IMG/VR virus record: IMGVR_UViG_3300028832_000024
Source of the DNA: a virus
DNA length: 45,708 nt
Direction: 5' to 3' (one strand)
Part shown: positions 1-45,708 of the stretch, piece after piece
How positions within the stretch are numbered: the stretch's first letter is position 1
How the letters are laid out: each line of letters starts with the position of its first letter
Notes under the pieces: model-generated
Told to the model about the DNA's origin: nothing
The model's database searches: none
The model's input: the letters and a program-made list of their open reading frames with translations, nothing else
Program-made: the position numbers and the translations under genes

Positions 1-127
1 CGGTAAGATCGCAACCCACGGAAATTTCCAAATTAAGCCCGTAATTCATCGTGTTAGTGTAACCGATCAACCCAATATCGAACATTTCGGGGTATTCGGC
101 GAAATCGGCGGGGGCGTGGATTCCGAA
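1..127. repeat. 127-nt direct terminal repeat, identical to 45582..45708 (closure overlap of a circular or terminally redundant genome)
   Basis: Bases 1..127 (cggtaagatcgcaacccacgg...gtggattccgaa) recur exactly at 45582..45708, at the extreme ends of the window. Confidence 0.95.
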
Positions 128-1027
128 CGGCGACACTTGCAAATACTTTGTCATTTGCCGCCACGAATCAATCGAACCGCCTAAACAGGTTTGGCACGGT
201 TCGACGGACCAATCTTTCGAAACGTTCAACGCCCGCATTCCCACGGGCAATTCGTTTTGGTTGTAGCAAAGGAACCACGCGCCGCCCGCGTCGTTTCCGT
301 CGCCGTCCGCGCCGGGTATATACGGCAAATAAATGGGTTCGGACGGGGTAAACCATTGGAACCCGCCGTGGGTATTGGTAAACGTCAGTTCAATTTCGCG
401 CATTGGCGCAACTTGCGAAGAATGGAACAGGTAAAGTTTTACCGTTCCCGTGGCCCCGATCATTTGCAAACCGATCCGTTCGATTTTCGTTGTTACGCCC
501 ATTGCGCGGACGGGGACGATTTCGAAACCAACGATCTTTCCCGTTGGATCAATGGTCGCGGCCATTCGTGCGGCCCCGTCAAAGAACGTGCGACGTTCCA
601 ACAAATTCCGCGTTTCCTGTTGCAGTTGCTTTTCCTGTATGAACGTTTGAACGGCCGTATTGATCCCGTTAACGGTCAAGTTCCGCACAAAGTCCGAAAC
701 CATATTGTACGCCGCCCAATCGGGGTTGTTTTCAGTCGGGGCCGATCCTGTATTCGGATTGACGGCAACCCATACTTTCCCGCCGTGCTTGACCTTTACG
801 CCGACCGCGTACGGAATAGTATTCTTCCAATCGGGGTATTTATACAAGTAATCGTCCGGCATAATTGCGCGGACGTTCGCCAACGTGCAAAGCGGGTGCG
901 CCCCTTGAAACGTTAACCCGCTTTCGGATTGCGTCAACGCGTCGTCAATTTGATTTTGGGGGTTGTAATCCTGTTGCCAACCAACGACAGGCAATAACGC
1001 CGTTTGAATATCTTGTAAACGTATCAT
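1..1027 (-). CDS. N-terminal 342 codons of a 438-aa virion-module protein that wraps the window junction (continues 45581..45292); carries a CBM5/12-like aromatic motif
   Basis: ATG at 1027..1025. I checked the minus frame codon by codon and found no stop down to base 1. It is in frame (through the 127-nt overlap) with track ORF 45292..45666. It is missing from the ORF track only because it runs off the edge. It lies directly downstream of the capsid gene. Confidence 0.75.
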   Translation of the reverse strand, partial: MIRLQDIQTALLPVVGWQQDYNPQNQIDDALTQSESGLTFQGAHPLCTLANVRAIMPDDYLYKYPDWKNTIPYAVGVKVKHGGKVWVAVNPNTGSAPTENNPDWAAYNMVSDFVRNLTVNGINTAVQTFIQEKQLQQETRNLLERRTFFDGAARMAATIDPTGKIVGFEIVPVRAMGVTTKIERIGLQMIGATGTVKLYLFHSSQVAPMREIELTFTNTHGGFQWFTPSEPIYLPYIPGADGDGNDAGGAWFLCYNQNELPVGMRALNVSKDWSVEPCQTCLGGSIDSWRQMTKYLQVSPFGIHAPADFAEYPEMFDIGLIGYTNTMNYGLNLEISVGCDLT

Positions 1028-1082
1028 AAAAAGTTCGATTTCTTTACAGGTTTTCCGAACGTGCAAAAGTTCTTTACAAATG

Positions 1083-1116
1083 AAAAACGGGGACGGGGTT
1101 TTTGTTCCCGTCCCCG
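1083..1116 (-). terminator. Intrinsic terminator after the major capsid gene
   Basis: Minus-strand RNA CGGGGACGGG-AACAAAAAC-CCCGTCCCCG (10-bp GC stem, 1088..1097 / 1107..1116) followed by TTTTT (1083..1087). It lies 27 nt after the capsid stop codon. Confidence 0.8.
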
Positions 1117-1142
1117 CGTGGTTTGGTTTCAGTCAGTCCCGA

Positions 1143-2261
1143 TTAGGTGGTAATTGCCTGTGTCGGGACGGGGTTATCTTCCGTATTCACGATTTCCACG
1201 GGCGCGGCGAACGGGTTCGCGGTTCCGGGCGCGGCCAATTCAACCTTAATGATCGGGTTGGCAACGGTTTCGGGCGCGGAATTGTAGGCAACGAGGAACG
1301 CCACGTCAACGGAAAAACCGAAATATTCCTTGACGTTGCAAACCATATCGGCGGAAGCGGCCCCGGCGATGCCGGATTGGTCGCCAACGGCGGTATAGTA
1401 GTGGGAACCCACGGGCAAGTCAATGAACGGAAGCCGCACCACGTCCCATTCGTGGAAATTCGCACGGGTACGGGCAAGGGCTTCGCGGTCAACGCGGGTA
1501 AGGACGCCCACATTACCGTCGGCGACAACGTAACCCGTGGCGAACACGCCCTGTTCGTTGGTAATGTTGTTGGTATAGTGGAACACTTTGTTATCGTATT
1601 CCAAACGCTTGTTGACGTCGTTATAGATATCGTGTTCGGCCAACTTGCGGACCAACGAATCGAAGCCCGCGCCGCCGATAACGTGCAACATTTCGGGGTA
1701 GGCATTCGCCCGCATCATCGCGTTAAGATCGGAAAGGAATTCCATTCGCGCGATCCACGGAATTTGCACGGAATTCGACGTTACGGTGTAATACAATTGA
1801 TCCTTGAACACTTGGGTTTTGTTCGCTTCCAAAGCGGCGATTGCCAAAACGTCCATTGCGGTTGCAAGGGCGCGGCAAACCTTTTCCATTTTGCGGGCGA
1901 AATCGTGTTCGTAGGAAATTTCGTTGTTGCGGTACAGTTGCGGGACCATTGTGAAACCAACGGCCAACGTTACCCAATTCACGGTGTAAAGGGCGGACGT
2001 ATTTTCGTCGTCGCCAATGACACAGGAACGGACGTTGGACACGGTAACGTCGCCGTCGTAGTTAATGACGGGAATTTGAACCGTGTTGCCGATAGATTCG
2101 AACGCGCGGTCGCGCAAGTTCGGGTTAATAATGGAATTCGCGGCGTTGGTTTGTTCGATGAAGAAATCCAACGCGCCGTATTCCAACGGGCGGGCCATAT
2201 TCCGGTCGAATTCCGGATTTTCCACGCGCCAATTTTGCAAACGGGTTGCGATAAGGGACAT
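1143..2261 (-). CDS. Major capsid protein (putative)
   Basis: 372-aa ORF directly downstream of a coiled-coil scaffold-like ORF and the portal, followed by a strong terminator. Size and synteny are typical of an HK97-fold capsid gene. No motif-level proof. Confidence 0.6.
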   Translation of the reverse strand: MSLIATRLQNWRVENPEFDRNMARPLEYGALDFFIEQTNAANSIINPNLRDRAFESIGNTVQIPVINYDGDVTVSNVRSCVIGDDENTSALYTVNWVTLAVGFTMVPQLYRNNEISYEHDFARKMEKVCRALATAMDVLAIAALEANKTQVFKDQLYYTVTSNSVQIPWIARMEFLSDLNAMMRANAYPEMLHVIGGAGFDSLVRKLAEHDIYNDVNKRLEYDNKVFHYTNNITNEQGVFATGYVVADGNVGVLTRVDREALARTRANFHEWDVVRLPFIDLPVGSHYYTAVGDQSGIAGAASADMVCNVKEYFGFSVDVAFLVAYNSAPETVANPIIKVELAAPGTANPFAAPVEIVNTEDNPVPTQAITT

Positions 2262-2321
2262 AATGAAAAATGTTTTTAATGGTTAATGTTTGCCGGATTG
2301 ACCCGTTACCCGGTGGGATTG

Positions 2322-3272
2322 TTAGCGAATCGGCAACGCCTTGATTGCATCGCGGTTTTCTTTCCACGCTTGCGCCATTGCGTCGTCAAATTCTTTTGTT
2401 CCGTTGACCTTTCCTTGCGCCATTAATTGCTTTGCAATAATTTCGTGCGCTTCGTCTTGCGTACGTGCGCCCGAAAGATCAACAGTTCCGCCCGAACCTT
2501 GAATTTCTTTTCCGCCTTGCGATCCCGCCCCCGTTTGTTTGCGTCCTGTTTCCAACACACCCATTGTTGTAAGTTCTTTGGCGACAAGTTCGGCCGCCGT
2601 AAACGGGCGCAAATTGTTTTCGGGGTTTCGACGGGGCGTTCCGTTGTCCATAAATGCAAGGACCTTTCCGCCGTTACCGTCGTCTATATATTCGGGGTTC
2701 ATCGCCTTTACTTTGGCGACGGCCTGTTCAGTAAGGACGGACACGACGGACGCGGGCAAATCGGCCTTGAATTTCAATCCGGCGGTTGCTTTCGCAAATT
2801 CGCCGTCAATCTTCATTCCGAACAGGGCCTTTTCGTGTTCGGATTGGGCGTTGTCGTATTTGGTTTTCAATTCCGCGTATTCCCGCGTAACGTTCCCCAA
2901 ATCGGCCTTTGCCTGTTCCAAAGCGCGTTTTGTTTCAGCGTCCGCGCCACCCTTTGCGATTACCGATTCCAAACGCGCCTTTTCTTTGGTCAGTTCGGAA
3001 ATTTGGCTTTGCAGTTCGGTTGCGTTTCCCGCTTGCGCCTTGATTTCGCCAATTACCCGTTTGGCGTAATCGTAGGTTTTTTCGGTCCCGTTCTTTGCGA
3101 TCCCCGACGCGGCCAAAATATCCGCGTCTAATCCGCCGTAAATTTCGCCTGTCTTTTGGCCAATAACGGCGGTTTCGTCGTTCTTGGACATTTCGACCAC
3201 GGCGTTAATTTGTTCGTCCGAAAGGCCCGCCGTTGCGGAATTGCCTTTCAAAAGTTCGGTTGTTAGTGCCAT
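2322..3272 (-). CDS. Scaffolding protein (putative)
   Basis: 316 aa, rich in Ala/Glu/Lys with long heptad-like stretches (ELQSQISELTKEKARLESV, KADLGNVTREYAELKTKYDNAQSEHEK), immediately upstream of the capsid gene. Confidence 0.5.
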   Translation of the reverse strand: MALTTELLKGNSATAGLSDEQINAVVEMSKNDETAVIGQKTGEIYGGLDADILAASGIAKNGTEKTYDYAKRVIGEIKAQAGNATELQSQISELTKEKARLESVIAKGGADAETKRALEQAKADLGNVTREYAELKTKYDNAQSEHEKALFGMKIDGEFAKATAGLKFKADLPASVVSVLTEQAVAKVKAMNPEYIDDGNGGKVLAFMDNGTPRRNPENNLRPFTAAELVAKELTTMGVLETGRKQTGAGSQGGKEIQGSGGTVDLSGARTQDEAHEIIAKQLMAQGKVNGTKEFDDAMAQAWKENRDAIKALPIR

Positions 3273-3323
3273 AATTCTTTCCCTTTGAATTTGGTTTCAG
3301 TCTTTCACGGTATCGCCCACAGG

Positions 3324-3581
3324 TTACGCGGAAATGGTTTCCTGTGCGGTAACGGATTGCAAGGACGCGCCGCCGAAAACGAAAGTATAAGTCCGGGTCG
3401 TGCTTACGTCAGCATACGACGCGGAAATACACTTTGAAACGCCCACGGCGGAACGTTGCACCACGTCAAGAATTGTTCCGGCTTTGTAGCATTCGACCAA
3501 CTTTTTCTTTTGATCGTCGGTAAACGTCCCCAAAGTGGAAACGTCAATGAACAAATTGTCCTGTTGTGCGATTTGTGCCAT
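3324..3581 (-). CDS. Hypothetical head-module protein (85 aa)
   Basis: ATG-initiated ORF in the co-directional head gene block; no recognisable motif. Confidence 0.5.
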   Translation of the reverse strand: MAQIAQQDNLFIDVSTLGTFTDDQKKKLVECYKAGTILDVVQRSAVGVSKCISASYADVSTTRTYTFVFGGASLQSVTAQETISA

Positions 3582-3602
3582 AACTGTAACGGTTAATAGT
3601 TG

Positions 3603-4055
3603 TTATTCGGTTTCTTCTTTATCGGCCTTTTTACGGCCCTTTTTGGCGGGTTCGCCCTGTTCCTGTTCGTTGGCCTTTTCGCGGTCCGCAAGTGCTTTCG
3701 CAACGGCGGCGGCGACGGCCGCATCGAACTTTTCCTGTTCCGCCTTTTTCTTCGCTTCCGCTTCCGCTTTGGCTAATTCGGCGGCTTTGGCCTGTTGATC
3801 CTTAATCCACGCGTTCGGATCGTGCAAAATTAGGATTTCGTATCCCTGTTTGCGCAAACTGTCGGCGATATGGGATTCAAACGCTTTTTTCCCGAACTTT
3901 TGCACCCGTGGCGTTGAAATGCGCTTGCCTGTTTTCGGGTCAAATTGTTTGACCTCAATAACGGCGTGGTATGCACGTTCTTCGCCTTTGGGAACAATGT
4001 AGTTGTCCGGGGTTAGTCTTTCGATTGGGGTATCCCGCCCGTCTTTTGTTAACAT
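3603..4055 (-). CDS. Hypothetical head-module protein with K/E/A-rich C-terminal tail
   Basis: 150-aa ORF between portal and scaffold. The C-terminus AKAAELAKAEAEAKKKAEQEKFDAAVAAAVAKALADREKANEQEQ is low complexity and helical. Confidence 0.5.
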   Translation of the reverse strand: MLTKDGRDTPIERLTPDNYIVPKGEERAYHAVIEVKQFDPKTGKRISTPRVQKFGKKAFESHIADSLRKQGYEILILHDPNAWIKDQQAKAAELAKAEAEAKKKAEQEKFDAAVAAAVAKALADREKANEQEQGEPAKKGRKKADKEETE

Positions 4056-4077
4056 ACTATCCTTTCGGTTTTATTGG

Positions 4078-5820
4078 TTAAACATTGGCCACGTTCGGCG
4101 TTTGCTCTTGCGCATATTGCCGTAGTTGGTCAGTAATAATTTCGATCTTGCGTTGGTACGGTATTTCGATTCCAAAGTCCAAAATATTCGTGTTTTCGCG
4201 TTCAAATCTTCGCACAAAATTAGGAAAGTTTAACTTTATACGCAAATCTACGTCGGAAACAAGATTTTTTTCGTACAGTTCGGAAACCTCTTGCCGCGAC
4301 AAATGCCGATACGGTTCAAGTTCCGCAAGCAATCGCATTCGGCGCAATTGCGTTGGATCGTTTCGGTATTCCGTTTCTAAAATTTGGTTGGACATAACGT
4401 CCAATTCCGATTCGGAAACGCCCGCTTCCTTTGCGGTCCTGTACCGTTCCCGCAATTCGTCGGGGGAATACAGGTAAAATTCCGTTCCGTAATTGATTTG
4501 TGCCGATAAGAAATATTTTCCGTACCGCAAACGGCAAATCGTTTCGTCAACCCATTGTTGGGCGGCTTCGAAACCCTTTTTGACGCGGTTTAATACCGTT
4601 GTAACCGATTCGAAATTCGCGCGTACCTGTTGTTCGTTGAACGCGTCGCGGTTCGTTACGATTTCATCTTGACCAACAACGGCGGTAATGATTTCTTCCC
4701 GCAAGCGTTTTTGTTCTTCGACGTTATAATCCAACGATTCCCGATCAACTTTCAAGATTTGAACAGGGTTGCGCAAATCGGGTTGGTTTTCTTCCGCGTT
4801 CGGGACGGGAATTTCAACGAACGATCCCGCGCCGATAATCCGTTTGTTTCCGCATTTCGGGCAACGCAACAGTAATCCCGCCATATCCAAACGGTAATGG
4901 CCTTGCTTGTCGCGCAAGAATCCGCCGTCGCAATAATCGCCGTTTTCGGCGTTTGTGAAATCGCAACTTTGTTCATAACCCGAAAGAATGGGATACGCGC
5001 CCATTAGATCCAATTGCCGTTTTGAAATGTGGAAGAATTCGAACCAATCCAAACTTTCCAATTCGGCGGATAGCGGCGACGCCTTTACGTCGGGGTCCTC
5101 TAACGAAATCGGTTCGTTCCAAAAGAAACGGGCCGGGCAATAACCCAAATCGTGCGGGGCTTCGATTTTCGGCATACCGTTAATTTGTCCTGTATGCTTT
5201 TTGTCGTCCCAAACGCGGTAAGTTTCATCGTCCAACACTATAATTTCGTCCCGGCGGCGGAATACAATGTAATCCATTACGCCCGTCGTGTGGTCGGCCT
5301 TGTACGTAATAACGTCGTCAATGGGCAACCAATAGAAATACGGTTCGGGTAGATCGGTTGTTTGTTCCCTTGCTACGTCCACGATCAGCACGGAATTTAT
5401 TTCAGTCTTGAAGAATTCCCAACCTTTCGTGGACCATACGTTCGGTTCGTCCAACTTTTCCGCCCTGTACCGTTCCCAATCGTCCCGTTGTGCGGTATTG
5501 ACGAATTGATAATTAAACGCGGGGTTTCGGCCGTCAAAAATCCGGCTTAACTTGTCGAAGCAAATTTCGGTAATTTCGTTTGTCTTGACAGGATAGCGGA
5601 ATAGGGCCTTGAATAATACGAATTTGTCGTGTGGCAAGATATTTTCCGCCATTGCAAGAAATTGCGTTAGCGGAATGCTGATATACGGCGAATTGAACGT
5701 GGTAACGCGCTTAACCGTGTGAAACTTGATCCGCGATTGGTGCAGTTTTGCACGGTTAAGCACGTCGGCACGTCTATTTTCCGATATCCTTTTTCTTATT
5801 GCCGCGACGTCGTATCCCAT
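4078..5820 (-). CDS. Portal protein (putative)
   Basis: 580-aa ORF in the head module downstream of TerL and upstream of scaffold and capsid. Assigned by size and synteny only. Confidence 0.55.
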   Translation of the reverse strand: MGYDVAAIRKRISENRRADVLNRAKLHQSRIKFHTVKRVTTFNSPYISIPLTQFLAMAENILPHDKFVLFKALFRYPVKTNEITEICFDKLSRIFDGRNPAFNYQFVNTAQRDDWERYRAEKLDEPNVWSTKGWEFFKTEINSVLIVDVAREQTTDLPEPYFYWLPIDDVITYKADHTTGVMDYIVFRRRDEIIVLDDETYRVWDDKKHTGQINGMPKIEAPHDLGYCPARFFWNEPISLEDPDVKASPLSAELESLDWFEFFHISKRQLDLMGAYPILSGYEQSCDFTNAENGDYCDGGFLRDKQGHYRLDMAGLLLRCPKCGNKRIIGAGSFVEIPVPNAEENQPDLRNPVQILKVDRESLDYNVEEQKRLREEIITAVVGQDEIVTNRDAFNEQQVRANFESVTTVLNRVKKGFEAAQQWVDETICRLRYGKYFLSAQINYGTEFYLYSPDELRERYRTAKEAGVSESELDVMSNQILETEYRNDPTQLRRMRLLAELEPYRHLSRQEVSELYEKNLVSDVDLRIKLNFPNFVRRFERENTNILDFGIEIPYQRKIEIITDQLRQYAQEQTPNVANV

Positions 5821-5965
5821 TGTCTATAAATTCGTAATTACTGTTTGCCGTAAGTTCCCAACCGCCGTTATTCGGCATACGCAACAAACGTTCGGCGTGG
5901 GAAATTTCAAATTGGCGGGTAACGCCGTTTGCAACTAACGTTACCGTTGTTGTTTTGGCGTTCAT
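5774..5965 (-). CDS. Hypothetical small protein (63 aa)
   Basis: ATG ORF that fills the gap between the 220-aa gene and the portal; overlaps the annotated portal start by 47 nt. Confidence 0.4.
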   Translation of the reverse strand: MNAKTTTVTLVANGVTRQFEISHAERLLRMPNNGGWELTANSNYEFIDNGIRRRGNKKKDIGK

Positions 5966-5969
5966 ACGA

Positions 5970-6632
5970 TTAAGACGCGGGGACTAAATCGGTAAGCGGG
6001 TTAAAGTCGGTCGGCTTCACGATTGCAAGATCATCGGAATAGTTGTCGGGATATTGCCAACTAATCGCGTTGGAATCCTTTGCGTCGAAATTGCCGTGGA
6101 TCAGCGAACCGATAAACAGGGCGCGAATCGGGATCGGGTAATAGGTTGTAACGACAGGGTTGGTTCCTGTGGTTTCAGCCACACATTGAATGTTTCCGTT
6201 TTCGTCAAACAGGAACACGCCCAAATTGCCCGCGTTCGCTTCGCATTGCAATTCTTTCATAACCTTGATAACGGATTGCGGGATCGAACGCAATTGCCCG
6301 TCAAACTGAACGGGATTTCCGCCCAAAACCTCTGCAATACCGCCCAAATCATCGTTTCCGCCGGACGACATACGGGCGTCGCCGCCGGAATCAGCGGGGG
6401 CGTTGATATACGGGGATACAACGATTTTGCTACCGTCGGCGGCGGCAAGAAGCGCGGTCCACGACGCTTTCAGCAAGATAGACGCGGAATTGGTAAAACT
6501 GTTCCGCGTTCCGTCGGCCTTGCGCAAGCGTTGGAATGCAACTTTTTGAATTTGGCCGAAATTTTCCGAACAGGCAACGTTCGGAATGGTCGTCAGCGCG
6601 GACGCGGCCGGGCATTGGCAAACAAGCGACAT
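5970..6632 (-). CDS. Hypothetical structural protein (220 aa) with its own promoter-like box
   Basis: ATG ORF preceded by a 160-nt non-coding gap containing TACATTTG. Gly/Ser/Asn-rich and beta-type in composition. Function not recognisable; a tube or decoration role is possible but unsupported. Confidence 0.5.
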   Translation of the reverse strand: MSLVCQCPAASALTTIPNVACSENFGQIQKVAFQRLRKADGTRNSFTNSASILLKASWTALLAAADGSKIVVSPYINAPADSGGDARMSSGGNDDLGGIAEVLGGNPVQFDGQLRSIPQSVIKVMKELQCEANAGNLGVFLFDENGNIQCVAETTGTNPVVTTYYPIPIRALFIGSLIHGNFDAKDSNAISWQYPDNYSDDLAIVKPTDFNPLTDLVPAS

Positions 6633-6694
6633 AATTTTGAATTTTAGTTGGTTAACAATGTTTCAACGGTTGACCCTTGACCGCCTTTCAAGTG

Positions 6695-6702
6695 CAAATG
6701 TA
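6695..6702 (-). promoter_or_regulatory. Candidate -7 box TACATTTG upstream of the 220-aa gene
   Basis: Minus-strand TACATTTG matches the Bacteroidota TAnnTTTG consensus. It lies in the only sizeable gap of the head module. No well-spaced TTTG -33 element. Confidence 0.3.
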
Positions 6703-6792
6703 ATTATTTTTTCGAAAAATCGCCTACAATCGAATTTCTTTTCAAAAATGGGTAATTCCTTATCTTTTCAAAGAAACGCCCTTATACGGCCA

Positions 6793-9309
6793 TTAATGGA
6801 CCCGTACGCCCCGCGACATTGCGTTGTACGGTTTGGTATTCCCGTCGGCAAGTTCCTTTTCGTAAATTCCTGTCAGCCCGTCCGCGTCGTCGTCGTGTTC
6901 GTTCGCGTCGAACTTGCGCAAGAATCCCGTAACGTGCTTGTAAAACGCGGGGTAACGCGTTTCCCACCCGAACGGCATTATTATTTGCTGATTCACAAAC
7001 GGGGCGTTCGTTACGATACGCGATTCTTTGTTTTGGCCTTGATAGAACGGGACCGTTAACGCCCGAATTTTTTTCTTTACGTTTTTTTCGAATTGCGATC
7101 CGCCGTTGTTCGATTCGATCCAAACTTTTTGGACGCCGTTTCCGTTGATCAGTCGCGGAACGGTTACTGTCGTAACGTCCGTTGATTCGTCCGTAAATTC
7201 AATATCCGTTATTAGCGCAAACAACAACGGTTCGAACCGCTTGTTATGTTCGTTCCAAATTTGGTTTTCCGAACGGACTATATCGTACGACGCCGCGAAC
7301 AAAAAGTCGTCCCCTTGATCCGCGACGTCCACGTAACAACCCGAACGGATATATTGGCCGTAATCATCTTTGTTTACCCACGTCTTGAACGGTTGATACA
7401 ACAACGCGGTTGCATCGCCGGGGTTTCCTTGATACAAGCACTGAAAACCCACGGGGTCCAAATTTTTAGCGGCCAACAGGCGTTCCAAAGAATGACGCGC
7501 GGGCCACAACGGTTGGCCCGCTTCGCGCCCGTCTATTTCCGTGGGCGTCCCCGTCTTGATCGCTTCGAAATTTACCAATACCCACGCGCCCGCCGGTATG
7601 TTGTCGAAATCTTCCCACTTTTCGGCGACGATTACCTGTTCGGATTCAAGTATTTTGCCGATTATATCTTCGGGGTGCCAACGGGTAAATACAATCAGTT
7701 GTTGCGAATCGTTATGCAATCGTGTTTGTGCAACCTTTGTGTACCAATCCCACGCCGTCGCCCGAATTTGCGGGCTATTCGCTTCTAACGAATCCTTATA
7801 AAGATCGTCGAAAATCATAACGTCAACGGTTTTAGACGTCAGCGAACCGCCACGGCCCACAACGCGCAACGATCCTGTATGGTTTACGATTTCGAAAACG
7901 TCCGAATTCCGCAAATAGTTGTTTGCAACAGTTACGACGTTAGATCCATTCAAACAAGTTTCGGGGAATACGCCGTGGTATTTCTCGTTATCAATCAGTC
8001 TTTGAACGTCGCGGTTAAAGTCTTTGGCAATTGTAGCCGCGTACGAACAAATGCAAATGCGCAAATCGGGATAAAGCCCCAACATTTCGGCCGGTAGGAA
8101 TCTACTTGAACCTTGCGAATTATGCGTCGGTACAAGTTCATACCCCGCAAGATAAATCCCGCCGTCAACCTCAATACAATTTACGTTCGCTTCGCCGTAT
8201 TCCGTTACTGAATCAATGAAAAACCGCTTTTTATCGGGCCGATCCGAACACGTTTTATTTTCCAAACGCAATTGTTTTCGCGGAATATCGAAGATCCTGT
8301 CGGTGCGATCCGGATTAAACATAATACGTACTTTGTTCCCGCAATCTTTACCGTATAGGCGGGCAACGTATTTATGCCGTGTTGCTTTATAACCCAACGA
8401 TCGCAACAGTAAGTAAACGTCGTTTGCCAAAATGCCGTCCTTTTGACAAAATTCGCACGTCCCACGGGTATTTATATAACCGTCCGTGTCCATTAATCCG
8501 CGCAATAATTCGCGCCTACTTTCAGCGTCGGCCAATAAATATTCGGCGGGTATATGTTTATTGAACAAAACGCCAATTTCCCGCAATTTCCGTGTTTCAA
8601 GTCCTTTCAAATGAACACGAAAAGCGGTTTTGTCTTTTTTAATTTCTATCGCATATTGCCGTAAATGTTCTATATCTTCCGCGCCGCAAGAAATCCATTT
8701 ATCGAATTTGTTGCCGTCGCCCAACCATACGCCCAATAAATACGGATCAATAGGCAAAACCCGTTTCGGCATTTCGATAATTGCATCGGCGGGAATAAAA
8801 GGATTGCGCCGATTCCGTTTCGCAAAAATGTTTTGCGTTTCTACAATTTCACGAACACGGCCTTTGTGGTTATCGTGGTCAGCATATACGACCCATTCGT
8901 GTTGACGGGCGGCAATCAAACTGAACCCGTCGGCAAAATTCACGAATTGCGATTCACATTTATATACCCCGCTATTCCATTTTACGCGCCGTGGTTTCCC
9001 GTCCCCGCCGAAAACAAAATCGCCGGGCTTTAAATCCCCGTGTCGCTTCCAACCTGTTGTCGTAAGTACGGGCGTATCGTATCGCAATGCCTTGCCGTGT
9101 TGCGGCGGGGCCTGTATAATCAGTTTCCGTATTTGTTGCTTTGCGAACTTGTCTAATACCCTGTAATACGCTTTGTGAAACGGCGTTGGTTGGAAATTTG
9201 GGTCCATATATTGCGCGAACCATAAAAGATTCCGCCGCGCCCCCTCTTGCAAAAACAATTCGGGGTGCGTGGCCAATGTTCGCGTTATTTGCATCGTGTC
9301 AACGTCCAT
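6793..9309 (-). CDS. terL: Terminase large subunit interrupted by an intein (514-aa extein + 324-aa intein)
   Basis: Removing residues 74..397 restores the Walker A loop QAPPQHGK|S. Walker B-like VDVMIFDDLYKD follows, with a nuclease-sized C-terminal half. The gene sits upstream of the portal. Confidence 0.85.
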   Translation of the reverse strand: MDVDTMQITRTLATHPELFLQEGARRNLLWFAQYMDPNFQPTPFHKAYYRVLDKFAKQQIRKLIIQAPPQHGKALRYDTPVLTTTGWKRHGDLKPGDFVFGGDGKPRRVKWNSGVYKCESQFVNFADGFSLIAARQHEWVVYADHDNHKGRVREIVETQNIFAKRNRRNPFIPADAIIEMPKRVLPIDPYLLGVWLGDGNKFDKWISCGAEDIEHLRQYAIEIKKDKTAFRVHLKGLETRKLREIGVLFNKHIPAEYLLADAESRRELLRGLMDTDGYINTRGTCEFCQKDGILANDVYLLLRSLGYKATRHKYVARLYGKDCGNKVRIMFNPDRTDRIFDIPRKQLRLENKTCSDRPDKKRFFIDSVTEYGEANVNCIEVDGGIYLAGYELVPTHNSQGSSRFLPAEMLGLYPDLRICICSYAATIAKDFNRDVQRLIDNEKYHGVFPETCLNGSNVVTVANNYLRNSDVFEIVNHTGSLRVVGRGGSLTSKTVDVMIFDDLYKDSLEANSPQIRATAWDWYTKVAQTRLHNDSQQLIVFTRWHPEDIIGKILESEQVIVAEKWEDFDNIPAGAWVLVNFEAIKTGTPTEIDGREAGQPLWPARHSLERLLAAKNLDPVGFQCLYQGNPGDATALLYQPFKTWVNKDDYGQYIRSGCYVDVADQGDDFLFAASYDIVRSENQIWNEHNKRFEPLLFALITDIEFTDESTDVTTVTVPRLINGNGVQKVWIESNNGGSQFEKNVKKKIRALTVPFYQGQNKESRIVTNAPFVNQQIIMPFGWETRYPAFYKHVTGFLRKFDANEHDDDADGLTGIYEKELADGNTKPYNAMSRGVRVH
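8119..9090 (-). mobile_element. Intein (324 aa) with LAGLIDADG homing endonuclease, class 3-type signature
   Basis: Block A ALRYDTPVLTTTGWKRHGDL (Ala1 instead of Cys/Ser). Block B ARQHEW (His, then Trp two residues later). Two LAGLIDADG motifs: LLGVWLGDGN and LLRGLMDTDGY. Block F VNCIEVDG (Cys where class 1 inteins have Asp). Block G LVPTHN followed by Ser+1. Confidence 0.85.
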
Positions 9310-9317
9310 TATTCAGT

Positions 9318-9364
9318 AAAAAGGCCGAACAGGTAACGGGGCGGGTTCGCCCCTGTCCGGCCTT
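9318..9364 (-). terminator. Strong hairpin plus T-tract immediately upstream of the terL start codon
   Basis: Minus-strand AAGGCCGGACAGG-GGCGAACCCGCC-CCGTTA-CCTGTTCGGCCTT. This gives a 13-bp outer stem with one G-U pair and an inner GGCG/CGCC stem. It runs into TTTTT, and 8 nt later comes the terL ATG. Confidence 0.7.
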
Positions 9365-9379
9365 GCGGTCAAAAGGAAT

Positions 9380-9655
9380 TTATACGCTTTTCGATTCGAA
9401 ATTATCCGCCCACTTAAAAATAACCTTGCATTTTGCAAAATCTTCGCGGCGCGTGTCATATATCCACAAACGGAAATAATGCGGTTCCGCGTCGGGAAAC
9501 TTTTTACAAAACAATTGGTAGGCGTTTTCGATCCTGTTTAGATCCCGAATCGTTTTCGCCCTTTCCTGTATAACTTGTTCGAACGCCTGTCCAAACGTCT
9601 TTTTTTCATCAATTAAAAGACGCTTAAACATATCGTCTATAAATTCGTGTTCCAT
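9380..9655 (-). CDS. Hypothetical protein (91 aa from ATG 9655)
   Basis: The track ORF 9380..9670 starts at TTG. The first ATG (MEHEFIDD...) overlaps the upstream stop codon as TAATG. Confidence 0.5.
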   Translation of the reverse strand: MEHEFIDDMFKRLLIDEKKTFGQAFEQVIQERAKTIRDLNRIENAYQLFCKKFPDAEPHYFRLWIYDTRREDFAKCKVIFKWADNFESKSV

Positions 9656-9792
9656 TATGTATTCGCCCAATATTTCGGTTTATCCCATATTTTCCAATAA
9701 TGCGCGTACCCGATTTCGTGGCGTTTGTACGCCAAATCCAATTCGCGCCCCGCCTTTGATCGTTTACGGCGTGTTGTGTATCGCATCGGCAT
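9655..9792 (-). CDS. Hypothetical small basic protein (45 aa)
   Basis: ATG at 9792, 2 nt after the terS stop. Its own stop overlaps the next ATG (TAATG), which suggests translational coupling. Confidence 0.4.
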   Translation of the reverse strand: MPMRYTTRRKRSKAGRELDLAYKRHEIGYAHYWKIWDKPKYWANT

Positions 9793-9793
9793 A

Positions 9794-10345
9794 CTATTTC
9801 GTATTGATTGCGTTAATAACCTGTTCCAACAATTCGTCGGGAACATTCGTCAAAGAAACGTTCGATTTGGTTTCCGTTTCGATCTTTCCGCTTATTTCCT
9901 GTATATGGCGGTTCGACCATTGATCGGGCGCACGGTTGCACAACGCAAAGATAATTGCCGTTGCATTCGGCGCGGCCTTTTTGTGGACAACCTTTGTTTT
10001 ATTGACAACCAATTTACCGTTTTTGTCCAACGCCGATTCGGTTGTCGTTTCGTCCCATTCGTAACCCTGTACCAATTCTAACAGGGAACGTTTGCAGTCA
10101 ACGACCAATTGGGAATCGTACCAATCTTGGTATTGTCTTTCGGCATTTTTGACCGCTTCATAAAATTCACTATCTTCGTTTAGATGCCTGTAAAATGTTT
10201 GGTGCGAAACCCGCGCCGCCGTGTACGCGTCTTTGTACGATTTACCCGTGGCGATCGCCTTAACCATAATTTCCACTTTGGCGTCCGTCCATTGCGGTTT
10301 GCGCCCGCGTTTCGTCTTTGGTTCGGTTTTCTCTTTGTTTGCCAT
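9794..10345 (-). CDS. terS: Terminase small subunit (putative)
   Basis: N-terminal HTH-like segment GKSYKDAYTAARVSHQTFYRHL and the terminase-small-like motif AIIFALCNRAPDQW. First gene of the packaging block. Start taken at ATG 10345 (MANKEK...). Confidence 0.55.
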   Translation of the reverse strand: MANKEKTEPKTKRGRKPQWTDAKVEIMVKAIATGKSYKDAYTAARVSHQTFYRHLNEDSEFYEAVKNAERQYQDWYDSQLVVDCKRSLLELVQGYEWDETTTESALDKNGKLVVNKTKVVHKKAAPNATAIIFALCNRAPDQWSNRHIQEISGKIETETKSNVSLTNVPDELLEQVINAINTK

Positions 10346-10360
10346 AATACACGGTTTTTG

Positions 10361-10368
10361 CAAAAATA
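10361..10368 (-). promoter_or_regulatory. Candidate -7 box TATTTTTG upstream of terS
   Basis: Minus-strand TATTTTTG lies 15 nt upstream of the terS ATG, in a 50-nt gap. The -33 element is poor. Confidence 0.3.
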
Positions 10369-10396
10369 GTAAATTATCGGGAAACGGTTAACAATT

Positions 10397-10546
10397 TCAA
10401 TGTTTGTAAGTTGTCCGTAATTTCCAACTGTAACAAGAGTTTAACGGCCAAACAATCAGTTTAGACAGGGCGCACACGCCGGGGCCGTCCATTGCGTCCC
10501 ACTTGAAGAACGCGCACGTTTCACAGGTATTAGGACGTCTTGCCAT
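10397..10546 (-). CDS. Small Cys-rich protein (49 aa, CxxC...C...C)
   Basis: ATG at 10546, 1 nt after the upstream stop. Sequence MARRPNTCETCAFFKWDAMDGPGVCALSKLIVWPLNSCYSWK suggests a zinc-ribbon-like fold. Confidence 0.4.
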   Translation of the reverse strand: MARRPNTCETCAFFKWDAMDGPGVCALSKLIVWPLNSCYSWKLRTTYKH

Positions 10547-10547
10547 A

Positions 10548-11129
10548 TTAGATTTTGTATTCTTTTTCGAATTTTTCCTGTTCGATGATTTCGAAGCGTC
10601 CGGGGCCACGATACACGATATATGAATGTTCGGGCGCGTCGGCGTAAACGCTTCCGCTTGCGTTCAAGAATTGGAAAGCGATTTTTCCGTCGGGGACGAT
10701 CAGCAATTGGCCGTTACCCACGAACGACAACAATTGCGCATCGTTTCCCCTTTCGACCTGTACGGCCAAAATTTCGTTTGCGTCGTCAGTCTTTGAATAA
10801 TACGGCGTTCCCGCCGACGGATTTTCTTTCGCGTCCCGATCCAAACGGACTAACGCGGGATAACGTTCGTTTGAGAAAAGGACGGTAACGACGAAAACGT
10901 GGCGTTCGGGGTCGTCGTCCATTCCAATAAGGCGTTTTCCCGTGCGTCCCTCTATTGCGTCCCAAAGGGCCAACAAATATTCGGGTTCGTGGGCGTGGTT
11001 TTCGTAATCCGCTTCAAAAAAGAAATGATCGCCACCGTTGCACAATTCGCACGGTTTCCCCGTCAGCGATTCGACCATTACGGCCAATTCCATATCCCAC
11101 GGGGTAAGTTTGTTTTCCCAATATTCCAT
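10548..11129 (-). CDS. Hypothetical protein (193 aa)
   Basis: ATG ORF with a TAATG overlap to the upstream gene; no motif recognised. Confidence 0.55.
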   Translation of the reverse strand: MEYWENKLTPWDMELAVMVESLTGKPCELCNGGDHFFFEADYENHAHEPEYLLALWDAIEGRTGKRLIGMDDDPERHVFVVTVLFSNERYPALVRLDRDAKENPSAGTPYYSKTDDANEILAVQVERGNDAQLLSFVGNGQLLIVPDGKIAFQFLNASGSVYADAPEHSYIVYRGPGRFEIIEQEKFEKEYKI

Positions 11130-11632
11130 TACATTCGTTTTTTAATGATTTCCCAACCGTCCGCGCCTAACGCCATTTCGCGGGGGTATTCGGTAATATC
11201 GTCTTTCGGTACGACGATTCCATAAACCCCCAATTGGCCCTTTATCGGCATTTCGACAACACGGCGCGGATTGCGCATTAACCACCCGAACCCCTTTCGC
11301 GGTCGTTGATCTTCGGGGATACACGTAGCGGCCCAATCTTCGTTGGTAAATTCTTCCACGGGCTTTGTATCGTACAGTTCGACGAATCCGCACGTAACGC
11401 CCGACAAATGACGGCCCCACGGATCAACGGGTTTGGCCGACGAACATATCAGCAAATCGCCCCTGTAATTCGTGTTGCGCGTCCGAACCTCTATTGTTTT
11501 TGCCGCGTGGTACATTCCCGATTCGTCGCGGGCAATGGCCTTTGTCAACAAATCCGCGTACGGTTGTTTTACGGTCAGCGCGTGGAATAAATCGTGGATT
11601 TCGGGATCGTATTTTTTTCGGTCTATTTGCAT
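11129..11632 (-). CDS. ASCH/PUA-like domain protein (putative)
   Basis: ALTVKQPYADLL...AKTIEVRTRNTNYRGDLLICSS resembles the ASCH core pattern (QPWa.lI..G.KtiE.R...y.G.llI). Confidence 0.5.
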   Translation of the reverse strand: MQIDRKKYDPEIHDLFHALTVKQPYADLLTKAIARDESGMYHAAKTIEVRTRNTNYRGDLLICSSAKPVDPWGRHLSGVTCGFVELYDTKPVEEFTNEDWAATCIPEDQRPRKGFGWLMRNPRRVVEMPIKGQLGVYGIVVPKDDITEYPREMALGADGWEIIKKRM

Positions 11633-11634
11633 AA

Positions 11635-12033
11635 TTAGACGGGCATATCTTCAACCGTTGGCGTGTATTCGGGTGCGGGTGCGGGGGCGGGGGCCTGTTC
11701 GGGCTTCTTTCCCAACAGTTCCATTTCTTCCACGATTATTTCGGTAATATAACGGGTATTTCCCGATTCGTCCCTGTAATCGCGGGTTCGGATCTTTCCG
11801 ACAATCAAAAGGGGCGTACCCTTTTTTACGTACTGTTCGCACACGCCCGCCAACCCTGTTTGTTTTACGACGATATTGTGCCAATCCGTTACGTCGGGTA
11901 TATCCTTTCCGTCGCGCGTCTTGAATCCTCGTTCAGTCGTGGCCAACGTAAATTGTGCAACCTTACCGCCGTTTTCGAAATTGGTAATTCGGGGATCTTG
12001 CCCGACATTTCCTTTTAGAAAAACTTTATTCAT
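11635..12033 (-). CDS. ssb: Single-stranded DNA-binding protein
   Basis: OB-fold SSB pattern MNKVFLKGNVGQDPRITNFENGGKVAQFTLATTE...WHNIVV...LLIVGKIRTRDY, a PAPAPAP linker and an acidic tip EDMPV. ATG 12033 overlaps the upstream stop as ATGA. Confidence 0.85.
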   Translation of the reverse strand: MNKVFLKGNVGQDPRITNFENGGKVAQFTLATTERGFKTRDGKDIPDVTDWHNIVVKQTGLAGVCEQYVKKGTPLLIVGKIRTRDYRDESGNTRYITEIIVEEMELLGKKPEQAPAPAPAPEYTPTVEDMPV

Positions 12034-12452
12034 AAATCGGAATATTCCTTTTTCAATTGTTCGATTATAATTTGGTTCCCCGCAAATATACGCATATTCT
12101 TGCGGTCGCCGTTTTCCCACCTGTTGTGCATTTCAAACGATAGGATATTGACGTTTCGCGGATCGTGGGCCATTTCGGGGTGCGCCCCACGCGTCAAGAT
12201 ATGGGAAATATACGTGGCCGAATATTGTTTAAGCGGGCGCATCGTTTCCGCGCATTGGTGCGGGTAATGATCCCAACAAAATCGGTAAAAACGTTCGTTT
12301 TCCTGTGGCGTGTGGCCCGTTCCGAAAAGTTCCCGTTGGATTGCAACACGCAACCGTATATCCATTGCGAACCGACGGTCCAACAACGGTTCGATTCCGT
12401 GCGCCTTGCAAAGATCATATTCGGCGCGGGTTGTAATCAAAACGGGTTCCAT
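12030..12452 (-). CDS. Hypothetical protein, possibly HNH-like nuclease
   Basis: His-rich segment ISHILTRGAHPEMAHDPRNVNILSFEMHNRWENG loosely fits an H-N-H arrangement. Not verified. Confidence 0.3.
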   Translation of the reverse strand: MEPVLITTRAEYDLCKAHGIEPLLDRRFAMDIRLRVAIQRELFGTGHTPQENERFYRFCWDHYPHQCAETMRPLKQYSATYISHILTRGAHPEMAHDPRNVNILSFEMHNRWENGDRKNMRIFAGNQIIIEQLKKEYSDL

Positions 12453-12928
12453 TATTCGCCGAATACGGCCATTTCCGCCGTTTTGTCCTCAAACAAATAA
12501 GCGTGGGTTTCTTCGACAACCTTATCGGCAAATACCGTCAGTTCGGCGGCCACGTCCTTTTCGCTTGTCTTATACTTGATTCGCGGGGTTTTGAACGTTA
12601 CGCGCCCGAACGCGGTTTCAATGTTGCCAATAATGGAAATGCCGATATTGTCGTTTTTTCCCGCGAAAGCAATTCCCGTGGGTTCGATTTTCGACACGCC
12701 CATTTCATAATCCGCCAACCATTCCGTATTGTTGAAAATTTTCGTTGCGATCGCGCGAAGATCCCGCGAAAACAGGGATTCAAAATCGGGGTGCATCGGG
12801 CGCGATACCTTGACGTGGTATTCGTTTTCGGTAACGCTTCCGTTATCGTCGGTTTCGGAAATTCGGTATTTGCAATCCACGCCGAACATTCCAACTTTAA
12901 GGGAACGTAATTCAAAAGTTTTTTCCAT
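12452..12928 (-). CDS. Hypothetical protein (158 aa from ATG 12928)
   Basis: The track ORF extends to 12997. The first ATG (MEKTFELRSL) lies 16 nt after the upstream stop. Confidence 0.5.
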   Translation of the reverse strand: MEKTFELRSLKVGMFGVDCKYRISETDDNGSVTENEYHVKVSRPMHPDFESLFSRDLRAIATKIFNNTEWLADYEMGVSKIEPTGIAFAGKNDNIGISIIGNIETAFGRVTFKTPRIKYKTSEKDVAAELTVFADKVVEETHAYLFEDKTAEMAVFGE

Positions 12929-12944
12929 ATCGCTTTTTGGTTTA

Positions 12945-13133
12945 TTATTTTGCCGGTTCCGCCGGTTCGGGTTGTAAGACTGATACCGCAACGTCAATCA
13001 ATTTTAGAATATCTTCCAACACGGCGATTGACGCGGGATTGGTATTCTTTTCCTTTTTGGCGTGGGTTAGCCAATTGTTGACGTATTCCCGCGTTAGCGC
13101 GGGCGTGTTGTTGAATTTGATAGTTTTTGCCAT
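12945..13133 (-). CDS. Hypothetical small protein (62 aa)
   Basis: ATG ORF tightly packed between neighbouring genes. Confidence 0.5.
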   Translation of the reverse strand: MAKTIKFNNTPALTREYVNNWLTHAKKEKNTNPASIAVLEDILKLIDVAVSVLQPEPAEPAK

Positions 13134-13135
13134 AA

Positions 13136-13972
13136 TTAGAAATCGTTTTGTTCCAACAGTTCATTAGCCGCCGTTAATTTTGCCGAATTTTCGATTTGCG
13201 GGGCTTTTTCCTGTTGGACGGGTAATTTATCATTTTCGGAAATTGGATTGAAATTTGGACAGGTTACGGGCTTTTCGGGCATTTGTCCGAATTTCTTTGC
13301 GGATTCGGCCGCAATACGGGCGGCGTTCCCGTCCTGTTTGGCCTGTTCCTGTTCGTCGGGGTATTCCTTTACTTTCAGTTCGACCAATTCGTTTTCGATA
13401 AGGACGGGCAAGCAACGGGCAACGGCCTTGCAGTCCTCTAACGCGTCGTGTGCTTCGAACGTTTCGCCGGGGAAACAACGGTCGTATAGTTCGCCCAAAT
13501 TCGGGAATTTCAAACGGCCCGACGCGAAACGGGCGTCCACCCATTTCATCGTCGAACGCATCGTGTCAATACGTTTGCCTTTATACAGGGCGGATTCCAC
13601 GTCGTTTGCGTCGTAATATTCGCGCCCCAATTCGCGCAAGATATTGGCCTTAATGATTCCCGTATCAAAATGGATATTGTGGCCGCAAATAAGGCCCGCT
13701 TCGTGGCAATCCTGTATCAGCATATCAACAACGGCCGCGAACGGTTCGCCGTGTTCAAGCGCGTATTCCGTGGTAATTCCGTGGACCTGTTGCGCATCTT
13801 CGGGAATTTCCCACCCGTCGGGCCGTATAATGTGGTTTTCGGCCTTGCAACCGTGCAACCACGCAATTTGTACGACGTGCGGATAATCCATATAGTCGGA
13901 ATCCCATTTCGCCGCGCGATCGGGAATCCCCGTCGTTTCCGTGTCTAAAAATAAAACGTCCTTGATTTCCAT
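13136..13972 (-). CDS. DEDDh (DnaQ-like) 3'-5' exonuclease
   Basis: Exo I FLDTETTG, Exo II GHNIHFD, Exo III HDALEDC. Start taken at ATG 13972 (MEIKDVLF...). Confidence 0.85.
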   Translation of the reverse strand: MEIKDVLFLDTETTGIPDRAAKWDSDYMDYPHVVQIAWLHGCKAENHIIRPDGWEIPEDAQQVHGITTEYALEHGEPFAAVVDMLIQDCHEAGLICGHNIHFDTGIIKANILRELGREYYDANDVESALYKGKRIDTMRSTMKWVDARFASGRLKFPNLGELYDRCFPGETFEAHDALEDCKAVARCLPVLIENELVELKVKEYPDEQEQAKQDGNAARIAAESAKKFGQMPEKPVTCPNFNPISENDKLPVQQEKAPQIENSAKLTAANELLEQNDF

Positions 13973-13982
13973 TGTATCGCCT

Positions 13983-14153
13983 TTATTTGTTGTCAATAAC
14001 TGTTTGTGTTTTGTCGGGCTTGTTTCCGTACAGGGTCCCGAAACGCATTCCGTCCCATTCGCGTTGCGCCTTTTCCCACGTATAGACCGTAAAGGACCAA
14101 CCCGAACCAACGATCGTGTAACTTACGTAATCTTTTGGATCTATTTTTTTCAT
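13983..14153 (-). CDS. Hypothetical small protein (56 aa)
   Basis: ATG 14153 lies 1 nt after the upstream stop; co-directional packing. Confidence 0.4.
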   Translation of the reverse strand: MKKIDPKDYVSYTIVGSGWSFTVYTWEKAQREWDGMRFGTLYGNKPDKTQTVIDNK

Positions 14154-14154
14154 T

Positions 14155-14559
14155 TTACAGGGTTTTAGGATCTTCGATATAAACGAACAGGTTTTCGGCG
14201 GCAAACTGTTTTACCCATTCCAAAAATTCGGAAAAGTCAGTTTTTGACATTTCGCGGGCTTCCATTAAATCGCCCAAACCGGACCAACAATTTACGCATT
14301 GTTCACGTAACCAAACGTCGGTTTGTCTTTCCGTTTTCCGTTCGCCTGTTTCATAAAGTGCCACTTGAATCGTCGGAACAATGTAATTGTAATAATACGC
14401 CAATTGCAATTCCGTTGAACCACGTTCGGCCGATTCGAAGCGGACGACAACGCGTTCGCCTTTATGGGCTTCGAAAAAAGCGTTTACCCGATCCATTGGC
14501 ATACGCAATTTTCCGTCGGCCCCGATCAGTCCCGATTCGCTAATTTTCGTTTGTTTCAT
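14155..14559 (-). CDS. Hypothetical protein (134 aa)
   Basis: ATG ORF in the replication block; no motif recognised. Confidence 0.5.
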   Translation of the reverse strand: MKQTKISESGLIGADGKLRMPMDRVNAFFEAHKGERVVVRFESAERGSTELQLAYYYNYIVPTIQVALYETGERKTERQTDVWLREQCVNCWSGLGDLMEAREMSKTDFSEFLEWVKQFAAENLFVYIEDPKTL

Positions 14560-14800
14560 CTTCGAACCAATATTCTTTGTAACGAATCCCGTCGGGGGTA
14601 ATTAACCATTTGTCTTTCATTACATACCCCGTAATTTTTCCGTCGCGGATCTTTTGACGGATAACGCAAAAACAGGTGTGCATTTCGGAAACGCGAAATT
14701 CCCTACTGTCATATAACGAAAGGCGTCGGCCATTCTTCAACGCGCCGATAATCTTTCCGATTGCGGCGGTTCGGTTAGTTGCTTGTTTTAGTGTGTCCAT
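14540..14800 (-). CDS. Putative winged-helix DNA-binding protein
   Basis: KIIGALKNGRRLSLYDSREFRVSEMHTCFCVIRQKIRDGKITGYV resembles the phage HTH_39-like pattern (name, target and recognition helix followed by R.k...G..I). Confidence 0.35.
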   Translation of the reverse strand: MDTLKQATNRTAAIGKIIGALKNGRRLSLYDSREFRVSEMHTCFCVIRQKIRDGKITGYVMKDKWLITPDGIRYKEYWFEDETNEN

Positions 14801-14802
14801 AA

Positions 14803-15219
14803 TTAGTTCGTGTTCTTTTTTGGGATCAATGCCGATTCAAGTTCGGGGAATTCTTCGCAAACGATTTGGGCGACAGTTAGGTTATACGCCTGTTGGCCCA
14901 ATTGCTGAATGTATTTCCGTTCGGCGTTCGTGCGTTCGGACGTTCCCGTAAGGATTTTGGCATATTCCAATGCAAAATCGGAAACGGACAAATCCATTAC
15001 GCGGTCCACGGGGTGCGCGGGCAACTTGTAACCGACGGCCCCGCCCGCCTTGCGCATTGCTTCGAACGATTTGCGCGACGTGTTCCTGTCCTCTTTTTGC
15101 GCGGTTAGATACGCGGCAAGATTCTTTTCGAAACGGTCAGATACGACAATATCGGAAACCGTTTTGCCCCGTAAACCCTTGCAAGCGTTGATCTTGTTTT
15201 TTGTTGCTTTGTCTAACAT
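14803..15219 (-). CDS. Hypothetical protein (138 aa from ATG 15219)
   Basis: First ATG (MLDKATKNK...) of track ORF 14803..15255. Confidence 0.5.
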   Translation of the reverse strand: MLDKATKNKINACKGLRGKTVSDIVVSDRFEKNLAAYLTAQKEDRNTSRKSFEAMRKAGGAVGYKLPAHPVDRVMDLSVSDFALEYAKILTGTSERTNAERKYIQQLGQQAYNLTVAQIVCEEFPELESALIPKKNTN

Positions 15220-15267
15220 AATGTGAAAAGGCCGTGGCGGAATGACAACCGCCACGGCGCGATTGAT

Positions 15268-16677
15268 TTAACGTTCGGTATATTCTTCGACCAACATTTC
15301 GGTTTGTCCGCGTTGGACCTGTTCGATGAACCCTTGAAATCCGTTCTTTCGGGCAATTTCCACGATCGTTTGCAACCGCTTCGCGCCCAAAGATTCGCCA
15401 CGGGCAATTCGGAAAACCTTAACGGTCGGGTTGGAAGCAATGACCAATTTAGCCGCGATTTCCATTGTTTGAGAATCGGAAACTTTGCCGGGGACGAACG
15501 GAACGCCGTTCAGTTCCAAACCGTCGTCCGTAAAGGACAAACCCGCGATCGGCAATTCAGCGTTTGCGATAAGGTCGGCGCGTTCCGTGGAAAGTTCCGC
15601 GATTTGGCGGTCCATTTCTTCCGATTTGGCCTTGATCGTGTCGTATTGGGCTTTTTTTTCCTTGTACTGACAAACGACGTTGTAACGCTTGTTATGGGCT
15701 TCCGCCTGTTCCAACAGGGCCGGGACGTCAGTATTTTCGGGGTTGTTCGCTTCGTATTTTGCCAACCATTGTTCGCCATTGGCCTTGCGTTCAGCGAACG
15801 ACGCGCGATCCGCTTCAATGGCGGCAAGGTTTTCGGACAATACGGCGTCAATCTTCGCGGACGCTTCCTTTTCATCGGCCAACGCCTTTTCGTACGCGGC
15901 TTTGGCGGCGGCAACCCTGTCGGCGTAAACCTTGCGGGTTTCGTCCGCCTTTGCTTTTTCCGCTTCAATTCGTCCGGGGATCGCGGCCAACTGTTCCGTG
16001 CGTTGCGCGACGGCGGCGCGTACCGTTTTGGCCTTTTCAATCAATTGGGCGTTGATTTGCTGACGTTCCATTAACGCGGTAACGTCAACAGGCATTGCGT
16101 ACCGGTCAACGTCGCCCGGGTTCAACTGTTTGGCCATCGTGTCCACGAATCCGGCGAACGTCTTGACGTCGCGGTTGATCCCGGTACGTTCGGATTTCAG
16201 TCCGGCCACGGTTACGTCAATTTCGTCAATCCTCTTTCGGACGGGTTCGGGCAACAGGGCCTTAACAACCGCGATTTGCTTCCGGCGTCCGTCGGCGGTT
16301 TCCGACCAACGGGAAAATTCCACGGCGTCAAAATCTTGATACCCGAAAATCCGTTGAAGCATTGAAACGTTGTTCGTCGCCATTCCGGTTGTCTTTTGCT
16401 TGATCGTCAGCGTACCGCGCGGGTTCGCTTCCGTGAACGACAGTTGTACGTCGTATTCTTCGCCGTCGTCGCCCACGATCATTTTGGCAAAGCCCTTTGA
16501 CGCGCCGTTACGTAACACGTCGTCCCGGTTTCCGGTCAGTAATGCGCCGATCGCTTTCAACAACGTGGATTTTCCTAATTCGTTGTCGCCGGTAATGAAA
16601 TACACGGATCCGTCAAAGTCGGCGGAAAACTCTTTGATAACTTGGAAATTCAGTAATTCCAAACGCTTGATATACAT
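15268..16677 (-). CDS. SMC/Rad50/SbcC-like AAA ATPase
   Basis: N-terminal Walker A FITGDNELGKSTLLKAIG, a roughly 200-aa A/E/K-rich coiled-coil middle, and a C-terminal globular part. This is the architecture of RecF/RecN/SMC-type ATPases. Confidence 0.7.
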   Translation of the reverse strand: MYIKRLELLNFQVIKEFSADFDGSVYFITGDNELGKSTLLKAIGALLTGNRDDVLRNGASKGFAKMIVGDDGEEYDVQLSFTEANPRGTLTIKQKTTGMATNNVSMLQRIFGYQDFDAVEFSRWSETADGRRKQIAVVKALLPEPVRKRIDEIDVTVAGLKSERTGINRDVKTFAGFVDTMAKQLNPGDVDRYAMPVDVTALMERQQINAQLIEKAKTVRAAVAQRTEQLAAIPGRIEAEKAKADETRKVYADRVAAAKAAYEKALADEKEASAKIDAVLSENLAAIEADRASFAERKANGEQWLAKYEANNPENTDVPALLEQAEAHNKRYNVVCQYKEKKAQYDTIKAKSEEMDRQIAELSTERADLIANAELPIAGLSFTDDGLELNGVPFVPGKVSDSQTMEIAAKLVIASNPTVKVFRIARGESLGAKRLQTIVEIARKNGFQGFIEQVQRGQTEMLVEEYTER

Positions 16678-16722
16678 TGTATCGCCTGTATTTGTGGGGC
16701 CGGTTGCCCGGCCCCGGGTTAA

Positions 16723-17148
16723 TTATTTCAATTCACGCTTCCACACGTTCCCGACGGACTTATCCCCACAATCCCAAATGTCCCAAATCCGCCCGTCAGC
16801 GTTTACGAAAGTCAAGTGGCCCGCCATTGAAAGGATATAAACCCAACCGCCGACGGCAAGTCTTTCACAGTATTCGCGCCCCGTGAATCGGGTCCCGTCC
16901 GCGTGGCGTGGCATCGGGCATTTCACGAACCCGCGCGTTTCAAGGAATTTGACGTACGTTTCCGGGCAATCCATTGCCGTACCGCGCTTGATTCCAAGTT
17001 CCGCCAATTCCCGGTAAACCTGTTCCCACGATTCGCCCAAAAAGGCCGAAATCGCACGTACAACACAATCCCCGGTTTTACGTCCTTTGGGGTTGACGTT
17101 TGAGAAATGAAACGTTGCCGTGCCCTGTTCTCTTTTCATCTTTGCCAT
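16723..17148 (-). CDS. Hypothetical protein, possibly a papain-like Cys/His hydrolase
   Basis: GDCVVRAIS near the N-terminus and SMAGHLTFVNADGRIWDIWD near the C-terminus could form a Cys-His-Asp triad. Inference only. Start taken at ATG 17148. Confidence 0.3.
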   Translation of the reverse strand: MAKMKREQGTATFHFSNVNPKGRKTGDCVVRAISAFLGESWEQVYRELAELGIKRGTAMDCPETYVKFLETRGFVKCPMPRHADGTRFTGREYCERLAVGGWVYILSMAGHLTFVNADGRIWDIWDCGDKSVGNVWKRELK

Positions 17149-17169
17149 TGCAAACAAAATTTAAGTTCC

Positions 17170-17188
17170 CGGGAATCGGCCCGGTCCG
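17170..17188 (-). promoter_or_regulatory. Orphan copy of the conserved leader hairpin (no promoter box) between the tRNAs and the next gene
   Basis: cgggaatcggcccggtccg is near-identical to the hairpin in the leaders of promoters P-A (28802..28820) and P-D (17629..17647). Confidence 0.5.
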
Positions 17189-17272
17189 TTTGGGTTGGGT
17201 TTCCTTATCAACTATTCCATTGCGGGCGGTTGTAGTCATTAAATCCCCTTTTGCTGATTTCGGAAACCCTTG

Positions 17273-17354
17273 TACCCCCGCCCGGACTTGAACCGGGACC
17301 CCTGTACGGGACGACATTTTGAGTGTCGCGCGGCTACCTTTTCGCCACGGGGGT
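17273..17354 (-). tRNA. tRNA-Leu(CAA): tRNA-Leu (anticodon CAA), type II with long variable arm
   Basis: Folded by hand. 7-bp acceptor stem ACCCCCG/CGGGGGT, D stem GCG/CGC with a GG loop, anticodon stem CGACA/TGTCG with loop CTCAAAA, 14-nt variable arm, T stem CCCGG/CCGGG with loop TTCAAGT. 82 nt; no encoded CCA. Confidence 0.85.
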
Positions 17355-17360
17355 ATTTTG

Positions 17361-17431
17361 TTGTTGCGTCCGGATTTGAACCGAAACTGTTGGAACCAAA
17401 ATCCAAAGTGCTACCGTTACACCACGCAACA
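17361..17431 (-). tRNA. tRNA-Gln(TTG): tRNA-Gln (anticodon TTG)
   Basis: 7-bp acceptor stem TGTTGCG/CGCAACA, D loop AACGGTA, anticodon stem TTGGA/TCCAA with loop TTTTGGT, T stem TTCGG/CCGGA with loop TTCAAAT. 71 nt. Confidence 0.8.
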
Positions 17432-17441
17432 ATTGTGTATC

Positions 17442-17612
17442 TTAAACGGCGATCCGGCCGATATTGTTTTTCAACATAATCGCGGCCATTGCCATCGCCA
17501 TAACTTTCGCCTGTTCGTCGTTCAGTCCCTCAAAGTTTTTGCGGATAAAATCGCCCTCTTTTTCCATATAGGCATTGACGATACCGCTTGCAATTTCTTT
17601 TACGCTTTTCAT
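17442..17612 (-). CDS. Small protein (56 aa), first gene behind promoter P-D
   Basis: Hand-translated: MKSVKEIASGIVNAYMEKEGDFIRKNFEGLNDEQAKVMAMAMAAIMLKNNIGRIAV. It falls below the 60-aa cut-off of the ORF track. Positioned 17 nt after the conserved leader. Confidence 0.5.
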   Translation of the reverse strand: MKSVKEIASGIVNAYMEKEGDFIRKNFEGLNDEQAKVMAMAMAAIMLKNNIGRIAV

Positions 17613-17628
17613 TTCTCTTTGTCTTTAC

Positions 17629-17702
17629 CGGGAACCGGCCCGGTCCGTGGGTTACAACCTTAACCCGACACAAAGGTAAGGATAATTTTTATATTTCCAA
17701 AA
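17629..17702 (-). promoter_or_regulatory. Promoter P-D with conserved two-hairpin leader
   Basis: Minus strand: TTTTGG (17697..17702), 19-nt spacer, TACCTTTG (17671..17678), then hairpins GGGTTAAGGTTGTAACCC and CGGACCGGGCCGGTTCCCG. Confidence 0.65.
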
Positions 17703-17707
17703 GATTT

Positions 17708-17908
17708 TCACATTTTTTTGCAAAAAAGTTGCGTCCGGTCCACAATCCCCGGTTTCCAAACGACGGCCCCGGCCATCAATGCCCGTTCAAAGGCCGTGTC
17801 GGTTTCCCTGTGTTGGCCCAATTCAAACCAATGTTTGTATTTGGACCGCTTGACCATAACACGGCAAATCCCGTTCGGGTCCCGGGCAATATACGCGTTC
17901 ACTTTCAT
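17708..17908 (-). CDS. Hypothetical small protein (66 aa from ATG 17908)
   Basis: MKVNAYIARDPNG...; the ATG overlaps the upstream TGA as ATGA. Confidence 0.45.
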   Translation of the reverse strand: MKVNAYIARDPNGICRVMVKRSKYKHWFELGQHRETDTAFERALMAGAVVWKPGIVDRTQLFCKKM

Positions 17909-18084
17909 TTCTTTTTCGTCCTGTATTTTTCCGATTGGGCCTTTGCGATCTTGGTCGCCGGGGCGGTAAATTCCCATCCACGCGAAAACGTGTTATGCCG
18001 ATGAAAACCGACATTCCGGGCGGCGGCGGGGTCGCCCTTGAAATCCTGTAATTTCAAATTGGCCGCGTTTCTTTTCCTTGACAT
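17905..18084 (-). CDS. Hypothetical basic protein (59 aa)
   Basis: Hand-translated: MSRKRNAANLKLQDFKGDPAAARNVGFHRHNTFSRGWEFTAPATKIAKAQSEKYRTKKK. It fills an otherwise unexplained gap and is just below the track cut-off. Confidence 0.4.
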   Translation of the reverse strand: MSRKRNAANLKLQDFKGDPAAARNVGFHRHNTFSRGWEFTAPATKIAKAQSEKYRTKKK

Positions 18085-18085
18085 A

Positions 18086-18316
18086 TCAAAACAATTTTGG
18101 CGTGTGGTCTAACAACGACGCGTTCAGCGCGTCAAGTTCCTTTTCCAACCGCCGGGATTCTTCCAACAGTTCGGGTTTGCGGAACGTGAAGAAACGGCGT
18201 TGCGTGTGGCGGACGTGGGCCACAAACTGAACGTATTCCCGGGCCTGTTCGGGCGTTATTTTATCCAAATTTTGGATTTGCGGGCATTTCGGCGTTTCCA
18301 TAAGGTATTTATCCAT
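18086..18316 (-). CDS. Hypothetical protein (76 aa)
   Basis: ATG ORF, co-directional; no motif recognised. Confidence 0.5.
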   Translation of the reverse strand: MDKYLMETPKCPQIQNLDKITPEQAREYVQFVAHVRHTQRRFFTFRKPELLEESRRLEKELDALNASLLDHTPKLF

Positions 18317-18578
18317 TTTTCTTTTTCGTTCGCTTTACGGGCTTCTTTTTGGCCTTGTCGGGTATGGTCGTTTTTCGTGGCCGTCCTCTTTTCTTTTTTG
18401 GGTGCAATATTTCTTGGACCATATTCGGGACCGCTTCCGATCCGGCCTTGCACCAAAAGAACGTCGCCGTTCCCGTCCTGTAAAAGTGTTCGCACGATCG
18501 GCAAGCCGGGGAATCAATGTCGGTTTTCTTTCCGAACGGACACGGCGTCGTAATGGTCGTGAAAATCTTTGTTGGCAT
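18309..18578 (-). CDS. Zinc-ribbon protein with AT-hook-like basic tail
   Basis: CPFG...CRSC...C cysteines followed by KKKRGRPRKTTIPDKAKKKPVKRTKKK (GRP core of an AT-hook). Confidence 0.45.
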   Translation of the reverse strand: MPTKIFTTITTPCPFGKKTDIDSPACRSCEHFYRTGTATFFWCKAGSEAVPNMVQEILHPKKKRGRPRKTTIPDKAKKKPVKRTKKKNG

Positions 18579-18579
18579 A

Positions 18580-19140
18580 TCAAAACAATTTTTGGTATTC
18601 CCGTTCGGGCAAATTGGCCTTTACCCATTTGGGATTATTGACCAACGCCCAACGCCCAAAGTGCATTATTAACAGGGCGTCAGCATTCCATAACGTCGCC
18701 TTTATTTCGGGGTACAGTTGCGCGGCCTTATCGCAATAACGCCGTTTCCTGTCGGCCTTTTCTTCGTGTTGGCCGCGAACCCTCAATTTCAATTTGGTTT
18801 GCCACGAAAGCGGGTGAACTAATACATACGGAACGCCCGCCGTTTCAATGATCGCCTTTAAATGTTCGTAATTGGCGATCATCTTTTGAACGCGGTACAA
18901 CTTACCCATATTCGTTTTACCGCCGTCGGCCTGTATATCGTCGGGACGTACCGACAGTTTTTCAAGAAAAACGATCGGTTTGTAGTTTTCCGCGTAATAC
19001 AGGAAGAAATCCCGCAATTCGGTTATATCTTTCGGCATTTTAACGGCCTTTGTCTTTTCGTTCGGGATATAAACGGCAAGTCCGCCCGCCGCGCCCGGAT
19101 CAACGCCGATAACGCAATTTATTTTAATCTTGTTTTCCAT
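18580..19140 (-). CDS. RuvC-fold Holliday junction resolvase (putative)
   Basis: IGVDPGAAGGLAVY (first catalytic Asp), FLEK (Glu) and NADALLIMHFG (C-terminal Asp), as in phage RuvC-like resolvases. Confidence 0.6.
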   Translation of the reverse strand: MENKIKINCVIGVDPGAAGGLAVYIPNEKTKAVKMPKDITELRDFFLYYAENYKPIVFLEKLSVRPDDIQADGGKTNMGKLYRVQKMIANYEHLKAIIETAGVPYVLVHPLSWQTKLKLRVRGQHEEKADRKRRYCDKAAQLYPEIKATLWNADALLIMHFGRWALVNNPKWVKANLPEREYQKLF

Positions 19141-19141
19141 T

Positions 19142-19816
19142 TTAGAAAAGGATCAAATTCGGTTGTACTTTATAACTTGCATCATATCGCACGTTGTCGC
19201 CTTTGGGATACGGCAAAACGGGATATTTCAACGCTTTCTTCATTTTGTTTTTTTCTCTTTTGTTTCCAATGAAATAGAAATAGCGATATTTCAACGTCCG
19301 TTCCTTTATTTCAAATTCAATTCCCTTTTCCTTTGCGCTATTGATCCCGCCGTAATCGTCTAACGCGTGGCGTGAATGCTTGTTATCAAATCCCGGCAAA
19401 CTGTATTCAATATGCGGTTTCGTCATTCCTGTATAAATCCAATTCGTCGCTTGATAAATATACCCGTGATGGTTCATTCCGCTATCAGCATAAGAAACAA
19501 TTACTTTCGGCGAACCATTATTCAGCATTCGCAAACATTGACCAACAAAGAAAGACAAAGTATTTTTCGGCAATCCGTCGTTTACACACAAACGGTTCAA
19601 TTCAAAAAATATATCTTTATATTCTTCGCCCAACGCGCCGACAACAAGCGACGGCGACGCGGGAACCCCAAAAGAACAAACGCCGATCAGTTCTTTATCA
19701 TCGTATAGGCCAAAAGCATAAACAATATTTGGCAACCGCCGGGCATAATGTTTATATAAAAACCATTCTTTCGTTTCGGACGGATCAATCGCCAAAACGT
19801 GTATAGTCGTTTTCAT
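19142..19816 (-). CDS. Mom-like GNAT-fold DNA-modification protein (putative)
   Basis: FLYKHYARRLP...FGLY...LIGVCSFGVP...ELNRLCV...PKNTLSFFVGQCL...VIVSYADSGMNHHGYIYQATNWIYTG matches, from memory, the conserved core of Mom-family (adenine methylcarbamoylation) acyltransferase-like proteins. Needs an HMM check. Confidence 0.45.
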   Translation of the reverse strand: MKTTIHVLAIDPSETKEWFLYKHYARRLPNIVYAFGLYDDKELIGVCSFGVPASPSLVVGALGEEYKDIFFELNRLCVNDGLPKNTLSFFVGQCLRMLNNGSPKVIVSYADSGMNHHGYIYQATNWIYTGMTKPHIEYSLPGFDNKHSRHALDDYGGINSAKEKGIEFEIKERTLKYRYFYFIGNKREKNKMKKALKYPVLPYPKGDNVRYDASYKVQPNLILF

Positions 19817-20703
19817 TATTTGACAATTTCTTTAACGCTTTTCCCCTGTTCAATCAGTCCCGAAAAGATATTTCCCAACGCTTTATGCCGGGCCAAAACG
19901 AACGATCCGTGTTCCAATCGCGGGTCGTTAATCCCGTTTTGCTTCAATTCGTTTACGTCCCCGACCATTCCACGCCGGGCAAAATCGTTGATCGTTCGTT
20001 GCCATACCTGTTTTTGTTCTTCCGGGGTTACGTTTACAGGAACGACCAACCCGTGTTCCGAAAGGATATTCCAAAAAACCAAATCAGTTACCGCCGACGT
20101 ATTCAACCGGCCCGTTTCCCGGAAATCGTCAAACGCTTCGTACAACTCTTTGATCGCTTCGTTGCGATATTCCTGTTTCTTGTCGTCGCCCGGCTTTAAT
20201 TCCGGCGTTTCAACGGCGTCAAACGCCTTTTTAAGCACGGCCCCCCGGCGCATCATATACGCGTCAAGGATTTTGCAAACATATTCGGCGTTGAATTGCT
20301 GATAATGGCCCCGATCGGCCTTTCCGTCCCGGGTACGTGGTAAGTATTCGTCCAATTGGCCGGTTATTGACATTTCAAAGGCCATTCGGAAATCCTTTAA
20401 CGTCAAGTTGGAATAATACCTTTTCAGTATTTCGGCCGTCCGGATTATCAAATATTGGGAATCCGCTTCGTCTTGCACCCTATAACCAACGTCTTTGCAA
20501 ATCCATTTCAAAGCGGTCCGCAATTCGGACGTCAATTCGGCCGGGGTAATTTCGGCGATCGTCTTTGCCGTGGACGCAAGGAACACGGCCCGTTCAACCG
20601 GGGTTAACGCGCCCATAACTGTTGCGTTCCCGACCATTTCCCGGCGCAATGCAACCGGCGATTTCTTGACCGTCGCAACGGCCGTTTCGTTACTGTATTG
20701 CAT
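19816..20703 (-). CDS. Hypothetical replication-module protein (295 aa)
   Basis: ATG ORF downstream of the initiator; no motif recognised. Confidence 0.5.
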   Translation of the reverse strand: MQYSNETAVATVKKSPVALRREMVGNATVMGALTPVERAVFLASTAKTIAEITPAELTSELRTALKWICKDVGYRVQDEADSQYLIIRTAEILKRYYSNLTLKDFRMAFEMSITGQLDEYLPRTRDGKADRGHYQQFNAEYVCKILDAYMMRRGAVLKKAFDAVETPELKPGDDKKQEYRNEAIKELYEAFDDFRETGRLNTSAVTDLVFWNILSEHGLVVPVNVTPEEQKQVWQRTINDFARRGMVGDVNELKQNGINDPRLEHGSFVLARHKALGNIFSGLIEQGKSVKEIVK

Positions 20704-21481
20704 CGCCCATTTCGGTTAAATATTTGATCGCGTCCAATGACAGGCCCGCGCCGCTTGCGCCGTCTTTCCTGTGTAACTTTCCCTTTTCAATATCGCCACG
20801 GATAAAGTTACGGGCCGTTGCAATCCAATCTTTCATTTTCTTGCCCTTTTGCGCCGACCAATCCGCGACGGCGTGGAAATAATACACGATATCCACGTCA
20901 GCGAATTCGGGGGCCTTGAATTCGGCCGCGAATGTATTGAAATCAGCGAACCGCGAATTTTCGAACAGGCAAAGCGATTCGGACGTACGGCGCGGGCGCG
21001 TAACGGTTACAGGAACAAACGACGGATCGGCGGGGAACAAACCGCCGTCGGCGGTATCTTCTATTTTATCGTTAGAATTATCTATCTTATTATTATTCGT
21101 TGCCGTTTCAGCAATACCCCCCGTTGCTATTTCAGCAACGCCCCCGTTGTTGTTTTGATAACGCCCCGTTGCTATTTCAGCAACGCCGTATCTTTTTGCA
21201 ACATAAGTGCAAAACTTGACGCCCGAAAAGAAGATTTCCCGTTTTTCGATCAGTCCACGTTCGATAAGGCGATCAATAATTTTTTTCGCGTTTTGCTTCG
21301 TTACATTCAGCGCGGAAGCGACGTAATTTAACGAACCACGGAATTCGGTTTCGTCGTCCTGTGTAAAACCGTATATCAGCGAATAGCACAAAAGTTCGTT
21401 ACCCGATAATCCAATTTCAACGATTGCGAATCCGGGAACGGTTATATAGTTGTCTATCTTAAATTTGCGTGGTTGTTCCAT
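20690..21481 (-). CDS. Replication initiator / replisome-organiser-like winged-helix protein (putative)
   Basis: Winged-helix-like LNYVASALNVTKQNAKKIIDRLIERGLIEKRE. The gene contains an internal AT-rich tract and iterated palindromes. Start taken at ATG 21481 (MEQPRKF...). The track ORF extends to GTG 21538 through a terminator-like hairpin. Confidence 0.5.
   Translation of the reverse strand: MEQPRKFKIDNYITVPGFAIVEIGLSGNELLCYSLIYGFTQDDETEFRGSLNYVASALNVTKQNAKKIIDRLIERGLIEKREIFFSGVKFCTYVAKRYGVAEIATGRYQNNNGGVAEIATGGIAETATNNNKIDNSNDKIEDTADGGLFPADPSFVPVTVTRPRRTSESLCLFENSRFADFNTFAAEFKAPEFADVDIVYYFHAVADWSAQKGKKMKDWIATARNFIRGDIEKGKLHRKDGASGAGLSLDAIKYLTEMGDAIQ
21099..21187 (-). repeat. Three iterated palindromic boxes (GTTGCT-ATTTC-AGCAAC) inside the initiator gene, next to an AT-rich tract: candidate replication origin
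   Basis: An exact 24-mer ccccgttgctatttcagcaacgcc occurs at 21119..21142 and 21164..21187, with a degenerate copy at 21099..21115. The AT-rich tract ttctattttatcgttagaattatctatcttattattatt lies at 21058..21097. Confidence 0.55.
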
Positions 21482-21484
21482 AAC

Positions 21485-21574
21485 AAAAAAACGCCCGTGG
21501 CTTTCCTTTGGTTGTGGCTGAAACCATTGTACTTGCACACGGGCATTATATTTCCCTTTTAACGTTCAGCCACA
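21485..21574 (-). promoter_or_regulatory. Structured leader with interleaved helices and a terminator-like hairpin plus T7 abutting the initiator start codon
   Basis: RNA sense: TGTGGCTGAA (21565..21574 rc) ... GCCCGTG (21538..21544 rc) ... TTCAGCCACA (21513..21522 rc) ... CACGGGC (21493..21499 rc) TTTTTTT (21485..21491 rc). Elements 1:3 pair over 10 bp and 2:4 over 7 bp in an interleaved arrangement. Confidence 0.5.
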
Positions 21575-21587
21575 AACGTTGTTAGTG

Positions 21588-21618
21588 CAAAGATAGGAAT
21601 TATAATTCAATTCCAAAA
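21588..21618 (-). promoter_or_regulatory. Promoter P-E (overlaps the 3' end of the PAPS-reductase-like gene)
   Basis: Minus strand TTTTGGAAT (ccaaaa at 21613..21618), 18-nt spacer, TATCTTTG (21588..21595). The extended -33 is the same as in P-A to P-D. Confidence 0.5.
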
Positions 21619-22421
21619 TATTCTTCTAAAAATTTTTTCGCGTCGGGCATTTCGAACAATCCTTGCGACATTATTTGTTTTGGGTCCCGATCGAAAAACA
21701 GGTCAGCCGCGAATTTCTTGTAAACGTCGCCCCTAAATAATTGCGCCCCCGCCGAATTGGGTTTGTTATTGTAGAACTCTTTACACGCGTTCAATTGGGA
21801 TTTAAATACATAAGGATATTTTTTGTATTGTTCCCGACGCAATTTCGCCGATGCAAGCGGGCAACCGATACAACCCAAACGACGTTCAACGTGGAATTGC
21901 CCACCCCCGTCGTAATATATTGGCGCACAACGTATTGAACGGTCCTTAATGAACGTTGCCACGTCGTCGTCGGTCCATTCCAATATCGGCAAATATATTC
22001 GGGCCTTTTCGGTTTTTGAATAGGTACGGCAAATTTCGGGTTCCTTATATAGTTTCGCCCTCTTTGTTGATTCCGCGCGGCGAATTCCCTGTATTGCCCG
22101 ATCGTGTATCTTATATTCTTTCAAGATTTCGCAACAAAAACGGGTAAACCTTGACGGGAAGCCCTTTTGTCGTACTATTTCAAGAAACGACATTTTCGGT
22201 TGTATGATCTTGACGCCCTGTTCCCGACAATGGGCCAACGTTCCGGGCGGATCAATGGTCGTATTCTTGTATATCGGTTCGAACGGGATTCCCGACATTC
22301 GCGCCAATTCCAATATTACGTCCGAATCTTTACCACCCGAATACGATAATTCGATCGGCCCGTCCTGTGGAATGGATTGCAATAACTTGATTGCAAAATC
22401 AATCTTTCGCGTCAGTTCCAT
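21600..22421 (-). CDS. PAPS reductase / PP-loop ATP pyrophosphatase family protein
   Basis: PP-loop SYSGGKDS near the N-terminus and Cys clusters FCCEILK and GCIGCP. The length and motif order fit the phosphoadenosine-phosphosulfate-reductase-like family common in phages. Confidence 0.75.
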   Translation of the reverse strand: MELTRKIDFAIKLLQSIPQDGPIELSYSGGKDSDVILELARMSGIPFEPIYKNTTIDPPGTLAHCREQGVKIIQPKMSFLEIVRQKGFPSRFTRFCCEILKEYKIHDRAIQGIRRAESTKRAKLYKEPEICRTYSKTEKARIYLPILEWTDDDVATFIKDRSIRCAPIYYDGGGQFHVERRLGCIGCPLASAKLRREQYKKYPYVFKSQLNACKEFYNNKPNSAGAQLFRGDVYKKFAADLFFDRDPKQIMSQGLFEMPDAKKFLEEYFGIEL

Positions 22422-23142
22422 TTCGCTTTGTTTCTAATAGTAACGATAAATTTTGTTCGGGGGCCATTGCCCGTTTAATTTCGGCGATCCTGTTATCGTT
22501 GGCAACCAACGAAACGACAGGATAACGCGAATTGACGCCCGGTTTGTTGCTTTTGGCAAACTGTACGGAAAGATCGAACACGGTTTGCGTTACGGTCCCG
22601 CGCATCAAACGAACGCCGTCGAACGATTCGCGTATATTCTTGACGCTTGACGCCTTGCCCTTTGTAGAGAATTGCCAAACGCCGACGATCCCACGGACGG
22701 CGGGAACAATGAACCGCAACGTTAGCACAATATCCCAATTTTCCGCGCCCCGTTTCGTCGGGTTGTTCCGTTCGATTTGGGCCATTATATCGGGGTATGC
22801 GTCCACGCTATAAGGGGCGTATCTTTCGCCGTTCCAAATTTCGAACGTTTGGCCGTCGCCCCGCGCAACTAACGCGCCCTTATCGTCGCGGTATTCGTAC
22901 CGTTCGTTGCAAACCTTTTCGGGCGCATCGTCGGGGAAAATTACCTGTATCGTTTGGGGCTTTTCGCCCAACGCGGCGGTAAACATTCCCGCGTACTTTC
23001 CCGACGGGATAAAGTAATCAACGCTAACGGGGTATTCCTTTCCGTTTTGCGTGGCCTGTTTCTTGCCGATATGCAACCGCCCAATTTCGGGTAGTTCTAA
23101 AATGCCGTTGGCCTGTTCGGGCCTGTGTATTCTTCCGCCCAT
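22399..23142 (-). CDS. Hypothetical protein next to the exonuclease (candidate recombination partner)
   Basis: 247 aa, immediately downstream of the PD-(D/E)XK nuclease. N-terminal IGRLHIGKK...PVSVDYFIP pattern. The role is inferred from synteny only. Confidence 0.3.
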   Translation of the reverse strand: MGGRIHRPEQANGILELPEIGRLHIGKKQATQNGKEYPVSVDYFIPSGKYAGMFTAALGEKPQTIQVIFPDDAPEKVCNERYEYRDDKGALVARGDGQTFEIWNGERYAPYSVDAYPDIMAQIERNNPTKRGAENWDIVLTLRFIVPAVRGIVGVWQFSTKGKASSVKNIRESFDGVRLMRGTVTQTVFDLSVQFAKSNKPGVNSRYPVVSLVANDNRIAEIKRAMAPEQNLSLLLETKRNGTDAKD

Positions 23143-23145
23143 AAA

Positions 23146-24384
23146 CTAAATTTCGATTTCGTCAAACAACAAGTTTTGCTTTTCGGGTTCGGGATCGGGC
23201 GCGGGTGCAACAGGCACAACGGGGGCCGATTCGTTTTCCCACGGTAATTTTTCCTCAATTTCCGTTTTAACGGCCTTTTCGGGTTCGGACGTGGTATTTA
23301 TCGGTTCGGCCTTTTTCGTGCGTTTTGCGGGCTTCTTTGGGGCTTCCGTGGGCTTTTCCGCTTCCGTCGCCGTTCCCGCCTTTTCGGGCGTTTCCTTTTC
23401 GTTCGCTTTCGTCTTGATCAGTTCGGCCAAAGACAGGGACAAAATATTGTCGGTAATCTTTCCGTTGTCAAGATCCAAAACGCCCTTAACAATCGTCATT
23501 GTGTTGTCGCGTTTTTCGTCCTCAATCGTCGCAAGCGCCAACAGGTACGGCAATTTCTTTGCGTTTACGCTTTCCGTTTGATCTTTCAAATTGTACGTCG
23601 GTTTCGGCCCGCGCCAATCTTTCGGGGAAAAGTTGAACACGCGTTCCACGGGTACGTCGGGAAAGTTCACATTCCACATTTCGCGGTAAAGATGCAATTG
23701 CAATTCGTGTTCTTCGAAAAACCCTTTTCGGCCCGATTTGAAATCAACAATTGCCGTGTATTTCTTTCCCGTTTTCGGTTCAGTCATTACGCAAGGCATA
23801 TCCACGCAACCCGCGAAATGGAATTCGGGGTGTACCAAACCGATTTCGACGGCCAACGGGACGACGTTATAATCCCGCACGAATTGGGCGAACGCCAAAA
23901 CGTCCTTTCGGATCTTAACGCACCATTCCGAAAAAACTTTTTCGGGCAAGTTTTCCCGTTCCATATAGTCCAACAGTACGGCGGGGACGTTATCGAAATC
24001 GTACCGCCTGTTTATGATCAGCGTTTCAAACTGAATGTGCATAAACGTACCGTACGCGGCCGCAAGATCGCGTTTTTCAGTTGATCCGTCCTTGCCATTT
24101 GCCACGATCCAATCCAACAGGGCGGGCGGCGTCGGCATTACCTGTTTTAATAGCGTCGTAACGGACGGGTAGAATTCGGGTTCGCCCGATTCATTGAAAC
24201 GGTAATAATACCTGTGATTATCGCCGTTCAACTGATAAACCCTATAAGGGGGTTCCCGTAACGCGGTTTTGTCAAAGTACAACGACCGAATTTCTTCGAC
24301 GGTCATTCCGGGGAAAATTTCTTTTTCCTTTTCGGGTTCAGCGATCGTGGCCAACGCCGGATCAATTTCTTTCGTGTCTTTCAT
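23146..24384 (-). CDS. PD-(D/E)XK (RecB/YqaJ/Cas4-like) exonuclease with low-complexity acidic C-terminal tail
   Basis: Motif order GTFMHIQFE, FAGCVDM, AIVDFKSG, QLHLY fits the D...(D/E)xK...Q..Y nuclease core. It is followed by a P/E/K/A-rich linker and the terminal LLFDEIEI. Confidence 0.65.
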   Translation of the reverse strand: MKDTKEIDPALATIAEPEKEKEIFPGMTVEEIRSLYFDKTALREPPYRVYQLNGDNHRYYYRFNESGEPEFYPSVTTLLKQVMPTPPALLDWIVANGKDGSTEKRDLAAAYGTFMHIQFETLIINRRYDFDNVPAVLLDYMERENLPEKVFSEWCVKIRKDVLAFAQFVRDYNVVPLAVEIGLVHPEFHFAGCVDMPCVMTEPKTGKKYTAIVDFKSGRKGFFEEHELQLHLYREMWNVNFPDVPVERVFNFSPKDWRGPKPTYNLKDQTESVNAKKLPYLLALATIEDEKRDNTMTIVKGVLDLDNGKITDNILSLSLAELIKTKANEKETPEKAGTATEAEKPTEAPKKPAKRTKKAEPINTTSEPEKAVKTEIEEKLPWENESAPVVPVAPAPDPEPEKQNLLFDEIEI

Positions 24385-24403
24385 CGTATCGCCTGTTTAA
24401 GAA

Positions 24404-24565
24404 TTACTTTCCTTTGTTCTCTTTGTAGTCGTGCCAAAACAACCCCGCCATTACAACGGAAATGGCCAACGTAATAAAGTGGGACGGATTCCAAAAGATT
24501 GCAAGCAAGCAAAGCCCCGCCACAACGGACCAAACAATGGCCCAAAAAAGATTTACTTTTTCCAT
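24404..24565 (-). CDS. Small membrane protein (53 aa, two hydrophobic helices)
   Basis: Hand-translated: MEKVNLFWAIVWSVVAGLCLLAIFWNPSHFITLAISVVMAGLFWHDYKENKGK. It fills the gap between the HTH and exonuclease genes and is below the track cut-off. Confidence 0.45.
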   Translation of the reverse strand: MEKVNLFWAIVWSVVAGLCLLAIFWNPSHFITLAISVVMAGLFWHDYKENKGK

Positions 24566-24593
24566 AATTTTTATTTTACTTTTTGGCGGTTTT

Positions 24594-24824
24594 TTATTCG
24601 TTGGAAAGCCCGAAAAGGAAATCGGCGGAACAACCTGTCATTTCGCAAATGATATTAACCCATTCGGGATTGATTCGGGCCGTTACGCCATTACATAACG
24701 ACGTCATATTCACTTGTTGCGCAACGGTCGTGGAATCGGGCCACAATCGGGCCGCGATATCCTTTTTCAAAACCTTTTTGCCCTGTTCTTTGGCGCGGGC
24801 GATCGCCTGTTCAATTCGCATCAT
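24594..24824 (-). CDS. XRE/Cro-type helix-turn-helix transcriptional regulator
   Basis: KKDIAARLW...VAQQVN...ICEMTGCSADFLFGLSNE is typical of an HTH_3 C-terminus. Early position behind P-B. Confidence 0.6.
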   Translation of the reverse strand: MMRIEQAIARAKEQGKKVLKKDIAARLWPDSTTVAQQVNMTSLCNGVTARINPEWVNIICEMTGCSADFLFGLSNE

Positions 24825-25264
24825 AATTCGTTTTTGCTTTTAATAATTTCGCCACAAATCGGGCAATGATATACGTAATAATCAATAACGTAGGAATTCG
24901 GCGTATAATAATCGCCGTCTTTCAGTTCGTGGCCGATCGTTTCGTTGAATTTCAGTTCCCCGCCACATTTCGGGCAATCGCCGTTCCCCCTAATAGTAAG
25001 GCCACAAAAGGCGTCAAACACGTCGGCCGTAATGGAATGGGATTCGTCCCCGTACAGGAATTTCGACAAAACGGCGCATACGTCCGAAACATATTGCGGG
25101 CCGGTGGCGATCAGCACGGATTCGCCCCAATTGTCGGGCGTGTCCTCAATCATTCCCGCGTCAATAAACCTTTTGCAAAGGTTTTCAGCAACCATATTAA
25201 GATCAACAGGGCCGATAATTTCGGACGCGATTCGTTGTAAGTTTTCGTCAATCTTGAATTTCAT
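24821..25264 (-). CDS. Hypothetical protein with C-terminal zinc ribbon
   Basis: CPKCGG...(30 aa)...CPICGE pair of CxxC knuckles. Confidence 0.5.
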   Translation of the reverse strand: MKFKIDENLQRIASEIIGPVDLNMVAENLCKRFIDAGMIEDTPDNWGESVLIATGPQYVSDVCAVLSKFLYGDESHSITADVFDAFCGLTIRGNGDCPKCGGELKFNETIGHELKDGDYYTPNSYVIDYYVYHCPICGEIIKSKNEL

Positions 25265-25268
25265 AACC

Positions 25269-25466
25269 TTAAATCAAATGTTGTTCTCTTACACACAAAT
25301 AACCGGCGTCGCCATATACCCAATATTTCACGATAGGGCGTCCGCTTGTTCCGATAGTAAGTTCCATTCGAACAACCTTGCCCGACGCGATAGACGGATT
25401 TTCACTATTACGCGGATATTTGAATTTCACGACGTCGCCGATTCCGTATTTGGTTTTAATTTCCAT
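25269..25466 (-). CDS. Hypothetical small protein (65 aa), first gene behind P-B
   Basis: ATG ORF 17 nt after the conserved leader. Confidence 0.5.
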   Translation of the reverse strand: MEIKTKYGIGDVVKFKYPRNSENPSIASGKVVRMELTIGTSGRPIVKYWVYGDAGYLCVREQHLI

Positions 25467-25483
25467 ATTGCTTTGTTTTTATT

Positions 25484-25559
25484 CGGGAACCCGCCCGATC
25501 GGTTGGATTCTTCCCCGAATCCACAGGCAAAGTTAGTAATTAATTTTTAACTACCAAAA
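25484..25559 (-). promoter_or_regulatory. Promoter P-B with two-hairpin leader
   Basis: Minus strand TTTTGG (25554..25559), 19-nt spacer, TAACTTTG (25528..25535), then hairpins GGATTCGGGGAAGAATCC and CGATCGGGCGGGTTCCCG. Confidence 0.6.
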
Positions 25560-25741
25560 TTTTTTCCATGATTTTTATAACTTTTTTTGTGCGCCCTGTT
25601 TGGTGGGCGTCAAAATAGGCATTTTCCAACCAACTTATTTTGTCGGAATTTTCGATTTAAGACACTTTCGGCGTTCGGACGATACCTATTTCATTTTCGG
25701 AAAGAAACGCGCTATACGGGCCGTTTTGCGGGCCAAACGGA

Positions 25742-25978
25742 CAAAGACAAAGATCGGCCGACGTTTCGCAACATTGGCCGACCCCTTTTCTTATCTTATG
25801 AAACCTTTTGGCACGACAAATATAGAAAAACCGCCCGTGTTTCGCAACAGGGACGGCCAAATAACACTAAAACGTAGTAACCTATGAATTCGTGGCAAAT
25901 ATATAAAAACGGGGCGTATTTCGCAACAAGCCCCGTTCCAACCACTTAAAACTATTTGATATGCACACTACAAAGATA
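25742..25978 (-). repeat. Array B: three tandem hairpin / T-tract / TATATTTG units (terminator-promoter modules)
   Basis: Hairpins at 25910..25935, 25831..25856 and 25754..25781, each with loop GTTGCGAAA(T/C). The stems differ between copies but remain complementary. -7 boxes lie at 25971..25978, 25896..25903 and 25817..25824, and the last unit is degenerate. Spacing is 77-79 nt. Confidence 0.7.
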
Positions 25979-25982
25979 GTGT

Positions 25983-26348
25983 TTATTTCATCGTTTCCGC
26001 GTTAAGGTGTTTATGGATCAGCGTATAAACGGCGGTAATCGCGGCTTTGTTTTCGTTGTATTCCTGTTGGGTGCAATCGGCCACGAAATTTTCGAATCGC
26101 TTGTATAAGTCTTGCAATTCGGTATGTGTCATTGTGTACCGACGGCAACCCGATTCGTCAATTACGCCCATTCTTTTGTATCCGTGTTCAACCATAACGG
26201 CGTCCGCGTCGCCAAAAGAAACATTTGCGCGAAATTTTTTAGATCCGTTTATATCGCGGTAAAATGCGTAATATAACGAACGTTTTCCGGCCTGTTTATC
26301 AATATACCCGTACTGTCGGGAAACGGGGTTGTAATAGTTGTATTTCAT
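25983..26348 (-). CDS. Hypothetical protein (121 aa)
   Basis: ATG ORF; no motif recognised. Confidence 0.5.
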   Translation of the reverse strand: MKYNYYNPVSRQYGYIDKQAGKRSLYYAFYRDINGSKKFRANVSFGDADAVMVEHGYKRMGVIDESGCRRYTMTHTELQDLYKRFENFVADCTQQEYNENKAAITAVYTLIHKHLNAETMK

Positions 26349-26392
26349 AACAGTTTGGATTTATGGCCCCGCTTGCGCGGGGCGTTATTTAT

Positions 26393-26638
26393 TTATGCAA
26401 GTTCGATTCCAACGTAAGTATATTCCAATTCTTGATCGTATTCGGAACCGTCAAATTTTTCGCCAAAGAAATTTTTGATTTTGGAAACTGCGTCGGTATT
26501 GTTGCCCTCAATTTCAACAGTAAGATAGATTCCGCCTTTTTTGCGACCCGCTAATACGGTAACGTCAACACTTGCACCCGCGATTGCACCAATTTTGGCG
26601 TTCATCATTTTTTTAAGAAGATCCGTTTTCATTTTCAT
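26393..26638 (-). CDS. Hypothetical protein (81 aa), first gene behind P-C
   Basis: ATG ORF 13 nt after the leader hairpin. Confidence 0.5.
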   Translation of the reverse strand: MKMKTDLLKKMMNAKIGAIAGASVDVTVLAGRKKGGIYLTVEIEGNNTDAVSKIKNFFGEKFDGSEYDQELEYTYVGIELA

Positions 26639-26651
26639 TGCGTTTTTTGTT

Positions 26652-26727
26652 CCGAAAACCCGTTCGGTCGGTCGGGTTAGTTCCTTAACCCACTACAAAG
26701 GTACGACAATTTTTCTAATTTCCAAAA
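26652..26727 (-). promoter_or_regulatory. Promoter P-C with two-hairpin leader
   Basis: Minus strand TTTTGG (26722..26727), 19-nt spacer, TACCTTTG (26696..26703), then GGGTTAAGGAACTAACCC (26674..26691) and CCGAACGGGTTTTCGG (26652..26667). Confidence 0.6.
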
Positions 26728-26833
26728 GTTTTTCCTATATTTTTCGAAAAAAGTTGCATTTTTTTTGATTTTCCCGAAATAATACGCCCCGATCGGGGTA
26801 TATTTGTATTGAACAACCCAAAAAATAATCGTT

Positions 26834-26977
26834 ATGCCTGTAATGAAAACGCAAGGTGGTTGGCGTTGGGGCCAATCCGGGAAAGTTTACCCGACAAAGG
26901 AACAGGCCGAAAGACAGGGACGCGCGATTTACGCGTCGGGGTACAGGGAAAAGCCCACGCAATCCAAAAAGAAATAG
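26834..26977 (+). CDS. Small basic protein (47 aa); the only plausible plus-strand gene
   Basis: MPVMKTQGGWRWGQSGKVYPTKEQAERQGRAIYASGYREKPTQSKKK. It is preceded by TATATTTG (26799..26806) and followed by hairpins and a plus-strand terminator. Divergent from P-C. Confidence 0.45.
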   Translation: MPVMKTQGGWRWGQSGKVYPTKEQAERQGRAIYASGYREKPTQSKKK

Positions 26978-27055
26978 GGAATTATCGGGTTTTCCGATTT
27001 TTCCCTATCTTTGTGGTGTCTTTTTACCACGTATCGCCCTTTCGGTAATTTGACG

Positions 27056-27100
27056 CCGCGCCCGCCCACGGATCAGTCCGCCGACGGGTGCGGTTTTTTT
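27056..27100 (+). terminator. Plus-strand intrinsic terminator at the convergence point
   Basis: CCGCGCCCG (27056..27064) pairs with CGGGTGCGG (27085..27093), 9 bp with one G-U pair, followed by TTTTTTT (27094..27100). It abuts the stop codon of the converging minus-strand gene. Confidence 0.6.
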
Positions 27101-27387
27101 CATCGAAGATTCGGCGTTATCTTCTTTCCCCCGCAAGATTCGGCCAACTGTACGATTATTGCGTCGTTTTCCGCGTCTTTCGGCGCGACAACTTGCGCGA
27201 TTTCGCCCATTATATCGAACAGGTAGTAATCGGGTCGCGGATCGGCCAACATTAGTTCATAATGGAAATATTCGGGGCCGGTGTCCGAAAGGAATGCGAA
27301 CGCCAAAACCTTATAATCGCGGACGCCCTCTTTTTCCATTACGGCGCGGTATTCTTCGCCCTTTATGCTTTTGCTATTCCGTGCCAT
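27100..27387 (-). CDS. Hypothetical early protein (95 aa)
   Basis: ATG ORF; last gene of the P-A operon. Confidence 0.5.
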   Translation of the reverse strand: MARNSKSIKGEEYRAVMEKEGVRDYKVLAFAFLSDTGPEYFHYELMLADPRPDYYLFDIMGEIAQVVAPKDAENDAIIVQLAESCGGKKITPNLR

Positions 27388-27610
27388 TGCTGAAAAAATC
27401 TTTGCGGTAAAACTGTATTGCCAATTGCGCGGCCCTGTTAGGCGTGGGCGCGGTTATTTGGTACGTCTTGCGCGGGGCGTGGTTGTTTTGCCCGAACCCA
27501 CGGCAAAGACAGTCGTAAATCGTGTATGGGTTCCCGCGTTCGGGTTTGTCCAACGGGCTTTGCGAAACCTCTACAACCGACAACGGATTTGAAAACCTGT
27601 ACTTTTGCAT
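27374..27610 (-). CDS. Hypothetical early protein (78 aa)
   Basis: ATG ORF in the co-directional block. Confidence 0.5.
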   Translation of the reverse strand: MQKYRFSNPLSVVEVSQSPLDKPERGNPYTIYDCLCRGFGQNNHAPRKTYQITAPTPNRAAQLAIQFYRKDFFSNGTE

Positions 27611-27613
27611 AAC

Positions 27614-27910
27614 CTATTTGTTTTTAATCCTTGATTCATAAACGGCCCGCCGTTCCCCGTCCTTGCGTGGTACGCCTTTTTTGGTCAGCGCAACGCCATA
27701 ATAGAAAATAGATATTTCCAGATAAACTGTAAACGATACCTGTTCAACGCGGATCGTATCCATTCCGTCGGTAACAATATCCCCTATCTTGTACTTTGCG
27801 TTTTCCGCAACATATTGTCTATATGCCAAATGTTTTGCGTTGTCCGCATCGTGTTCGATCGCCTTAATTCTTTCGTCTAATTCTTGCTTTGTCATAACTA
27901 AATAAGTCAT
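27614..27910 (-). CDS. Hypothetical early protein (98 aa)
   Basis: ATG ORF in the co-directional block. Confidence 0.5.
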   Translation of the reverse strand: MTYLVMTKQELDERIKAIEHDADNAKHLAYRQYVAENAKYKIGDIVTDGMDTIRVEQVSFTVYLEISIFYYGVALTKKGVPRKDGERRAVYESRIKNK

Positions 27911-28003
27911 TCAAAATTCAACAAATACCATAAAGAAAACGAACAATGCACCCAATACGGCCATTGGCCAACGTTCTTTAACGTCTTCCCAAATTTGTTT
28001 CAT
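27911..28003 (-). CDS. Mini membrane peptide (30 aa)
   Basis: Hand-translated: MKQIWEDVKERWPMAVLGALFVFFMVFVEF. Its stop abuts the next ATG (TGAATG). Confidence 0.3.
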   Translation of the reverse strand: MKQIWEDVKERWPMAVLGALFVFFMVFVEF

Positions 28004-28004
28004 A

Positions 28005-28247
28005 TTACATTGATTCTATTTGTTTAACAATCGTTCCCGGACGCCAAAAACCACGTTTTTTTGCGTATTTCGTGGCGGTTTTTTCATCTTTGGCGAAAAC
28101 CTGTTTTCCGTTTACGTCCCAACAGGGAAGATTATTTTTCGGGATTGGTTTTACATATACTTTTGACGTCCCCGTGTCAAACAATTGTTTATCGGCGGAC
28201 GCCGCAAGCATCGCCAACCCCGCTAATAATTTAAATTGTTTATACAT
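28005..28247 (-). CDS. Secreted or lipoprotein-like small protein (80 aa)
   Basis: N-terminal signal-like MYKQFKLLAGLAMLAASA. Confidence 0.45.
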   Translation of the reverse strand: MYKQFKLLAGLAMLAASADKQLFDTGTSKVYVKPIPKNNLPCWDVNGKQVFAKDEKTATKYAKKRGFWRPGTIVKQIESM

Positions 28248-28271
28248 AACTTTTTGATTTTATGGGACGGT

Positions 28272-28535
28272 TTACTGTCCCTGTATTTTTACTTTCTTAT
28301 GCGTTGCGAATGTATGCCCGAAAGCGGTAATTTCCGCGTGGCAAAGATTTTCGTACAGGAACGACAACATTGTATCATCGACGGGAATGCTTCCGATAAG
28401 AACGGGCCTTTTGTACGCAACAATAGCGGATATTAAAACGCTTGCCGTCTTGACTGTCAATTTGTCATATTCGGCGGAATAGGTTTCGCCCATTAACTTT
28501 TCAATGTAGTTCAATTGTTTTTCAGTTGCTTTCAT
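28272..28535 (-). CDS. Hypothetical early protein (87 aa from ATG 28535)
   Basis: First ATG (MKATEKQLNYIEKL...) of track ORF 28272..28625. Confidence 0.45.
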   Translation of the reverse strand: MKATEKQLNYIEKLMGETYSAEYDKLTVKTASVLISAIVAYKRPVLIGSIPVDDTMLSFLYENLCHAEITAFGHTFATHKKVKIQGQ

Positions 28536-28548
28536 AATTCGGGATTGA

Positions 28549-28782
28549 TTAAGCGGCGTAAAAAGAAATTTTGATACCACGACGTAATTTGCAAACGCAT
28601 TTATCATCAAGCGAACCGAACGCACGATCTAAAAGGCGGTTGCAAAGTTCCAAATCAGCGACGATTTTAACAAGCCCCGAAACGCCAACAAGCGTGTTAA
28701 TCTTTTTCCCGTCGAACAGGCCCGAAACCTTGATTTTGTAATTAGCGTTGATTTCGCGGGTGGTGTATTTAAGCGTTGCCAT
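28549..28782 (-). CDS. Hypothetical early protein (77 aa), first gene behind P-A
   Basis: ATG ORF 19 nt after the conserved leader. Confidence 0.5.
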   Translation of the reverse strand: MATLKYTTREINANYKIKVSGLFDGKKINTLVGVSGLVKIVADLELCNRLLDRAFGSLDDKCVCKLRRGIKISFYAA

Positions 28783-28801
28783 AACTGTTTGTTTTTTGTA
28801 T

Positions 28802-28876
28802 CGGGAATCGGCCCGATCCGTTGGGTTAGTTCCTTAACCCGCTACAAAGGTAGGTATTTATTTTTAATTACCAAAA
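28802..28876 (-). promoter_or_regulatory. Promoter P-A with two-hairpin leader
   Basis: Minus strand TTTTGG (28871..28876), 19-nt spacer, TACCTTTG (28845..28852), then GGGTTAAGGAACTAACCC (28823..28840) and CGGATCGGGCCGATTCCCG (28802..28820). Confidence 0.65.
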
Positions 28877-29035
28877 CTTTTTCCATAATTTTTGCAAAAA
28901 AAGTTCGAAAAAAGTTATTTTCGGCGATTTTTCGATTTGTGGCCATATTTCGTGGCGGACGGTAAGTTGTACCATTTTCGGGGGAAAGTGTCTTAAATCC
29001 AAAATAAACGCCCTTTGCGGGGACGATATGAACAA

Positions 29036-29339
29036 CGGCCACATTTCGCAACGGGGCCGCGTTCGATTGGTTAGTTTGTAAGAAAAGAAGATTATGATTC
29101 AATGCAAATATAATAAAAAACGGTCGCGTTTCACAACGGGACCGCCCTTTAAGCAATGAAAAAACTATTTCGTACGGCAAAGATACAAAAAACGACCGTA
29201 TTTCACAACACGGCCGTTTCTCTCTTAATCCTATAACCTATATACTGTTCGATGCAAATATAAATAAAACGGGTGGATTTCGCAACCGACCCGTTAGCAA
29301 ACATAATCAATTATGAGTATTTTAAGCGTTACAAATATA
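29036..29339 (-). repeat. Array A: four tandem hairpin / T-tract / TAT(A/C)TTTG units (terminator-promoter modules)
   Basis: Hairpins at 29270..29293, 29193..29216, 29121..29144 and 29036..29059, each with loop GTTG(C/T)GAAA(T/C) and covarying stems. -7 boxes lie at 29332..29339, 29255..29262, 29178..29185 and 29105..29112. Spacing is 72-85 nt. Confidence 0.7.
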
Positions 29340-29342
29340 CGA

Positions 29343-29957
29343 TTATTTTTCGATAACGACGTGTTCGACCCCTAAAATTTTGGTATGCGGGTTCTGGCTT
29401 ACCACGTCCACGCGCCGATCCTGTACGCGCTTCGTTTTCCACAGGAAACCCAAAAATCGCTTATACTTAACCGTTTCGGCCAACAACAGGGAATCCCGAT
29501 TGGCCAACGTTCCCGTAAACTGATCTTTGGTCAACAGTCCGTCAAAGTCGAACCACGCGTCCCCGCAATGGACCGCCACGGCGGGCGTAACGATCGAATC
29601 CCGTACAATGATAACCGTATCCCGTGGCGTGGCCTTTAAGTCAATGATCGTTTGCGATTGGGTCGTATTTACCGCCGATAAGTCCCTGTTGCGGGCTTTA
29701 AGTTCGCGGATCAATTCGGCGTCGTCGGCGCGGAATCGTTCGAATTCCTTTATTGTCAGTTGCAAGGATTCGACCCGCGCGGCGTTCATCGAATCGCGGA
29801 TCTTGAACAATTCCACGTCGGAAAGCAACGCGGCCGTATTCCCTTTGTACCTGTCGCGTTCGGCCGTCAACTGTTCAATTCTTTTGTTGGTCAGTATAAC
29901 GGCAATTGCGACCGCCACAATACAGGCGATCGCAATTAACAGTTTCCGCGCGTCCAT
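29343..29957 (-). CDS. Type II membrane-anchored coiled-coil protein (spanin-like candidate)
   Basis: From ATG 29957 (TAATG overlap): MDARKLLIAIACIVAVAIAVILT (TM anchor), then a coiled-coil RIEQLTAERDRYKGN...IKEFERFRADDAELIRELKARNRDL, then a globular C-terminus. Last gene of the lysis block. Confidence 0.4.
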   Translation of the reverse strand: MDARKLLIAIACIVAVAIAVILTNKRIEQLTAERDRYKGNTAALLSDVELFKIRDSMNAARVESLQLTIKEFERFRADDAELIRELKARNRDLSAVNTTQSQTIIDLKATPRDTVIIVRDSIVTPAVAVHCGDAWFDFDGLLTKDQFTGTLANRDSLLLAETVKYKRFLGFLWKTKRVQDRRVDVVSQNPHTKILGVEHVVIEK

Positions 29958-30325
29958 TATGCGCCGATATGGGTTTTGTCCGTACTGTTGTACGCCCAAC
30001 CGCTTTCGGAATGGTCGTAAGACACGGTTTCCACGTTGGCCGCGTCAGCGTAAGTAAGACACAATCCGCCGTTTTCCGCGTCTTTGTAGGAAACGACGTA
30101 CAAGTGTTGCGCGGTTCCTGTTTTCTTTGCCACTTTGTCGCCAACGTTCAGCGCGTCCAACTGTTCGTCGGTTAGCGCGGTAATGTCGGCAACCTCTAAC
30201 GGAAGCGCGGAACCCGCAAGGGCGGAAAGGATCGCGCCCAACGCGCCGCCCAAATCAATTTGGTTGCCCTGTCCGGCAATCTTTTCGGCGATCAACGCCA
30301 ATAATTCGTCCTGTTTCATATTCAC
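29957..30325 (-). CDS. Hypothetical protein (122 aa)
   Basis: ATG ORF within the lysis block; no motif recognised. Confidence 0.5.
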   Translation of the reverse strand: MNMKQDELLALIAEKIAGQGNQIDLGGALGAILSALAGSALPLEVADITALTDEQLDALNVGDKVAKKTGTAQHLYVVSYKDAENGGLCLTYADAANVETVSYDHSESGWAYNSTDKTHIGA

Positions 30326-30361
30326 TTAACGTTAAATGGTTTGCACAAAGTTAACACAAAA

Positions 30362-30742
30362 TTATTTCCTTACAACCCCGCCCAATTTATCCGCCCATTT
30401 TTCAGTAAAAAACGAATAATAGGAACGCCCCCGCGACGGATTCCAATACCACGCCCACAATAGCGACGGAATGCCCACGACAAACAGGTATAAAGGCCCC
30501 AAATAAAGCGATTGGCGGGAATGGCCGTATTCGTGTCCCCAAGTGTCCGGATTCGACAAATACGGCCATTTTACGATAATTGTACGGCCCAACGAAATAC
30601 CGCCCTTAAATTTTCTATCAACAACGACGTTGACGCCACGGAACAGGATTGAACGTCCACGGTATATAACACGAAATGCAAGCCCGACAATATTTTGCGG
30701 GGCTTGCCATATCCAAAGCAATATTTCCCAAACTGTTTTCAT
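30362..30742 (-). CDS. Membrane protein with an HExxHxxQ zincin-like motif
   Basis: From ATG 30742 (ATGA overlap with the amidase stop): an N-terminal hydrophobic helix, WGHEYGHSRQS, then a second hydrophobic segment LYLGPLYLFVVGIPSLLWAWYW. Confidence 0.45.
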   Translation of the reverse strand: MKTVWEILLWIWQAPQNIVGLAFRVIYRGRSILFRGVNVVVDRKFKGGISLGRTIIVKWPYLSNPDTWGHEYGHSRQSLYLGPLYLFVVGIPSLLWAWYWNPSRGRSYYSFFTEKWADKLGGVVRK

Positions 30743-31227
30743 CGTTCCGCCGTGCAAATGGAAATCGGGAATTCGGCCTTTGCATCGAAACACGGGCAAA
30801 GTTTAATCCATTCGTTTTTTTCGATCGTCCCGTTTCCGTTCTTATCGGGGCTTGCGTCCCTGTGGCCGATAACTTCCTTAATCGGGTATTCGTCCATAAG
30901 ACGATAAACCAAGTCAACCAACGCTTTTTTTTGTTCGGGCGTCCGCGTGTCGGCGGGTTCCCCGTTTTCGTCAAGCCCGCCCACGTACACGATTCCGATT
31001 GAATGTTTGTTGTACGATTTCCCCGACAGGCCCGCAGTATTGCAATGCGCCCCGTCGCGGGAAAGAGGTCGGCCCGTTTCCACGGTCCCGTCCAAGTCAA
31101 CGACGTAGTTGTAGCCGATGCAAGCGAAACCGCGTTCTTTATGCATCTTGTCAATGTCGGAAGCCCGCAAGTCTTGGCCCGCGCGGGATGCCGTGCAATG
31201 GATTACGATAGCATCTATTGTTTTCAT
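30739..31227 (-). CDS. N-acetylmuramoyl-L-alanine amidase (Amidase_2 / PGRP-type endolysin)
   Basis: AIVIHCTA...DIDKMHKERGF..IGYNYVV...GAHC...HSIGIVYVGG...VIGHRD......CPCF is the typical T7-lysozyme-type motif order, including the Zn-ligand His/His/Cys positions. Confidence 0.85.
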   Translation of the reverse strand: MKTIDAIVIHCTASRAGQDLRASDIDKMHKERGFACIGYNYVVDLDGTVETGRPLSRDGAHCNTAGLSGKSYNKHSIGIVYVGGLDENGEPADTRTPEQKKALVDLVYRLMDEYPIKEVIGHRDASPDKNGNGTIEKNEWIKLCPCFDAKAEFPISICTAER

Positions 31228-31231
31228 AAAC

Positions 31232-32032
31232 TTATAAGTTTAAACCCAAATTAAAACGGATATTATCAACGGCGTGGTTCTGCAAGATTTCCGCTTCCGT
31301 TAAGGCCCTGTTATAAATACGGATTGAATAGATTTTCCCCATATAATAACTGCCGTTACTGCGCCGTCCTATATAGGTGGTTGCCGTTGAACGCCCGCTC
31401 ATATATGTATTGCCGTGCGCGGTCATTGCTTCCCCGTTTTGGATTGCGCGGTTAACATTGACGCTTGCGACGCCCTTCATTGGCAACGTGTCGTAGGTGG
31501 TTCGGTTCGTTCCGTTCGACCAATTCAGTACGCCGCCCACGCTACCGAACGCAAGCGCGTTTGCAGTTTTCGGCATATACAGAACACGCGTTCCACTTCC
31601 TTCCCTCTCAAAACAAATTTCGATCGTACCCGTGGAGTTTAACGGCGTGGTAAACGCCGTGTTGCTCAAATAATCGTCTGTCCCGTCGAAATATATGTGG
31701 TCCGCATTGAACGTTGCCCCGTTGTTGGTAAATAGAACGTTTCCGACGACGCTTTCCCACGACGTGTTCCCCGTTTTCCCCGTCTTTCCGTCCAAGTGAA
31801 GGACAAGCCCGTCTTGTACGTAATCCGAAAGATTCCCGCCGCTTCCCGCCGCTTGTTGGACCGTAAGGGTTTGCGACACGTTCCCCGCCGTGAAAGTTAC
31901 GACCTTCGAACGGGCCGCCCCCGTATTCGGATCGGAAGAAACCGCGATTTGCTGATTACCCGAAAAGTCGGGGGACGTTATATAAATTTTATCCCCCGAA
32001 CCGTCGGCCCATTCAATTTGTTGTGTCGGCAT
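31232..32032 (-). CDS. Protein with C-terminal half of a BACON domain at its N-terminus plus a LamG (concanavalin-like lectin) domain
   Basis: From ATG 32032: MPTQQIEWADGSGDKIYITSPDFSGNQQIAVSSDPNTGAARSKVVTFTAGNVSQTLTVQQ (second half of a BACON domain). The C-terminus ...YMGKIYSIRIYNRALTEAEI is the classic Laminin_G_3 ending. Confidence 0.65.
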   Translation of the reverse strand: MPTQQIEWADGSGDKIYITSPDFSGNQQIAVSSDPNTGAARSKVVTFTAGNVSQTLTVQQAAGSGGNLSDYVQDGLVLHLDGKTGKTGNTSWESVVGNVLFTNNGATFNADHIYFDGTDDYLSNTAFTTPLNSTGTIEICFEREGSGTRVLYMPKTANALAFGSVGGVLNWSNGTNRTTYDTLPMKGVASVNVNRAIQNGEAMTAHGNTYMSGRSTATTYIGRRSNGSYYMGKIYSIRIYNRALTEAEILQNHAVDNIRFNLGLNL

Positions 32033-32637
32033 TACGAAATCGTCCAATAAGTGTTGGAAGAAACGGTAACGTTAACGGCCGTTCCGTTCGCGTCCATATT
32101 AATCGTTGTCGGGGAAATGGTCAAGTACGCGTCGGCTTCCGCCTGTGTAATTTCGCAAACGGACGATACGTTGTTATTGGTCGTAACTGTCAGTTGGGAA
32201 ACCAACGACGCAACCGACGTGTTGGCGGGAATGTTCGTAAAGGTAATTTCGAATTCGTATTCCTGTATTGCGCCCGGATCGCCCGTAATGGCCGCGCCGT
32301 TTTGCGTGGAAACCGAATTCGCCAAATATGACGACGGCAAAACCAAACCGATTTCGTTTGTACCCGTAAGCGCAAACGTCAGTTTCGAAGAATTCGATCG
32401 GCCGTGTATCGTCAGCGTTCCGCCCGTTTTCGGGACCGCCGCCGTATCGTCAATAATTACGAATTCCGTCTTTCCCGCCTGTATGATCGTAAGGGTTTTG
32501 GATTCCACGCCCGACGCCGAAAACGTGGCCGTCGTTTGACGCGCGGTTCGTCCTGTGTGTTGTGTACCTGTCCATTGGACGGTATCATTTCCGTTTCCAC
32601 TTTGTTTGTTCGGGGAAACCCAACTTGCGTAAGGCAT
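32032..32637 (-). CDS. Protein that starts with a BACON C-terminal half and ends with a BACON N-terminal half
   Basis: N-terminus MPYASWVSPNKQSGNGNDTVQWTGTQHTGRTARQTTATFSASGVESKTLTIIQ. C-terminus YLTISPTTINMDANGTAVNVTVSSNTYWTIS followed by the stop. Confidence 0.6.
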   Translation of the reverse strand: MPYASWVSPNKQSGNGNDTVQWTGTQHTGRTARQTTATFSASGVESKTLTIIQAGKTEFVIIDDTAAVPKTGGTLTIHGRSNSSKLTFALTGTNEIGLVLPSSYLANSVSTQNGAAITGDPGAIQEYEFEITFTNIPANTSVASLVSQLTVTTNNNVSSVCEITQAEADAYLTISPTTINMDANGTAVNVTVSSNTYWTIS

Positions 32638-32649
32638 AATTTGAAAATT

Positions 32650-32946
32650 TTAATTGATTGTCCAATAAGTATTGCTAAATACGTCGTTTTGCGTTTGGCC
32701 CGCCAAAATCCAAACAACCGTAGGACTGATTTCAAGATACGGACCGCGTATATTCGGGGCGCAAGACTGAAACACACGGCAACGGATTCCGCCGATTCGC
32801 TTTGCCGTCGCATCAATCCCGCTGATCCGTTCGGCGTGGACTGCAATAGCGTTGCGGGGTTCGGCCTTTGTGCTGATCCCGCCCACGCGTTCGGCATTAC
32901 AGGCAATCCCGCCGATCCGTTTGCATTTTACGGTCAAACAACCCAT
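32650..32946 (-). CDS. Protein with five decapeptide repeats, ending in a BACON N-terminal half
   Basis: KRIGGIACNA ERVGGISTKA EPRNAIAVHA ERISGIDATA KRIGGIRCRV, then YLEISPTVVWILAGQTQNDVFSNTYWTIN and the stop. The TAA is in frame with the next ORF. Confidence 0.5.
   Translation of the reverse strand: MGCLTVKCKRIGGIACNAERVGGISTKAEPRNAIAVHAERISGIDATAKRIGGIRCRVFQSCAPNIRGPYLEISPTVVWILAGQTQNDVFSNTYWTIN
32773..32922 (-). repeat. Five tandem 30-nt coding repeats
   Basis: Minus strand aaacggatcggcgggattgcctgtaatgcc / gaacgcgtgggcgggatcagcacaaaggcc / gaaccccgcaacgctattgcagtccacgcc / gaacggatcagcgggattgatgcgacggca / aagcgaatcggcggaatccgttgccgtgtg. Confidence 0.8.
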
Positions 32947-32947
32947 A

Positions 32948-33283
32948 TTAAACAGGATTCAAAATTACTATATCGAATTTGTCTATTTCAAGACGGATAC
33001 CGCCTTGAAAGTCCGTATCGGGGACGAACGCTTTTACAATGCAATTGACGATCCCCGCGTGGAAGATCGAAGAATCGAAGCACAAATAATATTTATGCGT
33101 TTCGTTCCCGTTTTCCGTCGTGGTTTCTTCGATAAATTCGCTTTTCGGGATTTCCTTTTCGGTCGGTCCCTGTTTGAGAATGACCGAAAAATCGTCGTTG
33201 TGCATCGAAAAGCCGGGGGCCTCAATTTCGAACAGGAATTTAAGGCCCGATCCCTCAAAAGAATGCGCGATATTTTGTTTCAT
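32948..33283 (-). CDS. Hypothetical protein (111 aa), beta-rich
   Basis: ATG ORF directly downstream of the holin; no motif recognised. Confidence 0.5.
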   Translation of the reverse strand: MKQNIAHSFEGSGLKFLFEIEAPGFSMHNDDFSVILKQGPTEKEIPKSEFIEETTTENGNETHKYYLCFDSSIFHAGIVNCIVKAFVPDTDFQGGIRLEIDKFDIVILNPV

Positions 33284-33295
33284 ATCAATTGTGTT

Positions 33296-33766
33296 TTATT
33301 CTTTTTGTGCGTCGTCGAACGTCATTCCCAACTGATCTTCAACTTTGAATTTCATAAACTTGCGCAACCAACGGAATAAGGGGTGGTCGGAAATAACGGC
33401 CGCGTTTTCAAGAAACGACCAAAATTCAACGCCACAACAAAACGCCGTAAAGTAATTGGCGAACCTTAACCGCGATTCCATATTTTCGGCAAGCACTTGC
33501 GACAACATATCAGCAAGCACAATGCCGATTAGGATAAAGACGTATTTGTATATCGTGCGCCACGCCTTGATTGATTCGAAAGCGAACTTTTGCTTTGTCC
33601 GCTTTGCGACAACGGCGGATTTCAATACGCCCGTTATAAAATCAACCGCTTCGAATACAGTAACGGCAATGAATAGCGGCAACAAATCGTTGACCAACAG
33701 GCCCACGAATCCGGCAAAAAATCCCACTATCAGTTTGTCGGGGTAAAGTGTAAAAGTCCGTATCAT
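33296..33766 (-). CDS. Holin (Phage_holin_4-like, putative)
   Basis: Three to four hydrophobic helices, DFITGVLKSAV...KAWRTIYKY and VEFWSFLENAAV (the E..S..EN signature of that holin family). Confidence 0.6.
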   Translation of the reverse strand: MIRTFTLYPDKLIVGFFAGFVGLLVNDLLPLFIAVTVFEAVDFITGVLKSAVVAKRTKQKFAFESIKAWRTIYKYVFILIGIVLADMLSQVLAENMESRLRFANYFTAFCCGVEFWSFLENAAVISDHPLFRWLRKFMKFKVEDQLGMTFDDAQKE

Positions 33767-33778
33767 TTTTTTTCCTGT

Positions 33779-36031
33779 TTATTGTGCGATTTCGGGGAAA
33801 TCTACCAAATATCGGCCCGCGATTGCTTTTGCGCCGAACGTTGTAGGGTGTACGCCGTCGTCCAACATTCCCGAATACCACGTACCGTTATCGTCGGAAG
33901 AAACGGCGTCGTAAACGTCAACATAACGATAGCCCGAAGATTTCACATAATTATTTATTGACGCTTTCGAACCGTCGGTCGGCCACGGGATCGTTTGCAA
34001 AATTAATTCGATTCCAAGCGCACGGCAAAGCATTTCAACTTTAATTACTATATCTTTCCATTTCCAATAACTATCATTCATTCCCAACGCCCAAACCAAG
34101 AATTTCGGCGTACCATACAACAACGCGTTTTGCAACGCGGGGAACATATCTTCCGACGTTCCGCCCGCCAAACCAATTACCGTAAATTGGTCAATCCCAT
34201 AACCGTTTATAAGTTGATACGGCCAACGTTGCGCGTAAATTGATGTATAACTATCTCCGACAATCCAAACCGGTTTTCTCATACGGTCCGAAACAACACG
34301 CAACACGGAATTTGTAACAACTGCGCCATCCAATACTTCGACAAATGCGTAACCATATTGTTCCCGCAATTCATCATCCATCGAATAGTTGAATTGACCG
34401 TTGGACGAAACAATATTTACGGAAAATTTCTTGTATTGGATTGTAAATATAACCGTAATAAATGACGCAATTATAAGTCCGTGCGCTTGTTTAGAAATAG
34501 ACGTTGAATTTGTCCCCGTGCCAGTATATTTTCGAATGTCAATATACGTTGAATCCACACGCACAAAAAATCCAAGAGAACTTCCGCGCCCAACTCCAAT
34601 GTCAAACGTTCCCGCCGTTGTTATCTTTGCAGTAAACGAAACGATTCGGTTGCTTTTAAGATAATACGGGAAATTCGATATATTCATTCTATTACCGCCG
34701 GATTCGGACAAAGAAGAATCCAACGTTAACGCCGAAACACCCGCGCCATCTTGCCCAACGGAAGAAAAAGCCGGAATCAAAGATGGAACATTTTCTTTTG
34801 CGATTATTTGCGAACCGCTAAACGGCGTAATTATTTGTTCTTGATAAGTTGGCGCAAATGCACCAGTTATATTCAAATCTTCATAAAGAATGAATTTGTA
34901 TGTTGCGTTAACTGTTATCGTGAAACGAACAAACGCATCCCCATCAACATAACTGTATGTTGCGCCAGTCGAACGAATATATTGCTTGTTCGAATCATAA
35001 ACGGCGTGGCCACCAACTGAACCATAAGTTTTGTAATTGTATGACCTTACAATTTGACTAACCGGTATAAAATCAGTTGCACGATATTCCCCGGAAGAAA
35101 GAGAAACAAACGCACCCGTATTTTTGTTTATATAACCCATTTGGGCCTTACTACTATCGAATACGTTAAAGGAAACATATTTCGAAGATTGGCCCGATAT
35201 TTCTAATTCGATTGTCCCCGGTGCAATTTTATCGGATGTTATCGCACCATCCGCAATCATTCGTGTTTTAATGTATTGGTCTTGTATGCCAACCGATTTA
35301 ATAACAATGGATTCCGGGGTATAATAATAATCCCCAGTCGAATAACCGGAATTTACCGCCAAATACAACGCATCTTCCGGAGCAACCGCACGTTCCGTTT
35401 GATTAATCGCAACACCGATTGTTGACGAACCCACGCATAAATCAATATCTCCGCCCGATTGTGGCGCATCATTACTTTTAAGGAAACAAAAACGCGTACC
35501 GTATTCCGAATTTGCCGTAACCTCTACAACATCCCCCGGCTTTACTGGAATCCGACGATGATAATAATTCGTGTTCGTTCCATATTGCCCCGCTTCGGTA
35601 ATTTGATAATATCGTCTGTTATAATTTGATTTGATTTGCGCGGCGGTCAACGATAACGTTTCAACAAAAACACGGTTTAAATCGTCCACGTCTTTTGTTA
35701 AACGCGTAATGATTGCATCATAGTTTTTTCCAACGAAGATTGTCTGTAACGTCCACGAACCGTTATATTTCAATGCCCCCAAATGGCCATCCGGCACAAC
35801 GGAAGAATTGAAATTTGGATATGTACCGGCCCCGGCAATATAAAACACGTTTTGGTCGGGCGTTCCCGGGTTTGTGGCCGGTTCAGCAATGCCGACAAAT
35901 TGATAATCCGCGCCTAATGAATTAATCATTGCCAACAATGATTGTTGAAGCAATGCGCCGGTTATTTCATTGTTACCGTTGGTTTTTACAACGTCCGCTA
36001 TTGCGCCCTTTAATGTCGCGTAATTGCTCAT
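33779..36031 (-). CDS. Tail fibre / receptor-binding protein with C-terminal SGNH (GDSL) esterase domain
   Basis: The last 165 aa (33782..34276) carry SGNH blocks I IVGDSYT, II GLAGGT, III ALGMND and V DDGVHP. The N-terminal 580 aa are beta-rich and fibre-like. The gene lies at the end of the tail block. Confidence 0.75.
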   Translation of the reverse strand: MSNYATLKGAIADVVKTNGNNEITGALLQQSLLAMINSLGADYQFVGIAEPATNPGTPDQNVFYIAGAGTYPNFNSSVVPDGHLGALKYNGSWTLQTIFVGKNYDAIITRLTKDVDDLNRVFVETLSLTAAQIKSNYNRRYYQITEAGQYGTNTNYYHRRIPVKPGDVVEVTANSEYGTRFCFLKSNDAPQSGGDIDLCVGSSTIGVAINQTERAVAPEDALYLAVNSGYSTGDYYYTPESIVIKSVGIQDQYIKTRMIADGAITSDKIAPGTIELEISGQSSKYVSFNVFDSSKAQMGYINKNTGAFVSLSSGEYRATDFIPVSQIVRSYNYKTYGSVGGHAVYDSNKQYIRSTGATYSYVDGDAFVRFTITVNATYKFILYEDLNITGAFAPTYQEQIITPFSGSQIIAKENVPSLIPAFSSVGQDGAGVSALTLDSSLSESGGNRMNISNFPYYLKSNRIVSFTAKITTAGTFDIGVGRGSSLGFFVRVDSTYIDIRKYTGTGTNSTSISKQAHGLIIASFITVIFTIQYKKFSVNIVSSNGQFNYSMDDELREQYGYAFVEVLDGAVVTNSVLRVVSDRMRKPVWIVGDSYTSIYAQRWPYQLINGYGIDQFTVIGLAGGTSEDMFPALQNALLYGTPKFLVWALGMNDSYWKWKDIVIKVEMLCRALGIELILQTIPWPTDGSKASINNYVKSSGYRYVDVYDAVSSDDNGTWYSGMLDDGVHPTTFGAKAIAGRYLVDFPEIAQ

Positions 36032-36033
36032 AT

Positions 36034-36900
36034 CTATTCGTTGTTAAAATCGTTGTTGAAATCATCATTGAAATCGCCCCGTTGGGCCTTTATGTAACCC
36101 AACCCGATTTTCTTTGCGACCGTGGCCGTTTCAAACACCGCTTCGACCGCCGCGACATCGCCGTTATCTTCCCATTCCGGGGTAATTAGGAATGTGTCTA
36201 AACTGTACCGTTGTCCGTGATATTCGATTTCGGCAAAATCCGCCATCCGTATAAAACGCATCACGTCCAACAGATATTCGGACGCAAGGAAATTAAACCG
36301 GTATCGTTTTTCCGAAATCTGTTTGGTCGGAAAGAAATAACCATCCCTTTCTTCCCCTTCTTCTTCAAACACATATTCGGGTTTTGCAATATCACTTTGC
36401 AGATACAAAACGTTCTTGAATGCCGGGTTAGTATAAACGATAGTTCCGGCATCCATCACGAAATCGTCAACGTCCCACCACGTAATTTTTAAGTATGGTT
36501 CAATATCATTTACGACCGTAAAAATATCCGAATAATAATACAAGTTATTTACCGTCATTCGCAAATAATAACGGCCGTTCCCCATTTCAGTAAAAGCGGG
36601 CAATAATCCGGGGTACACGATAACGTCATAATTCAACGTCGCAAATTGTTTCGACGTCAAACCCGAATCAATAAGTTTTGTTCGGCAATTCTCTATTTGC
36701 GTATCCGTATTTGCATCGTATAACCATATTTGGCCAATGGTAACGCTTGATTCGTGCGGGACGATAAATTGGAATGGTAACACGAATCCGGCGGGCGTAA
36801 ATAATGGATATACGCGACCATATACCCACCATTTGCGGGCATTTTGTTGCGCAATGGTACGATACCACGGCAATACGGACAAATTGTTATTCGGTATCAT
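36034..36900 (-). CDS. Tail/baseplate protein (288 aa) with DFN-repeat acidic tail
   Basis: Position between the 815-aa tail protein and the fibre. C-terminus GDFNDDFNNDFNNE. Confidence 0.45.
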   Translation of the reverse strand: MIPNNNLSVLPWYRTIAQQNARKWWVYGRVYPLFTPAGFVLPFQFIVPHESSVTIGQIWLYDANTDTQIENCRTKLIDSGLTSKQFATLNYDVIVYPGLLPAFTEMGNGRYYLRMTVNNLYYYSDIFTVVNDIEPYLKITWWDVDDFVMDAGTIVYTNPAFKNVLYLQSDIAKPEYVFEEEGEERDGYFFPTKQISEKRYRFNFLASEYLLDVMRFIRMADFAEIEYHGQRYSLDTFLITPEWEDNGDVAAVEAVFETATVAKKIGLGYIKAQRGDFNDDFNNDFNNE

Positions 36901-39334
36901 ATTTTAACGTTGCGTTTGCGTTCCTACTTGACAAATTTAAGGATATTTTTTCAATCGTTCCGTTGCCTAAACTTGTTTTGATTAATTGCAACAAATTAGG
37001 ATCGTTCAGCAACGGGAATTGTACCGATTGCGTTTTCAGTTTTTTTACGCCGATCGCCGTCTTTACAACGCCGTCTATTTCATAAGCGGGGGCGGGCATA
37101 TCGTACGCGTAATATTCTTGAAGAATACAAAAAGCGACCCACGCATTTTGCAAATAATGGTTGTTCCCGTCAACAACATAATTTACGTACGGCAATTCGC
37201 ACAAATTGAAATCAACCGAATAAACCGTTATTGTTGCCCCCGTTGTACCGTCAACGAAATAAATCGAATTCGCATCTTCCGGGACGTATAAGGCGACGGT
37301 TTCCCGCGTTGAAATATGCGGGCTTTGCGACATTCCGCCGTCGGCAAATACACGGAAAGCAAATTGGCCCGTGGACGCTTCGGCGTTTATATAAATGGTT
37401 TTTCCCTTCCAATTTTCCGGGACGGGATTACGGAACGCGGGCGTACCGTTATATGTATATTCTTCCGTTTGGGGTAGTTCGTTTTGCTTTGTTGCGCCTA
37501 ATAGTACAAACCCGTCCTTTGAAATGGCCGACGGGTTCAATAGGATATAATCCAAATCCGACGTAAATTGCGAAACGTTAATTTGTTCGATATTTTCGGG
37601 GTTAACGAATTTTGAAATAATATCTATCGGGAACCCTTCGAATAATTGCGTAACTTCGTCAGCCCAACCGAATTGATAACGCGCGGCCATTTGCGGTTTG
37701 TCGTACTGATATTGATTCCGTGCAAAGTCCCACGATTTCCCGTTGCGCGAAACCTTTTGCGCCGTCAAGTCAACGCCAACGACAGGCGAACCCGAATAAG
37801 CCCCGCCGTTCCTAAAATATTGGATATGTTCAACGCGGAATTTTCCCGTTGCATCAATGAACCAATAGCAACGGAAACAGTCCCGCAACATATCTAAAAC
37901 GGCCCGTAATGTAATCGGCGCATTTTGCGCGGGCTGATCATACCCCGCCGAAATAATGTTCGATTTCGGGGTAATAAGCAAAACTTGATTGATCCCCAAA
38001 GGATTAGCCGCCCCGTATAGGAATTGGGAATAATCCGTCGTCCCGTCGTGTGTAATGTTCGGGGCGATCTTCCCCAACAAAACCGATATAACGGAAAATA
38101 TCGGGTATGCGTACCGAATCGTAAACGCCTTTCGCGCTGATTGTTCCAAAATATAATCAAATACGAAAGGCGAAAACCACACGGAAACGAAACCCCAACC
38201 GTTACGCGCCACGGGGAAAAATTCCTGTCCGTATATTGTGTACGGTTGTTGATAGTATTCGCCGGGCTGATACAATCCCCACTTTGTCGGCGTGGCCGTG
38301 TGCCTGTTCGAAAAAGAAATCGTTTCGGGAAACTGATAGCCAATAACCCGCGTGTAATTCCTGTTATCGTCCACGAAATCATCGTTTGGAATCGGGAACG
38401 TGGAATCTTGCCCGATCGCGTCAACGTCGCACAAATAACGGGCGTAAACGTCTATCGTTTCAATATCAAGCGTTACATTTCCCGTGGCGGGCGTTCCGTC
38501 AACGGGGAATACTGTTACAGTATAATTTCCGGCCAAATCGCGGTTAACTCTTTCATTCGCCCACGTTGCGCCCGTGTTTTGATCATATATTCGAATATGG
38601 TCGAAATTGGTCCACGTTGTACGCGCAAACCCAAAACCGCCGGAATCAATGTTAAAATATTTTCCCGATTGCCCTGTAACAACGCCCGCAACCATTTCGG
38701 GCAACTGTGGCGACATTGTACCCGTAATCCGAATATTGGTAAAGCCCTTGTTTATTGCAAAGTGGTAATAATATTCCAATTTCTTTCCCGTTCCACCGCC
38801 CGGCAATTCTACGGTTTCCGTGTCGCTAACGGGTTCACATTCCTGTTCCCACCACATACCCGACAGGAAACAACCGATAACGGATTGGTTCGGAACGTAA
38901 ACTTGAACCATTGGTCGTTTATCGGCCTTTACGGGGATTATTTGCGGGGCTAAATCAATTAGGTTGTATTCCTTATCCAACCCAGCCAAAACGTCGTTAT
39001 ACTGATCCAATACGGTTGGTTTGACGACGACCGTTTCCGCGTCGTCGTCGAACTTGCAGTCGGTTTTCCAAAATGTACCCGTCCAATACGACGCCCACGT
39101 TACGCCCGCGTCGTAAGAAATAAAGATTTCCAACCCGAATTGTTCGTCGAAAGACTGTTCGACGATAAATTGGTAATCTTCGCTTTCGAACGTCAGTTCG
39201 CCCGACAGTTTGGCGCGGAAAAATTCCTGTCCCGATTCCTTTTCGAAATCCTTTGCCAATCCGTCGTTATATATCGGGTACGCCCGTTGCGTCGTGCCGT
39301 CGGCCGTCAGTTCAAATTTATATATCGGGTTCAT
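36887..39334 (-). CDS. Distal tail / tail-tip protein (815 aa, Dit/Tal position)
   Basis: Starts with a TAATG overlap on the tape-measure stop codon, the canonical position of distal tail and tip proteins in siphoviruses. No motif proof. Confidence 0.5.
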   Translation of the reverse strand: MNPIYKFELTADGTTQRAYPIYNDGLAKDFEKESGQEFFRAKLSGELTFESEDYQFIVEQSFDEQFGLEIFISYDAGVTWASYWTGTFWKTDCKFDDDAETVVVKPTVLDQYNDVLAGLDKEYNLIDLAPQIIPVKADKRPMVQVYVPNQSVIGCFLSGMWWEQECEPVSDTETVELPGGGTGKKLEYYYHFAINKGFTNIRITGTMSPQLPEMVAGVVTGQSGKYFNIDSGGFGFARTTWTNFDHIRIYDQNTGATWANERVNRDLAGNYTVTVFPVDGTPATGNVTLDIETIDVYARYLCDVDAIGQDSTFPIPNDDFVDDNRNYTRVIGYQFPETISFSNRHTATPTKWGLYQPGEYYQQPYTIYGQEFFPVARNGWGFVSVWFSPFVFDYILEQSARKAFTIRYAYPIFSVISVLLGKIAPNITHDGTTDYSQFLYGAANPLGINQVLLITPKSNIISAGYDQPAQNAPITLRAVLDMLRDCFRCYWFIDATGKFRVEHIQYFRNGGAYSGSPVVGVDLTAQKVSRNGKSWDFARNQYQYDKPQMAARYQFGWADEVTQLFEGFPIDIISKFVNPENIEQINVSQFTSDLDYILLNPSAISKDGFVLLGATKQNELPQTEEYTYNGTPAFRNPVPENWKGKTIYINAEASTGQFAFRVFADGGMSQSPHISTRETVALYVPEDANSIYFVDGTTGATITVYSVDFNLCELPYVNYVVDGNNHYLQNAWVAFCILQEYYAYDMPAPAYEIDGVVKTAIGVKKLKTQSVQFPLLNDPNLLQLIKTSLGNGTIEKISLNLSSRNANATLKYDTE

Positions 39335-42300
39335 TACGATTTGATTTTACGGGTTAGATTCTTGTAACGGATAACGGTATTTCCTTGCGCATCAACGAAA
39401 CGGGTTTCGTCGCCCTGTTCGCGGATCTTCGCCACGTCCCGTTCAAGCCCCGAAAGATCCGTTTTTTCGGCCCCGATCATTCCGACGGCGTAACGGTCCA
39501 TTTGTTCGTTTGCGCGTTGGTAGCGGTCCGCAAACGTGCCGTTATTAAGCGAATTAATTACGTCGGGGATTACTGAACGGTAACGGCGGGAATTTTTCTT
39601 ATTAATGACGGCAAAGAATTCGCCGCCTTCCGCGCGTCGCCGTGTTCCGTCGGGCTTCGTTCCCAAATCAACGTCGTGGCCCGACGCGTGGGAACCGCCT
39701 TGCAACAGTTCGACCACACCGTGTTCGTACTGTTCCGTTTGTTGGGAAACCTGTACGGCGCGGATCTTCGAAACGGCGAAAGACGCCCACATTGTCGCCA
39801 ACGCCGCAACCGCAAGGGCGGGACCGACAACAGGGATTCCCGACAATGATTTCCAAATATTCGCCGACGCCGTGGTTAACGACGACGCTTGCGCGACGGA
39901 ATCCGCCGCCAATTGTGCGCGTTGGGCTTTTTGGCGTTCCCGTTCGGCCTGTTGCTGATTCTTCCGCGCCAATGCCAATTCCTTTTGGGCGGTTTCAACC
40001 GAATTTGCATAACCCGCGTTTCGGGCTTCGATTTCAGCGTCCAACGCCCTTTGCGCGGATTCAACTTGCGAATTGGCCGCGTTGACGGCCGCTTCCGCCG
40101 CCGAATTCCACGCGTCAACTAACGAATTGATTGAATCCGCGACGGAATCAATTGCCGTGTTAATGGCGTCCTGTTGTTCGGAATCCAAACTTAAACCCAA
40201 TAGTTCGTAAAGGTTGTTATAACCCAACCTTTTCGTTTGTTTTTCGATCCCCTCAATTGTCGCTTTAACGGCCTTGATTTCGTCCGCCGTCATTTTTTCC
40301 GTGGCGGTTTCATTAAGTTTAAGGATCGCTTCTAATCGGGCCTTTTCCTGTTGCAACTTGAACAACGTTTTTTGGCGTTCGTTCCTATCCAACAGTTCGA
40401 ATTCCGCTTGCGCCAAATCTTGCGCGGCCTTTATATCGCGTTCTGCCAACTTTTGATTAAAGTTAGTCGCTTCACGCAAACGCATTGCGTCGTATTTGGC
40501 GTTGATCGCCTTTTCGTCCTGTCGTACTTTTTCGTCCTTTTGGCGGTTTTGTTCGATTTCGATTGCCTGTTGTTTGTCAATGTTCGCCAAACGTAACGCA
40601 AGCATTTCTTCCGTTCCGTCCTGTGTAATGGCGATTTGCAGTTGGATCGCCTGTTGTTCGGCCTGTAATCGTTGGACGTTCAGTTTGGAAACCTCGTTGT
40701 TAAACGTCTTGACCGCTTCCAACTGTTGTTTGTCATATTTAGCGTTAATGGCGGCTTCCTCTTGCCGTTCGGTTTTAGTCTTTTGGCGGTTTTGTTCCAA
40801 TTCCAATTGGCGTTGGGCTTCGATTTTGTCCTGTCGCAACTGCAACATTTTTTCCGTTCCCGCTTCCGTAATGGAAATTTCCAAATCAATTGATTCGATA
40901 ACGGCCCTACGGTCGGCGATGCGTTGTTTCTTCGCCGCTTCAATGGCTTTTTTCGCGGCCGCGTCTAATTCCTTTTGTTTCCGTTCCGCTTCCGCTTGCG
41001 CCTGTTGTGCCTGTCGTTCGGCGTCCGCTTCGTCGCTTGTTATTTGGGAAAGAACAATGGTTCGCGCCTGTTTCAGCCCTTTAAGGGTGTCTTCCGTCAT
41101 TTGTGCCATTTTTTGACGGGACCCCAAACCCAACCACTTATTTATTAATCCGTCGTCTAACGCTTGATATTGTCTTTGTTTTAATAATTCTTCTTGCTTT
41201 GTTACGAAACTATCCATATAACGCTTTGCATCTTCCGCGCCGTACTGTTCGTATCGTTCGCCGAACGCTTCCACGTATTTTTCCGTTGTGCTACCGACCC
41301 ACGTTTCGCGCGGGAACAACAATTCGCGCGTTTTGGTAATCAAGTCGGTTAACGAATCTATTAGATCCTTAACAACGCCGTTGGATTCGCTGAACGCCAA
41401 CGTTAGACCTTCCCACGCGGATTTCAACAACAACGTTGAACCTTCGACCGTGTTTAAACGTTCCTTTTCAATGCGTTCCAATTCGCCGGAAACGTCCTCT
41501 AACGATTGGCGCAATTCGCGGGCGGAATCGGCCCCCGAAATGAACGCCGTAAACGCCGCGACGGACCGACGGTCGGTCAGTTCCAACGCTTCGTTTAGAT
41601 CCGTTCCCGATTTGCGTAACTTAATCAACCCGTCTATAATTTCGTCAAACGTTTTGGCGGGTCCGCCCATTGCCTTTGCCAACTTGCCGTTGGCGTCGGC
41701 CAATTTCAAGATAATGTTACGCGTTGCCGTGGCCGCGCTTGACGCATCAAATCCCGCGTTGGCAAGCGATCCCAAAAGGGCGGTCGTATCTTTGACGGTA
41801 AGCCCGAACGCATTTGCGACGGGGAAAACCGTACCGATCGAATTTTGTATCCTGTCGAACGACAAAGCGGATTTGTTCGTCGCAACCGCAAGCGTCGCCA
41901 ACACGTCGTCCGTGTCGCGCCCCGACAGGTTGAACGCCCGCAACGTGGAACCCGCCACGCTTGCGGCGTCCGCAAGATTCGCGCCCACGGCCGTTGCAAA
42001 CTGCAACACGGATTTTTGCATCGAAATAATAGACCCTTGACCGAATCCCAACTTTGCCAATTCCGTTTGCAATTGGACAACTTGCGAAGCCGTGTATTCA
42101 GTCGAACGGCCCAACATTAGCGCGGAATCCGTTAACGCTTTCATTTCGTCCCGCGTAACGCCCAATATTGTTGACAAATTCGCGTTGGCCTGTTCGAATT
42201 CGCGCATTGTCTTTGCCGAACCCGTCAAGTAACGGACGAATACCATTAATATTGCGACCGTACCGTTTAACGCGGTCGCAAATCCTTGCACGGCCTTTGT

Positions 42301-42948
42301 AGCGATCGGCAACGACGACGCGCCGATATTGTGTAAGCCCGTGCGCATATTGACGAAACCCGTTACAACTTGACCGATCGGCCCCGGCAATCCCTTTAAT
42401 GCGTTTTGATAATGGCCGACCTCTAATGTATATTTTCCCGTTGCCTGTTGCAAACGGGACATTTCTTCGTAGATTAACCGCGTTTCGGTTTCCAATTCCT
42501 TGCCGACGCCCGCCGTGCGCCGTTCTTCCGCCGTCATTTCGTTTAGACGGATCTTATTTAACCGATATTGGGCCGAAAGTCTTTTATAGGAACCCTCTTT
42601 CGAATTGTTTATTTCGACGATTAGTTTGTCAATCCGTTGTTGTTCCTTGACCGCCGAAATAACCTGTTGGCGACGCCTGTAAGTTTCACTTTCGGCGTCG
42701 TTGCTTTTCTTGTACGCGGCGGTCAGTTTGTCCGATTCCGTCGTAAGCAATTCAATTTGCTTTCGTTGTTCTTCCGTCGCGCCGGACAAATTCGACATAC
42801 TTTGCGCCGCCTGTTGTGCCGCGCTTTGAATGTTGCTTTTAACCGTATTGTATTTGGCGATCAGCGCGTCCAATTGTGCGATTAAGTCCGTAATCGAATT
42901 GTCGGGCGTAATTAAATCGCGGTAATAAATCGGGTTCGGGTTGTCCAT
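39334..42948 (-). CDS. Tail tape measure protein
   Basis: 1204 aa. Residues ~240-470 (FEQANANLSTILGVT...LGFGQGSIISMQKSVLQFATAVGANLADAASVAGSTLRAFNL...ATLAVATNKSALSF...LLGSLANAGFDASSAATATRN) match the TP901-type tape-measure core. Extensive coiled coil. Confidence 0.9.
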   Translation of the reverse strand: MDNPNPIYYRDLITPDNSITDLIAQLDALIAKYNTVKSNIQSAAQQAAQSMSNLSGATEEQRKQIELLTTESDKLTAAYKKSNDAESETYRRRQQVISAVKEQQRIDKLIVEINNSKEGSYKRLSAQYRLNKIRLNEMTAEERRTAGVGKELETETRLIYEEMSRLQQATGKYTLEVGHYQNALKGLPGPIGQVVTGFVNMRTGLHNIGASSLPIATKAVQGFATALNGTVAILMVFVRYLTGSAKTMREFEQANANLSTILGVTRDEMKALTDSALMLGRSTEYTASQVVQLQTELAKLGFGQGSIISMQKSVLQFATAVGANLADAASVAGSTLRAFNLSGRDTDDVLATLAVATNKSALSFDRIQNSIGTVFPVANAFGLTVKDTTALLGSLANAGFDASSAATATRNIILKLADANGKLAKAMGGPAKTFDEIIDGLIKLRKSGTDLNEALELTDRRSVAAFTAFISGADSARELRQSLEDVSGELERIEKERLNTVEGSTLLLKSAWEGLTLAFSESNGVVKDLIDSLTDLITKTRELLFPRETWVGSTTEKYVEAFGERYEQYGAEDAKRYMDSFVTKQEELLKQRQYQALDDGLINKWLGLGSRQKMAQMTEDTLKGLKQARTIVLSQITSDEADAERQAQQAQAEAERKQKELDAAAKKAIEAAKKQRIADRRAVIESIDLEISITEAGTEKMLQLRQDKIEAQRQLELEQNRQKTKTERQEEAAINAKYDKQQLEAVKTFNNEVSKLNVQRLQAEQQAIQLQIAITQDGTEEMLALRLANIDKQQAIEIEQNRQKDEKVRQDEKAINAKYDAMRLREATNFNQKLAERDIKAAQDLAQAEFELLDRNERQKTLFKLQQEKARLEAILKLNETATEKMTADEIKAVKATIEGIEKQTKRLGYNNLYELLGLSLDSEQQDAINTAIDSVADSINSLVDAWNSAAEAAVNAANSQVESAQRALDAEIEARNAGYANSVETAQKELALARKNQQQAERERQKAQRAQLAADSVAQASSLTTASANIWKSLSGIPVVGPALAVAALATMWASFAVSKIRAVQVSQQTEQYEHGVVELLQGGSHASGHDVDLGTKPDGTRRRAEGGEFFAVINKKNSRRYRSVIPDVINSLNNGTFADRYQRANEQMDRYAVGMIGAEKTDLSGLERDVAKIREQGDETRFVDAQGNTVIRYKNLTRKIKS
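40408..40893 (-). repeat. Tandem duplication of an 81-aa (243-nt) coiled-coil unit within the tape measure
   Basis: Residues 686-766 (SIDLEISITEAGTEKMLQLRQDKIEAQRQLELEQNRQKTKTERQEEAAINAKYDK...) versus 767-847 (AIQLQIAITQDGTEEMLALRLANIDKQQAIEIEQNRQKDEKVRQDEKAINAKYDA...). The DNA landmark tggcggtttt recurs 243 nt apart. Confidence 0.85.
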
Positions 42949-43021
42949 AACAGTTATTTTTGTTAAAAGTCCCGAATTTGGGCGTTTCTCTTTCGGGACG
43001 GTAAATTATATATCTTTTCCC

Positions 43022-43807
43022 TTATCGTGGCTTATTCGCCCGTTTTTGTGCCTTTTCCGCCTGTCTTGCCCTTTCCTGTACGAAATCGAACGCGTTGTAG
43101 AATTCCAATACTGAATATTCCTTCGGTTTGACGTGCAATTGTTCCGACAATACCAAACAAATATTTTCGAATTGGCGGTCGAATTGGATTTCGGCCGATT
43201 CGGGACCGCTAAAACATTTCGGGTTCGAATACGTTATAAGCGCGGTCGTCAATTTCTCAATTTCGGGCGTCGCGTCGGGGTTGTCCACGCCGTCAATGAT
43301 ATTTTGCAAAACGCCCAAAGTCCGTTTCTTCAACAAATCGTAATATTCTTTGACCGTCGAATCGGCAAACAGGGCGGGAAAGTACGTTCTTAATTCCCCG
43401 TCAATTTTTTTTTTGACCGCTTCCAATTGGGCGGTTAACTCTTTTTCGGGGACGTCTTGCAGTTCGGCCGTTATGCGCAACAACGCGTCGTCCGTCAAGT
43501 CGTTGCATTCGTGGCCGTCAATCTTCGTTACAAGCACGGCAAACGCCCTGTGTTTGGGGTTGATTTCGTTTTGGATCATAAACACGGATTGGCGCAAGTT
43601 TTCCAATTCCTGTTGCGCCTTTTCCGTCTTTCCGTCCATAAGGTAACGGCGCATCTTTTCCGTGCGCTGATCGAACGCCGCTATATCCGAACCGACGCCC
43701 GAATCAATCAGCAACAATTTTTGGTATTTGTGGAAACGTACGATCGGCAATTCGTCTATTGTGTCGTACATTTCGACCGTGTGTTTTCCTATTTTCGTCG
43801 TTACCAT
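43022..43807 (-). CDS. Tail assembly chaperone-position protein (261 aa)
   Basis: Acidic helical protein immediately upstream of the tape measure. Assigned by synteny only; no slippery site identified. Confidence 0.3.
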   Translation of the reverse strand: MVTTKIGKHTVEMYDTIDELPIVRFHKYQKLLLIDSGVGSDIAAFDQRTEKMRRYLMDGKTEKAQQELENLRQSVFMIQNEINPKHRAFAVLVTKIDGHECNDLTDDALLRITAELQDVPEKELTAQLEAVKKKIDGELRTYFPALFADSTVKEYYDLLKKRTLGVLQNIIDGVDNPDATPEIEKLTTALITYSNPKCFSGPESAEIQFDRQFENICLVLSEQLHVKPKEYSVLEFYNAFDFVQERARQAEKAQKRANKPR

Positions 43808-44073
43808 AATTCACGCGCTATTACTGTGGAACAAACGGGGATCAGCAACAACCACCAATTACCCGTCGTTACGCACAAAGTTAACGAAATTATGACGGAA
43901 ACCCACCAACTGCAACAAAACTTACACGAAAACAATTTATACAAGAAATCATTCGGGGCGTGTACTTGTAACCATTCTATCCAACCCCATTTGTACGCAA
44001 GGCCCAACAGGAACGCGGCCGACAACGCGACGGCCACGACGTAACACACAAAAGCAACTATTCCGCTATACAT
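43801..44073 (-). CDS. Cys/Trp-rich integral membrane protein (90 aa, about 3 TM) embedded in the tail module
   Basis: MYSGIVAFVCYVVAVALSAAFLLGLAY...LFSCKFCCSWWVSVIISLTLCV...WWLLLIPVCSTVI. Confidence 0.5.
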   Translation of the reverse strand: MYSGIVAFVCYVVAVALSAAFLLGLAYKWGWIEWLQVHAPNDFLYKLFSCKFCCSWWVSVIISLTLCVTTGNWWLLLIPVCSTVIARELW

Positions 44074-44657
44074 AATTCGTCGAATTCCAAAAGCCCGTCG
44101 AAGCGGAAGCCCGCGAACGGGTGCATTAAAAATTGGTTGTCAATTTCCGACAGGGAATAACCCCTGTATATGTTTTCGGCGCGTTCGTAAATCCTGTTGA
44201 TCGTAATTCGGCCTTGCGATAGATACCACCCCGAACGCCCGCTTAATATGCGCAATATTTCCGCCTTGATCAATTCGGTATTGCGGTTGTCGGGCGCATT
44301 GTAAACGCGCGTCAAGTCAAACCAAACGATTAGGCCGAACGGGGCCTTAATTTGTCGCGCCCACGGTCCCGCGTCTATCGTTTGCGGGTCCTCTATTTCG
44401 AAAAAAGCAAAGTTCCCGATCTTCGAATCGGGGGAAACCTCTATATAGTCATTCGGGCCGTGTCCGTTCCAATTACCGCAATACACGTTGGGCGTAACGA
44501 TCTTTTTTCCGTTGACCATTTTCGTAAGGCGTTGGGAACGCCCGAACGCCGCGTCCAACCACGGCAACCCGTTCGCCAATCCCGTTTGGATTTCCCCGAT
44601 AACCCTATCCAACATTACGGGGTTATTGATAATCGGGGCGTTTGTTTCGCTATACAT
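44058..44657 (-). CDS. Hypothetical tail-module protein (199 aa; major tail tube by position)
   Basis: Located where the siphovirus tube gene usually sits (upstream of chaperone and tape measure). No motif proof. Confidence 0.3.
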   Translation of the reverse strand: MYSETNAPIINNPVMLDRVIGEIQTGLANGLPWLDAAFGRSQRLTKMVNGKKIVTPNVYCGNWNGHGPNDYIEVSPDSKIGNFAFFEIEDPQTIDAGPWARQIKAPFGLIVWFDLTRVYNAPDNRNTELIKAEILRILSGRSGWYLSQGRITINRIYERAENIYRGYSLSEIDNQFLMHPFAGFRFDGLLEFDELCIAE

Positions 44658-45162
44658 ACAGTTTGGATTTTAATTCGTTCATCAACTCTTGATATGCGCC
44701 ACAATCGGTAAAGATATAGGCCCACTTTTGCACCATAAGCCCGAAAGCGGTAATTCCGTATTTGGCCACGATCCCCGCCGCGTACGGCGTCGTCGGTACG
44801 ATTCCCACGGTATCGGCCGCAAACTGTACGCCCAATTCGTCGTGGAAGCGTCCGTTAATATACAGGTTGGGGGCGTCGGGGTTCCTGTTGGCCCTATACG
44901 GATAATTGATCCCGTCTTGTTTCCACGCGGCGTAACGTCCGGCCGATTCTACGGAATGGAAATACCCTTTGGGTTTTAAATCTTCCGAATAGAACGGGCG
45001 CATATCTTCGCCTTTGGAATTCTTGCCCTCAAATAATTGTATCCGTTGTTGTTCGATTATATCTTCGGAATGCTGAACAACGACGTTGCGGATTAATTCG
45101 CCGGTCGTCAAACCGTCGTTAACTGATTGAACACGGGTCCGCAAGTCGTTTAATATTCCCAT
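44650..45162 (-). CDS. Hypothetical head-tail joining region protein (170 aa)
   Basis: ATG ORF between the wrap-around structural gene and the tail genes. Confidence 0.4.
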   Translation of the reverse strand: MGILNDLRTRVQSVNDGLTTGELIRNVVVQHSEDIIEQQRIQLFEGKNSKGEDMRPFYSEDLKPKGYFHSVESAGRYAAWKQDGINYPYRANRNPDAPNLYINGRFHDELGVQFAADTVGIVPTTPYAAGIVAKYGITAFGLMVQKWAYIFTDCGAYQELMNELKSKLYV

Positions 45163-45291
45163 TTCGTCGTATTGGCCTTTATTTGGCGATTTGCGGGCGT
45201 TTCGTCAAAAAGACGATAAGTTTATTATCTTTCGGCAAAACGCCCGTTATATGCCATTTCTTGCAAAATTAACTTATAAGTTTATTTCGGG

Positions 45292-45708
45292 CTAAACGGT
45301 ACGGTATTTTACGCCGTGGTTGTTGCATTGCAAACAAATACGATCCAATCCCCGCGTATCAATTGACAACGCCTTATACGCCTGTTTCAGTTCGTACCCC
45401 AAACCCGTTGCGCGGCCCGTCGGGTTTCCGTCCAATTCGTATAACAGTTCGTCGCGGGTAACGTTCACTTGATTACGGTTTACCCGAACGTCGGGGTTCA
45501 TCGCAATAGTGCGCAAGACGTTTGCCACAACCTGTTTTTGAATGACGGTCGCAAAGATTTGTCGTTGCGAAATAATAAAGTCGGTAAGATCGCAACCCAC
45601 GGAAATTTCCAAATTAAGCCCGTAATTCATCGTGTTAGTGTAACCGATCAACCCAATATCGAACATTTCGGGGTATTCGGCGAAATCGGCGGGGGCGTGG
45701 ATTCCGAA
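45292..45708 (-). CDS. C-terminal part of the 438-aa junction-spanning structural protein (unique part 45292..45581)
   Basis: Same reading frame as minus-strand 1..1027 through the terminal overlap. The Met at 45666 used by the track is internal. Confidence 0.75.
   Translation of the reverse strand, partial: FGIHAPADFAEYPEMFDIGLIGYTNTMNYGLNLEISVGCDLTDFIISQRQIFATVIQKQVVANVLRTIAMNPDVRVNRNQVNVTRDELLYELDGNPTGRATGLGYELKQAYKALSIDTRGLDRICLQCNNHGVKYRTV
45582..45708. repeat. Second copy of the 127-nt terminal repeat
   Basis: Identical to 1..127. Confidence 0.95.

What the first reader, a model, noticed from the sequence alone, without database searches (positions are those of the whole stretch)
8119..9090. 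Class 3-type intein with LAGLIDADG endonuclease splits the TerL Walker A loop
The 838-aa terminase ORF contains a 324-aa insert placed exactly between Lys73 and Ser398. Removing it recreates the P-loop PPQHGK|S.

The insert has intein blocks A (ALRYDTPVLTTTGWKRHGDL), B (ARQHEW), F (VNCIEVDGGIYLAG) and G (LVPTHN|S). It also has two LAGLIDADG motifs (LLGVWLGDGN, LLRGLMDTDGY).

It starts with Ala rather than Cys/Ser. It also carries the Trp (two residues after the block B His; TerL W139, 8893..8895), Cys (block F position 4; C378, 8176..8178) and Thr (before the terminal HN; T395) triad. That triad defines the rare class 3 splicing mechanism, known mainly from mycobacteriophage and Deinococcus inteins.

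A class 3 intein in the terminase of a presumed Bacteroidota phage would be an unusual host range. It would also make packaging depend on protein splicing.
Basis: partly seen in the sequence, partly recalled or inferred. Interest (0 to 1): 0.8.

Follow-up and report, generated by a model that had tools for sequence, protein, structure and literature searches.

The report
Class 3 intein in phage terminase
The DNA-packaging motor gene of this gut Bacteroidota-type phage is interrupted, exactly inside its ATP-binding loop, by a self-splicing mobile protein element (a class 3 intein with its own homing endonuclease); the call is correct, but this kind of element at this kind of site is already known and turns out to be very common in phage sequence data.

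Summary
The 838-aa TerL ORF (6793..9309, minus strand) carries a 324-aa in-frame insert (8119..9090) between Lys73 and Ser398 of the Walker A loop.

A near-isogenic phage contig lacks exactly these 972 nt. Its TerL is 99% identical in protein and its flanks are about 96% identical in DNA. About a hundred 509-541-aa homologues read PPQHGK|SQGSS without interruption.

The insert is an intein:
- Its closest solved relatives by sequence are the class 3 DnaB P-loop inteins 6bs8 and 6rix (E 1e-12).
- The AlphaFold2 model (pLDDT 96) matches PI-SceI and those mini-inteins.
- Ala1, His B10, Trp B12, Cys F4, Thr G5, His-Asn and Ser+1 are invariant or nearly so across relatives.
- All four LAGLIDADG blocks are intact.
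- pN is far below pS in both the splicing and the endonuclease parts.

The class 3 reading is therefore supported in silico. Splicing itself is untested.

The rarity and host-range claim is not supported. Related class 3 inteins sit at the same TerL site in Bacteroides phage B124-14 and in Porphyromonas phages. Class 3 TerL inteins and a Lys|Thr P-loop TerL insertion site are published for actinobacteriophages. 17,317 protein clusters match this intein.

Verdict: a new member of a known kind, of modest interest.

The parts
6793..9309 (-). TerL precursor ORF (838 aa plus stop): N-extein, intein and C-extein in one reading frame
   Evidence: One search lists the ORF. After in-silico splicing it matches PHROG 38 terminase large subunit at E 1.2e-77. 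It also matches Pfam Terminase_6N at 32.2 bits against a cut-off of 22. NCBIfam TIGR01630 matches the C-terminal nuclease part at E 4.5e-13.
9091..9309 (-). N-extein, TerL residues 1-73, ending in the Walker A residues QAPPQHGK (9091..9114)
   Evidence: Searches give the coordinates. The region is collinear with intein-less TerL of Alistipes phage AS73P1 and Parabacteroides phage PDS1 and with L013.
8119..9090 (-). Intein, 324 aa (972 nt), TerL residues 74-397
   Evidence: Exactly this segment is absent from near-isogenic L013 and from L004 and L007 in a codon alignment. PDB class 3 inteins match at E 1.2e-12. AlphaFold2 gives pLDDT 96.1. Foldseek matches PI-SceI at TM 0.75-0.77 and 6bs8 at TMt 0.80.
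9031..9090 (-). Splicing block A (ALRYDTPVLTTTGWKRHGDL). Intein residue 1 is Ala (9088..9090), so there is no N-terminal nucleophile.
   Evidence: This block aligns to ALALDTPLPTPSGWTTMGDV of Msm DnaBi1. Residue 1 is Ala in 116 of 121 relatives and Leu in 4.
8893..8916 (-). Splicing block B (IAARQHEW): His B10 is H137 (8899..8901) and Trp B12 is W139 (8893..8895). The usual B7 Thr is replaced by Ala.
   Evidence: H and W align to H65 and W67 of 6bs8 and 6rix. Both are present in 120 of 121 relatives and are invariant in the diverse alignment A1.
8236..8790 (-). LAGLIDADG homing endonuclease domain, about intein residues 101-285. Block C is LLGVWLGDGN (8710..8739, catalytic Asp125). Block D is NKHIPAEYL (8536..8562, Lys178). 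Block E is LLRGLMDTDGY (8476..8508, catalytic Asp203). Block H is LLRSLGYKAT (8380..8409).
   Evidence: Pfam LAGLIDADG_3 matches at E 2.5e-7. The catalytic Asp residues are conserved in 118 and 120 of 121 relatives. K178, I180, P181, D201, D203 and G204 are invariant in A1. For this part pN is 0.106 against pS 0.666. Domain limits come from the AlphaFold2 secondary structure and are approximate.
8143..8184 (-). Splicing block F (VNCIEVDGGIYLAG). Cys F4 is C378, intein C305 (8176..8178), the predicted first nucleophile.
   Evidence: This block aligns to VRCVEVDnpeHLYLAG of Msm DnaBi1, with Cys on Cys. Cys is present in 121 of 121 relatives.
8119..8136 (-). Splicing block G (LVPTHN): Thr G5 is T395 (8125..8127), His G6 is H396 and the terminal Asn is N397 (8119..8121).
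   Evidence: This block aligns to VPTHN of 6bs8 and 6rix. T, H and N are each present in 121 of 121 relatives.
8116..8118 (-). +1 residue Ser398. It is both the Walker A Ser and the predicted second nucleophile in splicing.
   Evidence: Ser is present in 122 of 122 sequences. The same dual role of the P-loop Ser is described for Msm DnaBi1 (PMC6195587).
6793..8118 (-). C-extein, TerL residues 398-838 plus stop: the rest of the ATPase and the nuclease domain
   Evidence: Searches give the family matches. It is 68% identical in DNA to TerL of cultured Bacteroides, Parabacteroides and Alistipes phages.
9794..10363 (-). Terminase small subunit gene upstream of TerL (context only)
   Evidence: PHROG 309 matches at E 1.2e-18.

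Best explanation
Window 8119..9090 encodes a mobile class 3 intein with an embedded LAGLIDADG homing endonuclease. It is inserted in frame between the Walker A Lys73 and Ser398 of the phage large terminase.

Inferred protein-level mechanism, following the published class 3 pathway. All four steps are inferred.
1. The TerL precursor folds, and the block F Cys (C378) attacks the Lys73-Ala74 peptide bond. His137, Trp139 and Thr395 assist. This forms a thioester branched intermediate.
2. The N-extein is passed to the side chain of Ser398.
3. Asn397 cyclises and releases the intein.
4. An O-to-N shift yields a 514-aa TerL with an intact PPQHGKS P-loop.

Only spliced TerL should bind and hydrolyse ATP, so packaging depends on splicing (also inferred).

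Inferred DNA-level mechanism. During co-infection the endonuclease cuts intein-less terL alleles at the GGC AAR|TCN CAA region. Repair then copies the intein, with flanking extein sequence, into the cut allele. The patchy distribution and the divergent flanks support this, but cleavage has not been shown.
For: Empty site:
- L013 is 99% identical in TerL protein and about 96% identical in flanking DNA. It lacks exactly the 972 nt.
- Intein-less alleles L004 and L007 show the same precise boundary in a codon alignment.
- 100 homologues of 503-541 aa at 79-91% extein identity read PPQHGKSQGSS.
- The cultured phages AS73P1 and PDS1 are also intein-less.

Intein identity:
- phmmer finds the class 3 P-loop inteins Msm DnaBi1 (6bs8, E 1.2e-12) and Mch DnaBi1 (6rix, 6riy). 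H/W, C and T-H-N align residue for residue.
- The AlphaFold2 model has pLDDT 96.1 and pTM 0.92.
- Foldseek matches PI-SceI at E 1.6e-19 with TM 0.75-0.77, and 6bs8 and 6rix at TMt 0.75-0.81.

Class 3 signature:
- Ala1, H B10, W B12, C F4, T G5, H, N and S+1 are present in 116-121 of 121 TerL relatives.
- H, W, C, T, H and N are invariant in a 62-sequence alignment that reaches down to 30% identity.
- The definition of the class is taken from PMC2807308 and PMC7664689.

Selection: against P0003, pN/pS is 0.106/0.659 for the intein and 0.089/0.655 for the C-extein.

Endonuclease: LAGLIDADG_3 matches above the gathering score. Blocks C, D, E and H and both catalytic Asp residues are conserved.

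Mobility:
- At least 16 gain or loss events occur on an extein NJ tree of 187 tips.
- 56 of 74 extein mismatches to L013 lie in the first 600 nt around the junction, and nearly all are synonymous.

Extein function: in-silico splicing raises Terminase_6N from 18.8 bits (below the cut-off) to 32.2 bits.
Against: - No experiment has been done. Splicing, the block F thioester intermediate and endonuclease cleavage are all inferred.
- No Pfam or NCBIfam splicing-domain HMM reaches significance.
- dS is saturated (about 1.6), so dN/dS values are rough.
- The cluster of mismatches near the junction could reflect heterogeneous recombination rather than co-conversion. There is a second mismatch patch at nt 1112-1253.
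- Grafting W, C and T onto a class 1 intein did not give efficient splicing (PMC7664689). The triplet alone is therefore not sufficient proof of activity.
Confidence: 0.85

Rival explanations
1. The insert is a real intein that splices by a non-class-3 route. One option is class 2-like direct attack of Ser398 on the N-terminal junction. In that case Cys378 would have only a structural or coordinating role.
For: Ala1 inteins of class 2 (KlbA) also lack an N-terminal nucleophile (PMC2807308). Block F position 4 is important in every intein class.
Against: Class 2 inteins lack the WCT triplet and use Cys+1. Here W, C and T are invariant and +1 is Ser. The nearest solved relatives are class 3 inteins characterised experimentally. 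The block B Thr7 used by classes 1 and 2 is replaced by Ala.
Confidence: 0.05
2. The insert is a decayed, non-splicing intein remnant or a fixed extra domain. TerL would then either work unspliced or be a dead gene.
For: Pfam and NCBIfam splicing-domain models do not detect it. An inactive class 3-like pseudo-intein is documented (Arth_1007, PMC3196547).
Against: - Arth_1007 lacks the block F Cys and the block B His, and both are present here.
- The insert separates the Walker A Lys from its Ser by 324 residues.
- The genome is complete, with a 127-nt terminal repeat.
- The allele recurs in many samples under strong purifying selection.
- Homologues without the insert are otherwise collinear. 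The insert is therefore dispensable, not a functional TerL domain.
Confidence: 0.04
3. The intein splices but is no longer mobile. The endonuclease would be inactive or retained for structure, and the patchy distribution would come from precise loss and ordinary recombination between phages rather than homing.
For: Cleavage has not been tested. Empty-site alleles with apparently matching target sequence coexist with intein-bearing ones, for example L014 with CAACACGGCAAA|TCGCAAGGTTCAAGC. Only 3 of 19 classifiable loci held carry the intein.
Against: - Both catalytic Asp residues, the block D Lys and the block H motif are conserved.
- The endonuclease part has pN 0.106 against pS 0.666, as constrained as the extein.
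- There are at least 16 state changes among 187 close TerL sequences.
- Synonymous divergence is raised around the insertion site in a near-isogenic pair, as expected for co-conversion.
Confidence: 0.15

Closest known systems
Mycobacterium smegmatis DnaBi1 and M. chimaera DnaBi1 class 3 mini-inteins (PDB 6bs8, 6rix, 6riy; PMC6195587, PMC7664689)
   Same: They are the best solved relatives by sequence (E 1e-12 to 1e-10). They start AL..DTP and end VPTHN, with Ser+1. The WCT triplet plus His B10 aligns residue for residue. They are also inserted in a P-loop, where the +1 Ser doubles as the Walker A Ser. The fold matches at TMt 0.75-0.81.
   Different: Their host protein is the bacterial replicative helicase, not a phage terminase. 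They are mini-inteins that have lost the endonuclease. The Msm redox-trap partner Cys48 has no conserved counterpart here: Cys45 is present in only 32 of 121 relatives.
Actinobacteriophage TerL inteins (Kelley et al. 2016, PMC5050341; bioRxiv 10.1101/2025.01.02.630785), for example Mycobacterium phage Baka gp6
   Same: These are LAGLIDADG-bearing inteins in the ATPase domain of TerL. The published TerL1-a site lies between the invariant P-loop Lys and the nucleophilic Thr. Class 3 inteins are reported in TerL: TerL1-c and TerL1-e, and 287 class 3 inteins in 4 exteins including TerL. Baka and related cluster J TerL inteins are 36% identical over the full length and carry H.W, RCIQV and PTHN|S.
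   Different: The hosts are Actinobacteria. The TerL family is different (terminase_1 against a Terminase_6N-like protein here). The Baka junction reads SRQNGKG|D or GK|GD, so the register or the first residue differs. The papers read here do not state which splicing class the P-loop sites TerL1-a and TerL1-b have.
Unannotated TerL inteins of Bacteroides phage B124-14 (HE608841), BF702P1, BF766P4 and Porphyromonas phages 005a and 005b
   Same: They share the TerL family and the insertion site: PPQTGK|...|SEGSSRKLP and PPQHGK|...|SEGSTRRLP. They carry HEW, NCIQVEGG and PTHN. Their size is about 324-328 aa and they include LAGLIDADG motifs. Their hosts are Bacteroidota.
   Different: They are only about 35-36% identical and form a separate lineage. 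That lineage also occurs in close TerL relatives of the window (P0087, P0091, P0099, P0119). Residue 1 is Glu, Gln or Leu instead of Ala. In the library searched, no paper mentions an intein together with B124-14.
Mycobacteriophage Bethlehem DnaB intein (prototype class 3; PMC2807308)
   Same: It defines the mechanism assumed here: a non-nucleophilic residue 1, essential Cys F4, His B10 and Trp B12, Thr G5, and Ser or Thr at +1. It also contains a LAGLIDADG endonuclease.
   Different: It sits in a DnaB-like helicase, starts with Pro and has Thr at +1. Biochemistry exists for it and none exists for the window's intein.
PI-SceI (yeast VMA1 intein; PDB 1vde, 1ef0, 1lws)
   Same: It is the best overall structural match. 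It has a two-domain architecture of HINT splicing domain plus LAGLIDADG endonuclease (E 1.6e-19, TMq 0.75-0.77).
   Different: It is a class 1 intein with Cys1 and Cys+1. It is eukaryotic, carries an extra DNA-recognition region, and is only 15-17% identical.

Membership tests
Intein (HINT-fold protein-splicing element) | In-frame insertion in a conserved host protein, with homologues that lack it and are otherwise collinear | tested here: met
   L013 has 99% identical TerL and lacks exactly 8119..9090. 100 intein-less homologues exist. AS73P1 and PDS1 also lack it.
Intein (HINT-fold protein-splicing element) | HINT splicing fold formed by the N- and C-terminal parts of the insert | tested here: met
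   The AlphaFold2 model has pLDDT 96.1. Foldseek matches PI-SceI, the TliVMA intein, PI-PfuI, 6bs8, 6rix, gp41-1, Prp8 inteins and hedgehog. Pfam Hint models do not reach significance; the best is E 0.15.
Intein (HINT-fold protein-splicing element) | C-terminal His-Asn followed by a Ser, Thr or Cys nucleophile at +1 | tested here: met
   The sequence reads H396-N397|S398. This is invariant in 121 of 121 relatives.
Intein (HINT-fold protein-splicing element) | Autocatalytic excision with ligation of the exteins | not testable with these tools
   This needs expression with SDS-PAGE or mass spectrometry. The indirect support is a complete, recurrent phage genome with strong purifying selection.
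Class 3 intein | No Cys, Ser or Thr nucleophile at intein position 1 | tested here: met
   Ala74 is residue 1. It is Ala in 116 and Leu in 4 of 121 relatives. Across 142 related domains from 147 cluster representatives, 96 start with Ala and only 1 with Cys.
Class 3 intein | Trp at block B position 12, two residues after the block B His | tested here: met
   The motif is H137-E-W139. It aligns to H65 and W67 of 6bs8 and 6rix. It is present in 120 of 121 relatives and is invariant in A1.
Class 3 intein | Cys at block F position 4 | tested here: met
   C378 aligns to the catalytic Cys of Msm and Mch DnaBi1. It is present in 121 of 121 relatives.
Class 3 intein | Thr at block G position 5 | tested here: met
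   T395 precedes H-N. It is present in 121 of 121 relatives and is invariant in A1.
Class 3 intein | Thiol-labile block F branched intermediate, with splicing abolished by mutation of the block F Cys | not testable with these tools
   This is a biochemical criterion (PMC2807308).
LAGLIDADG homing endonuclease (two-motif, intein-embedded) | Two LAGLIDADG motifs, each with a catalytic acidic residue, plus endonuclease blocks D and H | tested here: met
   - Block C is LLGVWLGDGN with Asp125.
- Block E is LLRGLMDTDGY with Asp203.
- Block D is NKHIP with Lys178.
- Block H is LLRSLGYKAT.
- Pfam LAGLIDADG_3 scores 31.3 bits against a cut-off of 22.5.
- These residues are conserved across relatives.
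LAGLIDADG homing endonuclease (two-motif, intein-embedded) | Site-specific cleavage of the intein-less allele | not testable with these tools
   The support is indirect: patchy distribution and raised synonymous divergence around the site in a near-isogenic pair.
Phage terminase large subunit (Terminase_6N-like ATPase plus RNase H-like nuclease) | Contiguous Walker A motif and a family HMM match | tested here: met
   This is met only after in-silico splicing. Terminase_6N then scores 32.2 bits against a cut-off of 22. On the precursor it scores 18.8 bits. PHROG 38 matches at E 1.2e-77. TIGR01630 is above its cut-off on the nuclease part.

The most novel reading that the evidence does not exclude
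TerL maturation in this anaerobe-infecting phage group might be a conditional checkpoint. The first splicing step depends on a free thiol (Cys378). Oxidation, or another modification of that Cys, could therefore hold TerL as an inactive precursor and delay packaging. This has been shown for the related class 3 P-loop intein Msm DnaBi1 under oxidative stress.

A second possibility concerns the two class 3 intein lineages, about 35% identical, that occupy the same GK|S site. One starts with Ala and the other with Leu, Glu or Gln. They might compete for the site, and synonymous variants of the empty site (AAA|AGT against AAG|TCG) might act as homing-immune alleles.
Probability: 0.12. Interest if true: 0.6.

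Novelty: new member of a known kind. Interest (0 to 1): 0.3.

Why it matters
For annotation, the TerL of this phage group should be recorded as precursor plus intein. Current records call it a hypothetical protein or a plain terminase of about 830 aa. That inflates TerL length and disturbs TerL-based phylogenies of gut phages.

For intein biology, the result adds a well-populated gut Bacteroidota-phage clade to the class 3 inteins. It agrees with the proposed phage origin of the class. It also provides a natural near-isogenic pair of intein-bearing and intein-less phages, the window and IMGVR_UViG_3300028914_000015. That pair could be used to measure homing, co-conversion and the fitness cost of a splicing-dependent packaging motor.

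For protein engineering, it offers another compact Ala1/Ser+1 class 3 scaffold. None of this changes what is known about how such elements work.

Tried and rejected
- Splicing-domain HMMs. Pfam and NCBIfam scans of the precursor and the insert found only LAGLIDADG_3, plus faint matches to intein-bearing IF-2 and RNR models. A hand-made mini-intein with the endonuclease removed gave only Hint_2 at E 0.15. I treat this as a limit of the models, because PDB sequence search and fold search are decisive.
- The search for homologous proteins with the intein alone returned only proteins of 566 aa or less (93 hits). It evidently missed the 838-aa relatives, so I used it only for diversity and not for counting. 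The exhaustive representative search was used for family size.
- Redox-trap idea. The window's Cys45 lies near the position of Msm Cys48, the disulfide partner of the catalytic Cys. It is Cys in only 32 of 121 relatives and Trp in 78. I could not measure distances in the model, so this is not claimed.
- Homing-immunity idea. The +1 Ser codon is AGY in 6 of 16 empty sites (4 distinct sequences) and TCN in all 3 intein-bearing loci. The sample is too small, and several empty sites carry TCG, so this remains a lead only.
- Extein NJ tree and Fitch count. 31 sequences were dropped because gapped copies from alignment A1 overwrote their ids in my script. My regular expression also recognised only 1 of the 4 Leu-start inteins. 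The count of at least 16 changes is therefore a rough lower-quality estimate on 187 tips.
- Tori and Perler 2011 (PMC3133030), the paper that widened the class 3 definition, is not held. I relied on papers that cite it.
- A group I intron or a free-standing homing endonuclease gene was rejected. The reading frame is continuous through both junctions, and Rfam finds only two tRNAs in the window.


Full report
**1. The observation**

The window carries an 838-codon ORF on the minus strand, 6793..9309.
- The insert is TerL residues 74-397, window 8119..9090, 324 aa.
- Lys73 is at 9091..9093 and Ser398 at 8116..8118.
- Both LAGLIDADG motifs are at 8710..8739 and 8476..8508.

Removing the insert gives QAPPQHGK|SQGSSRFLP.

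**2. It is an insertion, not a domain of this terminase**

Three lines of evidence show this.
- Cultured relatives. Alistipes phage AS73P1 (512 aa) and Parabacteroides phage PDS1 read QQPPQHGKSEGSSRKLP without interruption.
- Metagenomic relatives. A search with the in-silico spliced protein found about a hundred homologues of 503-541 aa at 79-91% identity. They are interleaved in rank with 827-838-aa intein-bearing ones, and most read QAPPQHGKSQGSSRFL or a close variant of it.
- A near-isogenic pair. IMG/VR contig IMGVR_UViG_3300028914_000015 (L013, 45,266 bp) encodes a TerL 99% identical to the spliced protein. Its flanking DNA is about 96% identical to the window. The BLAST segments stop at window 9092 and resume at 8115 while staying contiguous in L013, so exactly the 972 nt are absent.

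Codon alignment with two further empty alleles (L004, L007) and one filled allele (L006) shows the same boundary, AAR|TCN.

**3. What the insert is**

Profile libraries are weak here.
- Pfam finds only LAGLIDADG_3 (E 2.5e-7, above the gathering score).
- NCBIfam gives only faint matches to intein-bearing IF-2 and RNR models.
- A mini-intein made by deleting the endonuclease gives Hint_2 at E 0.15.

Sequence search against solved structures is clear.
- The best hits are the class 3 P-loop inteins of the mycobacterial replicative helicase: Msm DnaBi1 (6bs8, E 1.2e-12) and Mch DnaBi1 (6rix and 6riy, E 3e-11 and 1e-10).
- ALRYDTPVLTTTGW aligns to ALALDTPLPTPSGW.
- AARQHEW aligns to ADAQHQW.
- VNCIEVDG..GIYLAGYELVPTHN aligns to VRCVEVDNPEHLYLAGPGMVPTHN.

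An AlphaFold2 model built on a 62-sequence alignment is very confident, with mean pLDDT 96.1 and pTM 0.92. Foldseek against the PDB returns:
- PI-SceI first (E 1.6e-19, TMq 0.75-0.77);
- then the TliVMA, PhoVMA and PI-PfuI inteins;
- then the class 3 mini-inteins (TMt 0.75-0.81);
- then gp41-1, Prp8 inteins and hedgehog.

The insert therefore has a HINT splicing domain, split into residues about 1-100 and 286-324, with a LAGLIDADG endonuclease domain in between.

**4. Class assignment**

The class 3 definition comes from Tori et al. (PMC2807308), Beyer et al. (PMC7664689) and Kelley et al. (PMC5050341). It has four features:
- no nucleophile at position 1;
- Trp at B12;
- Cys at F4;
- Thr at G5.

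His B10 is essential, and +1 is usually Ser or Thr. All of these are present here.

Conservation is strong.
- Among 121 intein-bearing TerL relatives (57-98% intein identity, plus a 34-35% lineage), H, W, C, T, H, N and S+1 are present in 120-121 of 121. Residue 1 is Ala in 116 and Leu in 4.
- In the wider 62-sequence alignment, which reaches 30% identity and includes inteins in other host proteins, H64, W66, C305, T322, H323 and N324 are invariant columns.
- The block B Thr7 used by class 1 and 2 inteins is Ala here. Class 3 inteins generally lack this Thr.

The biochemical hallmark, a thiol-labile block F branched intermediate, cannot be tested with these tools.

**5. Evidence that it is functional and mobile**

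- Selection. Against the 86%-identical relative P0003, pN/pS is 0.106/0.659 over the intein. It is 0.121/0.657 for the N-terminal splicing part, 0.106/0.666 for the endonuclease and 0.066/0.627 for the C-terminal splicing part. The C-extein gives 0.089/0.655. dS is saturated, so the ratios of about 0.05-0.09 are rough, but constraint on every part is plain.
- Endonuclease residues. Blocks C, D, E and H, both catalytic Asp residues and the block D Lys are conserved.
- Patchy distribution. The nearest extein neighbours of the window are one intein-bearing allele followed by a run of intein-less ones. A rough NJ and Fitch count gives at least 16 state changes among 187 tips (with the caveats listed under what was tried).
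- Divergence near the site. In the near-isogenic pair, 74 of 1545 extein positions differ and only 3 codons change the amino acid. 56 of the 74 lie in the first 600 nt, which bracket the junction at nt 219/220. There are none in several 75-nt bins further downstream. The site itself reads AAG|TCG in the window against AAA|AGT in L013. This is what co-conversion during homing from a diverged donor would leave. A second patch at nt 1112-1253 shows that ordinary mosaicism cannot be excluded.

**6. Mechanism proposed**

- Shown: the anatomy, the conservation and the empty site.
- Inferred from the published class 3 pathway: Cys378 attacks the Lys73-Ala74 bond with help from His137, Trp139 and Thr395. 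The N-extein moves to Ser398. Asn397 cyclises. An O-to-N shift restores PPQHGKS.
- Supporting the consequence: in-silico splicing lifts the Terminase_6N score from 18.8 bits (below the cut-off) to 32.2 bits, with the match running through the P-loop.
- Inferred: the Walker A Lys and Ser are 324 residues apart in the precursor, so ATPase activity and hence packaging should need splicing. PMC6195587 reports that the P-loop intein of P. horikoshii RadA disrupts ATPase function and assumes the same for Msm DnaBi1.

**7. Context**

- The window is a complete phage genome. Positions 1-127 equal 45582-45708, giving a 45,581-bp unit.
- Genes lie almost entirely on the minus strand.
- Upstream of terL is the small terminase (9794..10363).
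- Downstream of terL are a gene matching a PHROG family named major head protein (5970..6632), the portal (4078..5820) and virion structural proteins.
- The nearest cultured phages infect Bacteroides, Parabacteroides and Alistipes, and a match of similar strength is to an Elizabethkingia phage. All are about 68% identical in DNA over the C-extein.
- The intergenic repeats carry a TAccTTTG motif of the Bacteroidota promoter type. That reading is from my own knowledge.

A Bacteroidota host is therefore reasonable.

**8. Comparison with what is known**

*Published work on phage TerL inteins*
- TerL is the most frequently intein-invaded protein in mycobacteriophages.
- The published TerL1-a site lies between the invariant P-loop Lys and the nucleophilic Thr, described as a classic P-loop insertion.
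- Class 3 inteins are reported in TerL (PMC5050341).
- A 2025 survey counts 287 class 3 inteins in actinobacteriophages, almost all in TerL and Cas4.

*Hits in the phage collection*

tblastn of the window's intein against 50,697 phage records hits 835 records, 532 of them over at least 80% of the length. The full-length hits listed are at about 35-36% identity. They include:
- cluster J mycobacteriophage TerL;
- Gordonia phage TerL;
- Acidovorax phage ACF1 TerL;
- a Brevibacterium phage DnaB-like helicase;
- Bacteroides phages B124-14, BF702P1 and BF766P4;
- Porphyromonas gingivalis phages 005a and 005b.

By record count, Salmonella, Vibrio, Klebsiella and other phages also appear in the hit list.

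*Same-site inteins in Bacteroidota phages*

B124-14 reads PPQTGK|ELSDSTLVPTPTGF...HEW...NCIQVEGG...VPTHN|SEGSSRKLP. The Porphyromonas phage reads PPQHGK|QISDNQ...HEW...NCIQVEGG...IPTHN|SEGSTRRLP. These sit at the same site in the same TerL family and carry the same signature, in a lineage about 35% identical to the window's intein. That lineage also occurs in TerL proteins 81-86% identical to the window's (P0087, P0091, P0099, P0119).

*Size of the family*

An exhaustive search of 1.84 billion cluster representatives finds 17,317 matches at E 1e-3 or better and 2,446 at E 1e-30 or better. Among 142 full-length domains in the best 147 representatives:
- 96 start with Ala and only one with Cys;
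- 141 have H.W;
- nearly all end in THN followed by Ser, Thr or Cys;
- 70 follow GK, many in PPxxGK terminase loops.

*Literature gap*

The literature library holds no paper that mentions a class 3 intein together with Bacteroid-, or an intein together with B124-14. A review notes a TerL intein in crAss-like Delta phages. The Bacteroidota-phage clade therefore seems undescribed in print, but it is neither rare nor mechanistically new.

**9. Verdict**

The rarity and host-range argument is not supported. This is a new member of a known kind, a class 3 LAGLIDADG intein at the P-loop Lys|Ser site of a phage terminase. Interest is modest. Its main value is correct annotation and a ready-made natural pair of intein-bearing and intein-less phages for homing and fitness experiments.

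Noticed in passing
window 1-127 and 45582-45708: The two ends carry a 100% identical 127-nt direct repeat. The window is therefore a complete phage genome of 45,581 bp, either a terminal repeat or a circular-assembly overlap.
   Followed up: partly
window 17617-17727, 26642-26752, 28791-28901: There are three intergenic copies of a repeat of about 111 nt, with 81% mean column identity. Read on the gene (minus) strand, each has a TAccTTTG motif of the Bacteroidota -7 promoter type. A conserved G+C-rich hairpin follows (CCGGGAACCGGCCCGG... and GGGTTA..TAACCC). This is probably a repeated promoter with its leader.
   Followed up: partly
window 17272-17354 and 17360-17431 (minus strand): Two adjacent tRNA genes, tRNA-Leu(CAA) and tRNA-Gln(TTG), are the only Rfam matches in the window.
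   Followed up: no
window about 9412-9794 (ORF 9380..9670, minus strand, 96 aa): A segment of about 383 nt between the small and large terminase genes carries a 96-aa ORF with no PHROG match. It is absent from the otherwise 96%-identical contig L013. Relatives have different small ORFs (56 or 85 aa) in this slot, so it is a variable accessory-gene position.
   Followed up: partly
relatives P0015, P0046 and P0173; corresponding window site 6868..6906 (ANEHDDDADGLTG): Some close TerL relatives carry a second, unrelated intein of about 320 aa in the nuclease domain. It is class 1-like (HDDG|CF...VSN|CDGLTG), matches Pfam Hint_2 and has no LAGLIDADG hit. P0015 and P0046 carry both inteins (1158 and 1159 aa). 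The window's site is empty.
   Followed up: partly
relatives P0087, P0091, P0099 and P0119; L003 (Bacteroides phage B124-14) 1800-4301; L010 (Porphyromonas phage 005b) 1282-3729: A second class 3 intein lineage occupies the identical GK|S site in the same TerL family. It is only 34-36% identical to the window's. Its position 1 is Leu, Glu or Gln, so residue 1 varies freely, as expected when it is not a nucleophile. The GenBank records do not annotate an intein.
   Followed up: partly
L011 (Acidovorax phage ACF1 TerL) 208-3012: This related TerL P-loop intein has Cys at position 1 and also a block F Cys and Thr G5: GK|CLDVNTP...RCIKV...VPTHN|T. The block B Trp was not checked. It may be an intermediate or a revertant between class 1 and class 3.
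   Followed up: no
proteins P0229, P0231, P0233, P0236, P0238, P0241 and P0257: The same intein family is inserted in dCTP deaminase at ...ARIEGK|ALALDTP...PTHN|SSLGRLGL. It is also inserted in PD-(D/E)XK/Cas4-like proteins at ...DWKG|L...PTHN|TGK. This shows extein switching between sites that end in GK or KG.
   Followed up: no
L007 252-650: A close relative of the window's phage carries a free-standing NUMOD4 plus HNH_3 homing endonuclease gene next to its SSB gene. I did not check whether the window has a counterpart.
   Followed up: no
window 8116-8118 compared with loci L004-L026: The +1 Ser codon is TCN in all 3 intein-bearing loci held. It is AGT or AGC in 6 of 16 empty sites (4 distinct sequences). 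In near-isogenic L013, four consecutive bases differ right at the insertion point (AAG|TCG against AAA|AGT). This may be a homing-resistant target variant, but the sample is too small to say.
   Followed up: partly

What the first reader, a model, noticed from the sequence alone, without database searches (positions are those of the whole stretch)
25742..25978. Array B: a second, paralogous array of the same units upstream of early promoter P-B
The same architecture recurs 3.3 kb away, directly after the stop of gene 25983.

The sequence of elements is:
- TATCTTTG at 25971..25978.
- Hairpin CGGGGC-TTGTTGCGAAATAC-GCCCCG (25910..25935), T5, then TATATTTG (25896..25903).
- Hairpin CCGTCC-CTGTTGCGAAACAC-GGGCGG (25831..25856), T5, then TATATTTG (25817..25824).
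- Hairpin TCGGCC-...GTTGCGAAAC...-GGCCGA (25754..25781) with a degenerate box.

Spacing is 77-79 nt. The inter-hairpin segments share only short purine-rich patches with array A (ATAGGTTA, AAGA.AAAGGG). The units therefore look like diverged paralogues rather than recent copies.

Both arrays sit in the same context: gene end, array, about 170 nt, then a strong promoter with the conserved leader. This suggests a modular regulatory cassette.
Basis: seen in the sequence. Interest (0 to 1): 0.8.

Follow-up and report, generated by a model that had tools for sequence, protein, structure and literature searches.

The report
Tandem mini-genes for phage small RNAs
A phage of Bacteroidota carries two stacks of tiny promoter-to-terminator units that probably each make a ~65-nt RNA ending in a hairpin with an identical tip; this small-RNA-like family is not in Rfam, and its job is still unknown.

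Summary
On the minus (coding) strand, 25978→25742 holds three head-to-tail units. They are paralogous to four units at 29339→29026.

Each unit has three parts:
- a Bacteroidota -7 promoter box (TAnnTTTG);
- a 30-40 nt unstructured variable segment;
- a GC-stem hairpin with an invariant tip G-UU-GNGA-AA-Y, followed by a T-run.

Across 35 distinct copies from related metagenomic phages the stems change but stay paired (92% of cells paired against 66% in shuffles), while the tip never changes. In 43 of 46 copies the unit's own box ends 37-52 nt before the tip. Where another box follows, it always lies 20-21 nt after GTTG, so each terminator overlaps the next promoter.

Copy number varies from 0 to 4 among relatives. 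Cultured relatives have none. Rfam has no match.

Best reading: arrays of small-RNA genes built from composite terminator/promoter cassettes, analogous to the PeSL cassettes of T4-like phages and to Bacteroides sRNAs such as GibS and FopS. I rate it a new variant of a known kind, of moderate interest.

The parts
25971..25978 (-). Unit B0 -7 promoter box TATCTTTG, 4 nt after the stop codon of ORF 25983-26348
   Evidence: The same placement directly after the stop codon is seen in relative L009.
25936..25970 (-). Unit B0 variable 5' segment, predicted to be single-stranded
25905..25935 (-). Unit B0 hairpin CGGGGC-TT-GTT-GCGA-AAT-AC-GCCCCG plus T5 (terminator-like). The GTTG at its tip lies 20 nt upstream of the next box.
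   Evidence: -18.6 kcal/mol; 50 bits
25896..25903 (-). Unit B1 -7 box TATATTTG
25857..25895 (-). Unit B1 variable 5' segment. It contains TTCATAGGTTA and is the paralogue of A1.
   Evidence: (z 3.3-3.6)
25826..25856 (-). Unit B1 hairpin CCGTCC-CT-GTT-GCGA-AAC-AC-GGGCGG plus T5
   Evidence: 48.2 bits
25817..25824 (-). Unit B2 -7 box TATATTTG
25782..25816 (-). Unit B2 variable 5' segment. It contains TTTCATAAG and is the paralogue of A2.
   Evidence: (z 3.4-3.5)
25754..25781 (-). Unit B2 hairpin TCGGCC-AAT-GTT-GCGA-AAC-GTC-GGCCGA. It has no clean T-run and is the terminal unit.
   Evidence: -24.5 kcal/mol, z -4.05; 33.7 bits
25742..25749 (-). Degenerate box TGTCTTTG, one mismatch to TAnnTTTG, 19 nt after the GTTG of B2
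   Evidence: read directly
25654..25668 (-). 15-mer AAAGTGTCTTAAATC in the conserved stretch between the array and the promoter. An inverted copy lies at 28985-28999 downstream of array A.
   Evidence: 2 matches against 0.06 expected. Conserved in relatives.
25528..25559 (-). Strong promoter P-B: TTTTGGTAGTTAAAAATTAATTAC-TAACTTTG (TTTG-N19-TAnnTTTG)
   Evidence: 4 such promoters in the window against 0.03 expected
25467..25527 (-). Conserved leader with two hairpins, upstream of the ATG of ORF 25269-25466
   Evidence: hairpin 2 covaries across 17 leaders
29026..29339 (-). Paralogous array A, four units. Boxes at 29332-29339, 29255-29262, 29178-29185 and 29105-29112. Hairpin cores at 29278-29286, 29201-29209, 29129-29137 and 29044-29052.
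29001..29025 (-). Extra terminator-like hairpin CGTCCCCGCAAAGGGCG plus TTTATTTT, closing array A

Best explanation
Array B, like its paralogue array A, is a head-to-tail stack of miniature transcription units.

Each unit starts at a host-type (sigma-ABfr) -7 box TAnnTTTG. It would be transcribed into 30-40 nt of unstructured, unit-specific sequence. It ends in a GC-stem hairpin with the invariant tip G-UU-GNGA-AA-Y plus a U-run, which is an intrinsic terminator. The units are packed so tightly that the hairpin and T-run of one unit occupy the -33 to -7 spacer of the next promoter, with the GTTG of the tip at the -33 position. Each junction is therefore a composite terminator/promoter.

The predicted products are three RNAs from array B and four from array A, each about 60-75 nt. 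Host RNA polymerase would make them from the start of infection. The same hairpins also insulate the upstream operon from the strong promoter downstream.

I infer that these RNAs are trans-acting small RNAs. They would pair through their single-stranded 5' segments (recurrent motifs UCAUA and AUAGGUU) with translation-start regions, most likely of host mRNAs. I also infer that the invariant tip is read by a protein not yet identified.

Shown here: the anatomy, hairpin covariation, box-to-hairpin linkage, junction spacing, paralogy, and copy-number variation among relatives. Inferred: transcription, termination, trans-action, targets and timing.
For: Hairpin under selection
- In 35 distinct copies, 8 apical columns are invariant (G T T G. 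G A A A).
- The 12-bp helix is 91.9% paired against 66.1% in shuffles (0 of 500 shuffles reach it).
- There are 89 double-change cells against 24.7 expected. Slid controls give 36-51% pairing.

Each hairpin has its own promoter box
- The box ends 37-52 nt before the core in 43 of 46 copies.
- This includes solitary units, where the box directly follows a stop codon and no ORF lies between box and hairpin.

Junction geometry
- GTTG to the next TAnnTTTG is 20 nt (16 cases) or 21 nt (9 cases) in all 25 junctions.
- This matches the TTTG/TAnnTTTG promoter described for Bacteroides (PMC7366714).
- It also matches GTTG-N19-TATCTTTG inside the B. fragilis II-C repeat (PMC6390457; repeat-embedded promoters, PMC10309648).

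Folding
- Each predicted RNA has an open 5' segment and one strong terminal hairpin of -16 to -24 kcal/mol. This is the architecture reported for GibS and FopS (PMC7366714, PMC11697453).

5' segments are not random
- B1/A1 and B2/A2 are reciprocal best matches.
- TCATA occurs in 12 of 24 non-redundant 5' segments against 1.6 expected (z 8.9).
- ATAGGT(T)ATAG..TTAAGAG persists in units whose stems, and in L164 even the tip, have been replaced.

Other
- The opposite strand shows no consistent ORF.
- No Rfam family matches.
Against: - There are no transcript data of any kind. Promoter and terminator activity rest on motif and fold alone.
- B2 and A3 lack a clean U-run.
- First-unit promoters have no TTG at -33.
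- No convincing target was found among 68 phage translation-start regions. The only lead is A3 against the start of ORF 24821-25264 (E -23.1, 0 of 40 shuffles, many tests).
- The host genome is unknown, so host targets could not be searched.
- The same hairpin + T-run + box composite is also used at ordinary gene boundaries (L021; L144). The short RNAs could therefore be by-products of stacked cassettes.
- Motif sharing among 5' segments may partly reflect common descent.
- Strict arrays occur on only about 11 IMG/VR contigs, and copy number drops to 0-1 in many relatives. The arrays are therefore dispensable.
Confidence: 0.5

Rival explanations
1. These are stacked composite terminator/promoter cassettes, the Bacteroidota-phage counterpart of the PeSL cassettes of T4-like phages. 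Their job would be purely cis-acting. They would terminate the upstream operon several times over, re-initiate, and provide short homologous sites for the recombination that shuffles neighbouring genes. The ~65-nt transcripts would be by-products with no function of their own.
For: - Fixed 20-21 nt spacing from hairpin tip to next box.
- The same composite terminates a 146-aa ORF in L021 and drives an ORF in L144 (TATATTTGCATCATG).
- Copy number ranges from 0 to 4 among close relatives.
- Mosaic breakpoints flank the cassettes between the window and its closest relative.
- PeSLs are described as promoter plus stem-loop, often with the stem-loop between -35 and -10. They act as terminators and as recombination sites (PMC2839356, PMC4122927).
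Against: - PeSLs flank ORFs. Here up to four cassettes follow one another with only ~40 nt between them.
- Solitary units keep a promoter box directly upstream of a terminator with nothing to express but the short RNA.
- 5' segments keep shared motifs while the stems turn over.
- A 9-10 nt invariant tip is too short for homologous recombination, and a generic terminator does not need it.
Confidence: 0.25
2. This is an attenuation/antitermination device. The invariant GNGA-tipped hairpins would be recognition sites, like boxB for lambda N, for a phage or host protein. That protein would switch the hairpins between terminating and read-through. It would thereby time transcription from the unit promoters or the upstream operon into the genes behind P-B and P-A.
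For: - The tip is invariant while the stems covary, which is the signature of a sequence-specific reader.
- The tip is equally conserved in 21 units that have no following box, so a -33 role cannot explain it.
- The terminal hairpins B2 and A3 lack clean U-runs, and B2 is followed by a near-consensus box. Read-through into the conserved ~200-nt stretch is therefore plausible.
Against: - The downstream operons have their own strong promoters with AT-rich upstream regions. They do not need read-through.
- No boxA-like partner element and no candidate RNA-binding protein was found among the early ORFs.
- Two of the four strong promoters have no array.
Confidence: 0.1
3. These are decoy or anti-defence RNAs. 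Many copies of one hairpin, or of a CRISPR-repeat-like 5'-GUUGUGA motif, would titrate a host protein. Candidates include Cas9/tracrRNA of a type II-C system, in the manner of RNA anti-CRISPRs and viral scaRNAs, or a global RNA-binding protein.
For: - Multicopy invariant hairpin.
- The unit period of 72-85 nt is close to the ~77 nt period of the 47-nt II-C repeat plus a spacer.
- The core GTTGTGA equals the first 7 nt of the B. fragilis II-C repeat (PMC6390457).
- Phage-encoded guide-like RNAs against Cas9 have been reported (bioRxiv 10.64898/2026.06.01.729453).
Against: - Similarity to the II-C repeat is limited to GTTGTGA and the -7 box, which are the promoter elements. The remaining ~30 nt do not match.
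- The motif sits at the tip of a closed hairpin, not at the start of a tracrRNA-pairing stretch.
- The host and its CRISPR repeats are unknown.
- No anti-CRISPR genes were recognised nearby.
Confidence: 0.05
4. This is a DNA-level element. The repeated GTTGYGAAA would be a binding site (iteron or operator) for a phage DNA-binding protein, or part of a replication origin.
For: - The window's origin-like iterons (21098-21187, CGTTGCTATTTCAGCAACG) and those of phage BKO1-3 (GGTTG[CG]GAAATCC) contain GTTG..GAAAT-like strings.
- A conserved 15-mer and phased T-tracts lie just downstream of both arrays.
Against: - Compensatory changes keep the stems paired. This is expected for RNA, or for extruded single strands, but not for duplex protein sites.
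- The iterons differ from the core by an inserted base and are palindromic, unlike the core.
- The 72-85 nt spacing is irregular.
- The cumulative GC skew is monotonic, with no inflection at 25-29 kb.
Confidence: 0.03

Closest known systems
PeSL (promoter-early stem-loop) composite terminator/promoter cassettes of T4-like phages (PMC2839356, PMC4122927)
   Same: - Short repeated intergenic cassettes that fuse a host-type early promoter with a stem-loop terminator.
- The stem-loop often lies between the two promoter elements.
- Many diverged copies occur per genome.
- They are associated with gene gain, loss and mosaicism.
   Different: - PeSLs flank ORFs, use sigma-70 -35/-10 elements and have poly-G/poly-C stems without a fixed loop.
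- Here the cassettes are stacked with only ~40 nt of non-coding spacer between them.
- They use the Bacteroidota TAnnTTTG box.
- They carry an invariant 9-10 nt tip.
- Recombination activity was not tested.
Bacteroides intergenic small RNAs GibS and the multicopy FopS family (PMC7366714, PMC11697453)
   Same: - Own sigma-ABfr promoter.
[quoted passage not shown]
- Multicopy paralogues. FopS was also seen in a tailed phage.
- The known mode of action is pairing around start codons. Here the 5' segments are enriched in UCAUA, which is complementary to UAUGA.
   Different: - No sequence or Rfam similarity.
- FopS copies are dispersed and share a conserved seed with ordinary terminators. Here the copies are tandem, the seed region is the variable part, and the terminator tip is the invariant part.
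- Expression and targets are untested here.
Type II-C CRISPR arrays with a promoter inside every repeat (PMC10309648; B. fragilis 47-nt repeat, PMC6390457)
   Same: - One promoter per ~77-nt period.
- GTTG-N19-21-TAnnTTTG geometry.
- A variable ~30-40 nt segment between constant parts.
   Different: - The constant part here is only 9-10 nt plus the box. The stems differ between units.
- Each unit ends in its own terminator.
- No cas genes or tracrRNA were recognised.
- The 5' segments matched nothing in GenBank phages.
Lambda-type nut/boxB-N antitermination (from my own knowledge, not from a tool result)
   Same: A small hairpin with a GNRA-type loop whose sequence, rather than its stem, is conserved and is read by a protein on the nascent RNA.
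   Different: - BoxB is not itself a terminator and is paired with boxA downstream of an early promoter.
- No N-like protein or boxA was identified here.

Membership tests
Bacteroides-type intergenic sRNA gene (GibS/FopS kind) | Own promoter of the sigma-ABfr type (TAnnTTTG at -7) | tested here: met
   All three B units and all four A units have the box. It ends 37-52 nt before the core in 43 of 46 copies. This is motif evidence only.
Bacteroides-type intergenic sRNA gene (GibS/FopS kind) | Rho-independent terminator at the 3' end | tested here: met
   GC-stem hairpins of -16 to -24 kcal/mol followed by T5-6 in B0, B1, A0, A1 and A2. B2 and A3 have interrupted T-runs.
Bacteroides-type intergenic sRNA gene (GibS/FopS kind) | Single-stranded 5' seed that pairs with target mRNAs near the start codon | tested here: inconclusive
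   The 5' segments are predicted to be open and are enriched in TCATA. No convincing phage target was found. The host is unknown.
Bacteroides-type intergenic sRNA gene (GibS/FopS kind) | Detectable transcript of the defined size | not testable with these tools
   No RNA data are available.
FopS/GibS family proper | Sequence or covariance-model homology (R1 seed; model deposited in Rfam) | tested here: not met
   Rfam gathering and E-value scans return only tRNAs and sub-threshold terminator-like noise.
PeSL-like composite terminator/promoter cassette | Stem-loop physically nested in or abutting a host-type promoter | tested here: met
   The tip's GTTG lies 20-21 nt before the next TAnnTTTG in 25 of 25 junctions. 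The 3' arm and T-run fill the spacer.
PeSL-like composite terminator/promoter cassette | Cassettes flank small ORFs in plastic regions | tested here: not met
   In the window the inter-cassette segments are 31-44 nt with no consistent ORF on either strand. Flanking of ORFs is seen only in L021 and L144.
PeSL-like composite terminator/promoter cassette | Recombination between cassettes causes indels or mini-circles | tested here: inconclusive
   Copy number of 0-4 and mosaic breakpoints near the cassettes fit this. No breakpoint was mapped inside a cassette.
CRISPR array (type II-C) or phage mini-array | Near-identical direct repeats of 36-47 nt | tested here: not met
   Only 8 columns are invariant and the stems differ between units.
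CRISPR array (type II-C) or phage mini-array | Spacers that match foreign DNA; adjacent cas genes or tracrRNA | tested here: not met
   Neither ~500-nt array region matched GenBank phages, apart from a 39-nt promoter hit. The large and flanking ORFs scanned against PHROGs and Pfam show phage structural, replication and unknown functions only.
Type III toxin-antitoxin RNA array (ToxI-like) | Near-identical ~36-nt tandem repeats under one promoter, with a toxin gene downstream | tested here: not met
   The period is 72-85 nt, each unit has its own promoter and terminator, and the repeats are diverged.
Lambda nut/boxB antitermination site | BoxA + boxB downstream of an early promoter, plus an N-like arginine-rich protein | not tested
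   Only the GNRA-type loop resemblance was noted. No boxA or N search was possible.

The most novel reading that the evidence does not exclude
The units encode a family of guide-like phage RNAs. Each would have a fast-evolving 5' segment that selects a target and an invariant 3' hairpin 'handle' (G-UU-GNGA-AA-Y). A dedicated phage or host protein would read the handle. The arrays would grow and shrink by unit duplication, with one promoter per unit. This would amount to a programmable RNA-guided host-takeover or anti-defence system in Bacteroidota phages.
Probability: 0.07. Interest if true: 0.85.

Novelty: new variant of a known kind. Interest (0 to 1): 0.55.

Why it matters
- Small-RNA biology of Bacteroidota is young, and phage-encoded regulators in this phylum are almost unexplored.
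- If these units are expressed, one 45-kb phage genome would carry seven small-RNA genes in two paralogous arrays. Their hallmark, a variable 5' segment and an invariant terminator tip, is the reverse of the usual conserved-seed pattern.
- The compact terminator/promoter junction would also be useful as a part for engineering Bacteroides.
- The units mark plastic points in these phage genomes.
- If the RNAs are only by-products, the finding still documents a PeSL-like cassette system outside the T4-like phages.

Tried and rejected
- **Small ORFs on the opposite strand.** I tested whether CAT in the 5' segments marks an ATG. There is no consistent frame, length or presence across 46 units. Rejected.
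- **Known RNA families.** The Rfam gathering scan and a permissive scan of 25400-29400 gave only tRNAs and terminator-like noise.
- **Phage targets of the 5' segments.** An RNAduplex scan against 68 translation-start regions gave nothing beyond shuffled controls, except the weak A3 lead. A whole-genome scan timed out. The exact complement of the A3 motif occurs only at its own locus. The complement of AUAGGUUA is absent from minus-strand transcripts.
- **Loose two-core pattern scan of IMG/VR.** A stricter pattern replaced it.
- **Bacterial copies.** The one genome scan found only two phage-like contigs binned into MAGs labelled Acutalibacteraceae. This says nothing reliable about the host.
- **Similarity of the alpha-type 5' segment to leader hairpin 1.** Not significant (z < 2).
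- **Origin/iteron idea.** The resemblance to the iterons is superficial, and there is no GC-skew inflection.
- **GenBank phages.** Neither cassette has a match. Cultured relatives BKO1-3, AS73P1 and PDS1 have a single ordinary terminator at the syntenic site and no model hit above 20 bits.

Full report
**Context**

The 45.7-kb window looks like a complete siphovirus-type genome. PHROGs identifies a tape-measure protein, portal and large terminase. Pfam identifies an amidase and a Mom-family protein. Nearly all long ORFs lie on the minus strand.

The portal is 66-68% identical to those of phages of Bacteroides, Alistipes and Parabacteroides, and about 48% identical to the B40-8/B124-14 group. 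No GenBank phage matches at the DNA level. The promoters are of the Bacteroidota type, so the host is almost certainly in the Bacteroidota.

On the coding strand, array A follows the last gene after the lysis module (ORF 29343-29999). Array B follows the last gene of the next block of small ORFs (ORF 25983-26348).

**Check of the observation**

- TATCTTTG at 25978-25971, 4 nt after the stop codon.
- Hairpin 25935-25910, T5, then TATATTTG at 25903-25896.
- Hairpin 25856-25831, T5, then TATATTTG at 25824-25817.
- Hairpin 25781-25754, followed by TCTTTGTCTTTG. This includes a one-mismatch box, TGTCTTTG (25749-25742).

Core-to-core spacing is 79 and 76 nt.

The pattern is far beyond chance:

- GTTGYGAAA occurs 10 times against 2.35 expected, and 7 of the 10 lie in the two arrays.
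- A covariance model of the hairpin finds exactly seven hits of 33.7-50 bits in the window. The next best hit is 18.6 bits.
- The regions 25467-25982 and 28783-29342 align along their whole length.
- The variable segments pair up in order: B1 with A1 (z 3.3-3.6) and B2 with A2 (z 3.4-3.5). A multi-unit cassette was therefore duplicated as a block and then diverged.

**What a unit is**

The 'box' TAnnTTTG is the -7 element of the primary Bacteroidota sigma factor (PMC7366714). The inner part of each 'loop' is itself paired, as G-UU-[GNGA]-AA-Y. Each hairpin is therefore an 11-12 bp stem capped by a GNRA-type tetraloop, often with one internal mismatch.

From the window, IMG/VR relatives of the flanking genes, and pattern scans, I collected 35-46 distinct copies.

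- Eight apical columns are invariant.
- The stems differ completely in sequence but stay paired. 91.9% of cells are paired against 66.1% in shuffles (0 of 500 shuffles reach this value).
- There are 89 double-change cells against 24.7 expected. Slid controls give 36-51% pairing.
- The window and its closest relative differ by a compensatory pair in A0: GGGTCG/CCACCC against GGGCCG/CCGCCC.

The box belongs to the hairpin downstream of it, not to the one upstream.

- Its own box ends 37-52 nt before the core in 43 of 46 copies.
- This holds for solitary units, where the box sits directly after a stop codon and nothing but ~45 nt and the hairpin follows.
- Conversely, 21 hairpins have no box after them.

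Predicted folds show an open 5' segment of 28-35 nt and one strong terminal hairpin followed by U-runs. The repeating unit is thus a promoter-to-terminator mini-gene for an RNA of about 60-75 nt.

**Junction design**

Wherever a box follows a hairpin, it lies 20 nt (16 cases) or 21 nt (9 cases) after the GTTG of the tip. The strong promoters in this genome have TTTG-N19-TAnnTTTG. The B. fragilis II-C CRISPR repeat has GTTG-N19-TATCTTTG (PMC6390457), and II-C repeats carry their own promoters (PMC10309648).

The tip therefore sits at the -33 position of the next promoter, and the 3' arm plus T-run form the spacer. Each junction is a composite terminator/promoter.

The same composite is used at ordinary gene boundaries in two relatives. 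In L021 the first hairpin has no box of its own and terminates a 146-aa ORF. In L144 the last box drives an ORF. This is the logic of the PeSL cassettes of T4-like phages (PMC2839356, PMC4122927).

**Distribution**

- At the site syntenic with array A, relatives carry 0-4 units. At the site of array B they carry 0-3.
- Some relatives carry a different small unit in second position.
- The cultured relatives BKO1-3 and AS73P1 have one ordinary terminator at the syntenic site. BKO1-3, AS73P1 and PDS1 have no model hit above 20 bits.
- A strict two-unit pattern occurs in only 14 stretches on about 11 IMG/VR contigs.
- A specific 22-nt hairpin pattern occurs in the genome collection only on two phage-like contigs binned into MAGs.
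- Rfam has nothing.
- Two of the four strong promoter/leader modules in the window have no array.

**Are the short RNAs functional?**

For:

- Solitary units conserve a promoter whose only product is the short RNA.
- The 5' segments are open.
- TCATA occurs in 12 of 24 non-redundant 5' segments against 1.6 expected (z 8.9). Its complement, UAUGA, contains a start codon. GibS and FopS act by pairing around start codons (PMC7366714, PMC11697453).
- The motif ATAGGT(T)ATAG..TTAAGAG persists in units whose stems, and in L164 even the tip, have been replaced.

Against:

- There are no expression data.
- No convincing phage target was found.
- The host is unknown.
- Shared descent may explain part of the motif sharing.
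- The cassettes also function at gene boundaries.

I put 0.5 on functional small-RNA gene arrays built from composite cassettes, and 0.25 on cis-acting cassettes whose RNAs are by-products.

**What remains unexplained**

The 9-10 nt tip is invariant in every copy, including the 21 copies with no promoter behind it. A -33 role explains only TTG. A generic terminator needs no fixed loop. This points to a sequence-specific reader of the tip, most likely on the RNA.

That is the basis for two low-probability readings: antitermination (0.1) and decoy RNA (0.05). It is also the basis for the most novel case, guide-like RNAs with a constant handle (0.07).

**Rejected alternatives**

A duplex-DNA binding-site or origin reading is unlikely. 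The stems covary, the true iterons lie at 21098-21187 and differ from the core, and the GC skew has no inflection here. Opposite-strand micro-ORFs are rejected.

**Verdict**

The arrays are better described as stacks of promoter-to-terminator mini-genes than as upstream repeats of the early promoter.
- The closest known systems are PeSL cassettes (architecture) and Bacteroides GibS/FopS small RNAs (likely mode of action). The arrays are not members of either family by sequence or by all defining features.
- I rate this a new variant of a known kind, with interest 0.55.

Noticed in passing
window 17671-17702, 25528-25559, 26696-26727, 28845-28876 (minus strand) and the ~60 nt downstream of each; also 17170-17183: - A strong promoter module, TTTTGG[AT]A..TA[AC]CTTTG, occurs four times against 0.03 expected.
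- Each is followed by a conserved leader with two hairpins: GGGTTAAGG..AACCC, and a 5-bp stem with loop CCGGTT or CCGATT.
- The second hairpin shows compensatory changes across 17 leaders.
- The second-hairpin motif also occurs after the tRNAs at 17170-17183.
- This is probably a shared translational or regulatory element of the early operons.
   Followed up: partly
window 25654-25668 (minus) and 28985-28999 (plus): - The identical 15-mer AAAGTGTCTTAAATC occurs once downstream of each array, in opposite orientations (2 matches against 0.06 expected).
- In relatives it is part of a conserved stretch..GGTACAAGTTATCGTCCG..AAGTGTCTTAAATCGAA..AAAATAACTT.., about 100 nt upstream of the strong promoter.
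- It is a candidate operator or binding site.
   Followed up: partly
window 21098-21187: - Four tandem 23-nt iterons with a palindromic core, CGTTGCTATTTCAGCAACG, lie inside ORF 20690-21538 (weak MarR-type helix-turn-helix hit).
- This is a likely replication origin.
- Phage BKO1-3 has analogous GGTTGGAAAATCCAACC iterons inside its gp13 (L001 7960-8070).
   Followed up: partly
window 17272-17431 (minus): Two adjacent tRNA genes, tRNA-Leu(CAA) and tRNA-Gln(UUG). Alistipes phage AS73P1 also carries a tRNA-Gln(ttg).
   Followed up: no
window 26735-27100: - This stretch has no convincing minus-strand ORF.
- On the plus strand a TATATTTG box (26799-26806) abuts the hairpin CCCCGATCGGGG. ORFs of 65-79 aa follow (26809-27053).
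- It could be the only plus-strand gene or an antisense transcript in an otherwise one-strand genome.
   Followed up: no
L014, L016, L017, L019, L025, L036, L037, L158 (about 60-150 nt after the homologue of ORF 29343-29999): A different small unit takes the place of units 2-4. It consists of a box (or GATATTTG), then the hairpin CCGACCGATTCTTATACGCAACAATAGGTTGTCGG, then the terminator CCGTCCCGATTGGGGCGGTTTTTT. It shares the ATAGGTT motif with the alpha-type units.
   Followed up: partly
window 29061-29100 against 25240-25290 (minus): The 5' segment of unit A3 (GAAUCAUAAUCUU...) can pair with AAGGUUAUGAAAUUC across the start codon of ORF 24821-25264, a zinc-ribbon-like protein. RNAduplex gives -23.1 kcal/mol, and 0 of 40 shuffles do as well, but many comparisons were made.
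   Followed up: partly
L144 1-600 (IMGVR_UViG_3300021255_001320): About 430 nt with no obvious ORF follow a double box (TATTTTTGctTATATTTG) and end at a GTTGTGAAA hairpin. There is no Rfam match. This could be a larger non-coding RNA in an unrelated, AT-richer phage.
   Followed up: no
window 6793-9309 (minus): The large-terminase ORF is 838 aa, against about 517 aa in BKO1-3. Residues 50-400 and 400-823 each hit terminase or P-loop PHROGs separately. This may be a fusion or an insertion.
   Followed up: no
window 28845-28883 against MT135379.1 (Microvirus sp., porcine): The only GenBank phage hit to the array A region is 39 nt of the strong promoter, 89.7% identical, in a gut microvirus. The promoter type appears to be shared among phages that presumably infect Bacteroidota.
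   Followed up: no

What the first reader, a model, noticed from the sequence alone, without database searches (positions are those of the whole stretch)
29036..29339. Array A: four tandem units that read as both terminator and promoter, predicting a train of short non-coding RNAs
The array lies between the last lysis gene (stop at 29343) and early promoter P-A. It contains four units spaced 72-85 nt apart.

In minus-strand sense each unit is a 5-6 bp stem, the loop GTTG(C/T)GAAA(T/C), the stem complement, T4-6, then TAT(A/C)TTTG.

The stem sequences differ between copies but always stay complementary: CGGGT/ACCCG, CGGCCG/CGGTCG, CGGTC/GACCG and CGGCC/GGCCG. This covariation argues for selection on structure.

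The loop TTG lies 20-21 nt upstream of the TAnnTTTG box, which is the Bacteroidota -33/-7 geometry. An extra box at 29332..29339 starts the series, and the fourth unit has a decayed box.

The predicted products are RNAs of roughly 55-70 nt with no ATG. Each has a unique 35-45 nt 5' segment and the shared 3' hairpin. I know of no described phage element with this design. Possible roles include sRNA regulators or decoys, a sigma or RNA-polymerase sink, or an insulator between late and early transcription.
Basis: seen in the sequence. Interest (0 to 1): 0.85.

Follow-up and report, generated by a model that had tools for sequence, protein, structure and literature searches.

The report
Stacked terminator-promoter cassettes in a phage
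Between the late and early genes of this roughly 45.6-kb Bacteroidota-type phage lie tandem 72-85-nt units, each a conserved terminator hairpin fused to a host-type promoter with no gene in between, so they should insulate the two gene blocks and probably release a series of about 60-nt non-coding RNAs, though no transcript has yet been observed.

Summary
A covariance model finds exactly seven units in the window, four in array A and three in array B, at 39-51 bits. The next hit scores 16 bits.

It has an invariant top (G·Y, U-A, U-A closing a GNGA tetraloop) followed by a T-run. Across 34 distinct units from this phage and 28 related contigs, 92% of stem positions pair and compensatory changes are abundant.

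Whenever a TAnnTTTG box follows a hairpin, the apical TTG lies exactly 20-21 nt upstream. Nearly every hairpin also has a box 26-44 nt upstream. The units are therefore ORF-less promoter-to-terminator mini-genes stacked head to tail.

The same composite module occurs in many other viral contigs, usually 4-30 nt before a gene start. It is almost absent from a sample of bacterial genomes.

The design is not unprecedented. T4-type "PeSL" cassettes are composite promoter/terminators.

Still open:
- No transcript evidence exists.
- The hairpin top stays invariant in units with no promoter behind it.
- The "unique" segments share a UUCAUA motif of unknown role.

The parts
29343..29999 (-). Last gene of the late/lysis block (218 aa, DUF6549 / phrog_14010). 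Its stop codon is 3 nt upstream of the first box.
   Evidence: An amidase lies at 30739-31227.
29332..29339 (-). P0: -7 box TATATTTG with no -33 TTG at the right spacing. Predicted start of RNA A1 (about 29325 to 29263, 63 nt).
   Evidence: A perfect box lies 3-9 nt after the stop codon in 23 of 29 family loci, and a near-box in 3 more.
29257..29299 (-). Unit A1: hairpin 29268-29295 with a GCGA tetraloop, a T-run, and an overlapping -7 box P1 (29255-29262, TATATTTG). TTG-N20-TA.
   Evidence: 46.9 bits; -12.8 kcal/mol.
29180..29222 (-). Unit A2: hairpin with a GUGA tetraloop, T6, and -7 box P2 (29178-29185, TATCTTTG). TTG-N20-TA. Terminates predicted RNA A2 (about 62 nt).
   Evidence: 50.2 bits; -19 kcal/mol, z -6.6.
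29108..29150 (-). Unit A3: hairpin with a GUGA tetraloop, T6, and -7 box P3 (29105-29112, TATATTTG). TTG-N21-TA. Terminates predicted RNA A3 (about 57 nt).
   Evidence: (45.1 bits).
29023..29065 (-). Unit A4: terminal hairpin with a GCGA tetraloop, a weak T-run (TTGTTCAT) and no box. Terminates predicted RNA A4 (about 68 nt).
   Evidence: (42.8 bits).
29009..29025 (-). A further generic terminator-like hairpin (CGTCCCCGCAAAGGGCG followed by TTTATTTT). It may serve as a back-up terminator behind A4.
   Evidence: The homologous position in relatives is seen.
28853..29008 (-). Conserved spacer of unknown function between the array and the early promoter.
   Evidence: 63-74% identity across the family, where 4-fold sites of the flanking gene are only 33-48% identical.
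28783..28874 (-). Strong early promoter P-A (TTG 28872-28874, N19, TACCTTTG 28845-28852) plus a structured leader upstream of the 77-aa early gene (28549-28782).
   Evidence: Three more copies of this module have -7 boxes at 26696-26703, 25528-25535 and 17671-17678.
25971..25978 (-). Array B, first -7 box TATCTTTG, just after the stop of the 121-aa early gene (25983-26348).
25898..25940 (-). Unit B1: hairpin, T5, and box 25896-25903 (TATATTTG). TTG-N20-TA.
   Evidence: (51 bits).
25819..25861 (-). Unit B2: hairpin, T5, and box 25817-25824 (TATATTTG). TTG-N20-TA.
   Evidence: (51 bits).
25742..25785 (-). Unit B3: terminal hairpin with a poor T-run, followed by a one-mismatch near-box TGTCTTTG (25742-25749) at N19.
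   Evidence: (39 bits). The sequence is read.

Best explanation
Array A, and its sister array B, is a stack of composite terminator-promoter cassettes read by the host's primary-sigma RNA polymerase.

**How one unit works.** Each unit is a strong intrinsic terminator: a 10-16 bp hairpin capped by a GNGA tetraloop, followed by a T-run. The apical TTG of that hairpin doubles as the -33 element of a TAnnTTTG (-7) promoter placed 20-21 nt downstream, overlapping the T-run.

**What the stack does.** The next hairpin follows after only about 30-45 nt and there is no ORF between. Each promoter can therefore only make a roughly 57-68-nt RNA, with an unstructured AU-rich 5' segment and the shared 3' hairpin.
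- The stack seals the late/lysis operon off from the early operon (array A).
- It seals the first early operon off from the next one (array B).
- It emits a train of short early RNAs.

**Shown versus inferred.**
- Shown: the hairpin structure through covariation, the exact promoter geometry, conservation of the box-to-hairpin unit across the phage family, and use of the same module as a gene-proximal terminator/promoter in other phages.
- Inferred: that both signals fire in vivo, and that the RNAs accumulate.
- Speculative: that the RNAs act in trans, for example through the recurrent UUCAUA anti-start-codon motif.
For: **Structure.** In 34 distinct units, 92.2% of stem cells pair against 68% in shuffles. 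79 cells carry changes on both sides against 22 in shuffles. Sliding the 3' partners by 1-3 columns drops pairing to 36-50%. Folding energies are -12.8 to -20 kcal/mol, with z-scores of -2.7 to -6.6.

**Discreteness.** The window holds 7 hits at 39-51 bits, then 16 bits. Relatives score >= 35 bits or <= 22.5 bits, with nothing between.

**Promoter geometry.**
- TTG-to-TA spacing is 20 nt in 41 units and 21 nt in 13, out of 54 units with a downstream box.
- The phage's own four strong promoters use TTG-N19-TAnnTTTG.
- The -7/-33 consensus is described in PMC7366714.

**Unit architecture.**
- A box lies 26-44 nt upstream of almost every hairpin stem.
- A box lies 3-9 nt after the DUF6549 stop codon in 23 of 29 loci.
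- Relatives that lack the motif hairpin still have a box, then about 45-80 nt, then a generic terminator.

**Module used for real genes.** In other viral contigs an ORF starts 4-30 nt after the box, and the upstream ORF ends 12-60 nt before the hairpin.

**Phage specificity.** 42 of 84 distinct pattern sites in viral contigs form the hairpin, against 3 of 118 in a sample of prokaryotic genomes.

**Predicted RNAs.** They are 57-68 nt long, with open 5' segments and no credible ORF.
Against: - There are no expression data of any kind.
- P0 has no -33 TTG.
- The last unit of each array in this window has a poor T-run (TTGTTCAT, ATCTTTG), so termination there may be leaky.
- The hairpin top is invariant even where no promoter follows, which this model does not explain.
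- The 5' segments turn over fast, and unit number varies from 0 to 4 among relatives.
- Cultured relatives (Alistipes AS73P1, Bacteroides BKO1-3, Parabacteroides PDS1) have only one generic terminator and no box, so the array is dispensable for this type of phage.
- No target complementarity was found inside the phage beyond what shuffles give.
Confidence: 0.6

Rival explanations
1. **Pure insulator.** The arrays are simply multiple terminators in series that stop late-operon read-through from entering the early operons. The embedded promoters and their short transcripts would be by-products, or would only serve to restart transcription with attenuation.
For: - The arrays sit exactly at operon boundaries.
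- The ancestral state in cultured relatives is a single terminator at this position.
- The 5' segments evolve fast.
- Short, prematurely terminated transcripts are common by-products in other phages (PMC10914365).
Against: - An insulator needs no promoters. Yet the boxes are perfect consensus, sit at exact spacing, and are conserved. This includes a box placed between the stop codon and the first terminator in 23 of 29 loci.
- TTCATA is enriched in the 5' segments: 17 of 61 against 1.2 expected.
Confidence: 0.2
2. **PeSL-like recombination scaffold.** The cassettes would mainly be portable linker sequences at which genes are inserted, lost or swapped. The ORF-less arrays would be empty docking sites or leftovers.
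For: - PeSLs in T4-type phages are composite promoter/terminators that mediate modular shuffling (PMC2839356, PMC4122927).
- Unit number varies from 0 to 4 among relatives.
- L017 has a split NUMOD4/HNH-type endonuclease ORF inserted between two boxes. L012/L013 have two extra ORFs in front of the array.
- In other phages the module flanks ORFs.
Against: - Recombination between two cassettes should leave one chimeric cassette, not a series with different 30-45-nt inserts.
- The shared sequence is only about 25 nt, because the stems differ, so there is little homology to recombine on.
- This window holds only 7 copies, all in two arrays, and none flanks an early ORF.
Confidence: 0.15
3. **Protein-recognition hairpins.** The invariant GUUG-N-GAAA top would be bound by a phage or host protein. 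That protein might act as an anti-terminator or terminator enhancer (in the manner of boxB/N or Nun), or the RNAs might act as a decoy or sponge for an RNA-binding protein.
For: - The hairpin top is invariant in 34 of 34 distinct units while the stems vary freely.
- This also holds in at least 11 lineages of terminal units with no promoter behind them.
- Model scores are bimodal, with no intermediates.
- From general knowledge, GNRA-type loops are known protein handles, as in lambda boxB.
Against: - No candidate binding protein was identified. The neighbouring early proteins have no Pfam or PHROG function.
- The motif was the search key, so its invariance is partly ascertainment.
- Variants with CTTG or TTTG before a GTGA loop exist in other phages, which fits a TTG-plus-tetraloop rule rather than a strict protein site.
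Confidence: 0.12
4. **DNA-level element.** The arrays would be replication-origin iterons, primer-RNA promoters or packaging signals, rather than an RNA-producing array.
For: - The repeats are regularly spaced, near replication genes in the case of array B.
- A well-conserved adjacent spacer has no known role.
- From general knowledge, T7 and T4 origins use promoters.
Against: - Compensatory stem changes point to a single-stranded hairpin, not a duplex protein-binding site.
- The T-run and box are strand-specific and co-oriented with all genes.
- Contig ends in relatives do not coincide with the array.
- Iterons are normally near-identical in sequence.
Confidence: 0.05
5. **Small proteins or CRISPR-like array.** The units would encode small proteins on either strand, or would form a CRISPR-like or anti-CRISPR repeat array.
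For: - ATG-initiated ORFs of 14-29 codons can be drawn on the plus strand of most units (read).
- The period of 72-85 nt, with a hairpin repeat and a variable insert, superficially resembles repeat-spacer units.
Against: - Plus-strand ORFs read the conserved box in three different frames, vary from 3 to 29 codons, and lose their ATG in L003.
- The only minus-strand ATG ORF would need read-through of a terminator.
- The repeats are only 64-79% identical, with freely varying stems.
- There is no Rfam match.
Confidence: 0.03

Closest known systems
PeSLs (promoter-early stem-loops) of T4-type phages (Arbiol et al. 2010, PMC2839356; Comeau et al. 2014, PMC4122927)
   Same: Both are short intergenic cassettes that combine a host primary-sigma promoter with a stem-loop terminator. 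In both, the stem-loop may overlap the promoter boxes. Both are repeated within a phage genome and sit at the borders of early transcription units. Both are associated with indels.
   Different: - PeSLs use sigma-70 -35/-10 boxes, and the stem-loop position varies across five sub-classes. Here the promoter is the Bacteroidota -33/-7 type and the hairpin top always carries the -33 TTG at N20-21.
- PeSLs flank ORFans. Here the cassettes are stacked with only 30-45 nt and no ORF between them.
- PeSL promoter and terminator activity was measured experimentally. Here it was not.
Repeat-embedded promoters of type II-C CRISPR arrays (reported for Flavobacterium in PMC10309648; Neisseria and Campylobacter from general knowledge)
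   Same: Both are tandem arrays in which every repeat carries its own promoter. Each unit can therefore yield an RNA with a different 5' part and a shared 3' part.
   Different: CRISPR repeats are near-identical, have no terminator in each unit, sit next to cas genes, and carry spacers that match invaders. None of this applies here: identity is 64-79%, the stems vary, a T-run follows every hairpin, and there are no cas genes.
Canonical intergenic sRNA genes of Bacteroides (own transcription start plus Rho-independent terminator, e.g. GibS; Ryan et al. 2020, PMC7366714)
   Same: Both have a TAnnTTTG promoter, a single-stranded 5' region, a 3' intrinsic terminator and no ORF. This matches the paper's criterion for a high-confidence sRNA.
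   Different: Those are host genes, occur singly, are longer and have been validated. Here the genes are phage-borne, only about 60 nt long, arranged head to tail with overlapping signals, and untested.
Short terminated transcripts from phage promoters (lambda 6S/oop RNA from general knowledge; StxS, PMC7547250; 5'UTR premature-termination ncRNAs of Pseudomonas phages, PMC10914365)
   Same: In both, a constitutive or early phage promoter is followed closely by a terminator, giving an abundant short RNA. Read-through may be regulated.
   Different: Those are single units upstream of a gene whose expression depends on read-through. Here there are several units in series, and the downstream operon has its own stronger promoter.
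Lambda-type nut/boxB hairpins
   Same: Both are small hairpins with a GNRA-like loop whose top is sequence-conserved while the context varies. Both lie at the start of early transcription units.
   Different: BoxB is not itself a terminator, is 15 nt long and is bound by N. No N-like protein or boxA is evident here. This is a resemblance only and was not tested.

Membership tests
Intrinsic (Rho-independent) terminator | A stable GC-rich hairpin immediately followed by a U/T-run on the transcribed strand | tested here: met
   Folding energies are -12.8 to -20 kcal/mol. T4-T6 follows A1-A3 and B1-B2. The T-run is weak in A4 and B3. Covariation supports the stem.
Bacteroidota primary-sigma promoter | A TAnnTTTG -7 box with a TTG/TTTG element around -33 (PMC7366714) | tested here: met
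   Perfect boxes follow A1-A3 and B1-B2 with TTG at N20-21. P0 and the first array B box lack a -33 element. A4 has no box and B3 has a one-mismatch box. The phage's own strong promoters use N19.
Bacteroidota primary-sigma promoter | Transcription actually initiates downstream of the box | not testable with these tools
   No transcriptome data are available. There is indirect support: in other phages an ORF starts 4-30 nt after the same module.
PeSL (T4-type composite promoter/terminator cassette) | One short intergenic cassette combining a host-consensus promoter and a stem-loop terminator | tested here: met
   The definition is taken from PMC2839356.
PeSL (T4-type composite promoter/terminator cassette) | Sigma-70 -35/-10 promoter with an AT-rich upstream region, in T4-like myoviruses | tested here: not met
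   The promoter type here is -33/-7. The genome is about 45.6 kb and related to siphovirus-type Bacteroidales phages. It is an analogue, not a member.
PeSL (T4-type composite promoter/terminator cassette) | Flanks ORFans in hyperplastic regions and mediates their insertion, deletion or exchange | tested here: inconclusive
   No unit in this window flanks an ORF. Copy number varies and genes are inserted next to boxes in L012 and L017. The module does flank ORFs in other phages.
CRISPR array | Near-identical direct repeats, spacers of uniform length and adjacent cas genes | tested here: not met
   The repeats are 64-79% identical. No cas-like neighbours were found. Every unit has its own terminator.
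Any Rfam RNA family | A score at or above the family's gathering threshold | tested here: not met
   Only two tRNAs pass the threshold in the window. In 25400-29400 the best sub-threshold hits score 14.7-26.4 bits against thresholds of 34-59.
Trans-acting base-pairing sRNA | A conserved single-stranded seed with complementary targets | tested here: inconclusive
   The 5' segments are open and TTCATA is enriched. However, the best duplexes with the phage's own start regions are no better than shuffles. The host genome is unknown.

The most novel reading that the evidence does not exclude
The units would be a previously undescribed family of phage early small RNAs. The GNGA-capped 3' hairpin with its invariant G.Y/U-A/U-A top would be a recognition or stability handle, which would explain why it is conserved even without a promoter behind it. 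The AU-rich 5' segments carry anti-start-codon seeds such as UUCAUA and UUUUUUCAUAGGUU, which are complementary to start regions of the AACCUAUGAAAAAA type. These would pair with translation-initiation regions of host or phage mRNAs, in a phylum that lacks Shine-Dalgarno sequences. The arrays would then be expandable batteries of such guides, evolving quickly with the host.
Probability: 0.2. Interest if true: 0.85.

Novelty: new variant of a known kind. Interest (0 to 1): 0.6.

Why it matters
Transcription signals of Bacteroidota phages are almost unmapped. This locus gives a compact, sequence-defined module of roughly 45 nt that should be both a strong terminator and a promoter in Bacteroidales. 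That is useful for annotating gut and rumen phage genomes and as a genetic part.

If the stacked units do release RNAs, they would be the first phage-encoded small-RNA arrays described for this phylum. They would also offer a tractable case of genes whose 3' terminator is the next gene's promoter element.

The hairpin top that stays invariant without a promoter, and the recurrent anti-start-codon motif, are concrete and testable leads. If the units turn out to be only an insulator, the finding is a tidy but modest piece of phage genome architecture.

Tried and rejected
- **Rfam.** Searches at gathering and permissive thresholds found only tRNAs and sub-threshold terminator look-alikes.
- **tRNA/tmRNA scan.** Two tRNAs were found elsewhere in the window.
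- **Antisense targets inside the phage.** Short-word BLAST found exact matches of at most 11 nt and imperfect ones of at most 18 nt, all at chance level (E >= 0.5). Duplex energies against 68 start regions were no better than shuffles.
- **Small ORFs on both strands.** Rejected because of inconsistent frames, variable lengths and an ATG lost in a relative.
- **CRISPR-like or type III antitoxin-like repeats.** Rejected because repeat identity is only 64-79% and the stems vary.
- **A general host promoter/terminator design.** Rejected because only 3 of 118 pattern sites in a sample of prokaryotic genomes form the hairpin, against 42 of 84 in viral contigs.
- **Cultured relatives.** They have a different single terminator and no box, so no experimental system carries the array.
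- **Literature.** Searches for the motif itself and for Bacteroides phage intergenic stem-loops found nothing relevant.
- **Neutral-rate comparison.** This was inconclusive, because the flanking genes are mosaic. Against L001, 4-fold identity is 0.73 upstream and 0.95 downstream.
- **Tandem-unit scan of viral contigs.** ORF-less arrays are essentially confined to this phage family. L269-L272 were false positives.
Full report
**Setting**

The first 127 nt of the window equal its last 127 nt, so it is a complete phage genome of about 45,581 bp. Nearly all long ORFs lie on the minus strand.

Read in the direction of transcription, the region is organised as follows:
- An amidase gene at 30739-31227.
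- Two small ORFs.
- A 218-aa DUF6549/phrog_14010 gene at 29343-29999.
- A 560-nt gene-free stretch that contains array A.
- A run of small genes without known function, starting with a 77-aa phrog_32997 gene at 28549-28782.
- A second gene-free stretch with array B, at 25742-25978.
- Replication-type genes, including an exonuclease and a replication initiator.

The closest cultured relatives infect Alistipes, Bacteroides and Parabacteroides.

Yes.
- The repeat finder gives four copies of a 33-nt unit at 29028-29294, spaced 85, 72 and 77 nt apart.
- GTTGYGAAA occurs 10 times against 2.35 expected, and seven copies lie in the two arrays.
- I built a covariance model from 34 distinct units and ran it over the whole window without filters. 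It returns exactly the seven units at 39-51 bits. The next hit scores 16 bits.
- Seven of the eleven minus-strand TAT[AC]TTTG octamers of the genome lie within the two arrays, which together cover about 0.6 kb.

**Anatomy**

It has an outer stem of 6-9 bp and usually a 1x1 mismatch. The inner stem is G·Y, U-A, U-A. The cap is a GCGA or GUGA tetraloop. Folding energies are -12.8 to -20 kcal/mol.

A T-run follows:
- T4-T6 in A1-A3 and in B1-B2.
- Weak in the last unit of each array.

In A1-A3 and B1-B2 a perfect TAnnTTTG box overlaps the end of the T-run. A further perfect box lies 3 nt after the DUF6549 stop codon (29332-29339). Another lies just after the stop of the gene preceding array B (25971-25978).

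**Comparative evidence for the hairpin**

The DUF6549 protein retrieved 28 related viral contigs. At the same position they carry 0-4 units.

Thirty-four distinct units align without gaps.
- G14, T15, T16, G17, G19, A20, A21 and A22 are invariant, while the outer stem varies freely.
- On the 12-pair structure, 92.2% of cells pair, against 68% in shuffles.
- 79 cells carry changes on both sides, against 22 in shuffles.
- Nine of the 12 pairs show double changes.
- Sliding the 3' partners by 1-3 columns drops pairing to 36-50%.

One caveat applies. The units were collected using the apical motif and a folding filter, so the percentage paired is somewhat inflated. The diversity of pair types is not affected.

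**Comparative evidence for the promoter**

- In 77 distinct units from all loci, 54 have a downstream box. The distance from the apical TTG to the TA of the box is 20 nt in 41 units and 21 nt in 13, with no other value.
- The phage's own four strong promoters have TTG-N19-TAnnTTTG. Their -7 boxes are at 28845-28852, 26696-26703, 25528-25535 and 17671-17678.
- The -7 and -33 consensus of the Bacteroidetes primary sigma factor is summarised in PMC7366714.
- I scanned IMG/VR for GTTGYGAAAY-N14/15-TATMTTTG and found 118 stretches. Of 84 distinct sites held, 42 form a hairpin of at least 9 bp. In a sample of prokaryotic genomes only 3 of 118 do.
- In the unrelated viral contigs the box is typically followed by an ORF start after 4-30 nt. 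The hairpin is preceded by the end of an ORF 12-60 nt upstream.

The module is thus used as an ordinary terminator-plus-promoter between genes in other phages. This is the best indirect evidence that both halves work.

Hairpins with CTTG or TTTG before a GTGA loop also occur in front of boxes. A few GC-rich terminators without TTG do too. The rule seems to be that the TTG of the -33 element is placed so that its G opens a GNRA tetraloop.

**Why short RNAs are predicted**

Almost every hairpin has a box 26-44 nt upstream of its stem. This includes the only hairpin of single-unit relatives.
- A perfect box lies 3-9 nt after the DUF6549 stop codon in 23 of 29 loci, and a one-mismatch box in three more.
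- Relatives that lack the motif hairpin still have a box, then 45-80 nt, then a generic terminator.
- Seven relatives share a conserved 65-70-nt unit with its own terminator and a compensatory stem change in L008.

A promoter placed between a stop codon and that operon's terminator has no product other than a short RNA. Selection on these promoters therefore implies selection on the RNA, or on polymerase binding as such.

Assuming a start about 6 nt after the box, the seven RNAs of this window would be 57-68 nt long. Each would have an open 25-35-nt 5' part and the 3' hairpin. This matches the sRNA-gene criterion used for Bacteroides, namely an own transcription start plus an intrinsic terminator (PMC7366714).

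The step from signals to actual transcripts is inference. I had no transcript data.

**What the promoter model does not explain**

First, the hairpin top is just as invariant in units that have no box behind them.
- These include A4, B3 and the single units of L009/L022, L014, L015, L018 and L026.
- They also include the second-site units of L007, L010, L017, L026 and L028.
- In L007 the short unit starts after a generic terminator without TTG and ends in a motif hairpin with no promoter downstream.
- Model scores are bimodal, at >= 35 or <= 22.5 bits, with no decayed intermediates.

Some second constraint acts on the top. It could be RNA stability, a binding partner, or something else.

Second, the "unique" segments are not fully unique.
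- TTCATA occurs in 17 of 61 segments, against 1.2 in shuffles.
- A sub-family shares AAUAGUUUUUUCAUAGGU.
- The reverse complement looks like a start region (AACCUAUGAAAAAA).
- However, plus-strand ORFs are not conserved.
- No phage start region pairs better than with shuffled RNAs.

I record this as an unexplained motif. The anti-start-codon idea is speculation.

**Evolutionary behaviour**

- Unit number varies from 0 to 4 among relatives.
- ORF-less tandem arrays are essentially restricted to this phage family.
- Genes have been inserted next to the boxes in L012/L013 and L017. The L017 insert is a split NUMOD4/HNH-like endonuclease ORF, an assignment made by eye from the translation.
- The cultured relatives AS73P1, BKO1-3 and PDS1 have a single different terminator and no box.
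- The roughly 170-nt spacer between the array and the early promoter is better conserved (63-74%) than the array itself. It is also better conserved than 4-fold sites of the upstream gene, which are 33-48% identical.

The array is thus a fluid, dispensable addition in front of a more constrained regulatory region.

**Comparison with known systems**

The closest described kind is the PeSL of T4-type phages. A PeSL is a short cassette that joins a sigma-70 early promoter to a stem-loop terminator. The stem-loop may lie between or over the promoter boxes. Both activities were shown with reporters, and a role in modular shuffling was proposed (PMC2839356; PMC4122927).

The present units work like PeSLs but are not members of that family:
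- The promoter type differs.
- The coupling between hairpin and promoter is fixed.
- The units are stacked without ORFs.

Other partial analogues are:
- Repeat-embedded promoters of type II-C CRISPR arrays (PMC10309648).
- Short terminated phage transcripts (PMC7547250; PMC10914365).
- Canonical Bacteroides sRNA genes (PMC7366714).

No Rfam family matches.

**Verdict**

The terminator-plus-promoter reading is well supported. The train of RNAs is a sound but untested inference. A trans function for the RNAs is open.

I rate this a new variant of a known kind, namely the composite terminator/promoter cassette. Interest is moderate to fairly high, because of the stacked ORF-less arrangement, the phage-specific invariant hairpin top, and the direct testability of the model.

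Noticed in passing
window 1-127 and 45582-45708: The first 127 nt are identical to the last 127 nt. The window is therefore a complete circular or terminally redundant assembly of about 45,581 bp.
   Followed up: yes
window 28783-28880, 26650-26730, 25470-25565, 17615-17705 (minus strand): There are four copies of a strong promoter-plus-leader module. Each has an A/T-rich upstream region, TTTTGG-N19-TA(C/A)CTTTG, a GGGTTAAGGnnnTAACCC hairpin, a second GC-rich hairpin (GACCGGGCCGGTTCCCGG) and then the start codon. Only two of the four have a hairpin array upstream. The leader is 63-85% identical across the family at the array-A copy.
   Followed up: partly
window 28853-29008 (paralogue at about 25560-25740): A spacer of about 170 nt between the array and the early promoter (containing ...gtgtcttaaatcgaa...) is 63-74% identical across relatives. 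Four-fold sites of the flanking gene are only 33-48% identical in the same relatives. Its function is unknown.
   Followed up: partly
L005, L007, L008, L010, L016, L017, L027, L028, about 80-170 nt after the DUF6549 stop (e.g. L007 4630-4710): A conserved short unit of about 65-70 nt has its own -7 box, a 5' hairpin with a compensatory change in L008, and a different terminator (ccgtcccgattggggcgg followed by a T-run). It looks like a small-RNA gene. No Rfam match was found.
   Followed up: partly
5' segments of the units, e.g. window 29307-29312, 29092-29097, 25881-25886, 25795-25800: The motif TTCATA (UUCAUA in the RNA) recurs 7-24 nt after the box. It occurs in 17 of 61 distinct segments against 1.2 expected. 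A sub-family shares AAUAGUUUUUUCAUAGGU. The reverse complement resembles a start-codon region.
   Followed up: partly
window 26639-27099: A 460-nt gap without a minus-strand gene holds a plus-strand hairpin directly followed by a plus-strand TATATTTG box (26786-26806), a second plus-strand box at 27006-27013, and plus-strand ORFs of 65-79 aa. This could be the only plus-strand transcription unit of the early region.
   Followed up: no
L017 4777-5328; L012/L013 4555-5147: L017 carries an endonuclease-like ORF split in two (34 + 148 aa, with NUMOD4/HNH-type motifs judged by eye). It is inserted between the post-stop box and the next box. L012/L013 carry two extra ORFs (48 and 146 aa) between the DUF6549 gene and the array. 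The boundary appears to be an insertion hot spot.
   Followed up: partly
L040, L044, L064, L077, L079, L081, L090, L142 (viral contigs): In other phages the same hairpin-plus-box module is followed by an ATG only 4-18 nt after the box. This implies leaderless or very short-leader mRNAs.
   Followed up: partly
window 17272-17431 (minus strand): Two adjacent tRNA genes, tRNA-Gln(UUG) and tRNA-Leu(CAA), lie just downstream of the small gene driven by the fourth promoter/leader module.
   Followed up: no
window 1075-1116 (minus strand): A generic terminator-like hairpin (ggggacggg...ccccgtcccc followed by TTTTT) is the best non-array hit of the hairpin model, at 16 bits. In this region a 399-aa plus-strand ORF and a 372-aa minus-strand ORF overlap (1080-2279).
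   Followed up: no

What the first reader, a model, noticed from the sequence alone, without database searches (positions are those of the whole stretch)
32028..32047. A second BACON domain is cut at the same structural position, this time by a TAATG frame change
The 201-aa ORF ends ...YLTISPTTINMDANGTAVNVTVSSNTYWTIS, then TAA. Its stop overlaps the ATG of the next gene.

That gene begins MPTQQIEWADGSGDKIYITSPDFSGNQQIAVSSDPNTGAARSKVVTFTAGNVSQTLTVQQ, which is the missing second half of a BACON domain. It continues into a LamG lectin domain.

Both junctions follow the near-identical DNA AA(T/C)ACTTATTGGAC(A/G)AT, and both downstream genes start with Met-Pro. Two independent breaks at the same loop of two different BACON copies are unlikely to be random decay.

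This suggests a designed chain of three proteins (98, 201 and 266 aa) linked head to tail by split Ig-like domains. An alternative is termination-reinitiation or -1 recoding that produces fusion products. The conserved 17-mer could also be a recombination joint for swapping receptor-binding cassettes.
Basis: partly seen in the sequence, partly recalled or inferred. Interest (0 to 1): 0.75.

Follow-up and report, generated by a model that had tools for sequence, protein, structure and literature searches.

The report
Split BACON domain joins phage fibre proteins
Three neighbouring phage genes each stop or start in the middle of the same small sugar-binding (BACON) fold, a split conserved in hundreds of gut phages, so the half-folds probably snap together to chain an anchor, an extension piece and an exchangeable sticky tip.

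Summary
On the minus strand, ORF2 (201 aa, 32032..32637) ends ...SNTYWTIS-TAA, and its stop overlaps the ATG of ORF3 (266 aa, 31232..32032). ORF1 (98 aa) ends ...SNTYWTIN, 12 nt before ORF2.

- **One domain in two genes.** The end of ORF2 and the start of ORF3 are the two halves of one BACON Ig-like domain. Fused in silico they fold with pLDDT 88. The best PDB match is the BACON domain of BoGH5A (3ZMR). The ORF2 family profile maps its own end and start to residues 39 and 41 of that structure.
- **Not decay, an assembly error or recoding.** All 77 complete relatives among the 80 loci fetched keep the same start and stop, down to 45% identity. About 1,500 database proteins belong to the family. 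Junction spacers range from -1 to 53 nt and fall in all three frames. One crAss-like phage has an unrelated gene inside the junction.
- **Fused relatives exist.** They occur in the order ORF1-ORF2 and ORF2-ORF3. Multi-module relatives (410-1304 aa) still begin with a C-half and end with an N-half.
- **Best reading.** The three are separate, translationally coupled subunits joined head to tail by BACON halves complementing in trans. ORF3 carries swappable tips.
- **The 17-mer.** It reflects the conserved peptide and is not a recombination site.

Physical complementation is inferred, not shown.

The parts
32650..32946 (-). ORF1, 98 aa. Proposed anchor subunit: N-terminal ~11-residue 'RIGGI' repeats, then a BACON N-half at the C-terminus (residues ~69-98, nt 32653-32742), ending SNTYWTIN-TAA.
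   Evidence: The family (P0282-P0295, P0325-7, P0373) is 91-101 aa throughout. An upstream ORF ending in W plus 3 residues was found in 78 of 84 loci.
32638..32652 (-). Junction 1: TAA stop of ORF1 (32650-32652) plus an A/T-rich 12-nt spacer before the ORF2 ATG. In frame in this window.
   Evidence: Relatives show 53 distinct junction variants with spacers of 5-38 nt. Only 26 are in frame, and 10 of those hold further in-frame stops.
32470..32637 (-). ORF2 residues 1-56: BACON C-half (MPYASWVSPNKQSGNGN...TLTIIQAGK).
   Evidence: Profile positions 3-54 align to residues 41-92 of the solved BACON domain in 3ZMR. BACON_2 hit on the chimera.
32158..32469 (-). ORF2 residues 57-160: middle beta-rich module with conserved GxSNSSKLTF and GDPGA motifs.
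   Evidence: pLDDT 80-93 in the concatenated model. Conserved across the family.
32035..32157 (-). ORF2 residues 161-201: BACON N-half (CEITQAEADAYLTISPTTINMDANGTAVNVTVSSNTYWTIS).
   Evidence: Profile positions 179-200 align to 3ZMR residues 18-39. This stretch forms the first 41 residues of the pLDDT-88 fused model.
32030..32034 (-). Junction 2: TAATG. The ORF2 stop overlaps the ORF3 start by one base, so ORF3 is in the -1 frame. This is a translational-coupling arrangement.
   Evidence: The same overlap occurs in 43 of 71 relatives; the rest have spacers of 1-53 nt.
31844..32032 (-). ORF3 residues 1-63: conserved W-x-D-G-x-G-D extension plus the BACON C-half. Proposed constant 'plug' that docks the tip.
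   Evidence: Pfam BACON positions 17-61 of 61. Near-identical in 77 proteins that carry different C-terminal domains. DNA homology with relatives ends at about 31837-31873.
31271..31753 (-). ORF3 residues ~94-254: concanavalin-A-like lectin (Laminin_G_3) domain. Proposed exchangeable distal tip.
   Evidence: Pfam 28.1 bits against a cut-off of 27.6. Replaced by LRR_5 and several other domains in close relatives.
32039..32055 (-). 17-mer copy 2 (AACACTTATTGGACGAT), encoding N-T-Y-W-T-I of the ORF2 N-half.
   Evidence: Third codon positions vary in relatives.
32657..32673 (-). 17-mer copy 1 (AATACTTATTGGACAAT), encoding N-T-Y-W-T-I of the ORF1 N-half.
32948..33283 (-). ORF0, 111 aa. Conserved gene immediately upstream of ORF1 in relatives; role unknown.
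   Evidence: Homologues precede ORF1 in L001, L003 and L004/L006. No Pfam, PHROG or NCBIfam hit.

Best explanation
ORF1, ORF2 and ORF3 are three separate polypeptides translated from one operon. The TAATG overlap and the short A-rich spacer couple their translation.

Each gene boundary lies in the same surface loop of a BACON Ig-like beta-sandwich. That loop sits between the strand ...S-N-T-x-W-x-x-x and the strand x-x-W-(L/V)-x-P. The upstream protein therefore ends with the first strands of the domain (the N-half), and the downstream protein begins with the remaining strands (the C-half).

The proposal is that each N-half and the following C-half fold together in trans into one complete BACON domain. 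This would join the subunits non-covalently in gene order:
- ORF1, the anchor, with N-terminal repeats;
- ORF2, an extension module made of C-half, middle domain and N-half;
- ORF3, with a C-half 'plug' and a distal lectin tip.

Because the plug is constant, recombination just downstream of it swaps tips without disturbing assembly.

Shown here: separate genes, conservation of the split, complementarity of the halves, fused relatives in the same order, and tip swapping. Inferred: association in trans, stoichiometry, and attachment of ORF1 to the virion as a fibre or adhesin.
For: 1. Conservation. A scan of IMG/VR with the ORF2 family found 259 relatives. All 80 fetched loci have ATG at the same residue, and all 77 complete ones stop right after S-N-T-x-W-x-x-x, down to 45% identity. 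ORF1-type and ORF3-type neighbours are present in 78 and at least 71 of 84 loci.
2. Family size. 1,501 proteins match at E<=1e-5, and the top 120 are all 201-202 aa. Among 50%-identity representatives there are 745 hits, mostly about 200 aa matched end to end.
3. Separate translation. Junction 2 is TAATG in 43 of 71 loci and otherwise has spacers of 1-53 nt. Junction 1 spacers are 5-38 nt. All three frames occur. L006 has a second in-frame stop. L027 has a hairpin in its spacer. In the crAss-like locus L088 an unrelated 78-aa gene sits between the N-half donor and the ORF2-like protein.
4. The halves make one domain.
   - The Pfam BACON_2 model is matched over positions 2-93 of 94 by the chimera.
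   - The ORF2 family profile maps its C-terminus to 3ZMR residues 18-39 and its N-terminus to residues 41-92.
   - The AlphaFold2 model of ORF2(161-201)+ORF3(1-66) has pLDDT 88 and pTM 0.78.
   - Its best PDB match is the BACON domain of 3ZMR (TM 0.63, rmsd 2.8 over 99 columns). Its best viral matches are BACON-domain phage proteins (TM 0.64-0.75).
5. Rosetta-stone fusions, collinear with gene order.
   - P0159, P0206, P0215 and P0250 are ORF2 fused to an ORF3-type C-half.
   - P0238 is an ORF1-like protein fused to ORF2.
   - P0193, P0277 and P0227 are large tail-fibre-like proteins fused to BACON plus the middle module.
   - Pfam BACON spans the former boundary in P0001 (28.6 bits) and P0193 (26.7 bits).
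6. Phase is kept whatever the length. Relatives of 410, 685, 845 and 1304 aa still begin with a C-half and end with an N-half.
7. Tip swapping. 77 ORF3-like proteins share an almost identical 63-aa N-terminus followed by at least 7 unrelated C-terminal domains. DNA homology with L001, L009 and L010 stops 160-196 nt into ORF3 and resumes at the amidase gene.
Against: - No multimer prediction or experiment was possible, so complementation in trans is untested. The high-confidence model is of an artificial fusion.
- ORF2 carries both halves, so it could close on itself or pair with other ORF2 copies.
- In a few loci ORF2 has no ORF3-type neighbour (L029-31, L041, L063) or no ORF1-type neighbour (L020, L022).
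- Covariation between the two ORF2 halves was uninformative.
- The concatenated three-protein model was poor outside ORF2 (pLDDT 52).
- The ORF1+ORF2 chimera scores only 11 bits against BACON_2.
- Virion location is inferred only from the position next to tail-fibre genes and from fused relatives.
Confidence: 0.7

Rival explanations
1. Self-complementation. ORF2's N-terminal C-half and C-terminal N-half pair with each other. This could happen within one chain (a circularly permuted BACON with the middle module as an insertion), in a reciprocal dimer, or in a head-to-tail homopolymer. ORF1 and ORF3 would then pair with each other, cap the polymer, or stay unpaired.
For: - ORF2 has both halves.
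- An ORF2-type N-half and an ORF2-type C-half form an intact domain in P0001-3 and in the chimera.
- Some loci lack an ORF3 or ORF1 neighbour.
- A few top covarying pairs link C-half core residues (W22, L49) to the first strand of the N-half (I174, T177).
Against: - In natural fusions the ORF2 N-half is followed by an ORF3-type C-half, and an ORF1-type N-half by the ORF2 C-half.
- Rod-like relatives of 685-1304 aa keep half-domains at both ends. Ring closure there is implausible.
- The synteny ORF1-ORF2-ORF3 is nearly universal.
- Pairs between the C-half and the N-half are not enriched overall: 6 of the top 60 against a 12% background. The few seen follow the split into two major clades.
Confidence: 0.15
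2. Recoding. Stop-codon readthrough at junction 1 and a -1 frameshift or termination-reinitiation at junction 2 produce fused polypeptides with intact BACON domains.
For: - In this window ORF1 and ORF2 are in frame, separated by one TAA and four sense codons.
- ORF3 is in the -1 frame.
- 58 of 71 junction-2 spacers are congruent to 2 mod 3.
Against: - There is no X-XXY-YYZ slippery site. The codons before the stop vary synonymously.
- Junction 1 falls in all three frames. 10 of the 26 in-frame variants carry extra in-frame stops.
- Junction-2 spacers reach 53 nt, one with a hairpin.
- An unrelated gene is inserted in L088.
- The stop is almost always TAA. TAA is generally held to be the least leaky stop codon (my own background knowledge, not checked here).
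- The frame bias at junction 2 is mostly the common TAATG overlap inherited by related phages.
Confidence: 0.03
3. The halves do not pair. Each is an autonomous short beta-element, for example a C-terminal cap and an N-terminal docking peptide that bind other virion proteins. The resemblance to the two halves of BACON would reflect descent from an ancestral tandem array without present function.
For: Nothing direct. It cannot be excluded without structures. The short ORF3 variants (80-124 aa) are little more than a C-half plus a short tail.
Against: - Core residues of both halves are strongly conserved over hundreds of sequences.
- An isolated 3-4 strand half of a beta-sandwich would expose its hydrophobic core.
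- The fused model is confident and compact.
- Fusions keep recreating the intact domain.
Confidence: 0.1
4. Artefact or decay: an assembly indel or a recent pseudogenisation of one long multi-BACON gene.
For: Partial Pfam domains are usually annotation artefacts (PMC4443539, abstract as listed).
Against: The same boundaries occur in 77 of 77 complete relatives from many samples and assemblers, with intact ATG starts and diverged spacers. L008 is an independent, near-identical contig.
Confidence: 0.01

Closest known systems
BACON domain (Pfam PF13004 / PF19190). Solved example: the N-terminal domain of Bacteroides ovatus GH5 xyloglucanase, PDB 3ZMR. Also the BACON tandem repeats of crAssphage (PMC6949934).
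   Same: Same fold and sequence family. The HMMs are matched. The fused model superposes on 3ZMR and on viral BACON proteins. It occurs in Bacteroidota phages next to tail genes, as described for crAss-like phages (PMC6949934).
   Different: Known BACON domains are contiguous in one polypeptide. Here the domain is encoded in two pieces on consecutive genes, at a fixed loop (3ZMR residues 39/41). Searches of PMC6949934, PMC13370021 and PMC10172136 for the relevant terms ('split', 'partial', 'stop codon', 'complementation' and the like) turned up no such split.
Donor-strand complementation/exchange in chaperone-usher pili and in the type V pili of Bacteroidia (my own background knowledge).
   Same: The proposed logic is the same. 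Subunits have an incomplete Ig-like fold that is completed by a segment of the neighbouring subunit, giving an ordered, non-covalent fibre with a tip adhesin. Chaperone-usher components appear among the weaker fold matches.
   Different: There is no sequence relationship, and no chaperone, usher or protease was identified. About half a domain (3-4 strands) is supplied rather than one strand. The subunits are phage-encoded and heterotypic. Complementation itself has not been demonstrated here.
Modular phage receptor-binding proteins with a conserved N-terminal docking module and exchangeable C-terminal domains. This includes branched or end-to-end fibres such as T4 gp34-37, the T5-like LtfA/LtfB fibre (PMC4728585) and the CBA120 or G7C tailspikes (the last from my own knowledge).
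   Same: ORF3-like proteins keep a near-identical 63-aa N-terminus and carry at least 7 unrelated distal domains. Recombination breakpoints flank the distal domain.
   Different: The docking module is not an autonomous domain. It is half of a fold whose other half sits on the preceding protein.
'Split domains' of RTX adhesins, where a beta-sandwich extender is interrupted by an inserted ligand-binding domain. I saw the term only in the search listing for bioRxiv 10.1101/2025.09.30.679566; the paper was not read, and this definition rests on my own knowledge.
   Same: A beta-sandwich whose two parts are separated in sequence. It is relevant to the self-closure rival for ORF2. The low-confidence concatenated model resembles tandem extender arrays such as 6XI1.
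   Different: RTX split domains lie within one polypeptide. Here the two parts are on different gene products.
Translational coupling through overlapping stop/start codons (TAATG, ATGA), common in phage operons (established knowledge).
   Same: Junction 2 is TAATG in the window and in 43 of 71 relatives.
   Different: Coupling explains co-expression only. It does not explain why the boundary sits inside a domain.

Membership tests
BACON domain (PF13004 / PF19190) | Sequence match to the family HMM at or above the gathering score | tested here: met
   ORF3 alone scores 25.5 bits against a cut-off of 25, covering profile positions 17-61 only. The ORF2+ORF3 join scores 34.2 bits. The ORF2 C-terminus+N-terminus chimera scores 26.5 bits (BACON, 2-61 of 61) and 25.0 bits (BACON_2, 2-93 of 94).
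BACON domain (PF13004 / PF19190) | Ig-like beta-sandwich fold superposable on a solved BACON domain | tested here: met
   The fused 107-aa model has pLDDT 88. Its top PDB hit is 3ZMR_A, with TM 0.63 and rmsd 2.8 A over 99 columns. Viral BACON proteins match at TM 0.64-0.75.
BACON domain (PF13004 / PF19190) | The domain is contiguous within one polypeptide | tested here: not met
   A stop and a start codon lie between profile-equivalent 3ZMR residues 39 and 41, at both junctions. This is conserved in relatives.
Laminin_G_3 / concanavalin-A-like lectin (PF13385) | HMM match above the gathering score in the ORF3 C-terminal part | tested here: met
   28.1 bits against a cut-off of 27.6, residues 123-249.
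Programmed -1 ribosomal frameshifting | Slippery heptamer X-XXY-YYZ upstream of the 0-frame stop, with a conserved frame relation and spacing | tested here: not met
   The sequence before the stop is ...TGG ACG ATT TCG TAA, with no slippery heptamer. These codons vary synonymously in relatives, and spacers run from -1 to 53 nt in all frames.
Stop-codon readthrough / reassigned stop codon | The downstream ORF is in frame, with no further stops, and this is conserved among relatives | tested here: not met
   Junction 1 is in frame in the window. Only 26 of 53 distinct variants are in frame, and 10 of those carry extra in-frame stops. The stop is TAA in 47 of 53 variants.
Donor-strand-complemented fibres (chaperone-usher or type V pili) | An incomplete Ig-like subunit fold completed by a segment of the next subunit | not testable with these tools
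   Complementarity of the halves is shown.
Donor-strand-complemented fibres (chaperone-usher or type V pili) | Homology to pilins, and presence of a chaperone/usher or a maturation protease | tested here: not met
   ORF0-ORF3 have no pilin, chaperone or usher hits in Pfam, PHROGs or NCBIfam. The neighbours are tail-fibre, holin and amidase genes.
Modular phage receptor-binding proteins (constant N-terminal adaptor, variable tip) | A conserved N-terminal module shared by proteins with unrelated C-terminal domains, with recombination breakpoints at the module boundary | tested here: met
   77 ORF3-like proteins fit this pattern. P0004 is 88% identical over the first ~61 aa and then carries LRR_5. 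DNA homology breaks at window positions ~31837-31873 and resumes at the amidase gene.

The most novel reading that the evidence does not exclude
Gut Bacteroidota phages (siphovirus-like, crAss-like and others) may build surface fibres or adhesins by a previously undescribed plug-and-socket principle. A BACON Ig-like domain is deliberately split at gene boundaries, and the halves reassemble between subunits. This would work as a chaperone-free analogue of donor-strand exchange. ORF2-type modules (1 to about 6 units) would set fibre length, and any tip carrying the C-half plug could be installed by recombination.
Probability: 0.5. Interest if true: 0.85.

Novelty: new variant of a known kind. 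Interest (0 to 1): 0.72.

Why it matters
If the halves do assemble in trans, this is a new way of building modular phage fibres. A single small fold split between genes would serve as the joint.

- It would explain how abundant gut phages exchange adhesin or receptor-binding tips so freely.
- It would assign a role to a family of at least ~1,500 unannotated ~200-aa proteins.
- It would provide a natural, orthogonal split-domain connector for engineering phage host range, mucus adherence or protein scaffolds.
- BACON-bearing phage proteins have been reported to mediate epithelial and mucosal adherence (PMC13370021), so the system bears on phage persistence in the gut.
- It is a clear counter-example to the rule that partial domains at gene ends are annotation artefacts (PMC4443539).

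Tried and rejected
- **blastn against GenBank phages.** The 2-kb region found no match.
- **Family libraries.** PHROGs, NCBIfam and Pfam gave nothing for ORF0, ORF1 or ORF2.
- **Concatenated protein search.** A search with ORF1+ORF2+ORF3 joined returned only 11 hits, because candidate selection was swamped. Separate searches worked.
- **AlphaFold2 of the full concatenation.** The model was poor outside ORF2 (pLDDT 52). Its fold matches (tandem Ig/cadherin-like stalks) count only as weak support.
- **Paired or pseudo-paired alignments for structure prediction.** The tool turned them away.
- **MAFFT block alignments.** MAFFT repeatedly aligned ORF1 tails and ORF3 heads onto the homologous halves of ORF2. 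This spoiled those alignments, though it does illustrate the homology of the halves.
- **No structure test of junction 1.** Self-closure therefore remains untested.
- **Covariation.** MI-APC on 289 ORF2 sequences (Neff 123) did not discriminate cis from trans pairing.
- **Literature.** Searches for a split BACON or for fold complementation in phage fibres found no precedent. Subscription-only papers were not covered.
- **Readings rejected.** Recoding, assembly error, and the 17-mer as a DNA recombination site.
Full report
**What is there.** The genes are on the minus strand. ORF1 (32650..32946, 98 aa) ends ...QNDVFSNTYWTIN-TAA. Twelve A/T-rich bases follow, then ORF2 (32032..32637, 201 aa), which starts MPYASWVSPNKQSGNGN... 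and ends ...VNVTVSSNTYWTIS-TAA. The last A of that stop is the first base of the ATG of ORF3 (31232..32032, 266 aa, MPTQQIEWADGSGDKIY...). In the window ORF1 and ORF2 are in frame. ORF3 is in the -1 frame relative to ORF2. The 17-mer AAYACTTATTGGACRAT occurs exactly twice, just before each stop, where 0.02 matches are expected by chance. Upstream lie tail genes: a 1204-aa ORF, an 815-aa ORF, a 288-aa fibre-like ORF and a 750-aa protein with a GDSL/SGNH esterase domain. A holin and a conserved 111-aa ORF0 follow. Four bases after ORF3 comes an amidase endolysin.

**The halves belong to one BACON domain.**
- ORF3 residues 23-61 match Pfam BACON positions 17-61 of 61, and its C-terminal part matches Laminin_G_3.
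- Joining the ORF2 C-terminus to the ORF3 N-terminus raises the BACON score from 25.5 to 34.2 bits. Joining the ORF2 C-terminus to the ORF2 N-terminus matches the viral BACON_2 model over positions 2-93 of 94.
- A profile of the ORF2 family, searched against PDB sequences, aligns its last 22 positions to residues 18-39 of the BACON domain of B. ovatus GH5 (3ZMR) and its first 52 positions to residues 41-92. The gene boundary therefore corresponds to two essentially adjacent residues in a loop of a solved structure.
- An AlphaFold2 model of ORF2(161-201)+ORF3(1-66) is a compact eight-strand sandwich with mean pLDDT 88 and pTM 0.78.
- Its best PDB match is 3ZMR (TM 0.63, rmsd 2.8 A, 99 of 107 columns). 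Its best viral matches are annotated BACON proteins of gut phages (TM 0.64-0.75).

**The split is an old, conserved feature.**
- Protein search with ORF2 returned 1,501 proteins at E<=1e-5. The 120 best are all 201-202 aa, unnamed or 'hypothetical protein' of Bacteroidales MAGs.
- Against 50%-identity representatives there are 745 hits (330 at E<=1e-10). Most are about 200 aa and match end to end.
- A scan of IMG/VR found 259 relatives. In all 80 fetched loci the match begins at an ATG, preceded in most by a nearby in-frame stop. In all 77 complete loci it ends with a stop right after S-N-T-x-W-[TS]-[IV]-x. This holds down to 45% identity.
- An upstream ORF ending in the same motif is present in 78 of 84 loci. 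A downstream ORF beginning with a W-x-D/N-G-x-G plus C-half sequence is present in at least 71.
- More distant human-gut phages have the same three-gene chain with F in place of W (...TNTTFTVS*). Some of these have two ORF3-like genes in tandem.
- A crAss-like contig also has the chain. A 192-aa protein ends ...VNTNIDWNVK*. An unrelated 78-aa gene follows, then a two-module ORF2 homologue, then a 307-aa protein that begins with a C-half.

**Recoding and artefact are excluded.**
- Junction 2 is TAATG in 43 of 71 loci. Elsewhere the spacer is 1-53 nt, and one spacer contains a hairpin.
- Junction 1 has 53 distinct variants with spacers of 5-38 nt. Twenty-six are in frame, and ten of those contain further in-frame stops.
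- No slippery heptamer precedes the stop. The stop is TAA in 47 of the 53 junction-1 variants.
- Within the last eight ORF2 codons, third positions are highly variable (up to 1.9 bits). The first two positions of S, N, T and W are essentially invariant. Selection therefore acts on the peptide, not on the 17-mer as DNA.
- An independent contig that is 99.6% identical carries the same junctions (L008).

**Evidence that the pieces work as a chain in gene order.** Natural fusions exist and are collinear with the gene order.
- P0001-3 and P0134 are two ORF2 modules with an intact BACON between them. Pfam BACON scores 28.6 bits across the former boundary.
- P0159, P0206, P0215 and P0250 are ORF2 followed directly by an ORF3-type C-half.
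- P0238 is an ORF1-like protein fused to ORF2.
- P0193, P0277 and P0227 are large fibre-like proteins that run into BACON plus the middle module. BACON scores 26.7 bits across the boundary in P0193.
- Relatives with several modules (410, 685, 845 and 1304 aa) still start with a C-half and end with an N-half. The phase of the cut is kept whatever the length.
- Giant bacterial proteins contain many tandem copies of the module (up to 20 matched stretches), which suggests the ancestral contiguous form. Some have signal-peptide-like N-termini, and their C-terminal tails look like T9SS sorting domains by eye; that was not tested.

By the Rosetta-stone argument, the separate proteins should interact as ORF1:ORF2 and ORF2:ORF3.

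**Tip exchange.** Seventy-seven ORF3-like proteins share an almost identical 63-residue N-terminus. After ...TLTVxQAAG they continue into at least seven unrelated C-terminal domains, including LamG and LRR_5. At the DNA level, homology between the window and L001, L009 and L010 runs from the holin through ORF0, ORF1 and ORF2 and 160-196 nt into ORF3 (window ~31837-31873). It stops there and resumes at the amidase start. The swap joint is therefore the end of the BACON C-half, not the 17-mer.

**Most likely mechanism.** The three proteins are made separately and in coupled amounts. Each N-half pairs with the next protein's C-half to rebuild a BACON sandwich, giving anchor (ORF1), extension (ORF2) and lectin tip (ORF3). 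I put 0.7 on this. What is shown: separate genes, the conserved cut, complementarity of the halves, fusion order and tip swapping. What is inferred: folding in trans, stoichiometry and virion location.

**Rivals.** The main rival (0.15) is that ORF2 complements itself, in cis, as a reciprocal dimer or as a polymer. It is supported by ORF2 having both halves and by a few loci that lack ORF3 or ORF1 next to ORF2. A covariation test could not separate the models. Neither single-chain modelling of ORF2 nor any multimer modelling could be run.

**Comparison with what is known.**
- The fold is an ordinary BACON domain. The split across genes is not a described feature. PMC6949934, PMC13370021 and PMC10172136 were checked for the relevant terms and yielded no such split, and full-text searches found no precedent.
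- In function, the system resembles donor-strand complementation in pili and the constant-adaptor/variable-tip logic of phage receptor-binding proteins.
- It is not a member of the pilus families. There is no homology, chaperone or usher, and half a domain is contributed rather than one strand.
- I class it as a new variant of a known kind, with interest 0.72.

Noticed in passing
window 32743-32946 (-), N-terminal two-thirds of ORF1: ORF1 starts with about five tandem ~11-residue repeats (KRIGGIACNAE / RVGGISTKAEP / ...ERISGIDATAK / RIGGIRCRV). Similar R-[IV]-G-G-[IM] repeats occur in relatives (L001, L006, L063, P0282-P0327). They may form a beta-helical or trimeric anchor. No family hit.
   Followed up: partly
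window 30739-33766 (-): The ORF0-ORF3 cluster sits between a holin-like gene (33296-33766) and an amidase endolysin (30739-31227), so the lysis cassette is interrupted by putative structural or adhesin genes. In L004 the cluster lies elsewhere relative to the holin and amidase.
   Followed up: partly
window 33779-36031 (-): A 750-aa fibre-like protein has a C-terminal GDSL/SGNH esterase domain (Pfam Lipase_GDSL_2, 36 bits). It may be a receptor-deacetylating tail fibre.
   Followed up: no
P0293-P0375; window 31232-31843 (-): At least seven unrelated tip domains follow a virtually identical 63-aa N-terminus in closely related phages. Recurrent C-terminal endings include ...FYGATLTIKY...DNIRFNLGL...KFYGN.AG.GSL and ...WSSY..RIKELN.DGTVP. 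This is a rich natural library of exchangeable tips.
   Followed up: partly
L012, L013, L015, L018, L023, L025, L034, L061, L078: Many relatives have short ORF3 proteins (80-124 aa): a C-half plus a short tail with tandem peptide repeats (e.g. NFRLSDGKYLRLSDGKYLNV; GKDITIITRNDTAITRNDVA). They are followed by fibre genes that start M-A-V-T-Y-K-D-I-x-x-L-[ST]-Q-K...E-K-[IL]-x-V-S-D-T-Q. This could be a further docking step.
   Followed up: no
L112 1932-2538; L140 2658-3270: Two ORF3-like genes in tandem, both starting with the W-x-D-G motif and a C-half. These genomes therefore encode more C-halves than N-halves, which suggests alternative tips competing for one socket.
   Followed up: no
P0162, P0191, P0214, P0216, P0246, P0255, P0258, P0259, P0261, P0270, P0271: Giant proteins (1,300-3,200 aa) contain up to 20 matched stretches of the ORF2 module as contiguous arrays. 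Many have signal-peptide-like N-termini and C-terminal tails that look like T9SS sorting domains (judged by eye, not tested). They may be the cellular source or sink of the module.
   Followed up: no
L029-L031, L041, L063, L020, L022: These are exceptions to the three-gene synteny: ORF2 without an adjacent ORF3-type or ORF1-type gene. In L020 an ORF0 homologue lies downstream of ORF3. Partners may be encoded elsewhere, or ORF2 may act alone there.
   Followed up: partly
ORF3 residues 1-14, window 31991-32032 (-): ORF3-type C-halves carry an extra conserved N-terminal segment (x-I-x-W-x-D/N-G-x-G-D/N) that ORF2-type C-halves lack. In the fused model it forms a short extra strand (residues 46-48, pLDDT about 80). 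It may confer partner specificity.
   Followed up: partly
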